Assembly (NCBI RefSeq): GCF_037042905.1
Contig: NC_087253.1
Span: forward strand, 1,550,001 to 1,614,000
Source: Lytechinus pictus
Lineage: Eukaryota
Direction: 5' to 3'
DNA: 64,000 nt
The position numbers and the translations under genes were made by a program. Shown here in pieces: positions 1 through 64,000 of the stretch (positions within the stretch are counted from its first letter, which is position 1; every line of letters begins with the position of its first letter). Below the pieces are notes generated by a model, which saw only the letters and a list, made by a program, of their open reading frames with translations, made no database searches and had not been told where the DNA came from.

Positions 1-303
1 GCACCCAATTGCTGTTGTGAACTGAGAATGGAACACATCAGAAGGGATGATTGACACTTCTGACCCAGTGTCTAAGATGCATCCAACATTAACACCAGCA
101 ACATTGGCTATTACTGTGGGGCTGGATGACACCAAAAGGTCCTTGATATTCAAATTGGTGCCCTTCTCCTTAGCCTTTCCATCTGTCCCTTTTCCCGGGC
201 TTTCAGTCCCTGTGTTGGCACACATGAAGTGGTCACTGGTCATGGGCTTTTGGTTCCTGAACCCCACCGTTTCGCCCTCAACAATGGAGCTAGTTAGTTT
301 CCC
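1..303 (-). CDS. pol: pol N-terminus (aspartic protease), -1 frame relative to gag, truncated by the window edge
   Basis: Open frame GKLTSSIVEGETVG...PTVIANVAGVNVGCILDTGSEVSIIPSDVF contains the retropepsin D-T-G motif, with no stop before position 1. Confidence 0.88.
244..303 (-). other. Programmed -1 ribosomal frameshift signal (slippery heptamer plus H-type pseudoknot)
   Basis: G GGA AAC (303-297) lies in the gag frame just before TAA. A 6-nt spacer is followed by stem1 GCUCCAUUGUU/AACGGUGGGGU, and loop GGGC can pair with downstream GCCC. Confidence 0.8.
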
Positions 304-1226
304 GAATCTTCAATGACTGTTGTCCCAGCAGACATTTGCGGACAATTCCTTATGTAATGTCCCATTTTATGGCACTTGTAACATGCGTCATTGTTCAATG
401 ATCTCTTCTTACCAGTTTTTAATCTGCGCACTGTTTCATTTAGTGATGTCACATCTGTCTTTAGTCTTTCAACTTCAGACAAAATTGCCTTCTGTTGTTC
501 TAGTATCTCCTTAAGGGTGCTTTGTTCAGACTTTGCAGTGGTTGTTGCTGTATGGACAAACTCTGACTCCACCTCTCTAGCTCTAGGTTTTACAAAGGAC
601 ATTGGTGCTTCTTGAAACAACCGTAGAGCTTCACTACGCACTGCACTGAAACCAGATTTTCCATGGTCAAGCTGGATACGTCGAAGTTCACGCCTAACAG
701 AGGCATCGCGTGCTCCATTAACAAATTGGTCACACAACGCATGATCCTTCAACTGTGTAAGGGCAGCTCGATCTTCCTTTTCTGCAGATTTCACCATCCT
801 GCAATAGGTTCGCAAAAGTGATCTACTAAAGTCGCAAAGAGATTCTCCATCGTATTGCTTGCGATTGTGAAATTCACTGCTAAGAGTTTGGGTTGTCTCT
901 TGATATCCAAAATACAGTTTAAGGGCAGTCACAACTTCGTCGAAATCATGTCGTTTTTCATCCTGTAAGCACATAACTTCCTCTCGTGCTGAGCCTTCGA
1001 GATGATCAAGAAGTAATCTGGCCTTCTCGATGTTTGACAAATTGAATTGAGCTGTGACTTCCTCAAACTCTTCAAGCCATTCTGGAAGTGAAAGCTCACC
1101 CACACGTTCAGGATGCCCCTTAAACTTTGATAGGTGGCTCTGCGAGATTCCTTGCAGTCCCATTGATCGACGAAAGAATTGAGTCATCATATCTGTGTCA
1201 AGGGTTTGTCCTAACGTAGCATTCAT
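294..1226 (-). CDS. gag: Gag (capsid plus CCHC zinc knuckle), 310 aa
   Basis: Uninterrupted ORF with FKG..WLEEFE, LLDHLEGSA, FHNRKQ..GESL.DF and DQFVNG capsid-type motifs; CYKCHKMGHYIRNC matches CX2CX4HX4C. Confidence 0.92.
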   Translation of the reverse strand: MNATLGQTLDTDMMTQFFRRSMGLQGISQSHLSKFKGHPERVGELSLPEWLEEFEEVTAQFNLSNIEKARLLLDHLEGSAREEVMCLQDEKRHDFDEVVTALKLYFGYQETTQTLSSEFHNRKQYDGESLCDFSRSLLRTYCRMVKSAEKEDRAALTQLKDHALCDQFVNGARDASVRRELRRIQLDHGKSGFSAVRSEALRLFQEAPMSFVKPRAREVESEFVHTATTTAKSEQSTLKEILEQQKAILSEVERLKTDVTSLNETVRRLKTGKKRSLNNDACYKCHKMGHYIRNCPQMSAGTTVIEDSGN

Positions 1227-1515
1227 AGTGAAAGTAAGGCACTAATACAAATTAAAGGCACAGTTTGAAAGTAATAGGTATTGATACAACTGAAAGATTA
1301 GCTTAATTGTCACAACAGAGTTATATAATTCAGAATACTCAAAGTTCAAACCCGCCGTTAGTTTCCAGTGAACCGAGGCTGTCTCTTTACTTTCGCTACA
1401 CAAAGTCCTAAAGTTTTTATCCGTTGATTCCACATTAGCTCCTGATCTTAATACCCCATCGCAACAGACTTGGTATTGCGTAGATCCTTTGATGAACTTG
1501 GTGGACAAAGCATCA

Positions 1516-1533
1516 ATCCCACTTCTAACACCA
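1516..1533 (-). other. Primer-binding site, tRNA-Leu type
   Basis: TGGTGTTAGAAGTGGGAT, 1 nt downstream of the LTR end, complementary (one G-U/mismatch) to the tRNA-Leu 3' end ATCCCACTTCTGACACCA. Confidence 0.85.
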
Positions 1534-1534
1534 A

Positions 1535-1967
1535 TGAAAGAAAGCCAATTTCAGACTGGTTTGCAGTGGTAAAGGTATTTTAATCCATGAAAGACAGCCT
1601 CGCGCCCACACCTCTCAGTATCTCTGGTTTAATGCACTCTGGTAATTACAGTATTGTTATGTTGAGTTGTACTTTGACTGAAACTAACACGGGAAGACAA
1701 CCTTCTTCTTCAAAAGCTCAATCTCTTCTGTCCTCTTCCCGCCAATTTGTGCTCTAGCTGGCTTCAAAAGAAAACCTCCTACAGCTATTGGGGGTACATT
1801 ATTGCTACCCCCAACTGACTCTTGATTGGTCAAGAGATCAACCCAGCCAAGTATATCCAGGGATGCTTAAATGCATACCTGAATACACTTTGAACAATAG
1901 CCATTGTTCACCAAACTACAGCAAATTTAAATAGCCTGATGCAACCCAATGGGGGTAGCCATTTTCA
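1535..1967 (-). repeat. 5' LTR (~433 bp)
   Basis: TG...CA termini with 5-bp inverted ends TGAAA/TTTCA, abutting the PBS; ATTAAA at 1584-1579. The second LTR is outside the window, so the far boundary is inferred. Confidence 0.75.
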
Positions 1968-3315
1968 CATTACAACAATAACTTTATGAAACATAATGTG
2001 CTCAGGTCCTATTTGTTCATTATTCCTGGTACTAGCATTGTCTGTTTAACGAGATATACATGTACAATCATGTTGTACCAAAACGTCCTGTTTTCAAGTC
2101 AATATGCACCAAATATATATTATCGCATTTCGAGTTATTATTGTTTTATGTAGTGACATATGCTTCTTTTCATGACTACTTAAAGTGATAGCCCCATTTT
2201 AAGGTCTGTATATAAAAAAAAATCCTTGTTCGTGTTCGTGCTTACGTTCGAATTAGTGGATCGATGAGATTTGTCTGCTCTTCATGAATTCCTGAAATCG
2301 GTCATTAAAATGTTTCTTTTTCTAATGTAAATACCAAAAATGTTCAGCTCGCGCTTCGCGCTCGCATCATTTGTTTAGTGAAATACGTATGGTCATAGTA
2401 GATTCCTACAAACAAGCCTTAGAATGCCCCTCTTAAGATCTGAATTTCCTATATTTTCAGCTCGCACTTTGCGCTACTGAGATGCGTATGATAATCATGA
2501 TTACTATGACTACAAAAAGCTCTTCATGTGTTTGAATGTGATTCTAACAAAATCAGCAATCGCTTGGCACTCGCATTGGATGACTATGGTGAGATATGTA
2601 TACTCTTAATGGATTCAAAAAAAGAAATAGTCCTTAAAATGTCCCTGTTTGGGGTCAATATATACAAAATTTTCAGCTCGCGCTTCGCGCTCGCATCATT
2701 TTGTACGTGAAGTACGTATGGTCTTCGTAAATTCCTACAAACAAGCCTTAGAATGCTTCTCTTCAGGTCTGAATTTCCTAAATTTTTAGCTCGCGCTTCG
2801 CGCTCGCAATATTTGATTAGTGAGATGCGTATTTTAATCATGATTACAATGACTACAAAAGGTGTTTCATGTTTTCTAACAAAATCAGCAAGCGCTTGGC
2901 ACTCAAATTAGATGAGTATGGTGAGATATGTATTCTCTTATTTGATTTCTAAAAAATAGTCCTTAAACTGTCTCTGTTTGGGGTCAATAAATACAAAAAT
3001 TTCAGCTCGCGCTTCGCGCTCGCATTGTTTGTTTAGCGAGACAGATACGTATTTTTTTATTTTATTTAATAGCTTATTTTTACCCTTTTTAGATTTGAAT
3101 TTCAAAAATTTTCAGCTCGCGCTTCGCGCTCGCATCATTTGATCAGTGTGATACATTACATATCCGTTTAATGGCACAGTCCTTAAAATGTCTCTATATA
3201 AGGTCAATAGGCCTATACCTGGTAATTGAGCGCGCTTTGCGCGCTCACTGAGCGACTCAAAAATTTTGCTGGTGCCCCCCCCCCCCCCAATGCCGTGACC
3301 CACGGTACGCCACTG
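1968..3315. mobile_element. Non-autonomous repeat with internal sub-repeats (motif AGCTCGCGCTTCGCGCTCGCA), ending in GTACGCCACTG; probable target of the LTR insertion
   Basis: Motif recurs near 2345, 2674, 2787, 3003 and 3113, with degenerate copies near 2458 and 3228; duplicated blocks of ~330 bp. Confidence 0.6.
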
Positions 3316-4752
3316 AGTACGAGTATAGCAAGTATAGCAATGGTCCCCTGCAATACACTGCCTTTTTCATTAAATTGACCCCCAACACCATCACTTCACC
3401 CACCACGAAAATGAACGTACTAATGTTGTAAATTGGAAGTTTTAACAAAAAAATTGTCCATTTTGTCAAAAGCGCTCTGAAATTTGTCATCATTTGGGAT
3501 ATGTTTTTTTTTGTTGAAAAAATGGCTCGGTCGCTATATCCTCCCTGACCGGGGCTAATGTTAGAGTTACAAGTGTAGTTAAGGGTTAGAAGTGTCGATC
3601 CACATTTCAAGTTGTGGTTGTTGCCAAATAATAATAAAGAAGTATGCGCGTGAAGTACAAGTACGTCGAATAATTTACCATATTCTATGTATTCCATTTT
3701 TTTGGTCGAGTGCTTTTCGATTATTTTCCAAACATTTTTATATTTGCATTGCACATAATACAGTTTCTCAAGTTGCCAAATTTATTGGGGGCAAATCGAT
3801 ATGTTTCCCCAAATATTTTCATGGGGGCGATCGCCCCTTGTCCCAAATGATCGACGCCTCTGATTAGAATTATTTAACTCTATTCTCTGCAATACTACTC
3901 TATATTGTGGAATAAAGAATTTAGATAAAGTTCTCCAAATGATACGTTTCACATCGAAAAAATTCCTCCCCGATCACCATGATGTTTTTATGGGGTTGGG
4001 AGTTAAAGGTCTCTAAGTTGTGAAAATATCGCTCTTGAAATTAGGAATTTGTTGCTCGTTCACTATGCTCACTCAAATACTAAATGATGTCTGGAGATAT
4101 AGCAAGAACACAGGTAAACTTCTTGGTAGCTAGTCTTGCCCCAATTACCGTGAAGTGAAATCACATGCTCTGATTGCGTTGAAATTAATATTGACACTTA
4201 TATAAATTGGTTATGCAAAACATTTCCTTGTATTTTGAATATGTGACTTTTTCTGCTCGGTCGCTATGCTCATTCGTGTAATGTTGTAAGTATATATTTT
4301 CGAAGGGGCTGTACGTGGGCAGCTGCTTGGTCAGTATAGTATCCCACGTACACTATGCAGCCCATAATATGCTATTTTCATAGTATTGAATAAACCAACG
4401 TCGCAAATTTCTCAAGCCCCAGAAGCCCCCCCCCCCCCCCCCCCGCCCGCCCCAATAAAACATCTAGTCTAGAACTACGCCTAGATACGATGGTCTCCTA
4501 GATTCCATCAATGAAATTAGAATTTCTATCAAAAAAGTATTTCAATTGCATGATTTTAAAAATAGGTTATACAAAATTTGTTACAGGCGTTTCCGCCACG
4601 AGCCTTTGCATTCTTCTGTTAGCAAATCTTTCATAAATTTACACTCTTTTATGATGAATGATTTAGCATGGATTATATTGAAAAAAAAACTTACTTTGTA
4701 AAAATGGAAGAAAATAATGTCTTTTTGAAAAAAATGAAAACATTAAATCTTC

Positions 4753-4915
4753 CTGGACCCAATTTCATAAAGGACTTGCAAATGTTGTAACTTTGCCATT
4801 ATGGTAACTACCATGGAAACTTTAATTCTGATTGGCTGCTTAGCCTTGTTACCATGGTAGTTGCCATTATGGCAGAGTTACAACAGTTGTAAGTCCTTTA
4901 TGAAACGGGGCCCTG
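4753..4915. mobile_element. Short palindromic MITE
   Basis: Inverted ends GGACCCAATTTCATAAAGGACTTGCAA / TTGTAAGTCCTTTATGAAACGGGGCCC; related fragments near 6500-6640 and 15560-15680. Confidence 0.6.
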
Positions 4916-5310
4916 GTTTTGCTTCACGTTTAGTCACTTTAAAGCCCGTCGTGACGTAAACTCTTATTGGATGCACATTGTGACATAGCCCCATCCCTTC
5001 TCTGATAGCTCGTTAATGATGCGTTGGGCTATTGGGAAAATTAATGAAGGAAAATGGGAAAGAATTTATTTATTCTACTTCATAGGCTGACCACCTGAAA
5101 CTTTTGCAGAACCACCCTGAAAAAAAATTATTGTGCAATAAAAATTTGCACGATAGATTGCACGAAAGACAGGGGTTGCACCACGGGAGGGTGGCGGGGC
5201 GGCTCCCAGTGTTTCTTATAAGTAGTGAAAAAGAGGAGAGTGAAAAGAGAAAGGGAAAGGTAGAGCATGAAAGCGTATAAAAGAGAAAGTTGTGTGTAGT
5301 GTGATTCAAT

Positions 5311-5626
5311 GGCCCGTATTCTGAAGTCAGGTTTAGCTTAGACCGGACCATGGTCTAACTCTGTGCTAAAATTATGGGAAGCCAAAAGTGTCAAAATTTT
5401 TATTAAGTTGTATGTTTCTTATGTTTACTTTGCTCTTTCCTGATTCATCGATGGTGAAGACAACCATCTTTTTATAGTTCCTAGACAATTATGAATGATT
5501 TGAGAGCCAAATGAGCTAAAATATGATATCTCTACTGTTAGTGATTTATGCAACATTTGGCTATCCATAATTAAACCACAACTTTAAACCTGAGTTTAAG
5601 TTAAACCCGACTTCAGAATACGAGCC
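5311..5626. mobile_element. MITE with 3-bp TSD (PIF/Harbinger-like); other copies at 34475-35155 and ~51922-52193
   Basis: TIR GGCCCGTATTCTGAAGTC / GACTTCAGAATACGAGCC; flanked by AAT...AAT here and CAT...CAT at the 34475 copy. Confidence 0.75.
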
Positions 5627-7561
5627 AATGAGAATAAAAGTAAGTCGTCTTCACAGTCCCCTCCTATTAACACCCCAGTGTCTCCCCTATGTACAGAGCC
5701 CCACCCCGCTCTGTACCGTGATGGACTACCTTCGGTTTTTTATATACCGATTGTTCCATCTCCGTTTTATGAATAAATACTGAAAATCTAGATTCTATTG
5801 CAGTAAGTTTTATTGGTTCTGTTTGCGATAGCTGAGCCACAACTCTGTTTTATGAATAAATACTGAAAATCTAGATGTTGACCAGATTCTTCATTGGTTC
5901 TTGTTTTTGTTTCGTTTTAATGTTTTTTTTTTCGATATGGCTGAGGCTGAGCCATGTCCAATTAATTTATGTTTGTAACATAGAGCAAGTAGAATTGAAC
6001 TAGTTTGCCCACTGGTATCATGATAGTTGTTTATATCTTACGTTCTGAAACGAAAATGAAATTCAGATGAAATTAATCATTGTTGATCAGCCTTTTATAT
6101 TACACCGTTAAAACGTGTTTTATAATGAATTTGATTAATCTAGTGTGATAATTTAGTTAGCTTGTTGGACGTGTAAACCGTTTCTCTTGATGAAATTTGT
6201 CTGAATTTGTAATGCCCCCATCTTTGACTTGACTCGTTGTGCTAAACGTTAATACCAACACCTACTTCTTGAGTTGGAGGTTTCAATCGGGGTCTGTACA
6301 TGCAGACTATGTATAGACAAGCTGTTACTCGTATAAATACAATGATAATTAATCAAATCAATGTTGGTGATTTATTGTGTGTCATGACGGGGTTTTTTAT
6401 CACCATTATTATTTTTTTTTGGGGGGGGATTGTTATTTTGTTATTTTATCATTTTTTTTTTTTTACAGAATTTCTTCCGTTCAAACAAGCAATTCATTCT
6501 TAATGCCAGTTTGTGGTAGGACCTGGTTGCCTAAAAGTTGTTTTTTCAATGATAACTTGATTGGCTGTTGAGCATTGTTACCATGGTAGTTACTATTAGA
6601 CTGCAACGTTATCAAAATGGCATCTTTTAAGCAACTAGGGCCCTAATACATGTATATTTTAGAATGATTTATCAATCATAACTATAATATCAAGCAGCTC
6701 TGAAAATTTAAGAATAAATAAATATATTTACAATACTTACCTTAACACTGCATTTCAAAAGATAATAAATCAATTTCCCCACGAATATATAAAGTTTAGT
6801 TAACTTCCATACATATTTCTAATATATATCAATGGTGGTTCTTCCTTTGAGCAAAAGTTTGTAAAATTACCGTTTATCACGTCGTTGAAATTTAAATTTG
6901 CCTCCCTTTTCAAAATTTAAATTCCATTTGAATGATTCAAGTACTGCTAGCGACGAATCAGATTGTTAAATGCAAAGTGAATTATTGTACTAGTATTTTG
7001 TGTCGAGGAGAACCTAATAAGAAATAGGCTGTTCATTATTTTATGATTAATCCGAATACAAAAATACTTTTTTTATCATTTGGTAATTTTGCGAATATTC
7101 TATTTCTCTATGTGACCAAAACGTTTGAATAAAATGAAAATGCAGAAAAGTGATACTTTTCGAAATGCTGGATAATTTGTTGCATCTAAATCTTTACAGC
7201 ACTAAGTGACTAACCATTTTGAAACCATTTATTTTCGTTTATTAATTTACCTAGTTTTACGACATCAGTTGGTTTTTATACGTATAATGTTTGATGCAAG
7301 AAACACCTCAATCAACTAAAATTCGTGATTTCCAGAAATACTAAAAACATAATGGCCCATATTCAAGACCCCCTTTCTGAATACAGGCCAATTTATTTGC
7401 AGTTGTCTTCATTTAACATTAACGCGAAAGAGAATAGGCCTATTACTTTACAGCTTAAAATCCAAAAGTACGATTACTTCAAATTTAAGTATGTTTTTAT
7501 AATCTTTTGAAGTATGTGAAAAGGGGAAATGATTTGATATCTCTTGAAATACAGTGTCTAC

Positions 7562-10500
7562 TTACATCACCCTCTCGAGCTCGTCAACGACCTCATCGAT
7601 GGTAGGTCGGCAGAGATGGGTATTCTGCCGACAGATGTTCCCAATGGCGGTAAGATCGGCGTTGGTCGTTCGATCTCCCATCAGGGTCAACAGTCGTCCG
7701 AGCTGGAATACGTCACTCGAGACAGAGATCGGATGGTCATCGAGGGCGCATTCTGGGGCAATGTGAGTATAGATCTCCTGTAAAAAAAAGAAGTATATAA
7801 AGTCAATTAATAATCTTCTGATTAGAGTTCGATCTATTGTGATCCAAATTATACAGAAAAGCAGTACAAAAGTTTGCATCGAGTTAGAAATTTTTTGAAA
7901 GATTGCCAAATTTGATTTAAAAAATTAATTGAAAACGTGTTAAACATACCCTCCTTCGGTACTTCTCCTTATCCTCGCTGGAAAAGCAGAAGGAGAAGGG
8001 TTCAGTTCGGGAACAAGCCAGCCCAAAGTCCACTATAACCACTTGCCATCGTCCAGATGTAGCCTTTCGAAGCAAGCAGTTGTCTTCCTTGAGGTCGTTC
8101 ATCAAGAAGCCTTTCTCGTGAATCACCCCAAGTGACTTGGCAATGTCGAGAGCCAGACTGAACCTATTAGAAAAAAAAAGGATAGATAATGAATCATAAA
8201 GAAAGCAAAGGAAACTCCAGATAATCCTAAATAATTAAATGAATCATCACTCTTACCATTCTTGTTGACTCAGTGCTAACTCTCTCATGCCACGGCTGAG
8301 TGTCCAGGTCTCACCCGTAGTCGTGTCCCCGATGAAATCCATCGCAAGGCCAATCGTACCTGTACTGATCTCCAAGCACCCGAGGAAAGTCGGGAAGCAA
8401 TCCTCTCTGCCAAGAACGTCGAGGATGAAAGCTTCGGACTGGATGACCTTAACCTATCAAAATGCAAAGAGTTGGAAAATTACATCAAAATTAAAAGAGT
8501 ATTTTATTCCAAAATATTTTTTAGTATGCCTTGAGTTACAACCTTTTTTCGATTGCATTGTTTAGCCCATGTGACCCTGTCTAATGTTACGCTGTAACTG
8601 TTTTATTTTATTTTATTTTTATTTTTTAAGAGAATCAACAAACCTTCTTAGTCATCTTCTCAAAGTCGTTGGGGAGGTCGAAGGTCTTCAATGCGATGGG
8701 ATGGTCGGTAGCACGATGACGGAAGAGATGGACTGTTCCGTTTACTCCACTGCCCAGGAAGACGTCCCCACCTCCTGGAAGGAAGGACTTCAGATCGCCC
8801 ATTGCCTGGACGAAGGAAGATGGTTGGACAAGGGTAGGGCCAGTTGAATTGCTGGAAGGAGAGGTGGCTACACCAACAGCTGTGCTCACTGACGTTACTC
8901 TACAAAGAGGGTATAAACATAATAGAGCTTTATTAACTCGAGGGGTACCAACTGCTGCTTCAGAACCACTGGCCTGTGTGCTAGATGTTTGGTGGTCTAT
9001 TGACAAATTGTGAAAAACGGAAGTAACACCATTTTATCCATCATTTTATCCATGTTTAATTCATTTCACAATATTTTTTTTTTGGGGGGGGGGGGGGAAA
9101 CATGCAAAATATTTTTTAATGATGAGATAGATGGAGTTTTTCACGAATGTTATTTATTTATTCATTTTTTTTTGCGTTGGGGTTAAGTTTATATTACGGA
9201 GTTATCTGTTATAATTTTCTTTTGTATTTTTATGTTGTTGTTTTGGTACATTTATAAAATTGATTTGATTACAAACTTTTGATTTATAATTATGCTTGCT
9301 TACGCAGGTGGTAGTGCTAAGGTGTCAATGGGGGTTGTGTCTGGTGTCGGTGGGTTGTACGGTGCAGTGTCTGGTGTAGATGGGTTGTATGGTGCTGTGT
9401 CTGGTGTCGGAGGGTTGTATGGTGCGGTGTCTGGTGTAGATGGGTTGTATGGTGCGGTGTCTGGTGTAGATGGGTCGTATGGTGCTGTGTCTGGTGTAGA
9501 TGGGTTGAATGGTGCTGTGTCTGGTGTAGATGGGTTGAATGGTGTTGTGGTTGGTGTAGAGGTGGGTGCTACTCCATGGTCTAATGGTGCTGAAGACAGT
9601 GGCTGGGGGTTGCCTCCAGAATACCTGGGCGACAACAGACTTGACATTAATCTAAATGTTTAAGTATCATTTATTTAATTAATGAGCAAATATGTATACG
9701 TCTGTCAGCTAACTACTAATTTTGAATGTTCCTTTGTAAGTTTTCTTTTTACCTGCTGTTTCCCCATCAGTTTGTTAGGAAAATATATTTCGCGTTGCAA
9801 CTGCCAGGAAAAAAAATTAATGAACATTATTTTCTATACTTTATAATTTACTTATGTTTGTATCAATTTCTTTGAATGGATTTTATTGTGATTGTTTGAA
9901 TTGATATTTATTTGACATTTACCAAGAGCCTTGAGTAGCAGCTCTGTCGATAGGAGAAGAGCTATCAACTGGCTCCCAAGTCAAATCCTTGGAAACAGAA
10001 ATGGAGAGAAATTAAAAGTATCACTAAAAACTGATCTATCATTAGATGGATTCTAAAATGTAATTTGTTTGGTGAAATCGAAAATTTGAACATTTGGGAT
10101 ATTTTTCGAAGCTAACCAAAATATTGTACGAGTAGTGTTTAACAATATATAAAGGAAGTTTTTGTAGTTTCTAACAAAAACTACAAAAACTACAAGATTC
10201 CTGTTAAACAATAATGAAATAGAAGATATTTACTTGAAGATTCTTTAAAGCAGCATCTCTTTGCTTTCTGGCCTCTGCCAGTTCCACCTTCAAGACCTGA
10301 ACTTCGATCTCAGAGTCCAGGAATCGATCTTGGAAAGCCTTGGCCTTCTTTTCTGCCTGTAGCCTCCTTCCCTCTGATTCTGTCACCAGAGAGTTGATCT
10401 TAGCGAGGAGGTCTGCGCTGTCTCCATCAGGCCCAACACCAAGCTGGGAAGCCAGGCTCTGTGATTTAAATTTTAAAAAAGATTTGTTTAATTTCGCATT

Positions 10501-11892
10501 GCAAGAATGAAACAAGAATCATAAATCAATAAATCTGTAACTTGTTCTTTTATACATTATGTATAAAAATTATATAGCCAAATAATAAAGCAAAGCTGAA
10601 ACATAGTCGTCACCTTTTCATCAGTGAAATTTTGTCGAAATTCTGTTACCATAATAATATTTTTCACATCATATTTTAGTTAAACTATGGATATAACATT
10701 TTGAAGGATTTATTCCCATAAATTTGTAGATTACAAGTGAAATCTACTTTCAAGAAAAGTAAAAAGACGTACAACAATCTTTTCCTGAAGTTGCTGTTTC
10801 TCCAGGGACTGTTGCAAGCACTGCAGAAGCAGCTTGCCCGACATGTTGCCAGCTGATTCGTTGGGTGAGATGGTGGATGGGGAGAATGTTGGATCCTGAT
10901 ATGACCAACACAGCTCCTGTTTAGAATGGAAGATGTTGTTGTTTTTATTGATGATTACTATAATTGATGACATTTTAAAACCTTAAAACATTGGTATAAG
11001 GTTCAATTACGTAAATCATATTTTACTATAATTTACCATTCCATATATCATAAAAGTTTTTTTTTCGTTTGAGTCCTATTTTCATTTATATTAATTCATT
11101 AATTAATTCATTAATTCATTAATTAATTCATTGATTTATTTTCTGTACTTATACAATCTTCTATTAATTAATTTTGTTTATTCATTTGGTTATTTTTATT
11201 TTTGGTTACTTATTTACTGATTAAATGATTTTGCGTTTTTATTAAAACTATTCGTTTACATTATTTAATAATTATTAATTCATTTATTCATCAATTATTA
11301 TTTATTTATTTATTTATTCATTTGTTTGTATATTTATTTATTCATTTAGATATTATTTATTTATTTATTCATTAATTTATGATGAACCATTCATTCGTTC
11401 ATTCATTTATTTTTTTTCTTTTGAGGTATTGAAGAAAAACCTTTTTTTAATTCAATATTTCTTTATTTTTAATTCTACCCATAGATCACGTGCTTTATGA
11501 TATACTTTCAATCTAATTATCTGACAATGAATTTAAATATAAAAATGAATCTTTTGACTTACACAAACTTGATAAGCTTTACAAAATAATATTAAAATGT
11601 TATATATTGTCAGTAATGATTTAATAAGTGATCATTCATTCCAGAATGTATTGTCATTGATACAAGCTTCATTATGTAATATTTTTTCAGACAGATTAAC
11701 AGTCTGATATTCATTCCTTTTTTTTTGTTTCATTTCTATTTCATGACATTTACATATTCTAATTTGATATAATTTGCTTACATCCATGGGTTTAACCATC
11801 GGTGATCTGATGGCAGGAGAAGCTGACCCAGTACGGGGAAGAGGTCTCAGGACCCAGGGGGTAGGGGGACGGACAAGTCGATTGCAATACAT
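7562..11892 (-). CDS. Uncharacterised 9-exon gene (~582 aa): coiled coil, S/T-P decapeptide repeat, divergent non-RD Ser/Thr protein kinase
   Basis: Exons 11892-11782, 10916-10773, 10458-10234, 9987-9923, 9624-9304, 8899-8644, 8453-8257, 8163-7950 and 7777-7562 are all GT-AG and join into one 1749-nt ORF. Kinase motifs: LGSGVNGTV, IALK, alphaC E (IQSEA), MNDLKEDN, VDFGLA, HIAPE, SDVFQLG, RPT. The last four (kinase) exons are secure; the start and upstream joins are less so. Confidence 0.78.
9329..9549 (-). repeat. Coding 30-bp tandem repeat, ~7.3 copies, T(A/T)P(Y/F)(N/D)P(S/P)TPD
   Basis: Direct repeats of GGTGC(T/G/A)GTGTCTGGTGTAGATGGGTTGTAT on the + strand, inside exon 9624-9304. Confidence 0.9.
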
Positions 11893-14800
11893 CGCCAAAA
11901 TATCTGTTTCCCGTGATCAAACTAAAAGAAGCTATGTTCTGATAAGAGAGAAAAGTTGGGAAGAGAGTATAGAATGAAGAAATGGTAAAAGGAAAAATTT
12001 ATTTATAAATCGAAGAAATTATACAAACATGGCGGGGGGCGCTTCATCTCCCGGACGAAACCAGAATAGATTTAAGCGAAAGTGCGGGGGGGGTGTAGAT
12101 ATGTTCACCTTTACTAAACCTAAGAAAATATTTCACTTTTCGCGTTAGATTTGTCAAAATCTACACATCACGTAAAGTTCGCTTGCAAATTCTTAAAATT
12201 TACTGTGATCTGTTCTAAAGTAGTAAATTGATATAACATGTCTACATCTAACAGAGATATGCGATATTATATCGAATTTTTCAAAATAGTTCTAAAGTTA
12301 CTCAACTAAAATATACGAGCTCACTATTTGATATGAATCTGCCGCTTTGTAAGACTAGGTTCCTGCCCTTTACATTCTATCCCGACAACTTATCCATGGG
12401 GTATACCCAGTTGTTGTGTGTCCGGACAGGTTGTGTGTCCGGACGATCAATTTTAGAAAGTCATTTGGAAAAAATTACAAGCGAAGTGTCATCAATTTTT
12501 AGTACAAAATGTAAGGAAATATTATAGAGAACAAAATATAAGATGATTACAACTATTGAATTCATATTTTTAGTGTAATCTTAAGACAAAAAAGAAGGCT
12601 TCAAAAATATAAAGTGTCCGGACACCCGATCCCCCATCCTAGATCTTAAACAGAAAATTTGACATTTATCATACCACATTTTTTTTCACTGCGTTTTTAA
12701 TATTCATCATATTTCCTCCAAACTTGCTCAGGTTATCAAGAAATACCTCTAATTATTATACTGACCTGACGATCGGCAAAAATGACTTAAAAATGCAAGC
12801 AAAATTCGTCAAAAACTGTCAAAAAATTGGCAGTGAGTTCTCTAGATCGCAAAGTTGCAAAGAGAATGAAGTTTGTTTACAAACAGTAACTATTGTTGCC
12901 ATGGCGGGGGCGCGGCTGTTACCAGGGCGTGGTCACCCATATTGCGTATGAATGCCAAGGCGCTGCGCCGTTATGCAGTCATGTTATTGGTGCATTTTGA
13001 TGAGCGTTCTATGCGTAGTCGGCTGACTTTTTACTTTCAAGTTTACTATTATTACGTAATGTTTTAAGGATGACGCAATAATAAAAATGTCAAAAAAATA
13101 ATGTAAAATATCAACAAACTTGATGTTATTCATCCGACTTGGTAATTTTGATGCAACTTCAATCAGATTATATTAAAAACTATTAAGTGTGCAGTGCTAG
13201 CTGATAAATGTTGTCAATCAGATCTGCAAATGAATATAGAACATACGAAGAGGGTAGGTGCTTTACAAGATAAAGCAACGCAAGCACGTAGAACTAGCAA
13301 AAAAAAATATTATATTGAATACATTTTTATCAAATTGTAAATCAAACAAAATAATGAAAGCTTGGTGCCTGAGTTTAAATATGTTTTGAATATTGACTTC
13401 ATAACAAGATATTTTAAGCTCCATTTTAATAAGCCACTTGAGTAAGATCTGTTTTTCATCGAATAGGGAATGTGAGTGCGAAGTGCGACCGAAAATTTTT
13501 TATAATGAAACGAAAGAATTTTTCCACATCTTCCTCTCACCTTATTTTATTCAATTGTCTTTCACCTCTTACTTTTCCTCTTTTTCTCCTCTCCTTTCTC
13601 TTTTTTTCCCGTTTTTACGCCACCATAAGTGGGGCCGGGCCGCGTAACCATTAGCCCCCCCCCCCCAGGATCCGCCTATGGAGAGGAAGGGGTAAAGTAC
13701 CACTTGGTCTTTCTGTTTGGTATCATCAAAAAATCTGATCCTCATTAATCTACTGTCCGTCTACTAACCACTAAGTTTAATTGCCATTTCGCCCATAATT
13801 TTTGTCTAATTTCTAGTGAGGCTATATTCATGTTGTCTGATACCCAATTCGTCTCACATTGCTCGGTCTATATGAACTGTTTATAAACCAAATTTTCATT
13901 TGACAAAGAGCAAAGTAATAAGGAGAAAAGGTGAATATCTGGACATTAAAATAATTAAGTTAGACAAAGCTGGCATAACACCAAGTGATGATTGAACCGA
14001 ATTGTAATTAGACCAAATTAATATTAGAAGAACCGATTTAAGCCACGATGGTGTTAGACGATCCAAGAATTGTACCATCTGCTAGACTCTATGGATACAA
14101 ATCAAGAAATGAGAGAGAAAAAATACAGAAAGGAAAAGCAAAAATATTCAAAGAGAGAAAAGGAGAAGTAATTTGAAAGAAATCACCGAGATCCCATAAC
14201 AAAGGATATTCAGGACAATATTTCATATATTTGAAGAGATTTTTTTTTATTGCATGACTGCATGGTACAGAATATCAAGTTATACAAACCAACTAAAACC
14301 ATGTGCACCAACTCTTTATGCAAATCTTCCAAGAAAATCACAATTACACAATTAAGGCAAAATTTTGAGCTATCCGTAACAAAAGAACACAAAATTAGGA
14401 ATCTTTACAAGCAGTAACACACCAAACCATTGACTCACCGCAAGAAGGTCATATATGCCAAGTAGCACTAAGGACTTTCTTGCGGGTGAAGTCAACAAAA
14501 TATACTTGGTATACAATAAAAATAGGATAGAAGCAAATAAATTGGATTACAGTTGTGAACTGGTTCATTTTTTCATGCTCTAATAGAAGCATAACAAAAT
14601 ATGTTTTTAACGATGAAGTACAGGGGTTCGTTTCACAAAATCATTATCACTCTCTATGACAACCTAGTGTGTTTTAAGATTAATACATGATTCTATGAGA
14701 TATGCATGAATTTAGGATAACTGCTTGTGAAACAGGGCCCAACCAGACCATGTATGAGTTAAATCTACAGAGATTATGATATAGCTTTCAATCCAATACA

Positions 14801-17800
14801 AAATAAACTGCTGTAATTTCTGTGTATGTCAATTACTACCAAGAAAAGAAAAATTTCATGTAAAGTTTACTTTGCTAAAAATTTCATTACAATTTGTGAT
14901 ATTCAAAGAAATACATCAGCTTCATGTCAATAATCAAAGCACACTGGTGTTTCACAATGCAGTTCTAGGTCATGTCCAACTTTATACAAAACTTTACGAA
15001 CAACTTGAACATGTTTTGAATGCCAAGTCAGCTAGCTACATAGGGAAACAAGTGGGCGTTTGGTAAAGCTTGTTCGTAAAGTTACGCAAAACTGGAACAT
15101 GTTCTTAGGTCATATTATCAATTATACAGGGATATCATTTAGCACAAGAAAGGTTTACCAGTCATGAGTACAGTCATTCTTATCTCACGAACAGCTTTAC
15201 GAAACGTCCACCAGGGCCTGCAACACAAAGGTAAGCGATTAATCGCTAAATGAAATGGCCTATCAGCATCATCGTTGCATACATATTTCAATCTGAAGAC
15301 TAATGAGGAACCAATCAGAATTGTTATTTCAAATTAATGATTAATTGCTGACCTTTGTGTTACGGGGCCCAAGTCGTTCTTAGTCATACAGCTTTCTGCA
15401 ATGGCATATTGATACAAATCAGAATCAATTGTGCACGATGTCATACTAATAGCAATACTTGCAAATCGATGTATTCTAATAAACAAAAGATTTGCTACAG
15501 TGCCAATAAGGATTGTTTTTTTATTGATGGGACTACACCTGCATCCCAGTCAACTATTAAGATAACTTTGCCACCCAACGGTTACACTGAATTCCTGATT
15601 TTGATTGGTCGTTAAGCATTGTTACCATGGTAGTTACCTTTTGGATGGCAACGTTACCAAGTCAGAAACTCTCATGCAATTTGTGTGTCAATCTAGTTGA
15701 GTGGCACCACTGACTTCCTTTAAATACCTTTTAAGGATCACATCTAACATACACAGCTGCAGAGTTGGCTTGTGATGACTGCATGTATGCAAAACAAACG
15801 GTGAACACAAGTCCATGTCATCCCTCATGACGCAAGAAGTACGGTTTTCAAAATCTCAATTATGACAGTGGACAAACAAGAGCATGCGATGCGATGAATG
15901 CGCAGTGCCTTGAAATGATGTTATTACATCACAGTCCAGATTTCGACATCCTTACCTAAAACTCCCTAATTCTATGTGCCTTGGGTTTGCATTTCATGCA
16001 TGATAAGGAACCAACAAAAATGAGTAATCAGATGACAATGACATTGCCTGATTTTTTTTTCTGACATAGCAACACAACACTGATATTACAATCTGCATTA
16101 GTGCACAATGTATAATGCAAGAATTACAAGTGTAATCAGTCATTACCATGGTCAGTTAAAGCAGAACATTAATATGAAGCGTACATGACAATATCTGGGA
16201 TAAGGCAATATCACAAATATATCACACTTTATTTTGGGCAATAGTTTCTACCATTTCCATAGAAGCCAGTTGATAACGATTTTCTAACTCACAGATGGAC
16301 CAAACTAAATCACACACATAAGCATAGAAGTGGAATAGAAAGCAACCAAAAAGTGCCCACATAAATGTCCAAATTTATTTAATTCCAATAAAATGTAATA
16401 TATGATTCAATTTGGCCATGGTTCTGATCATACAGAGAGTTATTTCCATATGGTTTTACCGAATACTATCCAAATTATACAATCCAACAACCATAGATTT
16501 CTTCCACACACTATGAAATAGAAAATGATTGACCTTTTCAATTGACATCAACCTACCATTTCTAAATATTCAGGACAGTTTCTACACCATTGACTTTGAT
16601 ATTGTGAAAGAGTATTAGTTCATTGGAAATACAGAAAATCTTCTGAGTGTGATTAAACATTTTTCGTCTACCTGTATTTCTGACCCTAAGTTTTAAGTGC
16701 AACAGTCTATCGATCCTTACTGTGGACTAATACAGCATATTATCTCAAGCCTATTTTTAATGACCTAGCACGGTGCTTTGTATGTAACATTCCATAGAAT
16801 CTTACTCAAGTGTCCCTTTGTCTTTGTTATTTTTCTTCAAATTAATTGAAGAATGATGAATATGGCTGAATGTTGATCAAATTGGCTGCTATCTGACATG
16901 GTCATTTTAAAAAGGTGGCTTCAAGTTTGCCTAACCAAAGATCAACTTTATTAATACCTGCACTATGTGCATCTGATTCAATGCTAGTTTCAATATACCC
17001 CCCCCCAAAAAAAAAAAAGAGTCATACTGTTTTGAAACCATACTGCCAGAAATCACAAAGGTGGTTTCAATGGATAACATAGATAACTTGTTTTATTGTG
17101 CATCATTCAATATGAATTTTGCGCTGTCTGCCAAATACAAAAATTGATGATCGTACTTTTCTTGATAACACAATGAAATAAGCATAATTATGTATGAGAA
17201 ATCTACATTGACAATGGTTTAGTACGATGGTACAATTAAAACCACCTCTGTAAATTCAGGTAAATGTATCTGTAATGGCAATTGCATTAGAATAACTTGA
17301 AAAACAAATGACCAGCTATAAATGCAAGTGGTTAGCAATCTCAAGAAAAACAAGCACGTACGCATGCTTCTTTCCCCTAACGAAGAGTAATCCAGCACTA
17401 TCTAAACATGCTATGTGCCGATACGCTTGGGTATAGTGACAGGTTATAAAGTTGGTATGTAAAATCATCGCAGATGGAGAAGGACTACACTGTACATGCT
17501 CATACATATGCAATTTTGATTATATATTATCTTATAATAATACCTAACAGAAACAATAACTAAAAAAAGAAAGAAATTGATTCACAGAAATAACCCCTCC
17601 TCATTATTACACTCGTACACAGTGGATCCTTAGCTGCCATGCTTCGTCAAATTGGCAACTCCAAACCACGCCTCTTTTTTATAACGACATTTTTCAAGCT
17701 TTTACAATTTTTTTTTCAAGTTTTATTTTTCAAATTCCTCTGCAGTGCAGCCATACTAAAGCCTATACTTCATGATTGTAAAACGTGTAAAAAAATTAAT

Positions 17801-18045
17801 ATGCCACGTAGAAAATAAATATAATCTCATAAACTTAGGCAGGTAAATTATATAGATTCAGCATATGTACCTGTGAGAATATTAATTTGGTAATAAAAAA
17901 TGAAAAAGAACTGAAATTAAAAAAGAAACATCAGATGCGAAGAATCGACGTAAAACTAAACTGTATAGGCTCCACTGCAGAGTAGCATTTCTTGGTTTCT
18001 CCTTTCTTTCTCCTCCTCCTTGTCATCTTACCGAGAGGTCAAAGG

Positions 18046-21000
18046 TTAAACGGTCACCTGACTTGGTTTTCCAAAGCTTCCCCTTCCTCCTCGGTATGGG
18101 ACTTGATTACGGGGGCCTCCCTGGGCACCACGACCTAAAACACAAAAAGAACAAAATTCGTACACTGCCTTGATGACCATAACTACTATCAAAGTTAAAG
18201 GGGTACCCCAGGCTAAATAAGAATTCAAATTTACAGATAGGATAAAAAGATCTTCATAACATAGTATTAAATTATATTACACGTTCCAAAAGGAATCAAA
18301 ATGAAATTGATAGAAGGAAAACATTGAAATATTGGAAATTTCATACAATAACATACAAAAGAAATAGTGTCTGCTGTCATCAGATAACTCATTTGCATAT
18401 TGCCCATCAAGTGTACATTCGACTCTGACAAAGTCATATTTCTTTCAACCACACATTTTGCATTTTCTGGACCCCGTAACACAATATCTATATCTTTAAC
18501 CCCAAATAGACTGGGATCTTTCGACACCTAAGAAGACACGGGGGGGTTGCTGATTCAGCCCCCCCTTATGATCTCGGCCGTCAATCGCAACGAAAATTGG
18601 CATGCGCGTTACCCATTGCATAATCTACAGACTGTAGGATCAAATTCTTTCCAATCAATTTCAACTGTTTATTTGCGGGACTCGACCCAGGGTGGGAAAT
18701 AGTTTTGATTTTCAAGGGGCTATCTTTTATTCAACATTTGGGTGACTGCAGAATTTTGGGGGCTATTTCTTTCAATTCAAAGGGATACATGTACTTTTAA
18801 GGAGCAACAACCATTTGTGCAGTAAATGCAAGTATCATTATTCTGCCGCAGTTAAGATAACGATTTTCTAAATAATCTTGAATGTCGTTTGTGATAGCTC
18901 TTGGGCCGAAAGAAAAGGCATGCATTCTGAATGAATTTAAGGGTGATTTGGGCCGTCATGAGGGCAATATCAATAATCGGCCTCATGCACTTCCTACAAA
19001 GACCTAACATTTGATGATTGTTGACTTACCGCCGCCTCTAGGTCCACCTCGTGGCATGCCTCCTCGTCGGTTGTAGTAGTTCTGTTCTTGTTGAACTTGA
19101 CTGAAGCTACCATAACGAGCTTGTGGGTTGTAACTCATATCAGGTCCTCGAGGTGCAAAGGCATCACGATGACCAAACGTATTGAAATTCATTTGACCTG
19201 CAAGTAATGATTTATATTACACCATTATATGAGAAAGAGGGCTAAATTTCCCACATGAATGCCTCCAAGACCCCTGGAAATTAAAATGGAGCCCCTTAAA
19301 TTCTGATAGAGCTGAGATCTGTAATACCAAGTAGCAAATTTTGGGTCAAGAGTTAACAGAGTAGCACTGTAAAGTGATTTTTTAATTTATTTTCCCCAGA
19401 TTATGGTGCATTGCAAGAGACCTATGTTCAATTGCATTTAATCAAAGGATTTTTGGCTGTGGTTTATTTGAAATTTCATGCACATTTCTTTCAACATCTC
19501 AATAGTCTATTCCAGGAACATGAATACAGTAAAACCTGAACATAAAGACAACCAAAGGGAGACAGGAAAAGAAAACGACCTTAATGAGCAGGGCCCGTTG
19601 CACAAAGATATACATTTCGCTAAAAAAAAAGTCCCTAATATGTGTGTTTCCTTTGTTGAAAATCAAGTGTTTGACTTCTTTGAGTTGTGTTTGATCAAAA
19701 CTTTTATGCAACAGGCCCCAGGCAATCTTTCTGGACAGGGTGCTGTTGTTCAAGTTTCATTATGGATTTTTTTTTCAAGGGAGACACATCTTGTGGTCCT
19801 GAAGCTACTAAAATCCTTGCATCCCCCCCCCTGGATTCAAGAGATGCACCGATTATTACCTCCTCTAGATTGGGGAGCAGTGTAGCGAGTTCCACCCCTG
19901 ATAAAAGGAGCATTTCCCCTGCTACCACGGAAGTTAGGATTCCCACCACCGCCTCGAGGCTTGCCACCACGTCCATTCTTGTAGTATCCCTGGTAGTTGC
20001 TGCCGTATGAGTTACCTACAAAGAAAGGATATCAATGATCAGGATGTAAAAAGATAACACTGGGAATAAAAAATTGAAATAATGCCATTTGATCATTACG
20101 TATGAAGATGGTATGTAAAATTTTGTGAAATTTAGATGGAGTTTGACTGAGTAATCGAGGTTTAAACTCAACGTTGTGATCTTGTGGGGTTTAAAAAATA
20201 AAGAATTATTCTAGTGCATATTTCTCAAGACCTTCAAATGGGTGAACATCAAACCTCGATAGCAAAAAATCAAGCACATGAACCCATGTTCATTATTTGG
20301 AATAATTAGGTGCTAAAGTAACTCGTGTGCAAAATTTGGTGAAAATAACATGGATTTAATTTTAACTGTGGAACATCCTTAACCCTAAATAGACTGGGCT
20401 ATTTCGAAACCTAAGAAGACTGGGGGGGGCTGATTCAGCCCCCCCTTATGATCTCGGCCGTTGACCGCGCGATCGCGACGAAAATTGGCACGCGCGTTAC
20501 CCATGGCATTATCTACAAAAATATAATATCAAATTCTGCAAAAAATCTCATTGTTCATTAATTATGCTAATTTATGCGTAAAATCATAAGTTTGCTCTAA
20601 TTAATAAAATAATGCCCCTAAAATGCTAATTTTTGTTTCACATACTCTAGATAAGCATCTGATCAAATTTATTGTAAAAAAATTTCAACATCACATTTAT
20701 TTTCTTATGTATTCTATTGTTTTTCTAAATTTCTTATGTATTTCTTTGTTTTTCAAATTTTTGTTTTTTATTGTTTTTTAAATGGAAAATTGTCGGGACT
20801 TTATTTTGACCATAAAAAAAATTAAATTAATTGATTTTAAGCAGTAAAAGGAAAAATAATGATACATTTATGAATTTTTGCTAAAAACACTATTTGCATT
20901 GGATTTGTACACAAATTCACGTTTTCCAGTAATTTTGGGTCTGCATGCACTTATGAAATGTTGCGTAATTTCGGAACCGCGTACCCGGGGGTCACAATTT

Positions 21001-24000
21001 TGGTCTCAAAAGTTGCGCGAGACTTGAAAGTAAAAAGTCGGCGAGCTACGCAGTCAAAAAAATTCAAGCAACGGATTTATCACGAAAAATGTCGAGGGGG
21101 GGGCTGAATCAGCCCCCCCCCCCCAGTCTTTTTAGGGTTAAATCTAGAAAATGGAGACAAATATTACTAAAGGAAGATTCCCACATATATGGGAGAGGGC
21201 ATACATATTTCATGGTATTGCTCAATTGACCAATTATAAATAGACCACAATGAATCATTACCATGTCCATCTGATGATTGCTGGTGGTGATCCATTTTCA
21301 TATCCTGCGAGGGTGAATGTGTCCTATCAACATCCCTCCCTCCAGAATGGTTGAAGTCCTGGCTCTGATCCATCCCAGTGTAAGCACCCATGTCTTGGGG
21401 CTGTCCCACTTGACCTGTGGGGTTGGACTGCATCTGAGGGGATGATCGCATGGTGTTGGTCATCTGGAAGGGTGGGGCGCTGGCATTCATTGTGGACTTG
21501 GGTGGAATGGATCCTGAAAAAAAAATCACAATAGTGTAATCTTGGCAAAAAGACATCTAAGATATAAGAAAAATTGTGTTTTCCCTTCAACGTGGGAGAA
21601 AAGATATAGGAATTTATGAAAGAGGACGTAGACCCTCCCCCCTCCCCATGAAATTAATCTATACTAACCCTGTTGTACATCTGATGTTTGTTCCCCAGGG
21701 AGCGGGATAGAAGCCTGTGAGGGATCAGTGATGGTGAGAGGACAAACAAACCCACCCCCTCCCCATGAAATTAATCTATACTCACCCTGTTGTACATCCG
21801 ATGTTTGTTCCCCAGGGAGCGGGATAGAAGCCTGTGAGGGATCAGTGATGGTGAGAGGGCTGGATGAAGATGGAACACCATCATTCCCAAGCTGGCTCGA
21901 ACCTGAGGAAGAGAGTAAGAGAAAACATCTAACCATTTTAATTGAACTTAATTGAGCTGGAAATTTATCATCTGAATAGGGGGACCATAAATTCAGATTA
22001 AAACCACATTAAAACCACATTCAAGAAGTTACAGTGAAAGATAATTTGTTTACCCGTTTCATAACATAATTTTTTACTGTGATATCAATAGGCATTTGCA
22101 TTTCATCGACTTTGAACTTTGACCAAATCTTTAAGATCTATGTAAACTGTTTGCAAATGAACACAGAATCAATGATTTGTATTTGGGCCTCGAGTTAACC
22201 TGTGATGCATAAATTCCCCATATTTGTTGAAATTAATGTTGACTCGAGTACCTTCATCAACCATTTCTTGCTACTATTCTTTTGGCACTAGCAAAGGTCT
22301 ATTGCTTGGAAAATTTATCTGAATCGTCCAATGGTTTAAAAACCTATTGGCATAGACCTAGAAAAAATTTGACCAATCAGAAAATCAGCATTTTATTTAC
22401 TCGTGTCATATCATGCAAATAATACACAATGACATCATAAAAATTACATGCCCTAGGTACCTTTCAAACCATGAGATTACCAGACATTAACAGGCTTTCT
22501 GTTTGCAAACATGAAAGACTGGTCACATGGAAAATTTCAGCCAACCATTTGATAAAGATCCATAACATGACTATCTACTGGTAAATAGTATACAAATATA
22601 CAATCATACTGGAAGATCTGGCTAAAACTATTCGCATCGAAGGAACATCACGTAGTACTATCGGCCCGAGGGAGAATAGTACTTTGTGATGTTCCTGAGT
22701 GCGAGGAGTTTTAGCCTGTTCCGAGAATGGGTCATTGTATATTTGTTTTATATCCCTTCCACTCATATCATTTTACAGCGAAACGAGTTTTAATAAATCG
22801 ATATAGAACAATCGATGAGAAGTTGAGAAAATAATAAGTCTTGCTGTATGGATCGTCTGTTCAGCGAGCGCACCAGGTTAGTGCAGCTCGCCGAAATTTT
22901 CCCGTGGCATGCAGTGGAGAGTACCGTTTGGCTGAGCAGCCAAACGGTACAACATATATCACCCAAACAAGATTTATATCGCCCGAGTCTTGACGAGGGT
23001 GATATCAATTTGGTGAGGGCAATATATGTCCTTTCGCCACCAGGCCAGTCAATATTGCTATTATTAACCAAATCAGACATCTAGAGCAAAAATCGTTAAA
23101 ATTGAGATATTTTCGCGTTTGAGAATGGGAATCTATTTTGTTATGTTGAGCAGACTGGGCCTCTGAACTTTACCATTGTGACGTAATTCAAATGACGCGT
23201 CCCTGGCCTGGGGACGCAGTATCCAGCGTTGTCTCAACTTGATTAACATTGTGACGTAATAGCACTGCGTGGTTCAAGGACGCGTACCAAAACGTGTAGA
23301 ATACCCGGCTGTTAGCTCTGCCTTATTGCCCGCTACATTTCCACGCATTTTCTCATTGACTTTCCTGAGCGGGCAATAAATTGGGCCCGTGGATAAACAA
23401 TTGGTAATTTATTGACTGGCCATTAGATCCCAGTCTTAAGCAGGCAACAATGTATCAAAGTTGCCCTGCTCAGATGTCTGATACGGTTAATAATAAAAAC
23501 TATTACATACCTAATGAAGGTGAGTAGCCTTCACTGTACTGTGATGAAGAGTGGGTGAGGTTCTGTTGATTTAACATACTAGTTTGTAACACTGACTGAT
23601 CCTAAGAAAAAAATGAGAGAAAATAAAGACATTACAAAGCTTTGGATACATTCTAAGGGTATTTAGAGAAATATTAACAACCAATTGCATTTATTAGATG
23701 TATATTTACAAGAGATACATAAATTGTAACTAGAGCTAATTGGTTTTTACTGCTTGTTGCAAGAAGTAGACCATCAATTAAAGGAAAATAAAACCTTTGA
23801 AACCAGATAGCTTGTGCGAAAACAGAAAAATCAAAGGAACATATCAACGAAAGTTCGAGAAAAATTGAGTCAATTATAAGAAAGTTATGAGCATTTGAAG
23901 CTTACATGTAGATCATTATTGTAATGTAGATGCTCCTGTTGGCAATACGACAAAGATGTGTCATGTCACATGTGAACCACTTTCCCATTACTTTTGTACA

Positions 24001-27000
24001 TATTTCTCTTAACCCTAAGAAGACTGGGGGGGGGGGGGCTCATTCAGCCCCCCTCAACATTTTTCGAGATAAATCCGCCGCGCGAAATTTTTTGACCGCG
24101 TCACCCACTGACTTCTTACTTTCAAGTCTCGCGCAACTTTTGAGACCAAAATTGTGACCCCCGGGTACGCGGTTCCGAAATTACGCAACATTTCGTAAGT
24201 GCATGCAGACCCAAAATTGCTCAAATACGTGAATTCGTGTACAAATCCAATACAAATAGTGTTTTTAGCCAAAATTCATAAAATGTATCATTATTTTCCT
24301 TTTACTGCTTAAAATCAATTAATTTCATCTTGTTTACGGTAAAAATAAAGTCTCCAACAATTTCCATTGAAAAAAAAAAAAAAAAAAAATTGAAAAACAG
24401 AGAAATACATAAGAAATTTAGAAAACAATAAAATACATAAAAAATAAATGTGATGTTGACATTTAAAAAAGATAAATTTAATCAGATGCCTATAAGGAGT
24501 ATGTGAAACAAAAATTAGCATTTTAGGGGCATTATTTTGTTAATTACAGCAAACATGATTTTATGCATAAATTAACATAATTAACCCTAATTCTCCCGGG
24601 GGGGGGGGCCATAATGGCCCCCCCTCGACAATTTTCGCAATATATCCGCTGCGCAAATTTTTTTGACCTCGCCGCTCACTGACTTTTTACTTTCAAGTCT
24701 CGCGCAAATTTTGAGACCAAATTTGTGACGACCGGATACGCGGTTACGACATTACGCAACATTATGTAAGTGCATGTCAGACCCAAAATTGCTCACAAAC
24801 GTGATTTCATGTACAAATCCAATGCAAATTGTGTATTTAGCCAAAATTCATAAATGTATCATTATTTCTACTTTTACTGATTGAATTTAATTAATTTTGC
24901 CTTGCTTATGATCAGAATAAGTCTGGAACGATTTCCATTGAAAAAACAATAAAAAAACAAAAAGTAAAAAAAACAAGGAAATACATAAGAAATTCATAAA
25001 ACAATAAAATACATAAGAAATTGATTTCCAAACTGAAGTTTTTTTTAATTGCGATTGTTAAGAATGCTACAAAGAATATTTTAACAAAAAATTAGCATTC
25101 TAGGAGCTTTATTTAGTGAATTAGAGCAAAAAGTATGATTTATGCATAAATTAGCATAATTAATTCATATAAAATAAAATCTCATTATTTTGGAAAATTT
25201 TACCATACAGCCTTGTAGATTACATCGCACACAACCAGCGTGCAAATTTTTGCGTCGCTCGAGCGATCAGCGGCCGAGATCTTAAGGGGGGGCCATAATG
25301 CCCCCCCCCCCCCCCAGAATGACAAGAATCAAAATACCCCGGGAGATTGAGGGTTAATGAGCAATGAGATTTTTCGCAGAATTTGATATTATAGTTTTGT
25401 AGATAATGCCATGGGTAATGCGCGTGCCAATTTTTGTTGCAATCGCGCCATCGATAGCCGAGATCATAAGTCTTCTTAGGTGTCAAAATAGCCGTCTATT
25501 TAAACTACCACTTTTATCAAATCTATCAGATCATGTATTCTTTCTATAGGAGGGCATGTCATACAGATTTTCAAAGAAAACATGTACATTATGGATAAAG
25601 AATTTGTATCTCCAGAAGAGCAAAAAGAGACATTTTGGGGGTATTTTATAGTCTATCAAAGGGAAATTGTTCACATGTGACATCACAAATAGTTATCGCA
25701 TTGCTAACGGGAGGATCTCCATAGCATTAATGATTGCAATATTTAAATGCTCATAACTTTCTCATTATTTGTCTGATTTTACTCAAACTTTCATTGATAT
25801 TATGCTTTGATGTTTTCATTTCCATACAAGCCCACTTGTTCCAAAGGTTTCATTCCCCTTAACAGCTAGAAGTACATCTTTCCAATTAATTACCAGGTTG
25901 TTTGTTGGACCCCAAAGTGCCATGGCATTGATGGCAAGTTTCTTGCACACCTCATAAGAAATATAATTTTCTCCTCAATGGTGAAAAATAATGTCCCAAA
26001 TGAAAAGGGTAAATCACAAAGCATCCAAGGATTAATGTACATATGTATGCAGGTGAAGTTTTGGAATCGCCAAAACAATATCAAATTGAAACTTATGAGA
26101 ATCACCTACACTGCACGCAGAAATGCTAGTATGGGGTTACAGATAGTTTCATTTTGTGTAGTTTTGTTTTAAGTTTTTACAGATTGTATTTGTTTTATCA
26201 TTTGTACAGTGCTTTGTAACTTTTGAAAAAGCGCTTAATAAGAAGTAATTATCATTATTATAGATGATTGGTTAATACTTTTCAACAATTTTTAGTCATA
26301 TTACGTCTGTGAGGTATAACTGATGAATATTGTCAAGAACTGTTCATGAATATGTTTTTTTTTTAATACAGCAAAGTCTGCATAAATCAACCTTCAATAA
26401 GTAAAATAATCACTCGATCGAAGCACTTTTTCAGACCAGAATAACTCATGCGACATTTACATCTCTTAAGTCGAATTCTGCCCAAGTTTGAGAAATTTGA
26501 CTTGAACATATGAAATTTTGTACAATCAATGGCATGATCTGTACCTGTTGTGCATCAACGGGTGGACTTGGAAACTCGGGGAGCTCGTTCATCTTGGTAC
26601 CCGTCGACGATGTCTGTGATGATCCATAATCAACCTGCGCACTGCTCGTACTCGACAGATCCGTCTGTCCACCATATCCCGTACTACCCGCATCCAATGT
26701 TTGGCTAGCGTAAGGTGTTTGGTCGGTAATAGATTGAGAGCTGTATGTCTGTTGGGAGCTGTCGTATCTAGACTGCTGCTGGTACGTCTGCTCAGCGGGC
26801 ATTTGTTGTTGTTGTGCCGCAGCGAGGGAGTCCGCTAACGTTTGGTGGTCTCTAGACTGTGTGGCCTGTTCCGTTTGTGACAGGTCTATGAAGAAAACAG
26901 CCAACATTATTAATCTCAGAGACATGGGATATAAAAACTTGAGCTTGTTTTTCGTACAATGTTTCATAAAGCTAAGTTTAGCACAACATAACTTAGGACT

Positions 27001-30000
27001 GTAATAAAAACAGAAAGTAGCAAAAATATCAGCCGAAATGTCCTTGCTTCTGCCCTAGCCCACCTCCCCCTTCCTCCTCTCCTTTGATCTTATTTCCCTC
27101 TAACATTTATTCTATTATCTCTTAATTTAAAACTCTGCAATTATTATTTTACACCCCTATGAATGACTTTCATGTGTGATTGTCTCCGGATACCCCCTCT
27201 GATTCTTTGCCCCTCTCTTTTCATCCCTAAATCACGCCTTTATTCATATTTCCAGTCCCTAAGAATGTACATAAGCTTCCCATACCTTGTGTGTTTGTTG
27301 ATGACTGTACATTATTTGTGAATGTTGCTGAAGGGATAAACGGTTGTTGTGAAACTGCTACCACTGCAGGATCCATGTGTGGCGCTGCAAAATGAAATAA
27401 CAATAACAAGGGAAAATATTTGATTACTAGATAAAGATAAGTGCAGAGAAAAAAATGACACATATTTCCCATGAACAAGCTAAATCAATGAAAGCTTCTG
27501 AATGATAAATGCAATATAAGTTTGATGAGATAATCAATTTACGGTTGACAGTGAATTTGATTCAGATATTCAAAGCAAAACATGGTCCTTCGTTTTCTAC
27601 ATAAGTGTTAGGAGTTCAGCAATCTTGAAGAGAATATCCAAATACAATGTCATCCTGTCAAAGGGTCTTAATATATCATGAGAATGAATGGGACAGACAA
27701 ACAATCAGACGGACGGACCGACAGACAGTCAACATGAAAACATAATGCCTCGGGCACCACCCGCGGTGGGCAGGGGCATAAAAAAGCTGAAATCAGTCAA
27801 AGAGATGAACTCCAACACCCCTGATATGTGTAGATATTTACCAGATGACAAGTACTAGTTAAATATCAAAAGTGCCAAATTCCTCCACTAAATCCAATAT
27901 TCGAAGGAGCATTTCACGAAAGAAATAATGATATTCACTGACAATCATGCCCTGAGCCAATCAGATGCAAGGATTTCAGTAGCTTATAACAAATAGTCTG
28001 CGAAAATCACTATTTTTTTCATGAAAAGCTCCTCAGAACACTCTTGTAAATCTACTTACAATCGTAATCAAGCATGGAGTCTTGGACAAAGTTAAAGTTT
28101 CCCAGGACGGGGGCGAGCACCTCATTGACGTCATGATGCGTTGTTTGTTTAGGTGGAGGCATCTCAATTGGTTCTGGTGCTTGGGGAAGGTCATGAACTC
28201 TCGATGGTGCTGCCATCTCATTGAGCGTTTGCTGTTGTTGGTGCTGAGGCTCTGATGACATACTCTGCATTGGAGGAATCTGGAATATATGAGAAAGAGA
28301 GAAGAGCAGTAATCCCATGTTAATTCACCAAATTATTGAATACTTGTGACATCTTAAAATACAAATGAACAGGACCATGAATTTGACCAACTCCCCTAAA
28401 TATATCACTACACTTACAAAATATGTTGAAATTAAACATTTTCTTTTGTTGCCCCATGTATTGATATTTGTGTAAGTAGTGTAAAAAATTATTAATAAGT
28501 GCATATCTTCACTCTGAGTTTACAGTGCAAGTTCACACACAAATAACTTTTCAGGTAATTGTCGTGAATGAATACAAACTTACTTCACTTTGTGTTGACT
28601 GCATGCTAGGAGGCTGTTGCATCTGCTCTGATGTTACCCCAGTAAAGAAACTCTCTGACGGAGCTTCGTTCAAGGACTCAACAAACTCCTGCGTGTTCTC
28701 CTGGTATGTCTCCTCATACGTCTCCTCCTCCTCCTGGGCCTCATAGGCTGGTGCAGGAGCTGGAGCCGTTGCAGGAGCAGGCTCTTCTGCAACAGGTTCG
28801 GGTTCCTCAGGAGGAGCAGGGATGTTGTCCAGGTAATTACATTTGTGGATTCTCTGGACTAAGTGGAACAGTTCTTTGTCTGGTTATTGCAGGAGGAGTC
28901 AAGGAAGGTTTATGTATTCAAAGGAATGGATAATGCTGGTGATATTAATGATGGTGGTGAGTGGTGATATTTGTGATGATGATGGTGATTGTCAAGATGA
29001 TGGCAATGATGATGGTAATTGTCAAGATGATGGCAATGATGATGATGGTGGTAATTGTCCTGATGACGGAAATGATGATTGTGGTGATTGTCATGATCAT
29101 GGCAATGATGATGATAATGGTGGTGATTGTCATGATGATGGCAATGATGATGATGATGGCGATTGTCAAGATGATGGCAATGATGATGATGGTGGTGATT
29201 GTCAAGATGATGGCAATGATGATGATGGTGGTGATTGTCAAGATGGCAATGATGATGATGGTGGTGGTAATTGTCATTATGGCAATGATAATGATGGTGG
29301 TGGTAATTGTCATGATGAAGGCAATGATAATGATGGTGGTGGTAATTGTCATGATGGCAATGATGATGGCGGTGATTGTCATGATGATGGCAATGATGAT
29401 AATGGTGGTGATTGTCATGATGATGGCAATGATGATAATGGTGGTGATTGTCATGATGATGGAAATGATGATAATGGTGATTGTCATGATGGCAATGATG
29501 ATAATGGCGGTGATTGTCATGATGACGGCAATGATGATGATGATGATGGTGATTGTCATGATGATTGCAATGATGATGATGATGATGGTGATTGTCATGA
29601 TGGCAATAATGATGATGATGATGGTGGTTGTCATGATAGCAATAATGATGATGATGGCGGTGATTGTCATGATGGCAATAATGATGATGATGATGGAGAC
29701 ACGTGGTAAAGATCATGATGATAGTGGTGGACACGGCTGGCGGTCCTCGTGATGACAAAGATGATCAAAATATAGGTGATTATGGTGGTGATTGAGATCA
29801 TCATTGTGATGGTAAATGTAACAATCGGTAAGGTGAGTGATGGTGACGTAATAAGGTCTCGCACTATCGCTTTCTCAGATTCATTTTTGAAATGATACAG
29901 CTAAAAAGCTATTCTTCGTGTTGGGGGTTTCACAGAGTGACTGGTGATCCTTTTTATAAGCTAAATCTTTACCAATAAACGTATGATGTACATCATTTAC

Positions 30001-33000
30001 AAGAAAGGATCACCGGTCATTTTATTAAGTTGCTCAAAACTAACAAACAGCTTTACAATACATTGTCCTATCTCTTGCACAAAATATATTTACTCATCAT
30101 TGTTATCAAAATCATAATCATCATTATCAAGGATACATGTCGTTTGACAGACCTCCTTCTCATCCTCTTTCAAGTAGCTGTTTAGATGACTCGTTGCTAA
30201 CTCTAGCTTCTTATCAAAGCTGAAATGATAAAAGAGACAAAACCAATCAATATGTAGAAATGATTTTGCCCAATGAATTTTAAATCTATTTCAAGTTTCT
30301 TTCGTAAATCCCCCACCCCAAAACTGCAAGTCATCATTCCAATTTGTTACTAGATGAAATGGATATGTATATATATCATATAACAATTATGACATCATGG
30401 ATATGAAATAAAAATGTGTTTTATTGCAAAATAAGTTTGAGGTTTCATATTAGAAATTATCTGACCAATCAAAAGAAATATCTGCATATTTTTTTTCTTT
30501 TTCAAAATTAAATGACTTCTTAAGCACTGAATGGAGTGAGATTTTAGGATATAAAATAATCTGTTTGTAGTTTGTTTGATATCCAAGAACTACTGAGTTT
30601 GTAAGATAAGGGCCCAGAGCACTAAGACCCCAAAAACCATTTCCATGAGAGGGTGCCAGAAATTACCAATAATTGTCTTTCAGAATTCTAATTTTCACAA
30701 AGAATAACAGAACGCCACAGAGATCCACCAGTCACTATACTTTAGTAAGATCAGAAGCATTATTTGACACATAACCAAAGCTTTACACGTGCTTCCATAT
30801 AAGAATTGTTGTTCTAAATTACCTTAGATTCTCCTCCTCAACATCTTCTTCTTCTGATTCTCTTGAAATATTAACCAGTTTGAAGAACTCATCTAGATGA
30901 TCCAGCTCTTCTTCATGAAGACTCTATATATCAATAAAATTAATGGATATTCACAAGTTTCTGACCAATATCAACATTCTATTCTATGACATTTAGAGAT
31001 AAATGCCAGTCATGGTAATGATTTCAAAATGAGTTCACACAGAGTCCAATCAAATGACCACTGACGTGTTTGTATGTGTAAAGTCAAATAATATGTGACA
31101 AATGATTCTGAAAGAAAATGTGTAATTGCTGAGAAATTAGCAAAATAAGCATGGAAATCTAGCCGGATGTCAGGTCATTTACCAAGCAATGATAATACAC
31201 TGTCCCACATGTGCTTACCTGTGTTGGTGATCTTCAGTATAATTGTTCTCTGCTAATATATAAAGATTTCATGATTTCACAAAGTTCAGTTTATGTAACT
31301 GTACCAGATTTAGATCCACGATGATATAGTGACAATTAAACTTGGTTTTACAGATTTTCTCATGAAGTCAGTTTTTACAGCAATTACATTCCTTAACTTT
31401 AATACGAGACCCAAAATTCATTGTACCAAAGTAACATTAAAATGAGGTCACAATGATGGTTTGAATCTCTTCCTTCACACGATTGGAAACTCACCAAGGC
31501 TCCGTTTGTCCCAGCAAGGAAATCTGCCCTAATATGAGGTTGGCCCATATTGAAGAGTACATCCTGCAGTAAGAGAACATCCGATATCCTTCCAAGTTCT
31601 TGCTCATGTTTCTGCTGTTTCTCTCTTTTTGCTTCCCTCTTCTGCGCCTTCGTTGCCTGTAAATAGAGGTAAAATACAGACATGAGAGTCACATGCCTTG
31701 CACACAGAAATGCATGCATGGGACTACACAAAAATGGAGTGGCAAAGTGTATTAGCTATATTATGTGAGGAGCTTTACTAAAAAGATGGATTATGATAAC
31801 AAATGTTTTGGTCATTTGGGGGTTTGTGCAGGGTAGGGTGGGGGGGTGTTTGAAACGGGATTTTAAATGCATTTTAAAGCAAAATGTTCTTATTGTGCCA
31901 GACCTACTATATAAAGTCAATTAAGTATGAAACAGGATTTTTGAGAGGGGGGGGGGGGGTTCGGGTTTAATGAAAATTTGAAAAGGAAAAAAAAAGGGTT
32001 TTCACCCAATTGATTTTTTTTTTGATAATTGACGAGCAAAACAAAAAAAATCCAAAAAAAATCTAGGGGGGGTGAACCCCTGTACCCCCCCCCCCCCCTG
32101 CATACGTGCCTGGTATGAAGAAACCCTAAAAATGTTTCAGAATTACTCTGTCCATATCGGGGATTTAAAATGAACCAGCTGAACTCTGGATCTTATAGGG
32201 AAAGGTCCCTTAATCATGAGACAGGATACAGGAAGGATATAAAGAGTTTTGAGAATGTAACAGATTTTGTAATTTTTAAGGTTAAATTCAGTAAATTATC
32301 AACAGAATACACATTAAAAACAAACATTTCTTCTACAAATTTTCTCAACACATCCTAGTATGTTTTTGTGGAAAGCTAAATGTACATATTCAATCTATTC
32401 TATCAAGGTTATCCAAAGAAACAGAAAAAGATGACCACTGTAGACAGGTGAGTGACCTTTATATTCAGGTTCTTCAACACACAGCCCTTTCAAATGGGAG
32501 ACAATTTTTTGTGGCAACTAAAGACAGGTTTGACTGTATCCCGTGCGATCTCTCTCTCTCTCTCTCTTTCCAAGGATGCTCAATCGTTAATGTTATGATT
32601 TCCTGATTTGGCTACCATCCTATTTCGATGAGTTCTACATTGTAAGGGGAAAGCAGGAAGTGCTTTACCTGAATACAATGCACATACATCTACATGTATA
32701 GACCAGTGTACATGTAAACCTAATGGCTATGTTTCTATTACATTAAGATTAAACAATAAGGCCTATTAAAGGCATCGGGGCAATTCCATAAAATATGTAC
32801 GTCTCACCCCCTATATGTGGGACCTTCATGAAATTTTCTGTCTCTGATTTCTTGTTCTTTTGAAAGTCTGTAATGTTCTCAAAGGACCATGACTTGGTCA
32901 GTTTATGAAGTGAAGAAAAACTTGAGAAAAATGGGGGTTGGATGCACAAAAAAAGGTTGATCATTTTATGGAATTTCCCATTGGTCAATATTTGAATGTA

Positions 33001-36000
33001 AAAAAAAAAGGAAATCTGAGCTAAAAGTAAAAGGTCCTTTTGGTATGTGTGCCTGTCATATATGTTGTAAAAATGAAACCCTGAAAAAAATCGCCCCTCA
33101 AAATCATTTTATAGCGTTTCAATAGGAATTGAAATATTAAGTGACCAGAAACACCATCCAAATTTTGTTGAATATACTTCATGTGGTTGTACTTAGAATC
33201 TCAAGCATTGAAATTAGATATTGATTGTTCAGTCATAGATATCTTAAAAGTCTCTGCACAAATTCAATTTTCTTTTGTCCTATAAGTGTATTAAGGATGT
33301 TCGTTTTATATTGAAAAAAATATCAAAGTTCAGGAATCTTTTTGAAGAGTTTTGTTATGGTATCCAGTAATGTATACATGTTTGTATTACACCAAACCAA
33401 AACAGTACACTCAAAGATAAGTTTTGTGATTGTGACTTGGTAAATTTGAACTTTACAAGGAAATGTATGAAAGTGAATAATGCAATGTTGTACATGTACA
33501 TGCTGTAAGGTGTTTGACACACCAAAATGAATGATATTGACTCAATTATGCAGTCATGCCACACTGTAGTGACTACAGACAAAGGTGACACAAATATTCA
33601 GTCTAAAATTTCAGTTTGTCTTGGCAAAATTTATCAGTAGTCTGTTAATCTTTAAAGTTTTCGTTAAATCCTTTAAAGTTTTTCTTAAAACTTTGCTACA
33701 ATGTACATCTCGTGTTTCATATTTTCTTTGATGTTATTCTATTGGTCATTGAGTTTGACTAATAATGCAACTTTCAACAATATTAATAACCTTGTACAGA
33801 ATATATATATATATACAATATATATATTTCATTTTTATTTATCTAATTTACTACAGTTCCTGAAAGGCATTATGATTCCAAGCATTACACTTCCTTATCA
33901 TCTCATATATCAACTCTGAGAAAAGAACAATAAACACACTCATGTAGAAATAGAATACAACATCTGAACATGGAAACATTCAGGGTCAGGGGTTAAAGGT
34001 CAAGGGTGAATACAGCACACTTCCTTAACTGCATCGACTCAGAGAAAAGGACATACTCATACAGAATACAACATCTGAACATGGAAATATTCAGGGTCAG
34101 GGGTTAAAGGTCAAAGGGCAAGGGTGCAAGCCTTTTAAAAAACGGCAAACCTCCCTACCTGCATCGACTCGGAGAAAAGAACATTGCACTTACTCATGTA
34201 GAATATAACACCCAACCTTGAAAACATTCAGGGTCAGGGGTTAAAGGTCAAAGGGCAAGGGGTCAAGCCTACCTCATTGAGGATGGTGGTGAACTGCTTG
34301 GAGAGTTCTTTAGCAAACTCCAGCGACGCACCAACTTCCTCAAAGTGTGAAACAGCTTCCTCCTGGTCCTTATTTAGACCCTTTCCATCCGTTACCATCT
34401 CACGGTAGCCATCTAGTTTGGTCTGTGGGAAGAATAAGAAATACATGTAATACACTCCATTTATTAAAGAACATGGCCTGGAGTCTTAAGTCGGGTTTAA
34501 CTAAGGAAATGGTCTAACTCTGTGATAAAATTATGGGAAGCAAAGGACGTCTAAAGTTTGTTTTCATTGATGTCTCTTCTGTGCTTTAATTCTTTAATTG
34601 TGAAGACAACTATCTCATTTCTCATTCTCAGACAGTTGAGAACAATTTGAGAGTCAAGTGGGCTCATACATTAAAGGTATTGTTTAACTTTGTGAGCAGC
34701 CGATTAAAAAAATTCTGAAACCAATATGAAACATGTGTACAAGTGCATGTATTAGAACTAATAAACCCTGGAAACAACCATTATTGAGAATGAAAAGCTA
34801 AAACTACAAGGCAAACCCCGATTTTGTAAAAAGGCGTCTTATAGACGCCTAAATAGTACACATAAGTGTATGGGATGAAATTAAGATGGTGTTTCTGGTC
34901 ACTTTATATTTCAATTTTTGAAGCACTAAATAATTATTTTAGAACGCAATTTTTTCTGGGCTTCATTTTTGTAACATATCACAGACACAGGTGACAAGTG
35001 TGACCTTCTAGCTCAGATTTTTTAAAAGTCAAACCAATGTTAACCAATCACTTTAAACCTCTACTTCTGGAGATTTAGGTCACAATTGGCTTTCCATAGC
35101 TAAACCACAACTTTAGAACAGAGTTGAAATTAAATCCGACTTTAGAATACGGGCCCATGTCAGCATGATACAAAAACACATGTAAAAATAATAGTAGAAA
35201 GTACATAGCGCTTTTTGCCAAAGAATACAAAGCACAACTATTGTTACCCTGGCTAAGCTTCTACTACCACTTTATCAACACACTCAGAGTTAGTTTGTAT
35301 TTTTACTTCAATTCAGTTGACTTTGAAGGTACCTGTAGGCCAATTTGTACCTCCTGAGAGGGGGGGGGGGGTCTTTGTTGTGTGTAATAATGTGACTGCC
35401 AATGTGTGTTGTGGGTAGATATTTTTGCTGGCATGTGATTAGTCATACATGTTTATTGATGATTCATGATGCCATTCAATTGGTGGGCAATCATTAGGTA
35501 CTACCATCGTTTTCTTTCATGCTCTACTAAACAGCAGACATTAAGATATCAGGGAGCTTTCGCAGCCGTGGAGGGGGGGGGGTAAACAATGAAAAAATAA
35601 TGGGGGCTTGAACGATTTCACCTCAAAAATGCTCAAGAGCCCTGAAAACTGAATGATGTCATGTCCCTACTTTTCTTTTTCTTATAATCATGAAATCAAA
35701 ATTATTTGAGATTTTTTCAAATATGGGTGTACATGATGTCTCCCTTTAACAAAATAAGTTGGATATATCATGAATATCTTGTGCATTGAATCAGTTGTCA
35801 ATCCAAACAGGAAAATAATTGAATGAATGCAATTTCATATAATACCAAAAAAAATTGTGAATATCATCGTCAGCTGGCTCATTGTATATTCATGAAGACA
35901 TGCATAGAACTGTTGTACTGAAATAAAGAAAAGCTTTAAAATATAACATTGGTCAATTCCTAGTCTGATTTTGATTTGATGAAATTTTCAGCGATTTTAT

Positions 36001-37350
36001 TTGTCTGATTTTACTCTTTTCTTTTTAAACCAAATTGTTTTCAGCCAGGAGGACCCCTTTAACCTGTACCTAAAACAAGGGGTTGATCCATGATTTTCCT
36101 GAAAGGGGGGGGGGAAGGGATTTTTGATGCCCACAATCAAACTGAAGGGGCCATTCAACTATCATGACATGAAACCCCACTCATTCCTGATCACTAGATC
36201 GGTGGGGGGTGGGATAGGATCTTGGTTGAAAGGAGCAGCATTATATCGACGTTGTGAGGAAGGGGTAAATGTAGCCAGGAGGCTTCTAGAGAGTAAAAAT
36301 CACTTACTAACGTAGGCTTACTCTCAATGAAGCCAGGTCTTCCTTCTCATTCACCTACACGAAGGACCCCAAAACCTGAAACTTTCACCCCCGAGATTTC
36401 TACTTTCCTTCCAAAAGATTTAGCCCTAAATCATGTACATGGGATAAAACTTAATTTCTACGCTCTCGTTGTTATTTTTAAACAAGAATTCATCAAAAAA
36501 ATGAGAAAAATATTGTGAAAAGACGGAAGAGACTTGCCCGATGTTTACGCCGCCATCTTGTTTCCTATTGTTCTTCGCCAACGTTACAGACGCGTGCGTT
36601 GCGTAAATGGGAAAAGCGTAAACAACACAATGTGCAGTCATGGTGGGATGAGCGTGATCCTAATTAAAGTAACACTCCAGTGGCACGCGGACTATTTAAT
36701 GTCGCCCTTGCCTTGGACAATATTTTTTGCTGCAAATGTTTCATGACTCCCAGTACTCAGTAGGCCTAATAAAAAAGGGTTCATTTATATCCCGCCCGAT
36801 CCAATCTGAAGGTTAGCCAAATCATGGACAGAGGTTACTTTAACGTAGATAAGCGTTTGTTGCATGATCATTAGGCCTATTTAAATAAATTTATTTTGGT
36901 GAATTTAATTTTGTGAATTTAATTTTATTTTTAATCTAAAATTATGTTGTGACTTGTGTCCACACATTAATTGAATCTACACACCTAGCCTATCAACGCA
37001 ACAATATTATAATCATTCACTCAAACATACAAAGAAAGATCACCATCATAAATTCAACAGACTAAGTTATTCTTTAGCTTTTTTATGTACAAAGCAGTGC
37101 ACCACACAAACACAGACCTTCAGTGTCATGCGCGTGCGCAACGGTACAAAATCATAGAAATGAATGAACGAACACTCGACAATAAAAATGGCTAAACTTC
37201 GCTATAACATAAAAATTCAACAAATGTGCTCACCTTTCTCTTCTCTAGATTCCTGATCTTCTTGTCGATCACCCCGACAAGTTGTTTGACAGTATCTTGC
37301 CCCTCCAAAGGGGTGGTTTGGGGCGCGGGTTTTGACGAAGCAGCGGGCAT
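18046..37350 (-). CDS. CAPRIN1: Caprin (caprin-1/2 family RNA-granule protein), 15 coding exons, ~813 aa
   Basis: Exons 37350-37234, 34422-34273, 31656-31495, 30923-30823, 30219-30137, 28879-28584, 28279-28060, 27384-27286, 26885-26545, 23601-23511, 21902-21786, 21513-21262, 20015-19860, 19197-19030 and 18134-18046 total 2442 nt with consistent phases. Motifs: VIDKKIRNLEKRK, LNKDQEEAV, GNFNFVQDSMLD, MDPAVV, MNASAPPFQ, C-terminal RGG boxes. Confidence 0.93.
20383..21137. mobile_element. Non-autonomous piggyBac-type element
   Basis: TTAA|CCCTAAATAGACTGGG ... CCCAGTCTTTTTAGGG|TTAA. A 5' fragment of the same family lies at ~18497-18660. Confidence 0.88.
21633..21858. repeat. 117-bp-period tandem duplication of the 3' half of caprin exon 11 and its splice donor
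   Basis: 21633-21741 is nearly identical to 21751-21858; donors are GTGAGT (after 21786) and GTTAGT (after 21669). Confidence 0.9.
24013..25499. mobile_element. piggyBac-type element (same family as 20383-21137, opposite orientation, right end damaged), interrupted by 24585-25353
   Basis: Starts TTAA|CCCTAAGAAGACTGGG; matches the reverse complement of 20383-21137 on both sides of the inner insertion. Confidence 0.8.
24585..25353. mobile_element. piggyBac-type element inserted at an internal TTAA
   Basis: TTAA|CCCTAATTCTCCCGGG ... CCCGGGAGATTGAGGG|TTAA. Confidence 0.88.
28945..29700. repeat. (GAT)-derived minisatellite, ~27-36-bp unit GATTGTCATGATGATGGCAATGATGATGATGGTGGT, in caprin intron 5
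   Basis: Visible tandem structure lying between phase-compatible caprin exons 30137 and 28879. Confidence 0.9.
30993..31402. mobile_element. Non-autonomous DNA transposon (Kolobok-like); same family as 56604-56998
   Basis: Shared internal sequence, e.g. GATTTCACAAAGTTCAGTTTATGTAACTGTACCAGAT; degenerate TTAA-flanked ends. Confidence 0.65.
33935..34262. repeat. ~3-copy tandem repeat (111-137-bp period) containing CAGGGTCAGGGGTTAAAGGTCA, next to the caprin exon 2 donor
   Basis: Motif at ~33981, ~34092 and ~34229. Confidence 0.8.
34475..35155. mobile_element. PIF/Harbinger-like MITE (CAT TSD) with a TTAA-flanked element nested at 34675-35052
   Basis: Outer ends match the 5311-5626 family; inner element TTAA|AGGTATTGTTTAAC ... 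GTTAACCAATCACT|TTAA. Confidence 0.7.
36272..36620. mobile_element. Truncated copy of the TIR element at 50522-51321
   Basis: About 330 bp of high similarity to 50550-50890 (AGAGAGTAAAAATCA.TTACTAACGTA...; GAAGAGACTTGCCCGATGTTTACGCCGCC). Confidence 0.8.
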
Positions 37351-37760
37351 TTTATGCTCGTAGAACACGATTCATCCGTTGCACTGTTATTTAGCATGCA
37401 TCACGTTTTCAACGCAATCCCAATTGCATTCACGTGGTTTGGCCGGAGAGCGTTGTCACACCTTAATCAATACACCATCAAAATATATCCCACAGTGCAA
37501 TATAATTTCTAACTATAAATTTCAATTTTTTCATTGCAAATTATTTTTCATATTTTAGAGTAAAATATTTTATGATAATAAACTTAACTTTTGCTCATTA
37601 TATTGATTAATTAATCGTTTCACTTTGGAAAAAATCATGGAAATGCTCAATCATTACAACGACTCTTCAGCGGTAATATGAAAAAGGTACACGATGACGT
37701 CATATTTAAAGTCCAATCTCGTTTCGCTTTATTCCTCTGCCAACGGCACTGAGGGAGCGA
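37351..37760 (-). promoter_or_regulatory. Probable caprin 5'UTR/promoter region
   Basis: Lies directly upstream of the ATG; CACGTG E-box at 37431-37436 and perfect CRE TGACGTCA at 37695-37702. TSS not determinable. Confidence 0.45.
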
Positions 37761-38044
37761 ATATGGTCATCCGTTTGCTGGTCCTTTTGTGATGACGAAT
37801 TCTAAGATTAAGAAAATGAATAATTTTACGAATATCTAACGACGTGGAGTTGGCTGGTCCTTTCCCTTCAAATGAATACAACAATGATCAAAGTGCTTTA
37901 TTTTTAAGTTCGTATGCAGGGTCAGACGAAATATTACAAGGGCTCCGGGCGATCAAAAGGGCGTGGCCGCGGCTGCCCCCGGCCCTCTCCCTCATATGGA
38001 TCCTGAAAAAAAATCTTGCTTGCGTACATTATGTATATATAAAT

Positions 38045-38395
38045 ATTTTCTTTCTCTTTCGTACTTTTTCTTTCTTTCGTTCTTTTTCTTTCTTATTTTC
38101 TTCCCCCTTCGAAGTCTTTTTTTTTTCTTAATTTCTTTTGATCTTATAATTCTTATTTAATTTCTTTGTTTTTTCTTTATTTCTTCACGTTCTTTCTTTC
38201 TTTCTCTCTCTCTCTCTCCCTCTCTCTCCCTCCATCTTTCTTTCTTTCTTTCTTTTCTTTCTTTATATTTCGCTCTTTCTTTATTTTTCTTTCTTTAGTT
38301 TACTTATTTTTCTTTCCTTATAGTTTCTTTCTTTCTTTTTTCTGTCTTTATTCAGTTTATTTCTTTCTTTCTCTTTCTTTCTTTTATTTTCTTTG
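38045..38395. repeat. CT-rich low-complexity tract
   Basis: (TTTC)n/(TC)n runs. Confidence 0.85.
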
Positions 38396-41300
38396 TGGGT
38401 GAAAAAGATATTCATTTATAATTTATGTATACATCAAAACACAATGTTGTATAAGAGTCCACTAAATATCAATCCAGAAGACGATGCCTCTTCGGATCAT
38501 GAACCTTTCTCTTATAATTCATATCTTGACAAATGAAAGACTGTATTTCAAGAGTTTGTTTGCAAAAGGGGTTATAGATCCACTTCATTCCAAGAAAATC
38601 ATGTTTTTTATTCTCCCATATTGCAATATTCTTATGTGAAACTAAATTGCCATTATACCCTACAATGTGAACATAATTTGGGTATAAAAGAAATATGGTT
38701 GTCTTCATATTTTAGATTTCCCCCCCCCCCAAATTGCCTATTTGGATCTAGCCCGATTGAAAACAATTGAAATGGATCTAACCCCTTTTAAAAATTGCCA
38801 TTTCTGTTCACTTTTTAATGGGAATTTCGACTTTTCTTTGGTATCATCTTATAAAGTTACTAATGATCTAGACACATTGAGACAAAAAAATTCAAATTTG
38901 ATGAAAAATATATGGATCTAAACCCCTTTTGCAATTGAGCTCTTCGTTGAAACATTTATTTATCTTTCTCTTGCTGCTCTGATTCTTACATGATATTACC
39001 CCGGCCCACTGATTTTCATGGCCCCCGTTGATTTTTTTTTAAACTCTCGTTCCCTATTAATACTTCCCGGCCGTGATTTAACCCCCCCCCCAAAAAAAAA
39101 AAAAAAAAAAACCGCTACCCCGCCAGCTGTAATGTTCTGCGGAATAATTATTACAAAAATATCAGTTTGTGTCGTTTTTATTCTCTTCCCAATACTATGC
39201 ACCACCCCCTGGTGTTTTTTCATCCTCTTTAATTTGCTTTAATTTGGGCTTTTATCTTGCGTCTTAGTGGCTCTTGAACGGGATGTCGCGGGTTTAATCC
39301 CCGGCCAAGTCAAGACTTATTAAACTTGACCTTCTTCCTTCTTGCTATAAGCGCTTAGCATTTGGATTGGAGAAGGCCTGGAGTTATATGGTAACTTCTT
39401 GGAGAAGGGTAATAGTATATGTTGCAGGGCCCGCGCTGGAAGAGCAGTTTTCTAACTGAAGTGGCTAACTGGCTATACCCCCGATAATACCCTGATGGGT
39501 AAATAAATCATTATTATTATCATCATCTTCTTCTTTCAGGAAGTGGTTAATTTACGAATCCCTTAATCACTTTTCTTCTAGTTCCTCTGTCCCTCTTATT
39601 CCTTCATGGTTTCAGCTCTCATTATCGATCGTTCCGTCATCAGCTTTTTCAAGGAGGAAGGGGATGCTTCGAATGGTCCTGGGAAACGGGGGTGCTGCGT
39701 GTATTATTTTCCATAGTCAGCACCCCCAGGCCATATTCTGGAAGATGTGACTAAATGGACATAAGTAACCAAAATGACCTACCTTTATTTTACAGACACC
39801 TTTTTTTTTGCTTGTCAAATTGCTCAGGACGAAAATGACCTTCCGTTTGCATGGGCGGAAATCCCAGGGGGACGTGTCCCTCCTACCAAAATAGTATAGG
39901 GGGACACAATATCAAATGTCCCCGTACTATTTTTCGTCTTTTATAATGGAGAAAAAATACATCATTCACAATCAAACTAATACATGCATTTTAGGATTAA
40001 ATGACCTTACATTTTGGGTGAAGCCCACCCCTTTTTTGTGCTTGTAAATTATTTTGGGGTTAAAATGACCTTACATTTTGGATGATAACCCTTTTTTTTG
40101 CTTGCTTGTCAGATTTTCCAGCCCCTGGTCCCCCTACGCCTGGGGACAGATTTCCGCCCATGTCCGTTTGAAGTGAAACCCTTTTCCCCCCTTGTTCTTT
40201 TGCTTGTCAAATTGATTTCTCGGGACGAAAATGATTTCTTGATCATTTCGAAGTGATTTTTTTTTCTGCTTGGCAAATTGACATCATCATCAGCACCCCA
40301 CTCAGTGCTTTAATAGTGTGTGTGTGGGGGGGGGGGGTAGAGAAAAACATTACCAATTCCAATGTGGCAGAGAGAGTAGCTTTTTGACAATTCACCCCTC
40401 CCCCTCGACGACGAACTCCCCGAAGAAAAATGTGGTCTGTAGGGGGGGGGGGGGGTTTCCGCCATGTAAACCCCTTTTCTTATACCGCCATTCCCATTTT
40501 CTTTCTTGTTTTCTCTCTTAATTGTTCATGTTATTTGTCTTTACCTATCCCCATACTGCCATTTGTTCTTTTCTATCCTGTTTTTTAACTCACTACAAGT
40601 GGCGTATTATGAGTCAACATTTTTGAGGTGACCAGATACGGCGTATGGGACAAAAATTTTGAACAGGATAAAATCTAACATTGTGTTAGTTTTTGACATA
40701 GTATTCAGAAAATATTGTTTCCTTTTTTTTGGAAGGGGGGTCTGTACGTCAGTGTCATTAAGCCTATACCTTTTTTCCTTCGGTCGTTACCCCTTTAATT
40801 CCCTCTCTCACTTTCTATTTAATTTGATTTGCTCCCGATTCTCACAATGACATTCTTATTTTTTACTGTCATTTACACTTCTCTCTCTCGTTTCACCTTT
40901 TTTCCATACATCCACCCTTTCTTTCTCATTTTCTATCCGTTTAATGCTTTCTCTCTTACCAACTCTACCTTTTCTTTTCCTCTCGTTTCATAAATCCCTT
41001 TTTTTCTAATATCTATTATTTAAAAACCAAGTGTAATAAAAAATTCACTCCCATTATATCAAAACATGAAAAATGGTGACAAATCATAAAGATTGATTGC
41101 AAGGCTGGTTTTGATGATTACTTACATTTTTGTGTACAATCATTCATAAAAGTAAGCCCTACGTTCAATCCTTAAGCTTTATGCTACAGAGCACAGGGTC
41201 CCCCGGTGTGCATAACTTAGAACGCCTACCACCAGATTCGTAATATTTGGGGCATACTAATTAATTATCACTTTAATTACTTCCTTGGGCTAATTATCAT

Positions 41301-43040
41301 TAAGTTCAATGATCTACCTAATTGCCATTTTGTTTTTGCCTCATTTTAAGGACCATTTAGATTACTAACAATTCATCAAATCTGAATCAATTAGATATAG
41401 ACCAATGAAATTGGGAGAATTAGTAGGTAGATATTAAAAATTGTACCAACTGACCCCCCCCCCCCCCAAAAAAAAAAAAAGATTATTGAAGGGGAAATCG
41501 ACCCAGAGAACAAGTCATTTTAATAAATCTAAGAAAACAAGAATTATTAATGAAAGTTTTCAATTTTTTTGTGTGATGTCGCATGGGAGCAGCTATCCAA
41601 TATGTCATGTAATATGAAATCAATAGTTAAAACTTAATGGTCATGAAATTCTTTTTTTTCTGATAACATGATGCAAGGGTAAAAAATAATGCAAATTATG
41701 CCAAAAATATCACTCACAAATGGAAGAGCTGCTCGCATGAAAAAAATAACTTGTTTTTCTCGGATGGATTTTTCCACCCAACCTTCATGAATATATTTCC
41801 TTCATTTTTGCTGCATGCATTAAAACCACCATTTAGGTGAACTAAATGCCACCGCATACCTCATGACAACTCTGCGACCCAATTTTGAGGAAAGAAGTGA
41901 AATTTATGCTTATACTTGGAATATCTTACTGCGTATTGTTAATCATCGTACATATACCTATGATCAAATCTGTGACTATGCTATCATCCTTATTAGAATA
42001 AAGCGAATTTAATATCAAGTCGTAATGACAAAGCAATCATACAATTGGCTAAGATTTGAAACTAATTCGGCCTTTACTCCAAAATGAAGGCTTGCAATCA
42101 TCGAAAATTGTTATATTAGTATTCTTTCAATTAATTTGAGGATCAAGTAAAATGATACTTTTCATTCACTTTTTCAGAAAATGAGGCAAAATGCAAATTG
42201 TTCCCAAATTGGATTGTGGACCAGTTGTAAGGTGTGCGATGGCTTTTACATGGGCCAAAATGGTATAGACCAGGGGTGCATTTCATGAGAAGTTCTGTCA
42301 GTGAATTTTCAATGACAGGTGTTATAAGTTACTGAAAATCCTTGCACCCGATTGGCTGAGAGAGAAAAAGTCAGGAAGAATCACTGCCAAAACTTCTTAT
42401 GAAATGCTCCCAAGAGCCAATTCACCTTTTTCATGACATAATCAGCCACAGCAGGGAACCATCTTACAATGAGTTGTGATTGATCTGATCAACCACAACT
42501 ATGGAAAGCCAGCAACATCAACATTTAAATTGGACTTTTGCTCAAAATATTTTATATTTATGCTATGAATTCACACATTCATTGTTTTCTTGAATTTAAG
42601 TGTACTTCTCTTTGTTTACAAAGAACATTGTGCAAATTTTTTGCAGAAAAGCATGAATCTATGGACTTCCATACAGTTGAGGTTGATCGCATCATCCATA
42701 ACTCTTTGAAAGACGGGCCACCGAGCTTCACTTTCATCTGCACGCATAGTACTAGTATGAAAGAAAATATTACAAAAATACAGGACTCAATAGCTATACC
42801 AGTGAATATGACGGCTTTATTTAGGCTTCCAGCCCGCATTATTGTATCATTGTAGTACATGATGTACTACCATGCATCACGGTTGTATTTGGCGGAGATC
42901 AATAGAAGTTATGGTGTAACTTAGAATATAAACAGTCTGTTTTAGTGTGGGACATCAAGAAATATATTTGAAATATTTCAAGAATATCTGATGTATTTCA
43001 AGTAAATTTGAAAGAGTCTGTGAGACAATCAAGTGTCCAT

Positions 43041-46000
43041 TTAGGCAACAAGAACGCAGCATCCTCCGACCTTCTTGATCTTTTCCTCAGCTAGTCGGGA
43101 GAAGAACTTGGCCTTGACGATGACAGGTTGCTTGGGAAGAACTCCCTTACCAAGTATCTTGTAATAACCCTACAGAAGGTGAAAGGAAAAGAAGGGGGGG
43201 GGGAGAGAATAATTAGAGAGGATTATATTAACACTTTACACTATATGGGTCTGAGGTCTGGAAAGCACACAGTGTAATCACATAGGCCTGAATTCACAAA
43301 GCCTGTTTTGAATCCATGGTTTCAAACCAAATATGCAGATTTTTTAATTGCAAGTCTTTTGATCACAACATGCAAATTTGCAAGGTTACAGTTCACTGTA
43401 TGTTTTGATGAATTCACATTAATAGTACGGTACTCATTGATAATGTAATGTTTAATAGCAACTTAGCAAGAAGCAGCAATCAAGCGCAGTGATAAAAGTT
43501 TGCATGCATTATTGGATGCTTTCTCAATATACGTGCTGAATAAAGTGAAGTTGAGGATGAAACCTGCATAAAACATGAGTCTGAACCAGGGATTTGGATC
43601 ATAAACAATACAGGAAAATCAAACACAATTACTATGTTTGTTGAACAGGATCATTTTCACAGTAACTATGTTCACATACTGATTGTGTTCCCATTGCGTC
43701 ACACTAAGTTGAATAAGACCATTTTCACAGGGTGATGAGTTCACACTGTGTCAGATGGCGTTTACTGTTTACATGGAGCACTTTCATATTCTGTGTTCAC
43801 ACTGTGTCAGACGGTGTTTAAATGGAGCACTGTCATATACAGACTGTGTTCACATTGTGTCAGTGTTTGAATGGAGCACTATGTTCACACTGTTTCAGAC
43901 TGTGTTTTAATGGAGCACTTTCATGTTCTGATTGTGTCACATTGTGTCAGGTGTTTAAATGAAGCACTTCATATTCTGACTGTTCACATTGAGTCAGGTG
44001 TTTAAATGAAGCACTTCATATTCTGACTGTGTTTAAATGAAACACTTCATATTCTGACTGTGTTCACATTGTGCCACATTTTCTTATCCAGTAAGGTTTT
44101 GACATTTCTTACTAATATCCATCTATACCATAGATGATGTATCAACTGTCCATATTGCTGTTTGGGAGTATGTTATTTCTTCCCACATGACTCAAATGAA
44201 CCATATGAGTCAGTGGATTGCGCAATAACATAAAGGATGTTCTGTCTGTGTTAGCAATGTAAACATGAAAGATAACCCTGAATTATCCAAGCCCATGTAA
44301 GGAAGAGATCAATGCCAGTCAGTAAAGGTCAATGTGTCATTAAAGGTAGAGACTGAAATCTATGATCCATCTTGAAGAGTTGTTAATGCTGCTGATGATA
44401 ATGGCTATGGTGATGATGATGATGGTAGTGTTGACGATGGTGACTATAATGATAGTACCGACAATGATGAAGGTGATGATAAAATGATGATGATGATTAT
44501 GACGATGATAGGGTTGTGAAAACCACGATGTGGTGCTGATGATATAATGAATTGAATTTGTTGGAACATCATTGACATCTGCCATTTTCAAAACAAAAAT
44601 ACACAGTAATACAAAACATATACAATTTGAGGGAAGAGAAATAACACGGCACAATTATTCAATACAAGTAATGATTATATAGTGATGCATGAATGGTGAT
44701 GATAATGACAATATGGTGATAATGATAATGTTCATAATAATAATGATAATGATGATTAAAAACACTGTAAAGAGCCATTTATCTGTAACCAACTTTCAAG
44801 CACCAGCTTTCACAATATGTAACATATTTCCCCAAACAAATCACAACTAAGGAAAGTTGGCAACTATATTTAACCCTATCTAGGCCGGGGGGGGGGGGGG
44901 CCTCCGAGGCCCCCCTCAACGAGTCACGCGATATTTTCGCCGCGCAAATTTTTTTGACCGCACTGCTCGCTGACTTTTTACTTTCAAGTCTTGCGCAACT
45001 TTTGAGACCAATTTTGTGTCACCCGGGTACGCGGTTCCGAAATTACGCAACGTTATGTAAGTGCATGTCAGACCAAAAATTGCTCAAAAACGTGATTTCG
45101 TGTACAAACTCAATGTAAATTGTGTTTTCAACCAAAAATCATAAATGTATGATTATTTTTAGTTTTGCTGGTCTAAATGTATGTATTTTATGCTGTTTAT
45201 GATTTTAGAAGAGTCCCCAATGAATTTCATTGAAAAAACAATGAAAAACAAAAGGTCCAAAAAACAAAGAAATAAATATAAGAAATTGCAAAAAAACAAT
45301 ATCATACATAAGAAATTGATCTGATATCACAATTTGTTCATGTACACTTGCTAAGAACATCACAAAGGGTTTCTATGCCAAAAATTAGAACATTTGGAGC
45401 TTTATTTATGGAGTTAGAGGAAAAAGTATGATTTCGAATACTAATTACGCATAAATTAGCATAATTACTTCATAACAATTCGCATGAAATAAATTACTAT
45501 ACAATTTTGTAGATTATATCCAAGACAACCTGCATGCCAATTTTCGGCGCGATCGCGCGGCCAACGGCCGAGATCTCAACCCCCCCCCCCCGCCATATGA
45601 ACTCCCAAAATACCCCGGCCTAGATAGGGTTAAGGATGACCCAACATTCATTTATGTGGCAGTTGATCTGAAGGCACAGAGTTGAAGTTGTGATAGTGTG
45701 TGTGATTAGGAATTCAGGATTAGAGTAAGGATTAAGAATAGGGGGATTTGGTTCACTAGAGCTGCTGGAGAATTTTCAATCAACAATGATGATTTACTTA
45801 CTAAAACTGGGTAGGAAATAAATTCAATTTTTAGGGTCTATCATTTCATCCACTTTGGGGTGATCGCAGAATTGGGGGGGGGGGGGCTACTACTTTAGTT
45901 TTAATGGCTACTTTTTAGGGGCAATAAGCAATTGTGCAGTAAATGCAAATATCATTATCCTGCCATAATTAGAATATTGATTTTCTAAATATTCTTAAAT

Positions 46001-49000
46001 ATTGTTTACGACAGATCTTGAGTCAACTCTAGAAGAATGGCTGCCCCAGAACAAGCATTTTGGGGGAATTTTTAGGTTGATTTGGGCCGTCATGAGGGCG
46101 AAATCACCCATCACACTCATGCATTTCCTATGCTTTATAAAAGAATCCTATGTTGAAAAGCAGTGAAATTACATCTGTTTAAGCAGTATAGAACCATAGC
46201 TTGTATGTGAATAATTTATATTTTTTTTCAAATGGTAACTTAGTCATCATATGGTAAGTATCATAGTAAACAATGCTCAACAGCAAATCAAAATCAATGA
46301 TTCCATGGGATGGCAAAGTTTTCACAATGGGCTCAAAAGGACCCATTGCTGGTTCTTGCACTTACTGCTCGAACAGCATCAATGACCGGTGCTTTGTCTG
46401 TCTTGTCTGCGTACTGCAGTCTAGTCTGCTCACTAACCAGGCTCCATAGTTTGTCCAGATTGATGGCTGGTTTGTAGTATTTCTGTTTGGTCAAGTGAAA
46501 GTGTCTCATACCAACTTTGCCAAAGTAGCCAGGATGGCTGTGAAAGAAAGACAAGATTATGATTAAAGGTCAAGATTTTTTATTGGATACATCAAGTTAC
46601 TGCATACATGACTTTTAGAATCCTTTACCTCAGGACATCCAAACTTTTATCATTGCTCCTTCTGTACCTTTTTAGCTGATTTGAAGTTTCATAATCTTCT
46701 ATTAAATCACGATGAAGTTTTTGAACTTTAGACTTACGCCACAACCTAACACCCTCACTCCATATGCACATTATATTGGAAATGATAGCATTTGATTAGT
46801 TCTTATTATTGCAAGAACAACTCTGTTCCATTGGTACAGGCAAACAAATTATTTATCTCATCTTACTATTTGTCGTAGTTGATCCTATGATGATGCTGTC
46901 CACCAGCGTTTCCCCTTCCGCCGGGATGCTTACGATGTTTGCCAATACGACCGTGACCGTGGCTCACGTGACCACGCAGCTTACGGGTCTTCTTCTGCTT
47001 GCGGGGAGCCTGAGAGAAGTCAGATATACTTGAATTAGATCATTAGAAATTATTCTTTTTGGATAAAATGTAAAATTTGGATCTGTTTACATGCATTTTT
47101 AATAATTTAGGAATCTATCCTAAAGTGACTGCGAAAGGCTGTTCATAGATAAGGTCAGGACTGGTGTATTGGCTAAACCATTGCACAATCATTTTCCATG
47201 ACATAAGTTAAAAGGGCATCATAAACAATTAAAAAGAGGCTAAAGAAAAACTTCAGTAAAAACTTCAGAAAAACTTAAGCACTGTGGTATAATTGATATG
47301 GCAAGGTCTTTTTTGCTCCAACTTTAATTCAAATTGATAAAAGGCCTTATTGATAGGTGGACAGTATTATGACATTGTTTAGATTCTGACTTAGTTTTAG
47401 ATTAACTGAAAAGTTTGAAGTTTTACATACAGGGGTGTGAGAGCAAGATTGAAAAAAAAAACCTGAAAAAAATCTGAAATAAGAAGTGTGTACAAAGTGC
47501 ACACCACAAGCGCCAAGTCCAAATAGGCTCTAGATGCTCACTCTGGTGCAATCTAGGCTATTTTGGACACCATTTCTTACAATTTCAAATGGTTGGTTTG
47601 GGGGATATAAAAAAAAAACCAACAGAATTCTGAGGCTTGAAACTTGACATAAATGATAATATGGAACTAGATTATGTATTTTATTACATAGTTGTTCCAA
47701 ATGTCAAGTTTGAAGCCTCTGGTATCAAGATATGAAACAATTTTTAATAACCCCAAAATCAACCATTTTAAATTGTAAGATATGTTTTGGCGCTAGTGTA
47801 CTTTCGCACCTCCCCGTTTAATGGTTTTCAAACATGTACAATCTCACCCTAAATAATTCACAACCTAAAATACTTGCATCTGAGCCTCCAAAGTCCAGTA
47901 GAAGTTGAATATTTGCCATTTTGACACTTTTTTTACAAAGTTTTACACCTATTTCGGAATCACTCGGTCGCTTGATCAAGCTCAGCGCTGCACATAAGCA
48001 GTCGGTACGCGAATGGGTACGTACCACCTAGTGAAGTGCAAGAAGAGCAAGTTTTTCTATGGTATCTTCAAAAAGATTTTTCCCCCTCTTTCAGCTTGCA
48101 CCAAGTATTACGGTAGTGGTTGTGCAGAGTGGTTGATGTTTGTTGTGTGAAGGTATGTGTGTGAGGTGTGCGTGTGTGTGATTTTTTTGAATGAAATAAG
48201 AAATGTGAAAAATGTGAATACAGTTGAAAGTTCTCTGACCTAGAGTTCAAAACAAGGCTCTAAGTGAAGGCTCTACATTATTATTTCTTATTTCATCGCT
48301 AAATCTACGTGTATTCACATTTTTCACATTTCTTATTTCATTCAAACAAGCACACACACGCACACCCCACACACACCTTCACACAACAAACATCAACCAC
48401 TCTGCACAACCACTACCGTAATACTTGGTGCAAGCTGAGAGGGGAAAAAATCTTTTTGAAGATACCATAGAAAAACTCGTTCTTCTTGCACAACTGGGCG
48501 TTGTGGCGTGCGCCTGTAATCCAAGCCATGTGGGGAAGTTACAAATTGATGCAGAGGTTCGAGGTTCGAGCCCCGGTCACGTCTTTCGGATGGTGACGTT
48601 AAAGGTCGGTCCCAGACGTAAATAATCGTATCTGATTGATACACGTCTGACAAAACTCAAATACACACACACACACACACTTCACTAGGTGGTACGTACT
48701 GTTCGCGTACCGACTGCTTATGTGCAGCGCTGAGCTTGATCAAGCGACCGAGTGATTCCGAAATAGGTGTAAAACTTTGTAAAAAAGTGTCAAAACAGCA
48801 AATATTCAACTTCTACTGGACTTTAGAGGCTCAGATGCAAGTATTTTAGGTTGTGAATTATTTAGGGTGAGATTGTACATGTTTGAAAACCATTAAACGG
48901 GGAGGTGCGAAACTACACTAGCGCCTATGTTTTTTTTTAAGCCTAGATTGCACCAGAGAGAATGTAGATAACAAGCTGGCCAGCAGTCAATCACAACATG

Positions 49001-50124
49001 CATCAAACACATTACAGCATTATCACTTACACATCAAGGCCCAATTTAACTAAAAAACGGTCCAAATTAAATGTGGAATCTGCACCTTATTTCCAGAGCA
49101 TGCGGCGGCTTAGCTCATTATTTAAAACGCGGGCCGCAGGGTTGCCGAAATCATACCAATCAAAAAAGAAAAAACTGAAAAAAAAACCCACATTAACTTC
49201 GCAGATTGAAACCTCACCGCGCTAGCATAGCATGCACGACTCAATTTCCGCATGTGCTACATACGAAAGTTGAGCGCGAGCATTACATGGCATGTTATTG
49301 AAGTGCTAATCGGAAGTTACACTCACTCGATATGTCGTCAATGTATATTAGAAATTGAAAACAGGCAGAAAATAAAAATTGCTGTTAGATGTAAAAAATC
49401 AGATTTAAACTTTTTATTTTTAAACTAAAGTTGACACATTTTTTCTCTTTGGATGTTTTGAGTTTGGAGAATAACCTGTCCTTGCCCTGGCTTGGACCTC
49501 GCATTGTCAATGACAATGCCAACACTCACCAAGCACTAAGCACTAAGCCTAGGCCAAGGCCTCATTCACATACGCATACATACGTTGTTCGCGCACACAC
49601 CGGTCCAACATGCCCAAGCAAAGGCCATGAATTGAACACTCCGATCCCACAGGCACAGCCACAGCCCAGGCCACACCACTGGCACAGCCACAGGATAAAA
49701 TTCATTTCGGTCCCACCTATTGTTTATGATGTTCTTGAAAAAATTGCAAATTGGTTACAAAATTGATAAAAATAAAACACAGAAGTAGATGGAAGCTTGG
49801 TCATTGATAAAATAATAACATCAACAGACTTTGTATATTTCTGTCAATAGTGTAATGAAAATACATAGTCTGCGACGAAATACGTTTTAAAGCAAAAACA
49901 AACTTCGTCTGGTGTCGTCACTCTAATGTGATATCGTATGAAAGACCATCCGTTTGAGTACTTTGTTACATTGTTTGCATACACTTTTTAACTGCAAAAC
50001 TTCATCTATTATGTTGAATATTACTTTATCTACACACATTTCATCCCTTTTTTGTCATATGTAGAGAAATAAGACAGATGGGGAACGATTTTCTAGAACA
50101 GTAATGACGTGTGTTCCCTACCAT
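43041..50124 (-). CDS. RPL27A: 60S ribosomal protein L27a (uL15), 148 aa
   Basis: Exons 50124-50122 (ATG only), 47009-46867, 46537-46366 and 43169-43041 total 447 nt; [38 protein letters not shown]...[14 protein letters not shown]...GGCCVLVA*. Confidence 0.97.
43660..44075. repeat. Degenerate minisatellite (~40-48 bp; TGTTCACACTGTGTCAG..GTTTAAATGGAGCACT) in RPL27A intron 3
   Basis: Roughly 8-9 visible degenerate units. Confidence 0.75.
44168..44318 (-). ncRNA. Candidate intronic box H/ACA snoRNA
   Basis: Sense to RPL27A: hairpin, H box (ACAGAA/AGAACA), hairpin UGUUAUU..UGACUCA..UGAGUCA..AAUA, ACA, 3 nt. The ACA is 14 nt from the upper stem. Target not identified. Confidence 0.4.
44874..45629. 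mobile_element. Non-autonomous piggyBac-type element
   Basis: Perfect 17-bp TIR CCCTATCTAGGCCGGGG with TTAA on both sides. Confidence 0.9.
47789..48925. mobile_element. Foldback-type non-autonomous DNA transposon with ~430-bp inverted arms and 8-bp TSD
   Basis: TATGTTTT|GGCGCTAGTGTA ... TACACTAGCGCC|TATGTTTT; arms 47789-48221 and 48311-48925, the latter interrupted by a SINE. Confidence 0.9.
48492..48680 (+). mobile_element. SINE with 7SL/Alu-like 5' end, tRNA-like B box and (CA)n tail
   Basis: Starts ACTGGGCGTTGTGGCGTGCGCCTGTAATCCAAGC, contains GGTTCGAGCCC, ends (CA)n; absent from the matching left arm of the host element. Confidence 0.8.
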
Positions 50125-50138
50125 TTTCGTCGAGCAAT

Positions 50139-50147
50139 GAAAAGAGA
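50139..50147 (-). promoter_or_regulatory. TCT initiator / 5'TOP of RPL27A
   Basis: TCTCTTTTC about 15 nt upstream of ATG|gt, typical of ribosomal-protein genes. Confidence 0.8.
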
Positions 50148-50419
50148 ATTGACATGCGCCCTCATTGTTGAAACTCGATTGAAGAATTGTGTGGAAACTT
50201 CGAGACTTGAAAGTACTGATTTGGGTCATCAAGTTTTGTAATCTTAATTTTACAGAAATATTCATTCAAGTCCGTCCTGCAAGAGCTAATTGTGATCACT
50301 AAAGTGTTGGGACCACAAAATATCGAAATAAATCCGATATCAGTCGTTTATCGATTATCAGAGACCGACGAAATATTTAGGGAGCTGCTGAATCAGACTG
50401 AGTTGAACGGTGTGGTGAG
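50148..50419. promoter_or_regulatory. Bidirectional promoter RPL27A/HSPBP1 and probable non-coding first exon of HSPBP1
   Basis: CpG-rich; plus-strand donor GAG|GTAAGG at 50419/50420; acceptor TTACAG about 15 nt before the HSPBP1 ATG. Confidence 0.6.
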
Positions 50420-50521
50420 GTAAGGGACGCCCGGCGGATCGGGGGAGGAAAAGTTGATTGCGATGGCGATGCTGTCTGATGTGGGCAGTGCACTGCACTG
50501 CACTGCAGTTTAGTGTATGGC

Positions 50522-51321
50522 TAGCCAGGGCCCAGGCGGCTTCTAACGTTAGAGAGTAAAAATCATTTACTAACGTAAGGTTACTCTCATACGAAGCCAG
50601 GCAGTCCTCCCCATTCATCTGCGTGTACCGCAAAAAACCCTGAAACTTTCGCCCCCGAGATTTCTACTTTCCTTCTAAAACTAGTAAAAGATCTTAGGCC
50701 CTAGCTCTAAAAAATACTAAATCATGTAAATGGGATAAAACTTCATTTCCGACATTTCTACGCTCTCGTTATTTTTAAAACAAGAATTCATCAAAAAAAT
50801 GAAAAAATATTGTGAAAAGACAGAAGAGACTTGCCCGATGTTTACGCCGCCCTCTTGTTTCTTATTGTACTTCCCCAACGTTACGCGACGCTCGATTTTT
50901 TTTTTTTTTTTTTACAAATCGTAATTTATTGAGAAAAATCATCTCTATATGTCTCTATTTCATAAAACGTACACAAATATGGTTATTAGATCAATGTAAT
51001 TTCAGGTAACTTGTTTTTTTTTTCAATCATTTTGTAAAAACCAGGGTGAGATATACACAAGTTTCAATGGTTTTTTTTTTCATCTGCAAGAGCAGTGCGC
51101 ATTTTAGCTTGCATGCAGCTTGAGCGCCGTGATGGGCGAGTGCGCTAAGCATTTTATTATTAAATACACTTTTTTGGGGGAAAATACATTTTTTTGTATC
51201 ACAGAATACAGTTTTTCATTCCCAGAGGTTGGCAGGTCTGATCCTGTCCCTGGCTCCATGAAGAGTGTAAAGCATACGTTAGTCAATGATTTTTACTCCC
51301 TAGGAGCGAGCCTGCTGGCTA
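50522..51321. mobile_element. Non-autonomous TIR element with TA ends
   Basis: TAGCCAG...TAGAGAGTAAAAATCATTTACTAACGTA / TACGTTAGTCAATGATTTTTACTCCCTA...CTGGCTA. Confidence 0.7.
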
Positions 51322-51698
51322 AGTTCCCCAAGTCCTGTCAGTCAGCAAGTCCCTATGCTAATGAGCAAGATTTATCCAAGTCCTCTCGTGGCTGAATTCA
51401 TATCCCTGCAACTCTCTTAAATTGTGAGACATTCTTAAAGAATTTATCCATTTTCTCCTTGAGTAAAATTGATCATTTTTTTTACCATAACCATGCCATA
51501 ACATAAGAAAGAGTAAACGTTACTCTTTTATTTTAGTTATTTCTTTTGAATAAAGTATTTTAAATTAAATAGCAGAAAAAATTGAAAGAAAGAAAAAAAA
51601 ATGGCTTTGTCTATTTGCAAGATATGATCTGGACCAGCTGATCAAATATTGGTTTAAATAATCCCATATGTATAAACTTACAGAGCATTTCAAGTATA

Positions 51699-54600
51699 AT
51701 GGCAAGTGGCGATGGAGGCAACGGGGGAGAGGAGTGGCCAAAGGACTTTAAGAAGGCCCAAGGAACTCTAAATGAGGTGCTTCATTTTGCTGTTGAGAAT
51801 ACGCCAGCAAATGAGGACCGGGAACCAGAGACTAGAGAACCACTCACAGAAGAGGTAAATACCGAGATCTACTTTGAAGAATAGTCCGTTTCAGCTATAG
51901 ATCTCAGGATAAAGACATTCTGGCCCGTACTCTGAAGTCCAACTCTGTGCTAAAATAATGGGAAGCCATATTTGTCAAAATGTGTGTATGTGTGTTTCTT
52001 ATGATTATTATTTTGTTTCCCAATACTTTCATGATGGGAAAAAAAACTATTTCAATCATTATTTCCATGCAGTTTAAAATGAATCAGTTGAGACATTAGT
52101 TGATAAATTGAACCTGTACTGTTAGATATTTGTGCCACAATTCGCTATCCATAGTTAAACCATAACATAAGACTAGAGTTCAGAATACAGGCCTATATGT
52201 ATCAGTTTTAAATACCATAGAGAAGAAGTTTTTTAAATTTCAAGTACTGTCAACACAAACAAAAAAGTGGCTACTGAGTACTAAAGTCAGCTGATCTTTC
52301 TCTCGAGACAGGTTTATAACACATATTCCTTTCAATTAGGAGAAAATTTTAGTGGTCACTAAGGACAGGTTTTCACTATAGACGGGTGGCCGCTATTCCA
52401 GGTTGACTTTATATCTGTTTGTTTCTGTTTCTGTTTGTGGTAACTCCCGTAGGAACTCGGCAGGACAGCATTTTGCTGGTAAACGCCAAGCTGGTATATA
52501 ACCAATTACCTATGAAACGTTTTACGTCTAGGTTAATCAGTCATAGTGGCTGACGTTATAGACGACAGATATCACTCTCGGGCCTTTTTATCAAAGTGGA
52601 GACGATGGCAGAGTTGAGATTCGAACTCACAACCTTGCGATTATGAGTCCAATGCTCTAACCACTGGACCACACGACCCGTATCTGAGCTGATATTGAAG
52701 TTGATACGTGGATTGTTCAATTATCAACACTTATATAAGGCTGGTATCATTCTCCATCAAATATAATCCAAAGAGCAAATAATGTAGTAATAAAATTGTG
52801 GTAGTAATATTGATACAAGAACACTTTCTTGTTTACAGAAAAAGGAATTTCTAAACAAAGTCTTCAATGATATGCTGAGAGATGAGGTGAAGGAGATGAA
52901 GGAACATATCGAGGTCTTGAAGCGAATACAGGACTCGGAGACGGAAGAGGACCAGGAGGAGAAAGAAGAACGTTTAGAAGCCCTCTTAGATCTATGTGAG
53001 ACCATTGATAATGCACAAGGTAAGATTTGATGTTGATGATGATTATGATGGTGATGATGATGGTGATGATGGTGATGATGATGATGATGATGATGATGGC
53101 AATTGTGGTGGAAGTGGTGGTGTTGATGATTATGATGATGATGACAATGATATGATGATGATGATAATGATGGTGATGATGATGGTGATGATGATGATGG
53201 TGATGATGATGGTGATATATGATGACGCTGATGATGATGATGATGGTCATCGAAAAGGAGAAGATGGAACATTAAAAGCCCTATCTTTGTGAGACCTTTG
53301 ACGGATCACAATATGATTTGATAGTGATGGTGATAACAATGATGAAGATGATGATCGATGGTGATTTGATAATGATTAAGTTGATGATGATTAGATGATG
53401 ATGATGAATTTAATGATAATATTCTTGATGGTTATTATGATAATCGATACTGAGGTGTAGGTAGGATAAAAAGAAAAATAAGGAGGAGTTGTATTTTCAG
53501 TTTAAGAATGGAAAGTTATTGTATTGAAAGTTTGTGTTATTGTTGCCTCCTCTGCAGATTTCCTAAAAGTGGGCGGAGTCAGTGTTGCCATGGTGCTATG
53601 TCGTGACCCCAGTTCAGAGGTCAGATGGCGAGCGTTGGACTTATTAGCTATGACTGTCCAGAACAACCCTTTTAATCAGAATGCTATGGTTGAACAGGAC
53701 GCCCTCAAACTCTTCATTGAATTACTAGACAACGATAGAGCATATCAAGTTAGGGTCAAGGCACTTTACGCCATTTCATGTAAGTCTTTGTTTGATATTT
53801 GCAAAAATGTCAGTTGTGGTAACAATCTAAAAATAAGATCAAGCGGATTCAATGAAATAAATGCCTTTCTACCAGACTCTTCTGACGTAATTGTATTTTT
53901 TGTCATTACATGGAAATAAACAAAATGAATGAACAAAAGCAGCTGATGGAAATTACATACAAACTATCCAGTGAGCATTGTCCATGGTCACTATTTTTTT
54001 TGTCAAGTAGTCATAAAAGATCAGAGTGGCTGTGCTAAAGATTGTTTAATAGTATCTAGTGCTTTGAAACATCAAGCACTATATTATAATGTTGCATATT
54101 ATTGATATTATTATTTCATAATTTGGTATTGATTTTTTTATCTTTTCCCTTAAGGTTTGGTACGAGAGAATGAATTAGCTCAAGATGCACTGGTAAAAGA
54201 AGATGGTTTTTCATCCATGATGCGAGCTATGCAGAGTGATATAGAGAAGTTACAGATCAAAGCTGCTTTCTTATTAAGTGCACTCCTATGGGAACAACCA
54301 AAGTTCAATGGTAAGATCATCCTCTATCAATTTTGAATAATTAAATTCATCTGAAATGAATATTGTTATTGACTATATTTCCTGGTGCCTTCTGAGGTCC
54401 CCCTTTTAAATGATACATTTATGAATGTTCATGAAAACCACACTTGGCTTGTACTATTTTTATAATGAAATCACTCATTTTAGCAATTTTTGGCATGACA
54501 TGCACTTACATAATATTGTGTGATTATGTTATGGCAAATTAAACTGGCGGTTGCAAATTTGGTCCCACAAGTTGCACGAGAGTTGGAAGAAAAAAGTCAT

Positions 54601-55790
54601 GAAACAATACGGCCTGAGCTTATGAGGTTGCAGATATATCGCGAGAAAATTTGAGATCGGGCTTAATCAGCACCCCCAGTCTTATGGTTGAAATAAACAA
54701 ATTGGCCCTTGGGCTCCCCCTTCAAAGAGTTAAATATGTTCCATGGTATGAATATCCTACAATCCTAAAAATCAGATATTTTTATCTCTTTTATTTCACA
54801 GAAGCTTTACATAGTATGGGTATGGTACAGCAGCTAATCTCACTCCTTCTCCAAACAGAACACAAACTCTATCATGAGCATGTTATGTCTGCTATCCTCC
54901 ATCTTGTATCCCAGCATGCCGGGTGCCGCGCCGACTCGTTGATCCCAGATCTGAACTTCCGAGGGTTTCTTGAGGAGCGCATGAAGGAGCTCAATGGAAA
55001 AGAAGAGTATTTGGTGAATTATCTATCTTTGTCTTTTACTTTATTAAAAATGATGTCTAGTTTGGTAGGACCTCAAATGCAATTTTTTTACTTAATTCAG
55101 TTTAATTTAACTTATTTAATTCAGCTAAACTCAATTTTAGCTAGAGTAACTTGTCATAAATAACTTCGTATATTAATCAAATTTTCCAATTGTAGTTTTG
55201 CATTCATCATGTATTATTCCTAAAAAAACCAGGTATTTCTGAGGCTAGAAAGATTGAGGGGGTTGGGGCCTCTAAAAGATCTTGGCTGTTGATCACGAAA
55301 TCGTGATGAAACTCAATATGAATGTCACCCATAAATCTACAATATTTTATATTCCAAACTTATTCAGATTTTTTTATTAATTGATTAATTATGCCAATTC
55401 ATGCATGAAATTTAAATCTAGCTGTTCATCGATAAATTAAGCCCTTGAAGTGCGATTTATTTTTTGCCCCGCAAACTTTCATGTTGCGGATTTATCGCAC
55501 ACACAAAAAAAATGACGAGGGGGGGAACAATTCTCTATTACATGAGGGTAAAAAATCTTGCTATTCATGTCATTTATATGAATACATTTTTCAGAAGCTG
55601 ATTTTAGCACCTTTTCTTTATATAACATTCCTTTTTATCTTGTGGGGGTCATATATTTATTTAAACTCTTTCCAGCTTTCTCAACTGAATGTTTCATTTT
55701 TTCTTTGTCTAGGAGGAACTTGAATATTGTCAAAAGCTAACGGCCCTCTATGCAGCAGAAGCACAGAATGACAATGGAGCAGACAGATGA
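51699..55790 (+). CDS. HSPBP1: Hsp70-binding protein 1 (Fes1-type armadillo nucleotide-exchange factor), 6 coding exons, ~334 aa
   Basis: Exons 51699-51854, 52839-53019, 53558-53779, 54155-54310, 54802-55013 and 55713-55790 total 1005 nt. Motifs: LLDLCETIDNAQDFLKVGG, VRWRALDLLAMTVQNNP, VRVKALYAISCLVRE, DGFSSMMRAMQSDIEKLQIKAAFLL, SMGMVQQL, C-terminal DR*. Confidence 0.94.
52415..52681 (-). mobile_element. tRNA-derived SINE
   Basis: Head GGGTCGTGTGGTCCAGTGGTTAGAGCATTGGACTCATAATCGCAAGGTTGTGAGTTCGAATCTC (A and B boxes) without a proper acceptor stem; ~190-bp body with ACAGAA-like tail. Confidence 0.8.
53028..53445. repeat. (GAT)n-rich simple repeat in an HSPBP1 intron; similar tract at ~44385-44760
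   Basis: Direct inspection. Confidence 0.88.
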
Positions 55791-56603
55791 CCTTTCACTT
55801 ATGAACTTTGACCTTTGCATTGCTGCTCGACGCTTGATAAGAACTTAATACCCAACTCAAGAGTCACCAGTTTACTGAGATAAATGGGAAAAAAATCATG
55901 GAGTTCAAAAGTACACAGAACACACAGGATTTTATGGACAACATTATTTTTCAGAGTAGAAAAACTGAGTAACAAAAAATACAAAAAATACAAAAAAATG
56001 AAATCAGAATCCAATTTTGAAAAATTGTGCATAAGTACAAAATCTGCCTATCAAATGATTTCACAATATTTAGCTTGTGTTTGCCTAGCATTATCTGCAT
56101 GGAATCTTATGTTCTTCTAAGAATTTCACTATTTGCAAAATTGCTTTATCATGGGTTTTGTACGTGACTCCGAAGAAGTCAGAAAGTGAGGTATAGAACA
56201 CTGAAGAATACGGACTTGGCATTTTAGGAAACAGAAACTTGGGTCTCTACCTCACTCACACTAAAGGTGGAGCTTGCAGGAATACAGTTTTAATATGAAT
56301 AGATAAACTATTTTGCCACATAGGAAGTCCACTCTTAATAATCTGGCTGTAGTCTAAGACAATTCCTGCCAAATGTTTGTGGTATTTTATTTTTGCAAAT
56401 TTCCTCAAATAAATTGTTGTATGTTATGATTCATTTAGGAAAAACTTCAAATTATGAAAGAGAAAATAAATCTATTCATTTGGACTTACTTTTTATGAAA
56501 TAGAGAACAGTTTCACGTCTGATCTGGGACGCTTCTTCAGCTTGTCTGAAGAAATTTCATGAATCATTTTTTGTGAAAATTTTACACATGGCTATTTGCT
56601 TAA

Positions 56604-56998
56604 AGGTAAATGCTAGTTTTGGTAACGATATCAAAATCAGTTCGTACAGAATCCAATAAAATGACCACCAAAGTGTCTGTTTGTATAAATAAAACGCATG
56701 GGCCAAAGGATTCTGGAAGAAATTGTGTAATTGCTGAGAAATCAGCAAATAAGCACAGGATTCGGGTAGAGCGTCGGGCCCGACGCTCAAAGCAATAATT
56801 ATACACAGTCCCACGTGCGCTTATCTGTGTTGGGGAAGTTCAGTCTGAACATTTTTCAGCGTAGATTTCAAGATTTCACAAAGTTCAGTTTATGTAACTG
56901 TACCAGATCTAGATCCTCGATGATATACTGACAATTAAGCCTGGTTTTACAGACTTTCTCATGAAATCAGTGTTTACTGCAACTACTGGAATTTCTCT
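56604..56998. mobile_element. TTAA-flanked non-autonomous DNA transposon (Kolobok-like)
   Basis: TTAA|AGGTAAATGCTAGT ... ACTGGAATTTCTCT|TTAA. Confidence 0.7.
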
Positions 56999-57376
56999 TT
57001 AAATGGAAACATCACAAAAGTAAAGAAAAAAATTACCCGTCCTGAACCTCCCAAAACAGTCCACTACCGCAAAAATATCTGCATGGGAATTTTGAAATGT
57101 ATGATGTATACAGTAATGCTTAGTCTTCCAAGAGGTGAATACTGTTAATATTTTGACCTCATAAGCATAAGGAGTGGGCCCGAGGATAATAAAGGGGTAA
57201 TAGAGCATGCTGTCAGTGATTTTCACTGCCAAGTTTGCTCTGAGCCAATCAGATGCAAGGATTTCAATAGCTTATAACAAATAGTCATTTGAAATCACTG
57301 AATATGTTTCATGAAATGCACTGCATGGCTAAGGACACAGCATGAAATCACAATATAGTAACTGAAGTGTCTGAAG

Positions 57377-58552
57377 TTTTTGTCTCGCCTGCATAGCAGA
57401 GCGAGACTAGAGGCGCCGCTTTTCCGGCGGCGGCGGCGTCAACATCAAATCTTAACCTAAGGTTAAGTTTTTGAAATGACATCATAACTTAGAAAGTATA
57501 TGGACCTAGTTCATGAAACTTGGACATAAGGTTAATCAAGTATTACTAAACATCCTGCCTGAGTTTCAGGTCACATGACCAAGGTCAAAGGTCATTTAGG
57601 GTCAATGAACTTTGACCATGTTGGGAGAATTATTTTCAAAATCTTAACCGAAGGTTAAGTTTTTGAAATGACATCATAACTTAGAAAGTATATGGACCTA
57701 GTTCATGTAACTTAGGCATAAGGTTAATCAAGTATTAGTGAACATCCTGCTCGAGTTTCAGGTCACGTGACCAAGGTCAAAGGTCATTTAGGGTCAATGA
57801 ACTTTGGTCAAGTTGGGGGTATTTGTTGAATTACTATCATAACTTTGAAAATTTATGGATCTAGTTCATGAAACTTGGACATAAGGTTAATCAAGTATTA
57901 GCAAACATCATGTGCGAGTTTCAGGTCACATGACCATGGTCAATGGTCATTTAAGGTCAATGAACTTTGGCCGTGTTGGGGGTATTTGTTAAATTACCAT
58001 CCTAACTCTGAAAGTTTACGGATTTCGTTCATAAAACTTGGACATAAGAGTAATCAAGTATCACTGAACATCCTGTACGAGTTTCAGGTCACATGACCAT
58101 GGTCAAAGGTCATTAAAGGTCAATGAACTTTGGCCGTGTTGGGGGTATTTGTTAAATTACCATCCTAACTCTGAAAGTTTATGGATCTAGTTCATAAAAC
58201 TTGGGATATAAGAGTAATCAAGTATCACTGAACATCCCCTGTGAGTTTCAGGTCACAAAACCAAGGTCAAAGGTCAGTTAAGGTCAATAAACTTAGGCCA
58301 TGTTGGGGTAATTGTTGAATTGCCATCATAACTTTGAAAGTTTATAGATAGAGTGATTGAAATGTGGACATGGATGTAGTTGACAAGTCTTAAGTCACCG
58401 TTCAAATGTCATTTATGGTCAATGAACGTGGTATGTCATTATATGAATGGAGTTTTTGTGAATGATTATTTTATAGTAGTTTTCAAAGTTAGCACTGCTG
58501 CTATATTAAATCGCGTAATGCAGGCGAGACTGCCAGAGGCGTTCCACTTGTT
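57377..58552 (+). mobile_element. Helentron-associated non-autonomous element (HINE/DINE-1-like) with an internal ~163-bp tandem array
   Basis: T-run start; subTIR GTCTCGCCTGC (57382) / GCAGGCGAGAC (58520); 5' hairpin GTCTCGCCTGCATAGCAGAGCGAGAC; (GGC)n microsatellite; 5 units plus a partial sixth; ends CACTTGTT. Confidence 0.8.
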
Positions 58553-59750
58553 AAGATAATTTAATACTTTTACCCCTTTACATTTAAACAATTTAGTGTG
58601 TTTGAGGAATGTTGAAACTGCATTTATATGTGTGATTCATTATTTATAATGAATTATCAGGAACTTCCAGACACATGCATTGATGTAATAAAAAAATAAT
58701 ACCTTGATTTGAAAACAAAACAAAAATGACTGATGATACAAATAATAATCATATGCTTATTGGTATAGTATTGGTATAGTTATTGGTATGTATATTCTAC
58801 TGGGCTGTAATTAAGAGCTTATGAAATGCTTGAAAACATAGTTAGAAAAGGTAAAGAAGAATGTATGGGGATTAGTTGAAAAGACAAGTTTTCAGTCTAA
58901 GTTTGAATGTTTCTAATGATGGAGAGGATCTAATTACATATGGCAAACCATTCCATCATTTTGGGAGCTGTGCAGGCGAAAGCACGATCTCCCAAAGTTA
59001 TCTTTGTATTATGAGTGGGGATGTGAAGGAGCAAATTATCATGAGAACTGCGTAGGTTGGGAGTGTGTCTGTGAACTTTTCTGGGTAAAAGCTCAGAAAT
59101 ATAGCTGGGGGCTTGGCAACTCAGACAAATACAATGTTTCAGCAGTCTACCAGGTACATTAAAACCAACTCCGAGTAAATACAGTGAGTAATGATATGAA
59201 AGAAATTGAAATTATAGATCTAATCAGTTCTAATAGAACTTTATTTAAATATAAAAATAGCTCAAAATAGAATCTGCTGAAAACTGCAAAAAAAGGAAAA
59301 ATATAATTAGCATGGACCTGTCTCCTGTACTGAGAGATGCAATGCATATTTCTGTGAGTGCTGAGCAGATACTCTTTTTTTTTTACCAGAATCGTGTTGC
59401 AAATATTTATTTATACATTCTAGACAGTCATTTTGTTCATTTGATTCTTTAAGAATTCTTGTTTTATTTACCAAAACTGGAATGAAATTGGTAAACATTT
59501 TTTTAATGCAAATAAATATGCTTTAAAGCTATTTGTACAAATATATTTCGAAGAAAAGTGTATTGTTCTCCATCTAATATGGCTTCCTAGGGTGTTCACA
59601 TTTAAGAAGTGACTGAAAAACATGCATAAGAACAAAGTGTGCATGATATTCAGCACATAATCTCATTGATCAATATATGGTAGTGTGCATCCCATGAGCA
59701 AGACCTGAACAATGTGTTGGTGTTATATACCAAACTGGATAGGGAATTAA

Positions 59751-60344
59751 AGGGGAATCCAACCCAAATAAAAACTTGTTTTTATAAGAAATGGAAAAAT
59801 CAGACAAGTTGATAGGTGAAAGTTTGAACAATATTGGTCAAACAACAAGAAAGTAATGAATTTTTAAAAGTTGTAAATATTGGTAATCACTATACTCATG
59901 GAGACCTCAAATTGGCCGCATATGGGATGTCATAGTGATGTAAGGCAAGGACTACTCTTCCATGTACTCCAATACATATGATGCCTAAAATGTCATTTTT
60001 CCCAAAAGTTTTATTTCAAATTAAATTTTTCTTTCATGAGGACATTAAACAATATACTACCTGGGTTATATTTAGATTACTGCCCCAGGGGAATGGGTAC
60101 TTAGGAGAAAACCACAAATCACTGATAATAAAGTACATGGCCTATGGGAAAGTTGTCCTTGACCATTGTCATAATTTACTTACCCAGTTGCCAATTTGAA
60201 ATCTACATACTATTAGTGATCTCAATTTTAAAGCAGCTATAACTTTCTTATTGCTTGTCCGATTTCTTTCAAACTTTCACCATTCTGTTTAATTATTTTT
60301 CTCCTTCCCAACACAACATTTTATGGCCAAGGCTGGATTCCCCT
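59751..60344. mobile_element. TTAA-flanked non-autonomous DNA transposon (Kolobok-like)
   Basis: TTAA|AGGGGAATCCAACC ... GGCTGGATTCCCCT|TTAA. Confidence 0.82.
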
Positions 60345-60399
60345 TTAAGTGTGATTTTCAGTCCGGTGTAATATTTATGAAACATCCACCTGCAGTTCC

Positions 60400-61810
60400 T
60401 TTTGCTTCTCCATGATTCCCCTCCCCTTTATCACTCTGTACTGTCAGTCATATATCCCATCTGTTAAACTCTCCCTCTTGTTAATTTTCCATACAATAAA
60501 TCTGTACTTTTTCTTCTATTACCATACCCACTTCTATCTTTCCCTTTGTTTTTATGCTTTTTTTCATTTTTCCCCTCCTCTCTGCATTTATCTCTTCTCT
60601 TCCTCACTCCTCTAATCTCACCTTCACTTATCCCCAAATCTCTCCCTCTTTATTCTACATGTCTGTGGTTTTATCTCTTCATCCCATCATTCTTCCTCAT
60701 CTTTATCTTCTCTCTACAATATCTATCTATCCTTCTCTCTTCTCCACCCTTCATCCCATCTCTCTTTTCCACTCAATAATTTACCTTCCTAACTTTCCCC
60801 ATGCTCTGTCCTTTACCTTTATAACATGGCTGATATTGGTTTTATTCTCTTTCAAAAAGACCAAGAGAAGAAGGGAAAGAAAGACAGAGAGAGGGGGGGG
60901 GGTGGAAGAGAAGATGGTAAGGCTGAGAAACAGAGAAAAAACATAGAAAGGGAGTCAACTAGACAGACAGGGAAAGGACAAGGTGAAGGTAGAAAGAAGA
61001 AATATACTAAAACACGAATAATGTGAGAGAAAAAAAGGGGCAAGTTAGAGAAAGCAATTGAGACAGAAAGGAGATCGTAGCGGCTGAGAAGTAGAAAATG
61101 AAGAATACAGAGCTGCCAACCATGTGAAAAAAAATCATTTCATCTCCCTTTACCCCATTTTCAATCCCATTTTTCTTTAAATTTTGAAAAACTTACCAAA
61201 AAAATCATCATTCTTACAAGTTTCTAGCGGGAACATCCTATTTACTGTCACTTTCCCTTAAAAAGTCCACTAAATAGGATAAAATCTTACTATTGGCAGC
61301 TCTGAGAATGGAAGAAGGCTACATGGAACAAAAAGATAAAGGGACAAGGGAGAGACAAAACACAAGTCGGAGACACTTCCAAAAATCCAAGAAACGATCG
61401 AGAGAAAGGGAAGGGAAAAGCAAAAGAATGGAGACGGAAAAAATAAACCCAAGAAAAAGAGCAAGATGGTCAGACTGGGAGGGGGTTATGGAAGGAGAAA
61501 GAAGATGAGGGAAGATTAAGTTTGGGAGAAAAGTTAGAATATAACAACAGGTATTTAAAAGGGAAAGAGGGGGAGAGGGCGTGGGAGAGCAGTAAGAGTG
61601 AATAGATAGACTTTAAATAAAGAAATAATTTATACGAGAGATTGAGAGGCAAAAACAAAGATGGATAGAGATTTAGAGACAAAAAATGAAAGAGTAAATT
61701 AGAGAGATATAGTGGAAACAGACACCCCCAAAATATATTTATAAATAAAAAATTGATGAAAGAGCATTTGGGAAAGGGTATGTGTGAGGGACTAAGAGAG
61801 AAAAATAAAA
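60400..61810. repeat. Low-complexity region: pyrimidine-rich block (~60400-60850) followed by mostly purine-rich sequence
   Basis: Abrupt strand-composition switch at ~60853. Confidence 0.65.
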
Positions 61811-62854
61811 GACAAGGGGAGTGTTTCATTATTAAGCATCTTGTCCATGCTTTTGATTGACAAACTTGGTTTGGCCAATCAGTTTGCAAGAATTTCAGGA
61901 GCTTATCACAAGTAGTAAATGAAAATCAATGACTACTTGTTTCATGAAACACACCCTGACAGAACAGAGGTAGGAAGAGTCAAGTGAAGACAAAACAAAA
62001 GACAACGCAACAACATAATTTACAAAGATGTTTCATCTTTTAATTTAGCTTCTATGGAATTGAGCCCATAAACATTCAAGGAAAAACTAAACTTATCACA
62101 AAAAAATAATGAAAGAGCATTCTAAAATACAAACAAGTATAAAGCTCACATGACAAATTATAAAACATATAAACATTAACAAACATAAGGTATATATATT
62201 CCAATAATTCACAAATTCAATTATTCACATTGGAAATGACGAATCATCGCAAGAAATTCAATTCAGCATAATAATCATAGATTTATTCTAGTAGAACTAC
62301 GATCTAATAAAAGTCATAACTCTAGATGAATCTATAATTTCACTACTAATCTGTTCCAATTCTCATGTTTATTGCGTGAATGTTGGAATAATACAAACCT
62401 AATGGATATAATGAATACATGCAGATCGATAACAAAATAATCATGTTCTTAAATAAATACAGGAAAAACAGCTTCCCTTTCTGGAGGAGGACAGGACTAT
62501 CAACAAATTCCAGGAAACGATCATCCGCCCATGGAGGCTATTATACTGTGATATAATTAATTACCTTTGAAGTAATTTGATATCACAGTAAGAATATAAC
62601 AACGAACCAAGTCCATGATAGTTCATTTCAAGTAAATCAAGAATTTTTTTTTTTTTATTGTCAAATAATTATTTAGATTCGTCATTCATTTTGGGCATTT
62701 TGTGGATGGAATATCCGGGATATAAATTACACACTAGATGGCCTATGTATAAGCAATATAAAAAATTGCTATGAACATGTAGAATTAAGTAAAAACAGCT
62801 CTGAACAAGTGTAGCTGAATATATTCATATAAAAGCTGCCCTATACAAATTTGT

Positions 62855-63075
62855 TTATTATTATTGGTGGCAATTTTTTAAAACCTGATTGCTAAGAAAG
62901 CATGAATGCTTGTAAGCATGCAACCAGAGGGCCGACAGCTTAAGGTCCTCTCTGAGGGACCTGGTAATAAGGATTAATGCCTTACCAAAGGGCACTGGCG
63001 CACCAAGTGTGAATCGAACCCGGATCACCGGAATCCGGAACACTCGCTCTACCGAATGAGCTATCGCACCATCCC
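62855..63075 (-). mobile_element. tRNA-derived SINE
   Basis: GGTGCGATAGCTCATTCGGTAGAGCG...GGGTTCGATTC head, GTGCCCTTTGGTAAGGCATTAATCC core, (AAT)n tail. Confidence 0.82.
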
Positions 63076-63336
63076 ATGTTTAACTCAATTTGACCAAGAG
63101 ATGGACTTGGGTCATTCTTAAATCAGTCATATACTCAATTGTTTAGTGTGAATATTACATTTAAGAAAATAAAGATATATTATAAATTTAACTAAAGCAA
63201 TTGGGAATTGATGATTTTAAATCCTTTCCAAGGCATTCGTATTGAGGATTATTGTCTTCATTACCACATGGCAGTAGCATGTTGATTTTTTTCCCCCTAC
63301 ACCTTTTATGTTGTGATAACACTGCAATACCACCAG

Positions 63337-63553
63337 GGGGGGGGGGTGTTTCACAAAGATTTAAGTATGACTTAGGTCACACTTTAATGCCGACGCGTAC
63401 ATGATATGCAACGCGCAATCTTATTTATCAATATACAGTAGTGTGCATCCTCTTGGCATGATCTGACCAATACGGTCATGCCTTTTATACTGCACGCAAC
63501 TAGACTTTTAAGTGTGACCTAAGTCATACTTAAATCTTTGTGAAACACCCCTC
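63337..63553. mobile_element. Palindromic MITE
   Basis: GGGTGTTTCACAAAGATTTAAGTATGACTTAGGTCACACTT and its exact reverse complement at the other end. Confidence 0.82.
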
Positions 63554-64000
63554 CAGGCCACTTTGTTAATATCATTGCCTTGGAAATAATGCACATCATA
63601 GAACAGGTATTATGATTAAAATAAATGTACCAATGAAAAGGCAACTGAAAGTAGTGCTTACTGTAGTTGACAATTTACATCATTGGCTCTTATCAATCAA
63701 AACTTTAATATCTTTTTGGCCTAGACTCTATCTTTTTTATAGAAAATTGTGTTAAAAATCTATCTAACACAGAGCATTTACTTTTCTTTTTTAAAACATT
63801 TCTGAATAAATATTCGTAAAACAAAGTTATTACAATCATACGATCATAATCCATTTGCATTGGCATCCATTAATCCCAAATATAAATAACAACTACTTAC
63901 TGGCATTAAAGTTAACAGGGTTTGCTCGGGGACATTTCCATTAATCAATTTTAAAATTGGGCTCTGCAGTCAATTGCAAATGAATTACTTCAATATCCAA

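Follow-up and report, generated by a model that had tools for sequence, protein, structure and literature searches.

A structurally intact nine-exon kinase gene of Lytechinus pictus, probably one copy of a multi-copy echinoid coiled-coil/repeat-linker/kinase family

The window analysed is a 64,000-nucleotide stretch of Lytechinus pictus DNA (contig NC_087253.1). On its minus strand, between positions 7562 and 11892, nine exons join in frame to give 582 amino acids without a stop. All eight introns are of the GT-AG type, all 16 splice sites are intact, and the introns measure 865, 314, 246, 298, 404, 190, 93 and 172 bp. In-frame splicing, GT-AG boundaries and the exon structure of the paralogues thus confirmed the compact nine-exon gene of about 582 amino acids proposed in the initial annotation, and its introns, put there at about 90-870 bp, range from 93 to 865 bp.

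Exon 1 (11782..11892), with a start ATG at 11892, would encode residues 1-37. Exon 2 (10773..10916; residues 38-85) carries a conserved LCWSY-DPT stretch, an alternative start at Met62 and the first helix of the coiled coil, the main segment of which lies in exon 3 (10234..10458; residues 86-160; 92-96% amino acid identity with the paralogues). Exon 4 (9923..9987; residues 161-181 plus 2 nt) belongs to the linker, and exon 5 (9304..9624) contributes its Pro/Thr-rich part with seven decapeptide repeats. In exon 6 (8644..8899) the linker passes into the kinase N-lobe, with the Gly loop GSGVNG and the beta3 Lys in IALK. The alphaC Glu, beta4-5, the hinge MDFIGD and alphaD are found in exon 7 (8257..8453), and alphaE, the catalytic loop FLMNDLKEDN, DFG and the start of the activation segment in exon 8 (7950..8163). 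Exon 9 (7562..7777) encodes APE, alphaF (SDVFQLG), short C-terminal helices, an RPT motif and the stop codon TAA at 7564-7562. The position of this stop matches that of the paralogues. A splice donor at the stop codon (GAT|GTAAGT) leading to further 3′ coding exons was considered and rejected: the paralogues have GC there, and the conserved blocks downstream lack an open frame. No hydrophobic segment is present in the product (maximum KD19 of 1.38).

Exon 1 is assigned to the coding sequence tentatively. Its open frame and GT donor are kept in six paralogues, which partly supports a coding role, and it may instead be 5′ UTR. RefSeq models of close paralogues begin at the Met62 of exon 2 rather than in exon 1. 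The paralogue on chromosome C18 has Leu at the Met62 position, and its coding sequence continues upstream through a different first exon. The dN/dS of exon 1 is uninformative, with 2-5 nonsynonymous against 2-3 synonymous changes.

A relic of an ancestral extra exon, exon 5b, lies in intron 5 (8940..9014, minus strand). In the RefSeq paralogue this exon is coding and is 123 nt (41 amino acids) long (locus L018, 6068-6190). It is present at loci L015, L018, L019 and L021, partial at L020, truncated at L016 and in the window copy, and missing from three intact copies on C7. The relic in the window is truncated and has a 1-bp insertion, so that an open frame requires splicing to bypass it. Its inclusion in the mRNA was rejected as a gene model, because use of the canonical acceptor leads to a stop after five codons. 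The window copy has dropped an ancestral linker exon, the frame being kept by joining exon 5 to exon 6.

The gene has many relatives in the same genome. Exon 8 has 58 matches genome-wide, with 87-94% amino acid identity at eight other loci. At least eight intact close paralogues, including the window gene, are found on chromosomes C1, C2, C7 and C9, together with damaged copies and relics. When the exons were projected onto seven paralogues, exons 1-4 and 6-9 were equal in length, AG/GT sites were kept and no stop was encountered; exon 1 fell outside one locus, and the boundaries of exon 5 could be placed in three paralogues only. The C2 paralogue is represented in RefSeq by XP_054764818.2 (here P0001; "uncharacterized protein LOC129271510", 557 aa). 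It has the coil, the PDTAPYNPST-type repeats and the xND kinase of the window copy, and its exon 3-9 junctions are identical. Two L. variegatus proteins of the LOC121406799 / LOC121406885 type, P0160 and P0161, share this architecture. Over residues 62-582 the window protein is 81% identical to P0001, 80% to P0160 and 77% to P0161. The window copy differs from the RefSeq models in lacking the 41-residue exon 5b and in repeat number, and the models start at the exon-2 Met. Thus, by the layout of its exons and introns and by its succession of coil, repeat linker and xND kinase, the window gene belongs to an echinoid LOC129271510-like kinase family. In the protein collection searched, a single L. 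pictus model is full-length, a few others are shorter or partial, and the window copy is absent. The family proteins are predicted to be soluble, of about 63 kDa, with an N-terminal coiled coil, a disordered Pro/Thr-rich repeat linker and a C-terminal kinase.

The linker repeat is a 30-bp tandem array of 7.5 copies (9336-9560) encoding seven [FY][ND]P[SP]TPDT[AT]P units. It had been described as CTD-like. It does fit the pattern Y-x-P-[ST]-[ST]-P, as does the YSPTSPS of RNA polymerase II CTD heptads, with which the Spt5 CTR was considered. The match is superficial, since the period is ten residues and not a heptad, the number of copies, seven here, varies among paralogues, and the array is not conserved across species. 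Exon 5 measures 321 nt here and 291 or 306 nt in three projected paralogues, and in the S. purpuratus relatives nothing beyond isolated degenerate motifs takes the place of the array. From these comparisons the decapeptide array is read as a Lytechinus expansion, with the look of a low-complexity linker that evolves quickly.

The translation and the family alignment place the kinase motifs G-S-G-V-N-G, IALK, the alphaC Glu, F-L-M-N-D-L-K-E-D-N, DFG and APE in the window protein; where HRD would be expected it reads MND, and its portion past alphaF is short. Single window exons fall below the cut-off of the Pfam Pkinase profile (PF00069); exon 8, the only one to match it at all, scores 28.3 bits against 31.7 (E 1.4e-6). 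Whole-domain, structural and complex results were read from P0001, 81% identical to the window copy. This paralogue scores 54.8 bits against the same cut-off of 31.7, over profile positions 7-190 of 263. Its AF2 kinase-domain model (pLDDT 92.5, pTM 0.89) has only two helices past alphaF. Foldseek returned a bilobal kinase fold with probability 1.00 and TM values of 0.64-0.76 to many kinases. The initial reading of the motifs and of a short C-lobe was thus borne out by the translation, the alignment and the paralogue model.

Across 16 family members G-x-G, A-x-K, Glu, N-D-[LI]-K-x-x-N, D-x-G, APE and R-P are invariant or nearly so. The HRD His position varies (M/I/R/C/H/S), and the Arg position is always Asn. 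With Asn rather than Arg directly before the catalytic Asp, the domain is of the non-RD type. This class, as defined by Dardick and Ronald, includes for example IRAK1, RIP-type kinases and plant pattern-recognition receptor kinases; the definition rests on one residue and says nothing of ancestry, and an immune role here would be an analogy only. Loss of the HRD His and Arg, and a C-lobe one helix shorter than usual, could mean that catalysis is abolished and that the domain works by binding, as in a pseudokinase or scaffold. This is quite improbable, given how uniformly the 16 members, and for the most part distant cnidarian relatives too, retain the Gly loop, the beta3 Lys, the alphaC Glu, the catalytic Asp with the Lys and Asn of D-x-K-x-x-N, and the DFG Asp; pseudokinases commonly lose some of these residues. 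Moreover, non-RD kinases are active, and PKA itself carries Tyr at the HRD His position. The domain, judged from its residues, is probably an active, divergent TK/TKL-like kinase of the Ser/Thr type, non-RD and keeping all phosphotransfer residues.

The best structural neighbours are TKL and TK kinases (TESK1/2, LIMK1/2, Dictyostelium TKLs, IRAK4, ABL, KIT, JAK1), with Foldseek TM values of about 0.7 to ABL, KIT, JAK1, IRAK4, LIMK and TESK at 16-22% identity. Like these, the family has the alphaF motif SD[VI][FY]x[LF]G and a C-terminal R-P-[ST], and its catalytic loop D-L-K-x-x-N is of the Ser/Thr type. It differs from them in sequence, in xND for HRD and in the helix missing past alphaF. Single-sequence phmmer against PDB chains gave no match at E<=1e-5. 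The family profile against PDB matched STE20, JAK1, CDPK, IKK, MST and BRAF/RAF kinases about equally (1e-16 to 1e-20). Neither orthology nor a clear best match to a named TKL family (LISK/TESK, IRAK, RAF, MLK) was found, and the automatic names of relatives contradict one another. The fold is TK/TKL-like, and no named kinase family is close, as the initial annotation had held in declining to assign one.

Dimerisation through the coiled coil had also been proposed. A homodimer model of paralogue residues 1-100, equivalent to the exon-3 region, scored 0.55 against 0.01 for the best control; among solved structures, 21 of 30 homodimers and 0 of 23 monomers attain that score. Contacts agreed by at least 92% between runs, pLDDT was at least 77, and the interface was heptad-spaced and in register. 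A parallel coiled-coil dimer is thus supported in silico.

The duplicated unit, of about 7.5 kb, extends beyond the exons. A conserved 5′ flank (12648..13089, minus strand), a putative promoter/5′ UTR region, recurs with 75-85% identity at 13 further places, each of them a family locus or relic. A conserved 3′ flank block (6565..6867, minus strand) is 69-75% identical and collinear in seven paralogues. About 1.8 kb past the stop lies a family-specific 68-nt two-hairpin element in the orientation of the gene (5685..5769, minus strand). Its 35-nt core is identical in close copies and is matched exactly by 5695-5729 of the window. The element has 22 matches genome-wide, all adjoining family genes, against none for the reversed control. 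Of its alignment cells 97.9% pair, three pairs showing compensatory changes, compared with 23-52% in slid controls. An Rfam search of 5000-13500 gave no match at E<=1.

The two-hairpin element was found downstream of every family gene checked. A Helitron-like reading of it was rejected, with just 22 copies, all gene-associated.

Since the paralogues share introns and flanks, the copies arose by duplication at the DNA level. It had been suggested that the gene is recently arrived or associated with a mobile element or virus. The occurrence of units of similar extent on C1, C2, C5, C7, C9 and C18, with relics on C3 and C17, and the hairpin close to the 3′ edge of the unit could be explained by a mobile cargo or a viral origin of the 7.5-kb unit. 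Such an origin is extremely unlikely. The unit is bounded by no terminal inverted or direct repeats, contains no transposase, RT or Rep ORF (a PNMA/gag-like ORF at 294-1226 lies outside it), and its homology to other copies fades gradually, at differing points between pairs. The flank comparison, proposed as a means of recognising a mobile unit by shared termini, showed flank blocks beside family genes only, with the hairpin likewise confined, at 13-22 places in total. Viral contigs yield only generic kinases, at 22-37% identity. Neither terminal repeats, element enzymes, terminus copy number nor viral homologues thus mark the unit as transposable or viral cargo; the introns are common to the copies and the family is old in echinoids. 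The family would have expanded through duplication of this unit at the DNA level, with birth-and-death evolution.

Selection on the coding sequence was assessed against the paralogues. In comparisons of the window copy with each of them, dN/dS was 0.17-0.24 for the kinase part and 0.27-0.44 for the coil part. The branch between the window copy and the other seven carries 21 synonymous changes and 14 nonsynonymous ones, giving an omega of about 0.20 (P=4e-6 for departure from neutrality). In the tree the window copy groups with the paralogues at 99/96 support and has the longest terminal branch of the clade (0.051). L. variegatus P0160 nests within the L. pictus C2 clade, and the window lineage is therefore older than the split of L. 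pictus and L. variegatus.

RNA-seq support for the nine exons was sought in three runs of unspecified tissue or stage, about 25% of each being sampled. No read could be assigned to the window copy. At the locus 12-29 reads per run were recovered, the majority matching only in part, with no joints reported. Reads covering position 8275 all had the base of the paralogues, T on the minus strand where the window copy has C, and two of three loose-end sequences matched the C18 paralogue exactly. The joined transcript anticipated for the nine exons was thus not seen in these samples.

These data allow the window copy to be a silent or recently disabled duplicate, unexpressed or mis-spliced through the exon-5b relic, within a family that is otherwise functional. 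The paralogues were detectably transcribed in the same runs, the window copy is without the protein annotation that other members have, and its terminal branch is the longest. Use of the relic acceptor in intron 5 would also introduce a premature stop, and the family does lose members: in the copy at C5:5.03M the frame is broken by stops and by length changes, and the loci on C3, C17 and at C7:34.6M are flank-only relics. This reading is nevertheless rather unlikely, though it deserves more weight than the other alternatives considered here. All 582 codons and the 16 splice sites have stayed intact in a lineage older than the species split, and omega on the window branch is about 0.2. Exon 5b is also wholly absent from three intact C7 copies. 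Weak embryonic expression of urchin-specific kinases is described in PMC4883820 (citing Bradham 2006), and the runs are of unspecified tissue or stage. We favour, with somewhat better than even confidence, a real and structurally intact host gene of L. pictus, one copy of a multi-copy, DNA-duplicated echinoid family of coiled-coil, repeat-linker and kinase proteins under birth-and-death evolution.

The named close relatives are all echinoid, with members in Strongylocentrotus and Diadema. Corals and Clytia have distant relatives with an HND catalytic loop and an equally short C-lobe, distant HND relatives are also found in an abalone, and catalytic residues are mostly kept in the cnidarian ones. 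The proposal of a lineage-specific family therefore stands for the close, named relatives, all echinoid, but not for the wider clade, which is not urchin-only. According to PMC4883820 (citing Bradham 2006), the S. purpuratus kinome includes 21 urchin-specific kinases of the 'Other' group without family-level homologues elsewhere and of unknown function, which are weakly expressed in embryos. The restricted range and low read counts of the window family fit this description, which does not imply membership among the 21. Searches of the literature for the LOC identifiers, for non-RD kinases in sea urchin and for the HNDLK/HND motif returned nothing relevant.

A broader reading, held with little confidence, is that cnidarians, echinoderms and possibly molluscs share a metazoan kinase clade not described before, marked by an H/x-N-D loop and a C-lobe one helix short, within which urchins would have a coiled-coil-dimerised birth-and-death family sharing a 3′ RNA element. 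If so, the shared downstream element would point to post-transcriptional or 3′-end control that is coordinated across all its members, perhaps in an adult or immune setting.

At the level of the protein, the coiled coil would hold two chains as a parallel, in-register dimer and bring the kinase domains together. Being non-RD, the domain is probably independent of activation-loop phosphorylation, and its output would then depend on oligomerisation, on the level of expression or on the binding of partners. Auto- or hetero-phosphorylation could plausibly take place on the linker, which is rich in S/T-P.

An unannotated kinase paralogue changes no major open question. It adds an intact, unannotated paralogue to the record of a family with at least eight near-identical copies and one full-length model in the protein collection. 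For kinase biology the family offers a natural experiment, in which the HRD Arg is fixed as Asn, the His is free to vary and a C-lobe helix is gone, yet purifying selection maintains every catalytic residue. As L. pictus is genetically tractable, the function of the family would be directly testable.

The nine open reading frame pieces of the window gene lie on the minus strand (exons 1-9 at 11892-11782, 10916-10773, 10458-10234, 9987-9923, 9624-9304, 8899-8644, 8453-8257, 8163-7950 and 7777-7562). On translation they splice at canonical AG/GT sites into a single open frame of 582 codons, and the ~582-aa protein put together from in-phase fragments in the initial annotation was thus recovered at the same length, with AG/GT joins throughout. 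The introns measure 865, 314, 246, 298, 404, 190, 93 and 172 bp. The protein is computed at 63 kDa with a pI of 4.9, and no hydrophobic segment is present in it (maximum KD19 = 1.38). Window exons were projected onto seven paralogues (loci L013-L019; exon 1 lies beyond the edge of one fetched locus). Exons 1-4 and 6-9 are identical in length, keep AG acceptors and GT donors and are free of in-frame stops. Exon 5 is 291 or 306 nt in the paralogues against 321 nt in the window, and its boundaries could be projected in three copies only. All junctions from exon 3 to exon 9 are the same in the window gene and in P0001, a paralogue on contig C2. The RefSeq models of the close paralogues start at the exon 2 Met (window residue 62). 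P0155, the model of the C18 paralogue, has Leu at this position and begins in another first exon, from which coding continues through the conserved LCWSY-DPT of exon 2; a coding role is therefore probable for the 5′ half of that exon. In six copies exon 1, with the limits drawn here, is open and conserved, and 11892-11782 is given as a putative coding exon, not a proven one. At the C7:46.81M paralogue (L013, C7:46809000-46818999), exon 1 and its surroundings occur twice, at positions 1848-1958 and 3292-3402 of that locus, ~1.4 kb apart.

P0001 has an additional 123-nt exon (5b) between window exons 5 and 6. This exon is ancestral, since its peptide has a counterpart in S. purpuratus proteins in the family alignment. 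It is present at four paralogue loci (L015, L018, L019, L021), partial at L020, absent from three C7 copies and truncated at L016 and in the window, where a minus-strand relic at 9014-8940, now without its 3′ half and donor, carries an insertion of 1 bp. Splicing from the relic's canonical acceptor would bring in a stop five codons on, so the frame stays open only if 9304 and 8899 are joined directly (9304|8899), which is the structure of the three C7 copies without exon 5b.

The window is C9:1550001-1614000 of the 812-Mb L. pictus genome, in which exon 8 finds 58 matches. Eight other loci are close (87-94% amino acid identity; four on C7, one on C1, two on C2, one on C5), a second tier on C18, C5, C7, C1 and C12 shows 58-81% identity, and the third tier consists of numerous ORFs of 317-371 aa that lack introns (35-46%). 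In one tandem array (C7:28967102-29008950) a 337-aa ORF without introns, 45% identical to exon 8, is present in at least 11 copies with a period of ~4.0-4.3 kb, and similar intronless clusters are seen at C12:28.26-28.31M and C4:29.1-29.3M. The close paralogues align with the window across exons and introns at ~76-80% DNA identity. These copies therefore arose by DNA duplication, and their shared introns rule out a retrocopy origin. An exhaustive phmmer search of 1.84 billion representatives with exon 8 gave 211 matches at E<=1e-3 and nine at E<=1e-10, the top one being P0001 (RefSeq XP_054764818.2, "uncharacterized protein", 557 aa), whose exons match the C2:45.07M paralogue at 100%. Other relatives are found in L. 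variegatus (572 and 562 aa), S. purpuratus (393 and 424 aa) and Diadema setosum (322-716 aa), all labelled "uncharacterized" or bearing automatic names that contradict one another. In three homology searches the window protein was absent from the protein collection at comparable length. The window gene is a real, intact, unannotated paralogue of a known but uncharacterised sea-urchin kinase family.

The translation contains GSGVNG, IALK, the alphaC Glu, FLMNDLKEDN, DFG and APE. Among single window exons, exon 8 alone touches Pfam Pkinase (E 1.4e-6); weak matches are expected because the fragments are just 65-85 aa. Across a 16-member family alignment the Gly loop, A-x-K, alphaC Glu, L-x-N-D-[LI]-K-x-x-N, D-[FL]-G, APE, S-D...G and R-P are invariant. 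At the HRD site the His position is taken by M, I, R, C, H or S, and the Arg is always replaced by Asn. D-L-K-x-x-N is a Ser/Thr-type catalytic loop. Pfam Pkinase covers the relatives over profile positions 4-190 of 263 only, and single-sequence phmmer found no PDB chain at E<=1e-5. The family profile reached MINK1/TNIK, JAK1, CDPK, IKK-alpha, MST1 and BRAF at ~1e-16 to 1e-20, in alignments that always stop at alphaF or soon past it. In an AF2 model of a paralogue kinase domain (pLDDT 92.5, pTM 0.89) alphaF is followed by two helices only, against three in canonical kinases. Foldseek neighbours of this model are the TK/TKL kinases ABL, KIT, MerTK, JAK1 and IRAK4, and likewise Dictyostelium TKLs, HT1, LIMK and TESK, all at TM ~0.7 and 16-22% identity. 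With such mixed matches, the earlier statement that no named kinase family can be assigned holds.

Residues 62-160 of the window protein are helical and heptad-like. The equivalent segment of P0001 (residues 1-100), modelled as two copies, gave a homodimer score of 0.55 against 0.01 for the best control; of structures already solved, 21 of 30 homodimers and none of 23 monomers scored that high. Contact agreement between runs was at least 92% and partner pLDDT at least 77. The contacts are heptad-spaced and in register, which indicates a parallel coiled coil, and the model supports the dimerisation proposed initially for the window protein. Between coil and kinase, a 30-bp tandem repeat of 7.5 copies (9336-9560, minus strand, exon 5) encodes seven [FY][ND]P[SP]TPDT[AT]P decapeptides. 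Likeness to the Pol II CTD is confined to the Y-x-P-[ST]-[ST]-P pattern, and the description "CTD-like" is superficial; the unit is a decapeptide, its number differs between paralogues, and S. purpuratus has degenerate single motifs only. We read the array as a probable fast-evolving disordered linker; it is also a possible candidate for phosphorylation. Taken as a whole, the window protein is predicted, with somewhat better than even confidence, to be catalytically active as a non-RD Ser/Thr kinase and to dimerise through its coiled coil.

The main rival, that the window copy is silent or decaying, bears on expression and selection. About 25% of each of three raw L. pictus RNA-seq runs (tissue unspecified) was read. 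Between 12 and 29 reads per run fell on 5.3 kb, mostly as partial matches; no exon joint, 9304|8899 included, and no read assignable to the window copy was found among them. All reads over 8275 show the base common to every paralogue and not that of the window. Two of three loose-end read sequences match the C18:1.09M paralogue exactly, and the third reads PTVSLSAQAP, the exon 5b sequence of some other copy. Thus the paralogues are transcribed at low level in these runs. Bradham et al., as cited in PMC4883820, reported weak embryonic expression of urchin-specific kinases. The window copy also has the longest terminal branch in its clade (0.051), and the family does lose members: C5:5.03M has stops and frame-breaking length changes. 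On the other side, pairwise dN/dS of the window with the paralogues ranges over 0.17-0.24 for exons 6-9 and 0.27-0.44 for exons 2-4. On the branch separating the window from the other seven copies, exons 6-9 carry 21 synonymous and 14 nonsynonymous private changes (omega ~0.20; P=4e-6 against neutrality) and the coil nine of each (P=0.012). In the maximum-likelihood tree L. variegatus P0160 sits within the L. pictus C2 clade, and the window copy, the C2 clade and the C7+C1 clade form an unresolved three-way fork; the window lineage therefore predates the L. pictus/L. variegatus split, and the copy is still intact despite that age. A silent or decaying copy is the less likely reading, and a functional kinase gene is preferred. 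Turnover within the family is evidenced by three relic loci (L048, C3:31676000-31682000; L049, C17:30781500-30787500; L050, C7:34645000-34653000), which keep the 5′ flank block and have lost the coding exons, C3 exon 1 excepted, as expected of birth and death. At C3 and C17 the flank blocks of the 3′ side are kept too, together with the 3′ element.

This element, 68 nt with two hairpins, lies at 5685-5769 (minus strand), in the orientation of the gene and ~1.8 kb beyond its stop, and occurs also at L013, L018 and L036-L047. It was located downstream of every kinase-family gene checked, always in gene orientation and in two or three copies at some loci. All 22 genome matches adjoin family genes, and a reversed control gave none. 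A 35-nt core is identical among close copies, though the synonymous sites of these copies differ by ~20%, and the element recurs with sharp edges 3′ of paralogues whose exon 8 is just 58-67% identical. In its fold 97.9% of cells pair, against 23-52% in slid controls, and three pairs show compensatory changes (e.g. A-U to G-C in five copies); the second stem has such changes. No Rfam match was found. It could be a 3′UTR or 3′-end element, or a small RNA.

Homology between copies spans a ~7.5-kb unit (window ~13089 to 5684), whose edges fade and differ from pair to pair. No terminal repeats bound it, no transposon ORF lies within it, and both flank blocks are found solely beside family genes. 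Viral contigs gave generic kinases only (22-37% identity). On these grounds a mobile-element or viral origin was rejected. Outside the unit, an intact minus-strand ORF of 310 aa (294-1226) matches PNMA (Pfam PNMA 1.4e-12), retrotransposon gag and the CCHC zinc knuckle; it is either a gag-like gene or the remnant of a retroelement. Two local MITE-like inverted repeats lie just beyond the 3′ edge (4752-4916 and 5306-5631; arms of 69 nt at 86% and 38 nt at 87%). The family profile found distant relatives in the coral Montipora, the hydrozoan Clytia, an abalone and other assemblies, at 112-132 bits against 76 for the best PDB kinase. Most carry L-H-N-D-[LI]-K-S-N-N, the abalone protein being an exception, and all share the short alphaF-to-RP spacing of the urchin family. 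Since these relatives far outscore any PDB kinase and have the same spacing, the urchin family would be no newcomer but one branch within a broader HND clade that is as yet undescribed. The window gene, suggested in the initial annotation to be possibly recently arrived or associated with a mobile element or virus, is instead an ordinary host gene.
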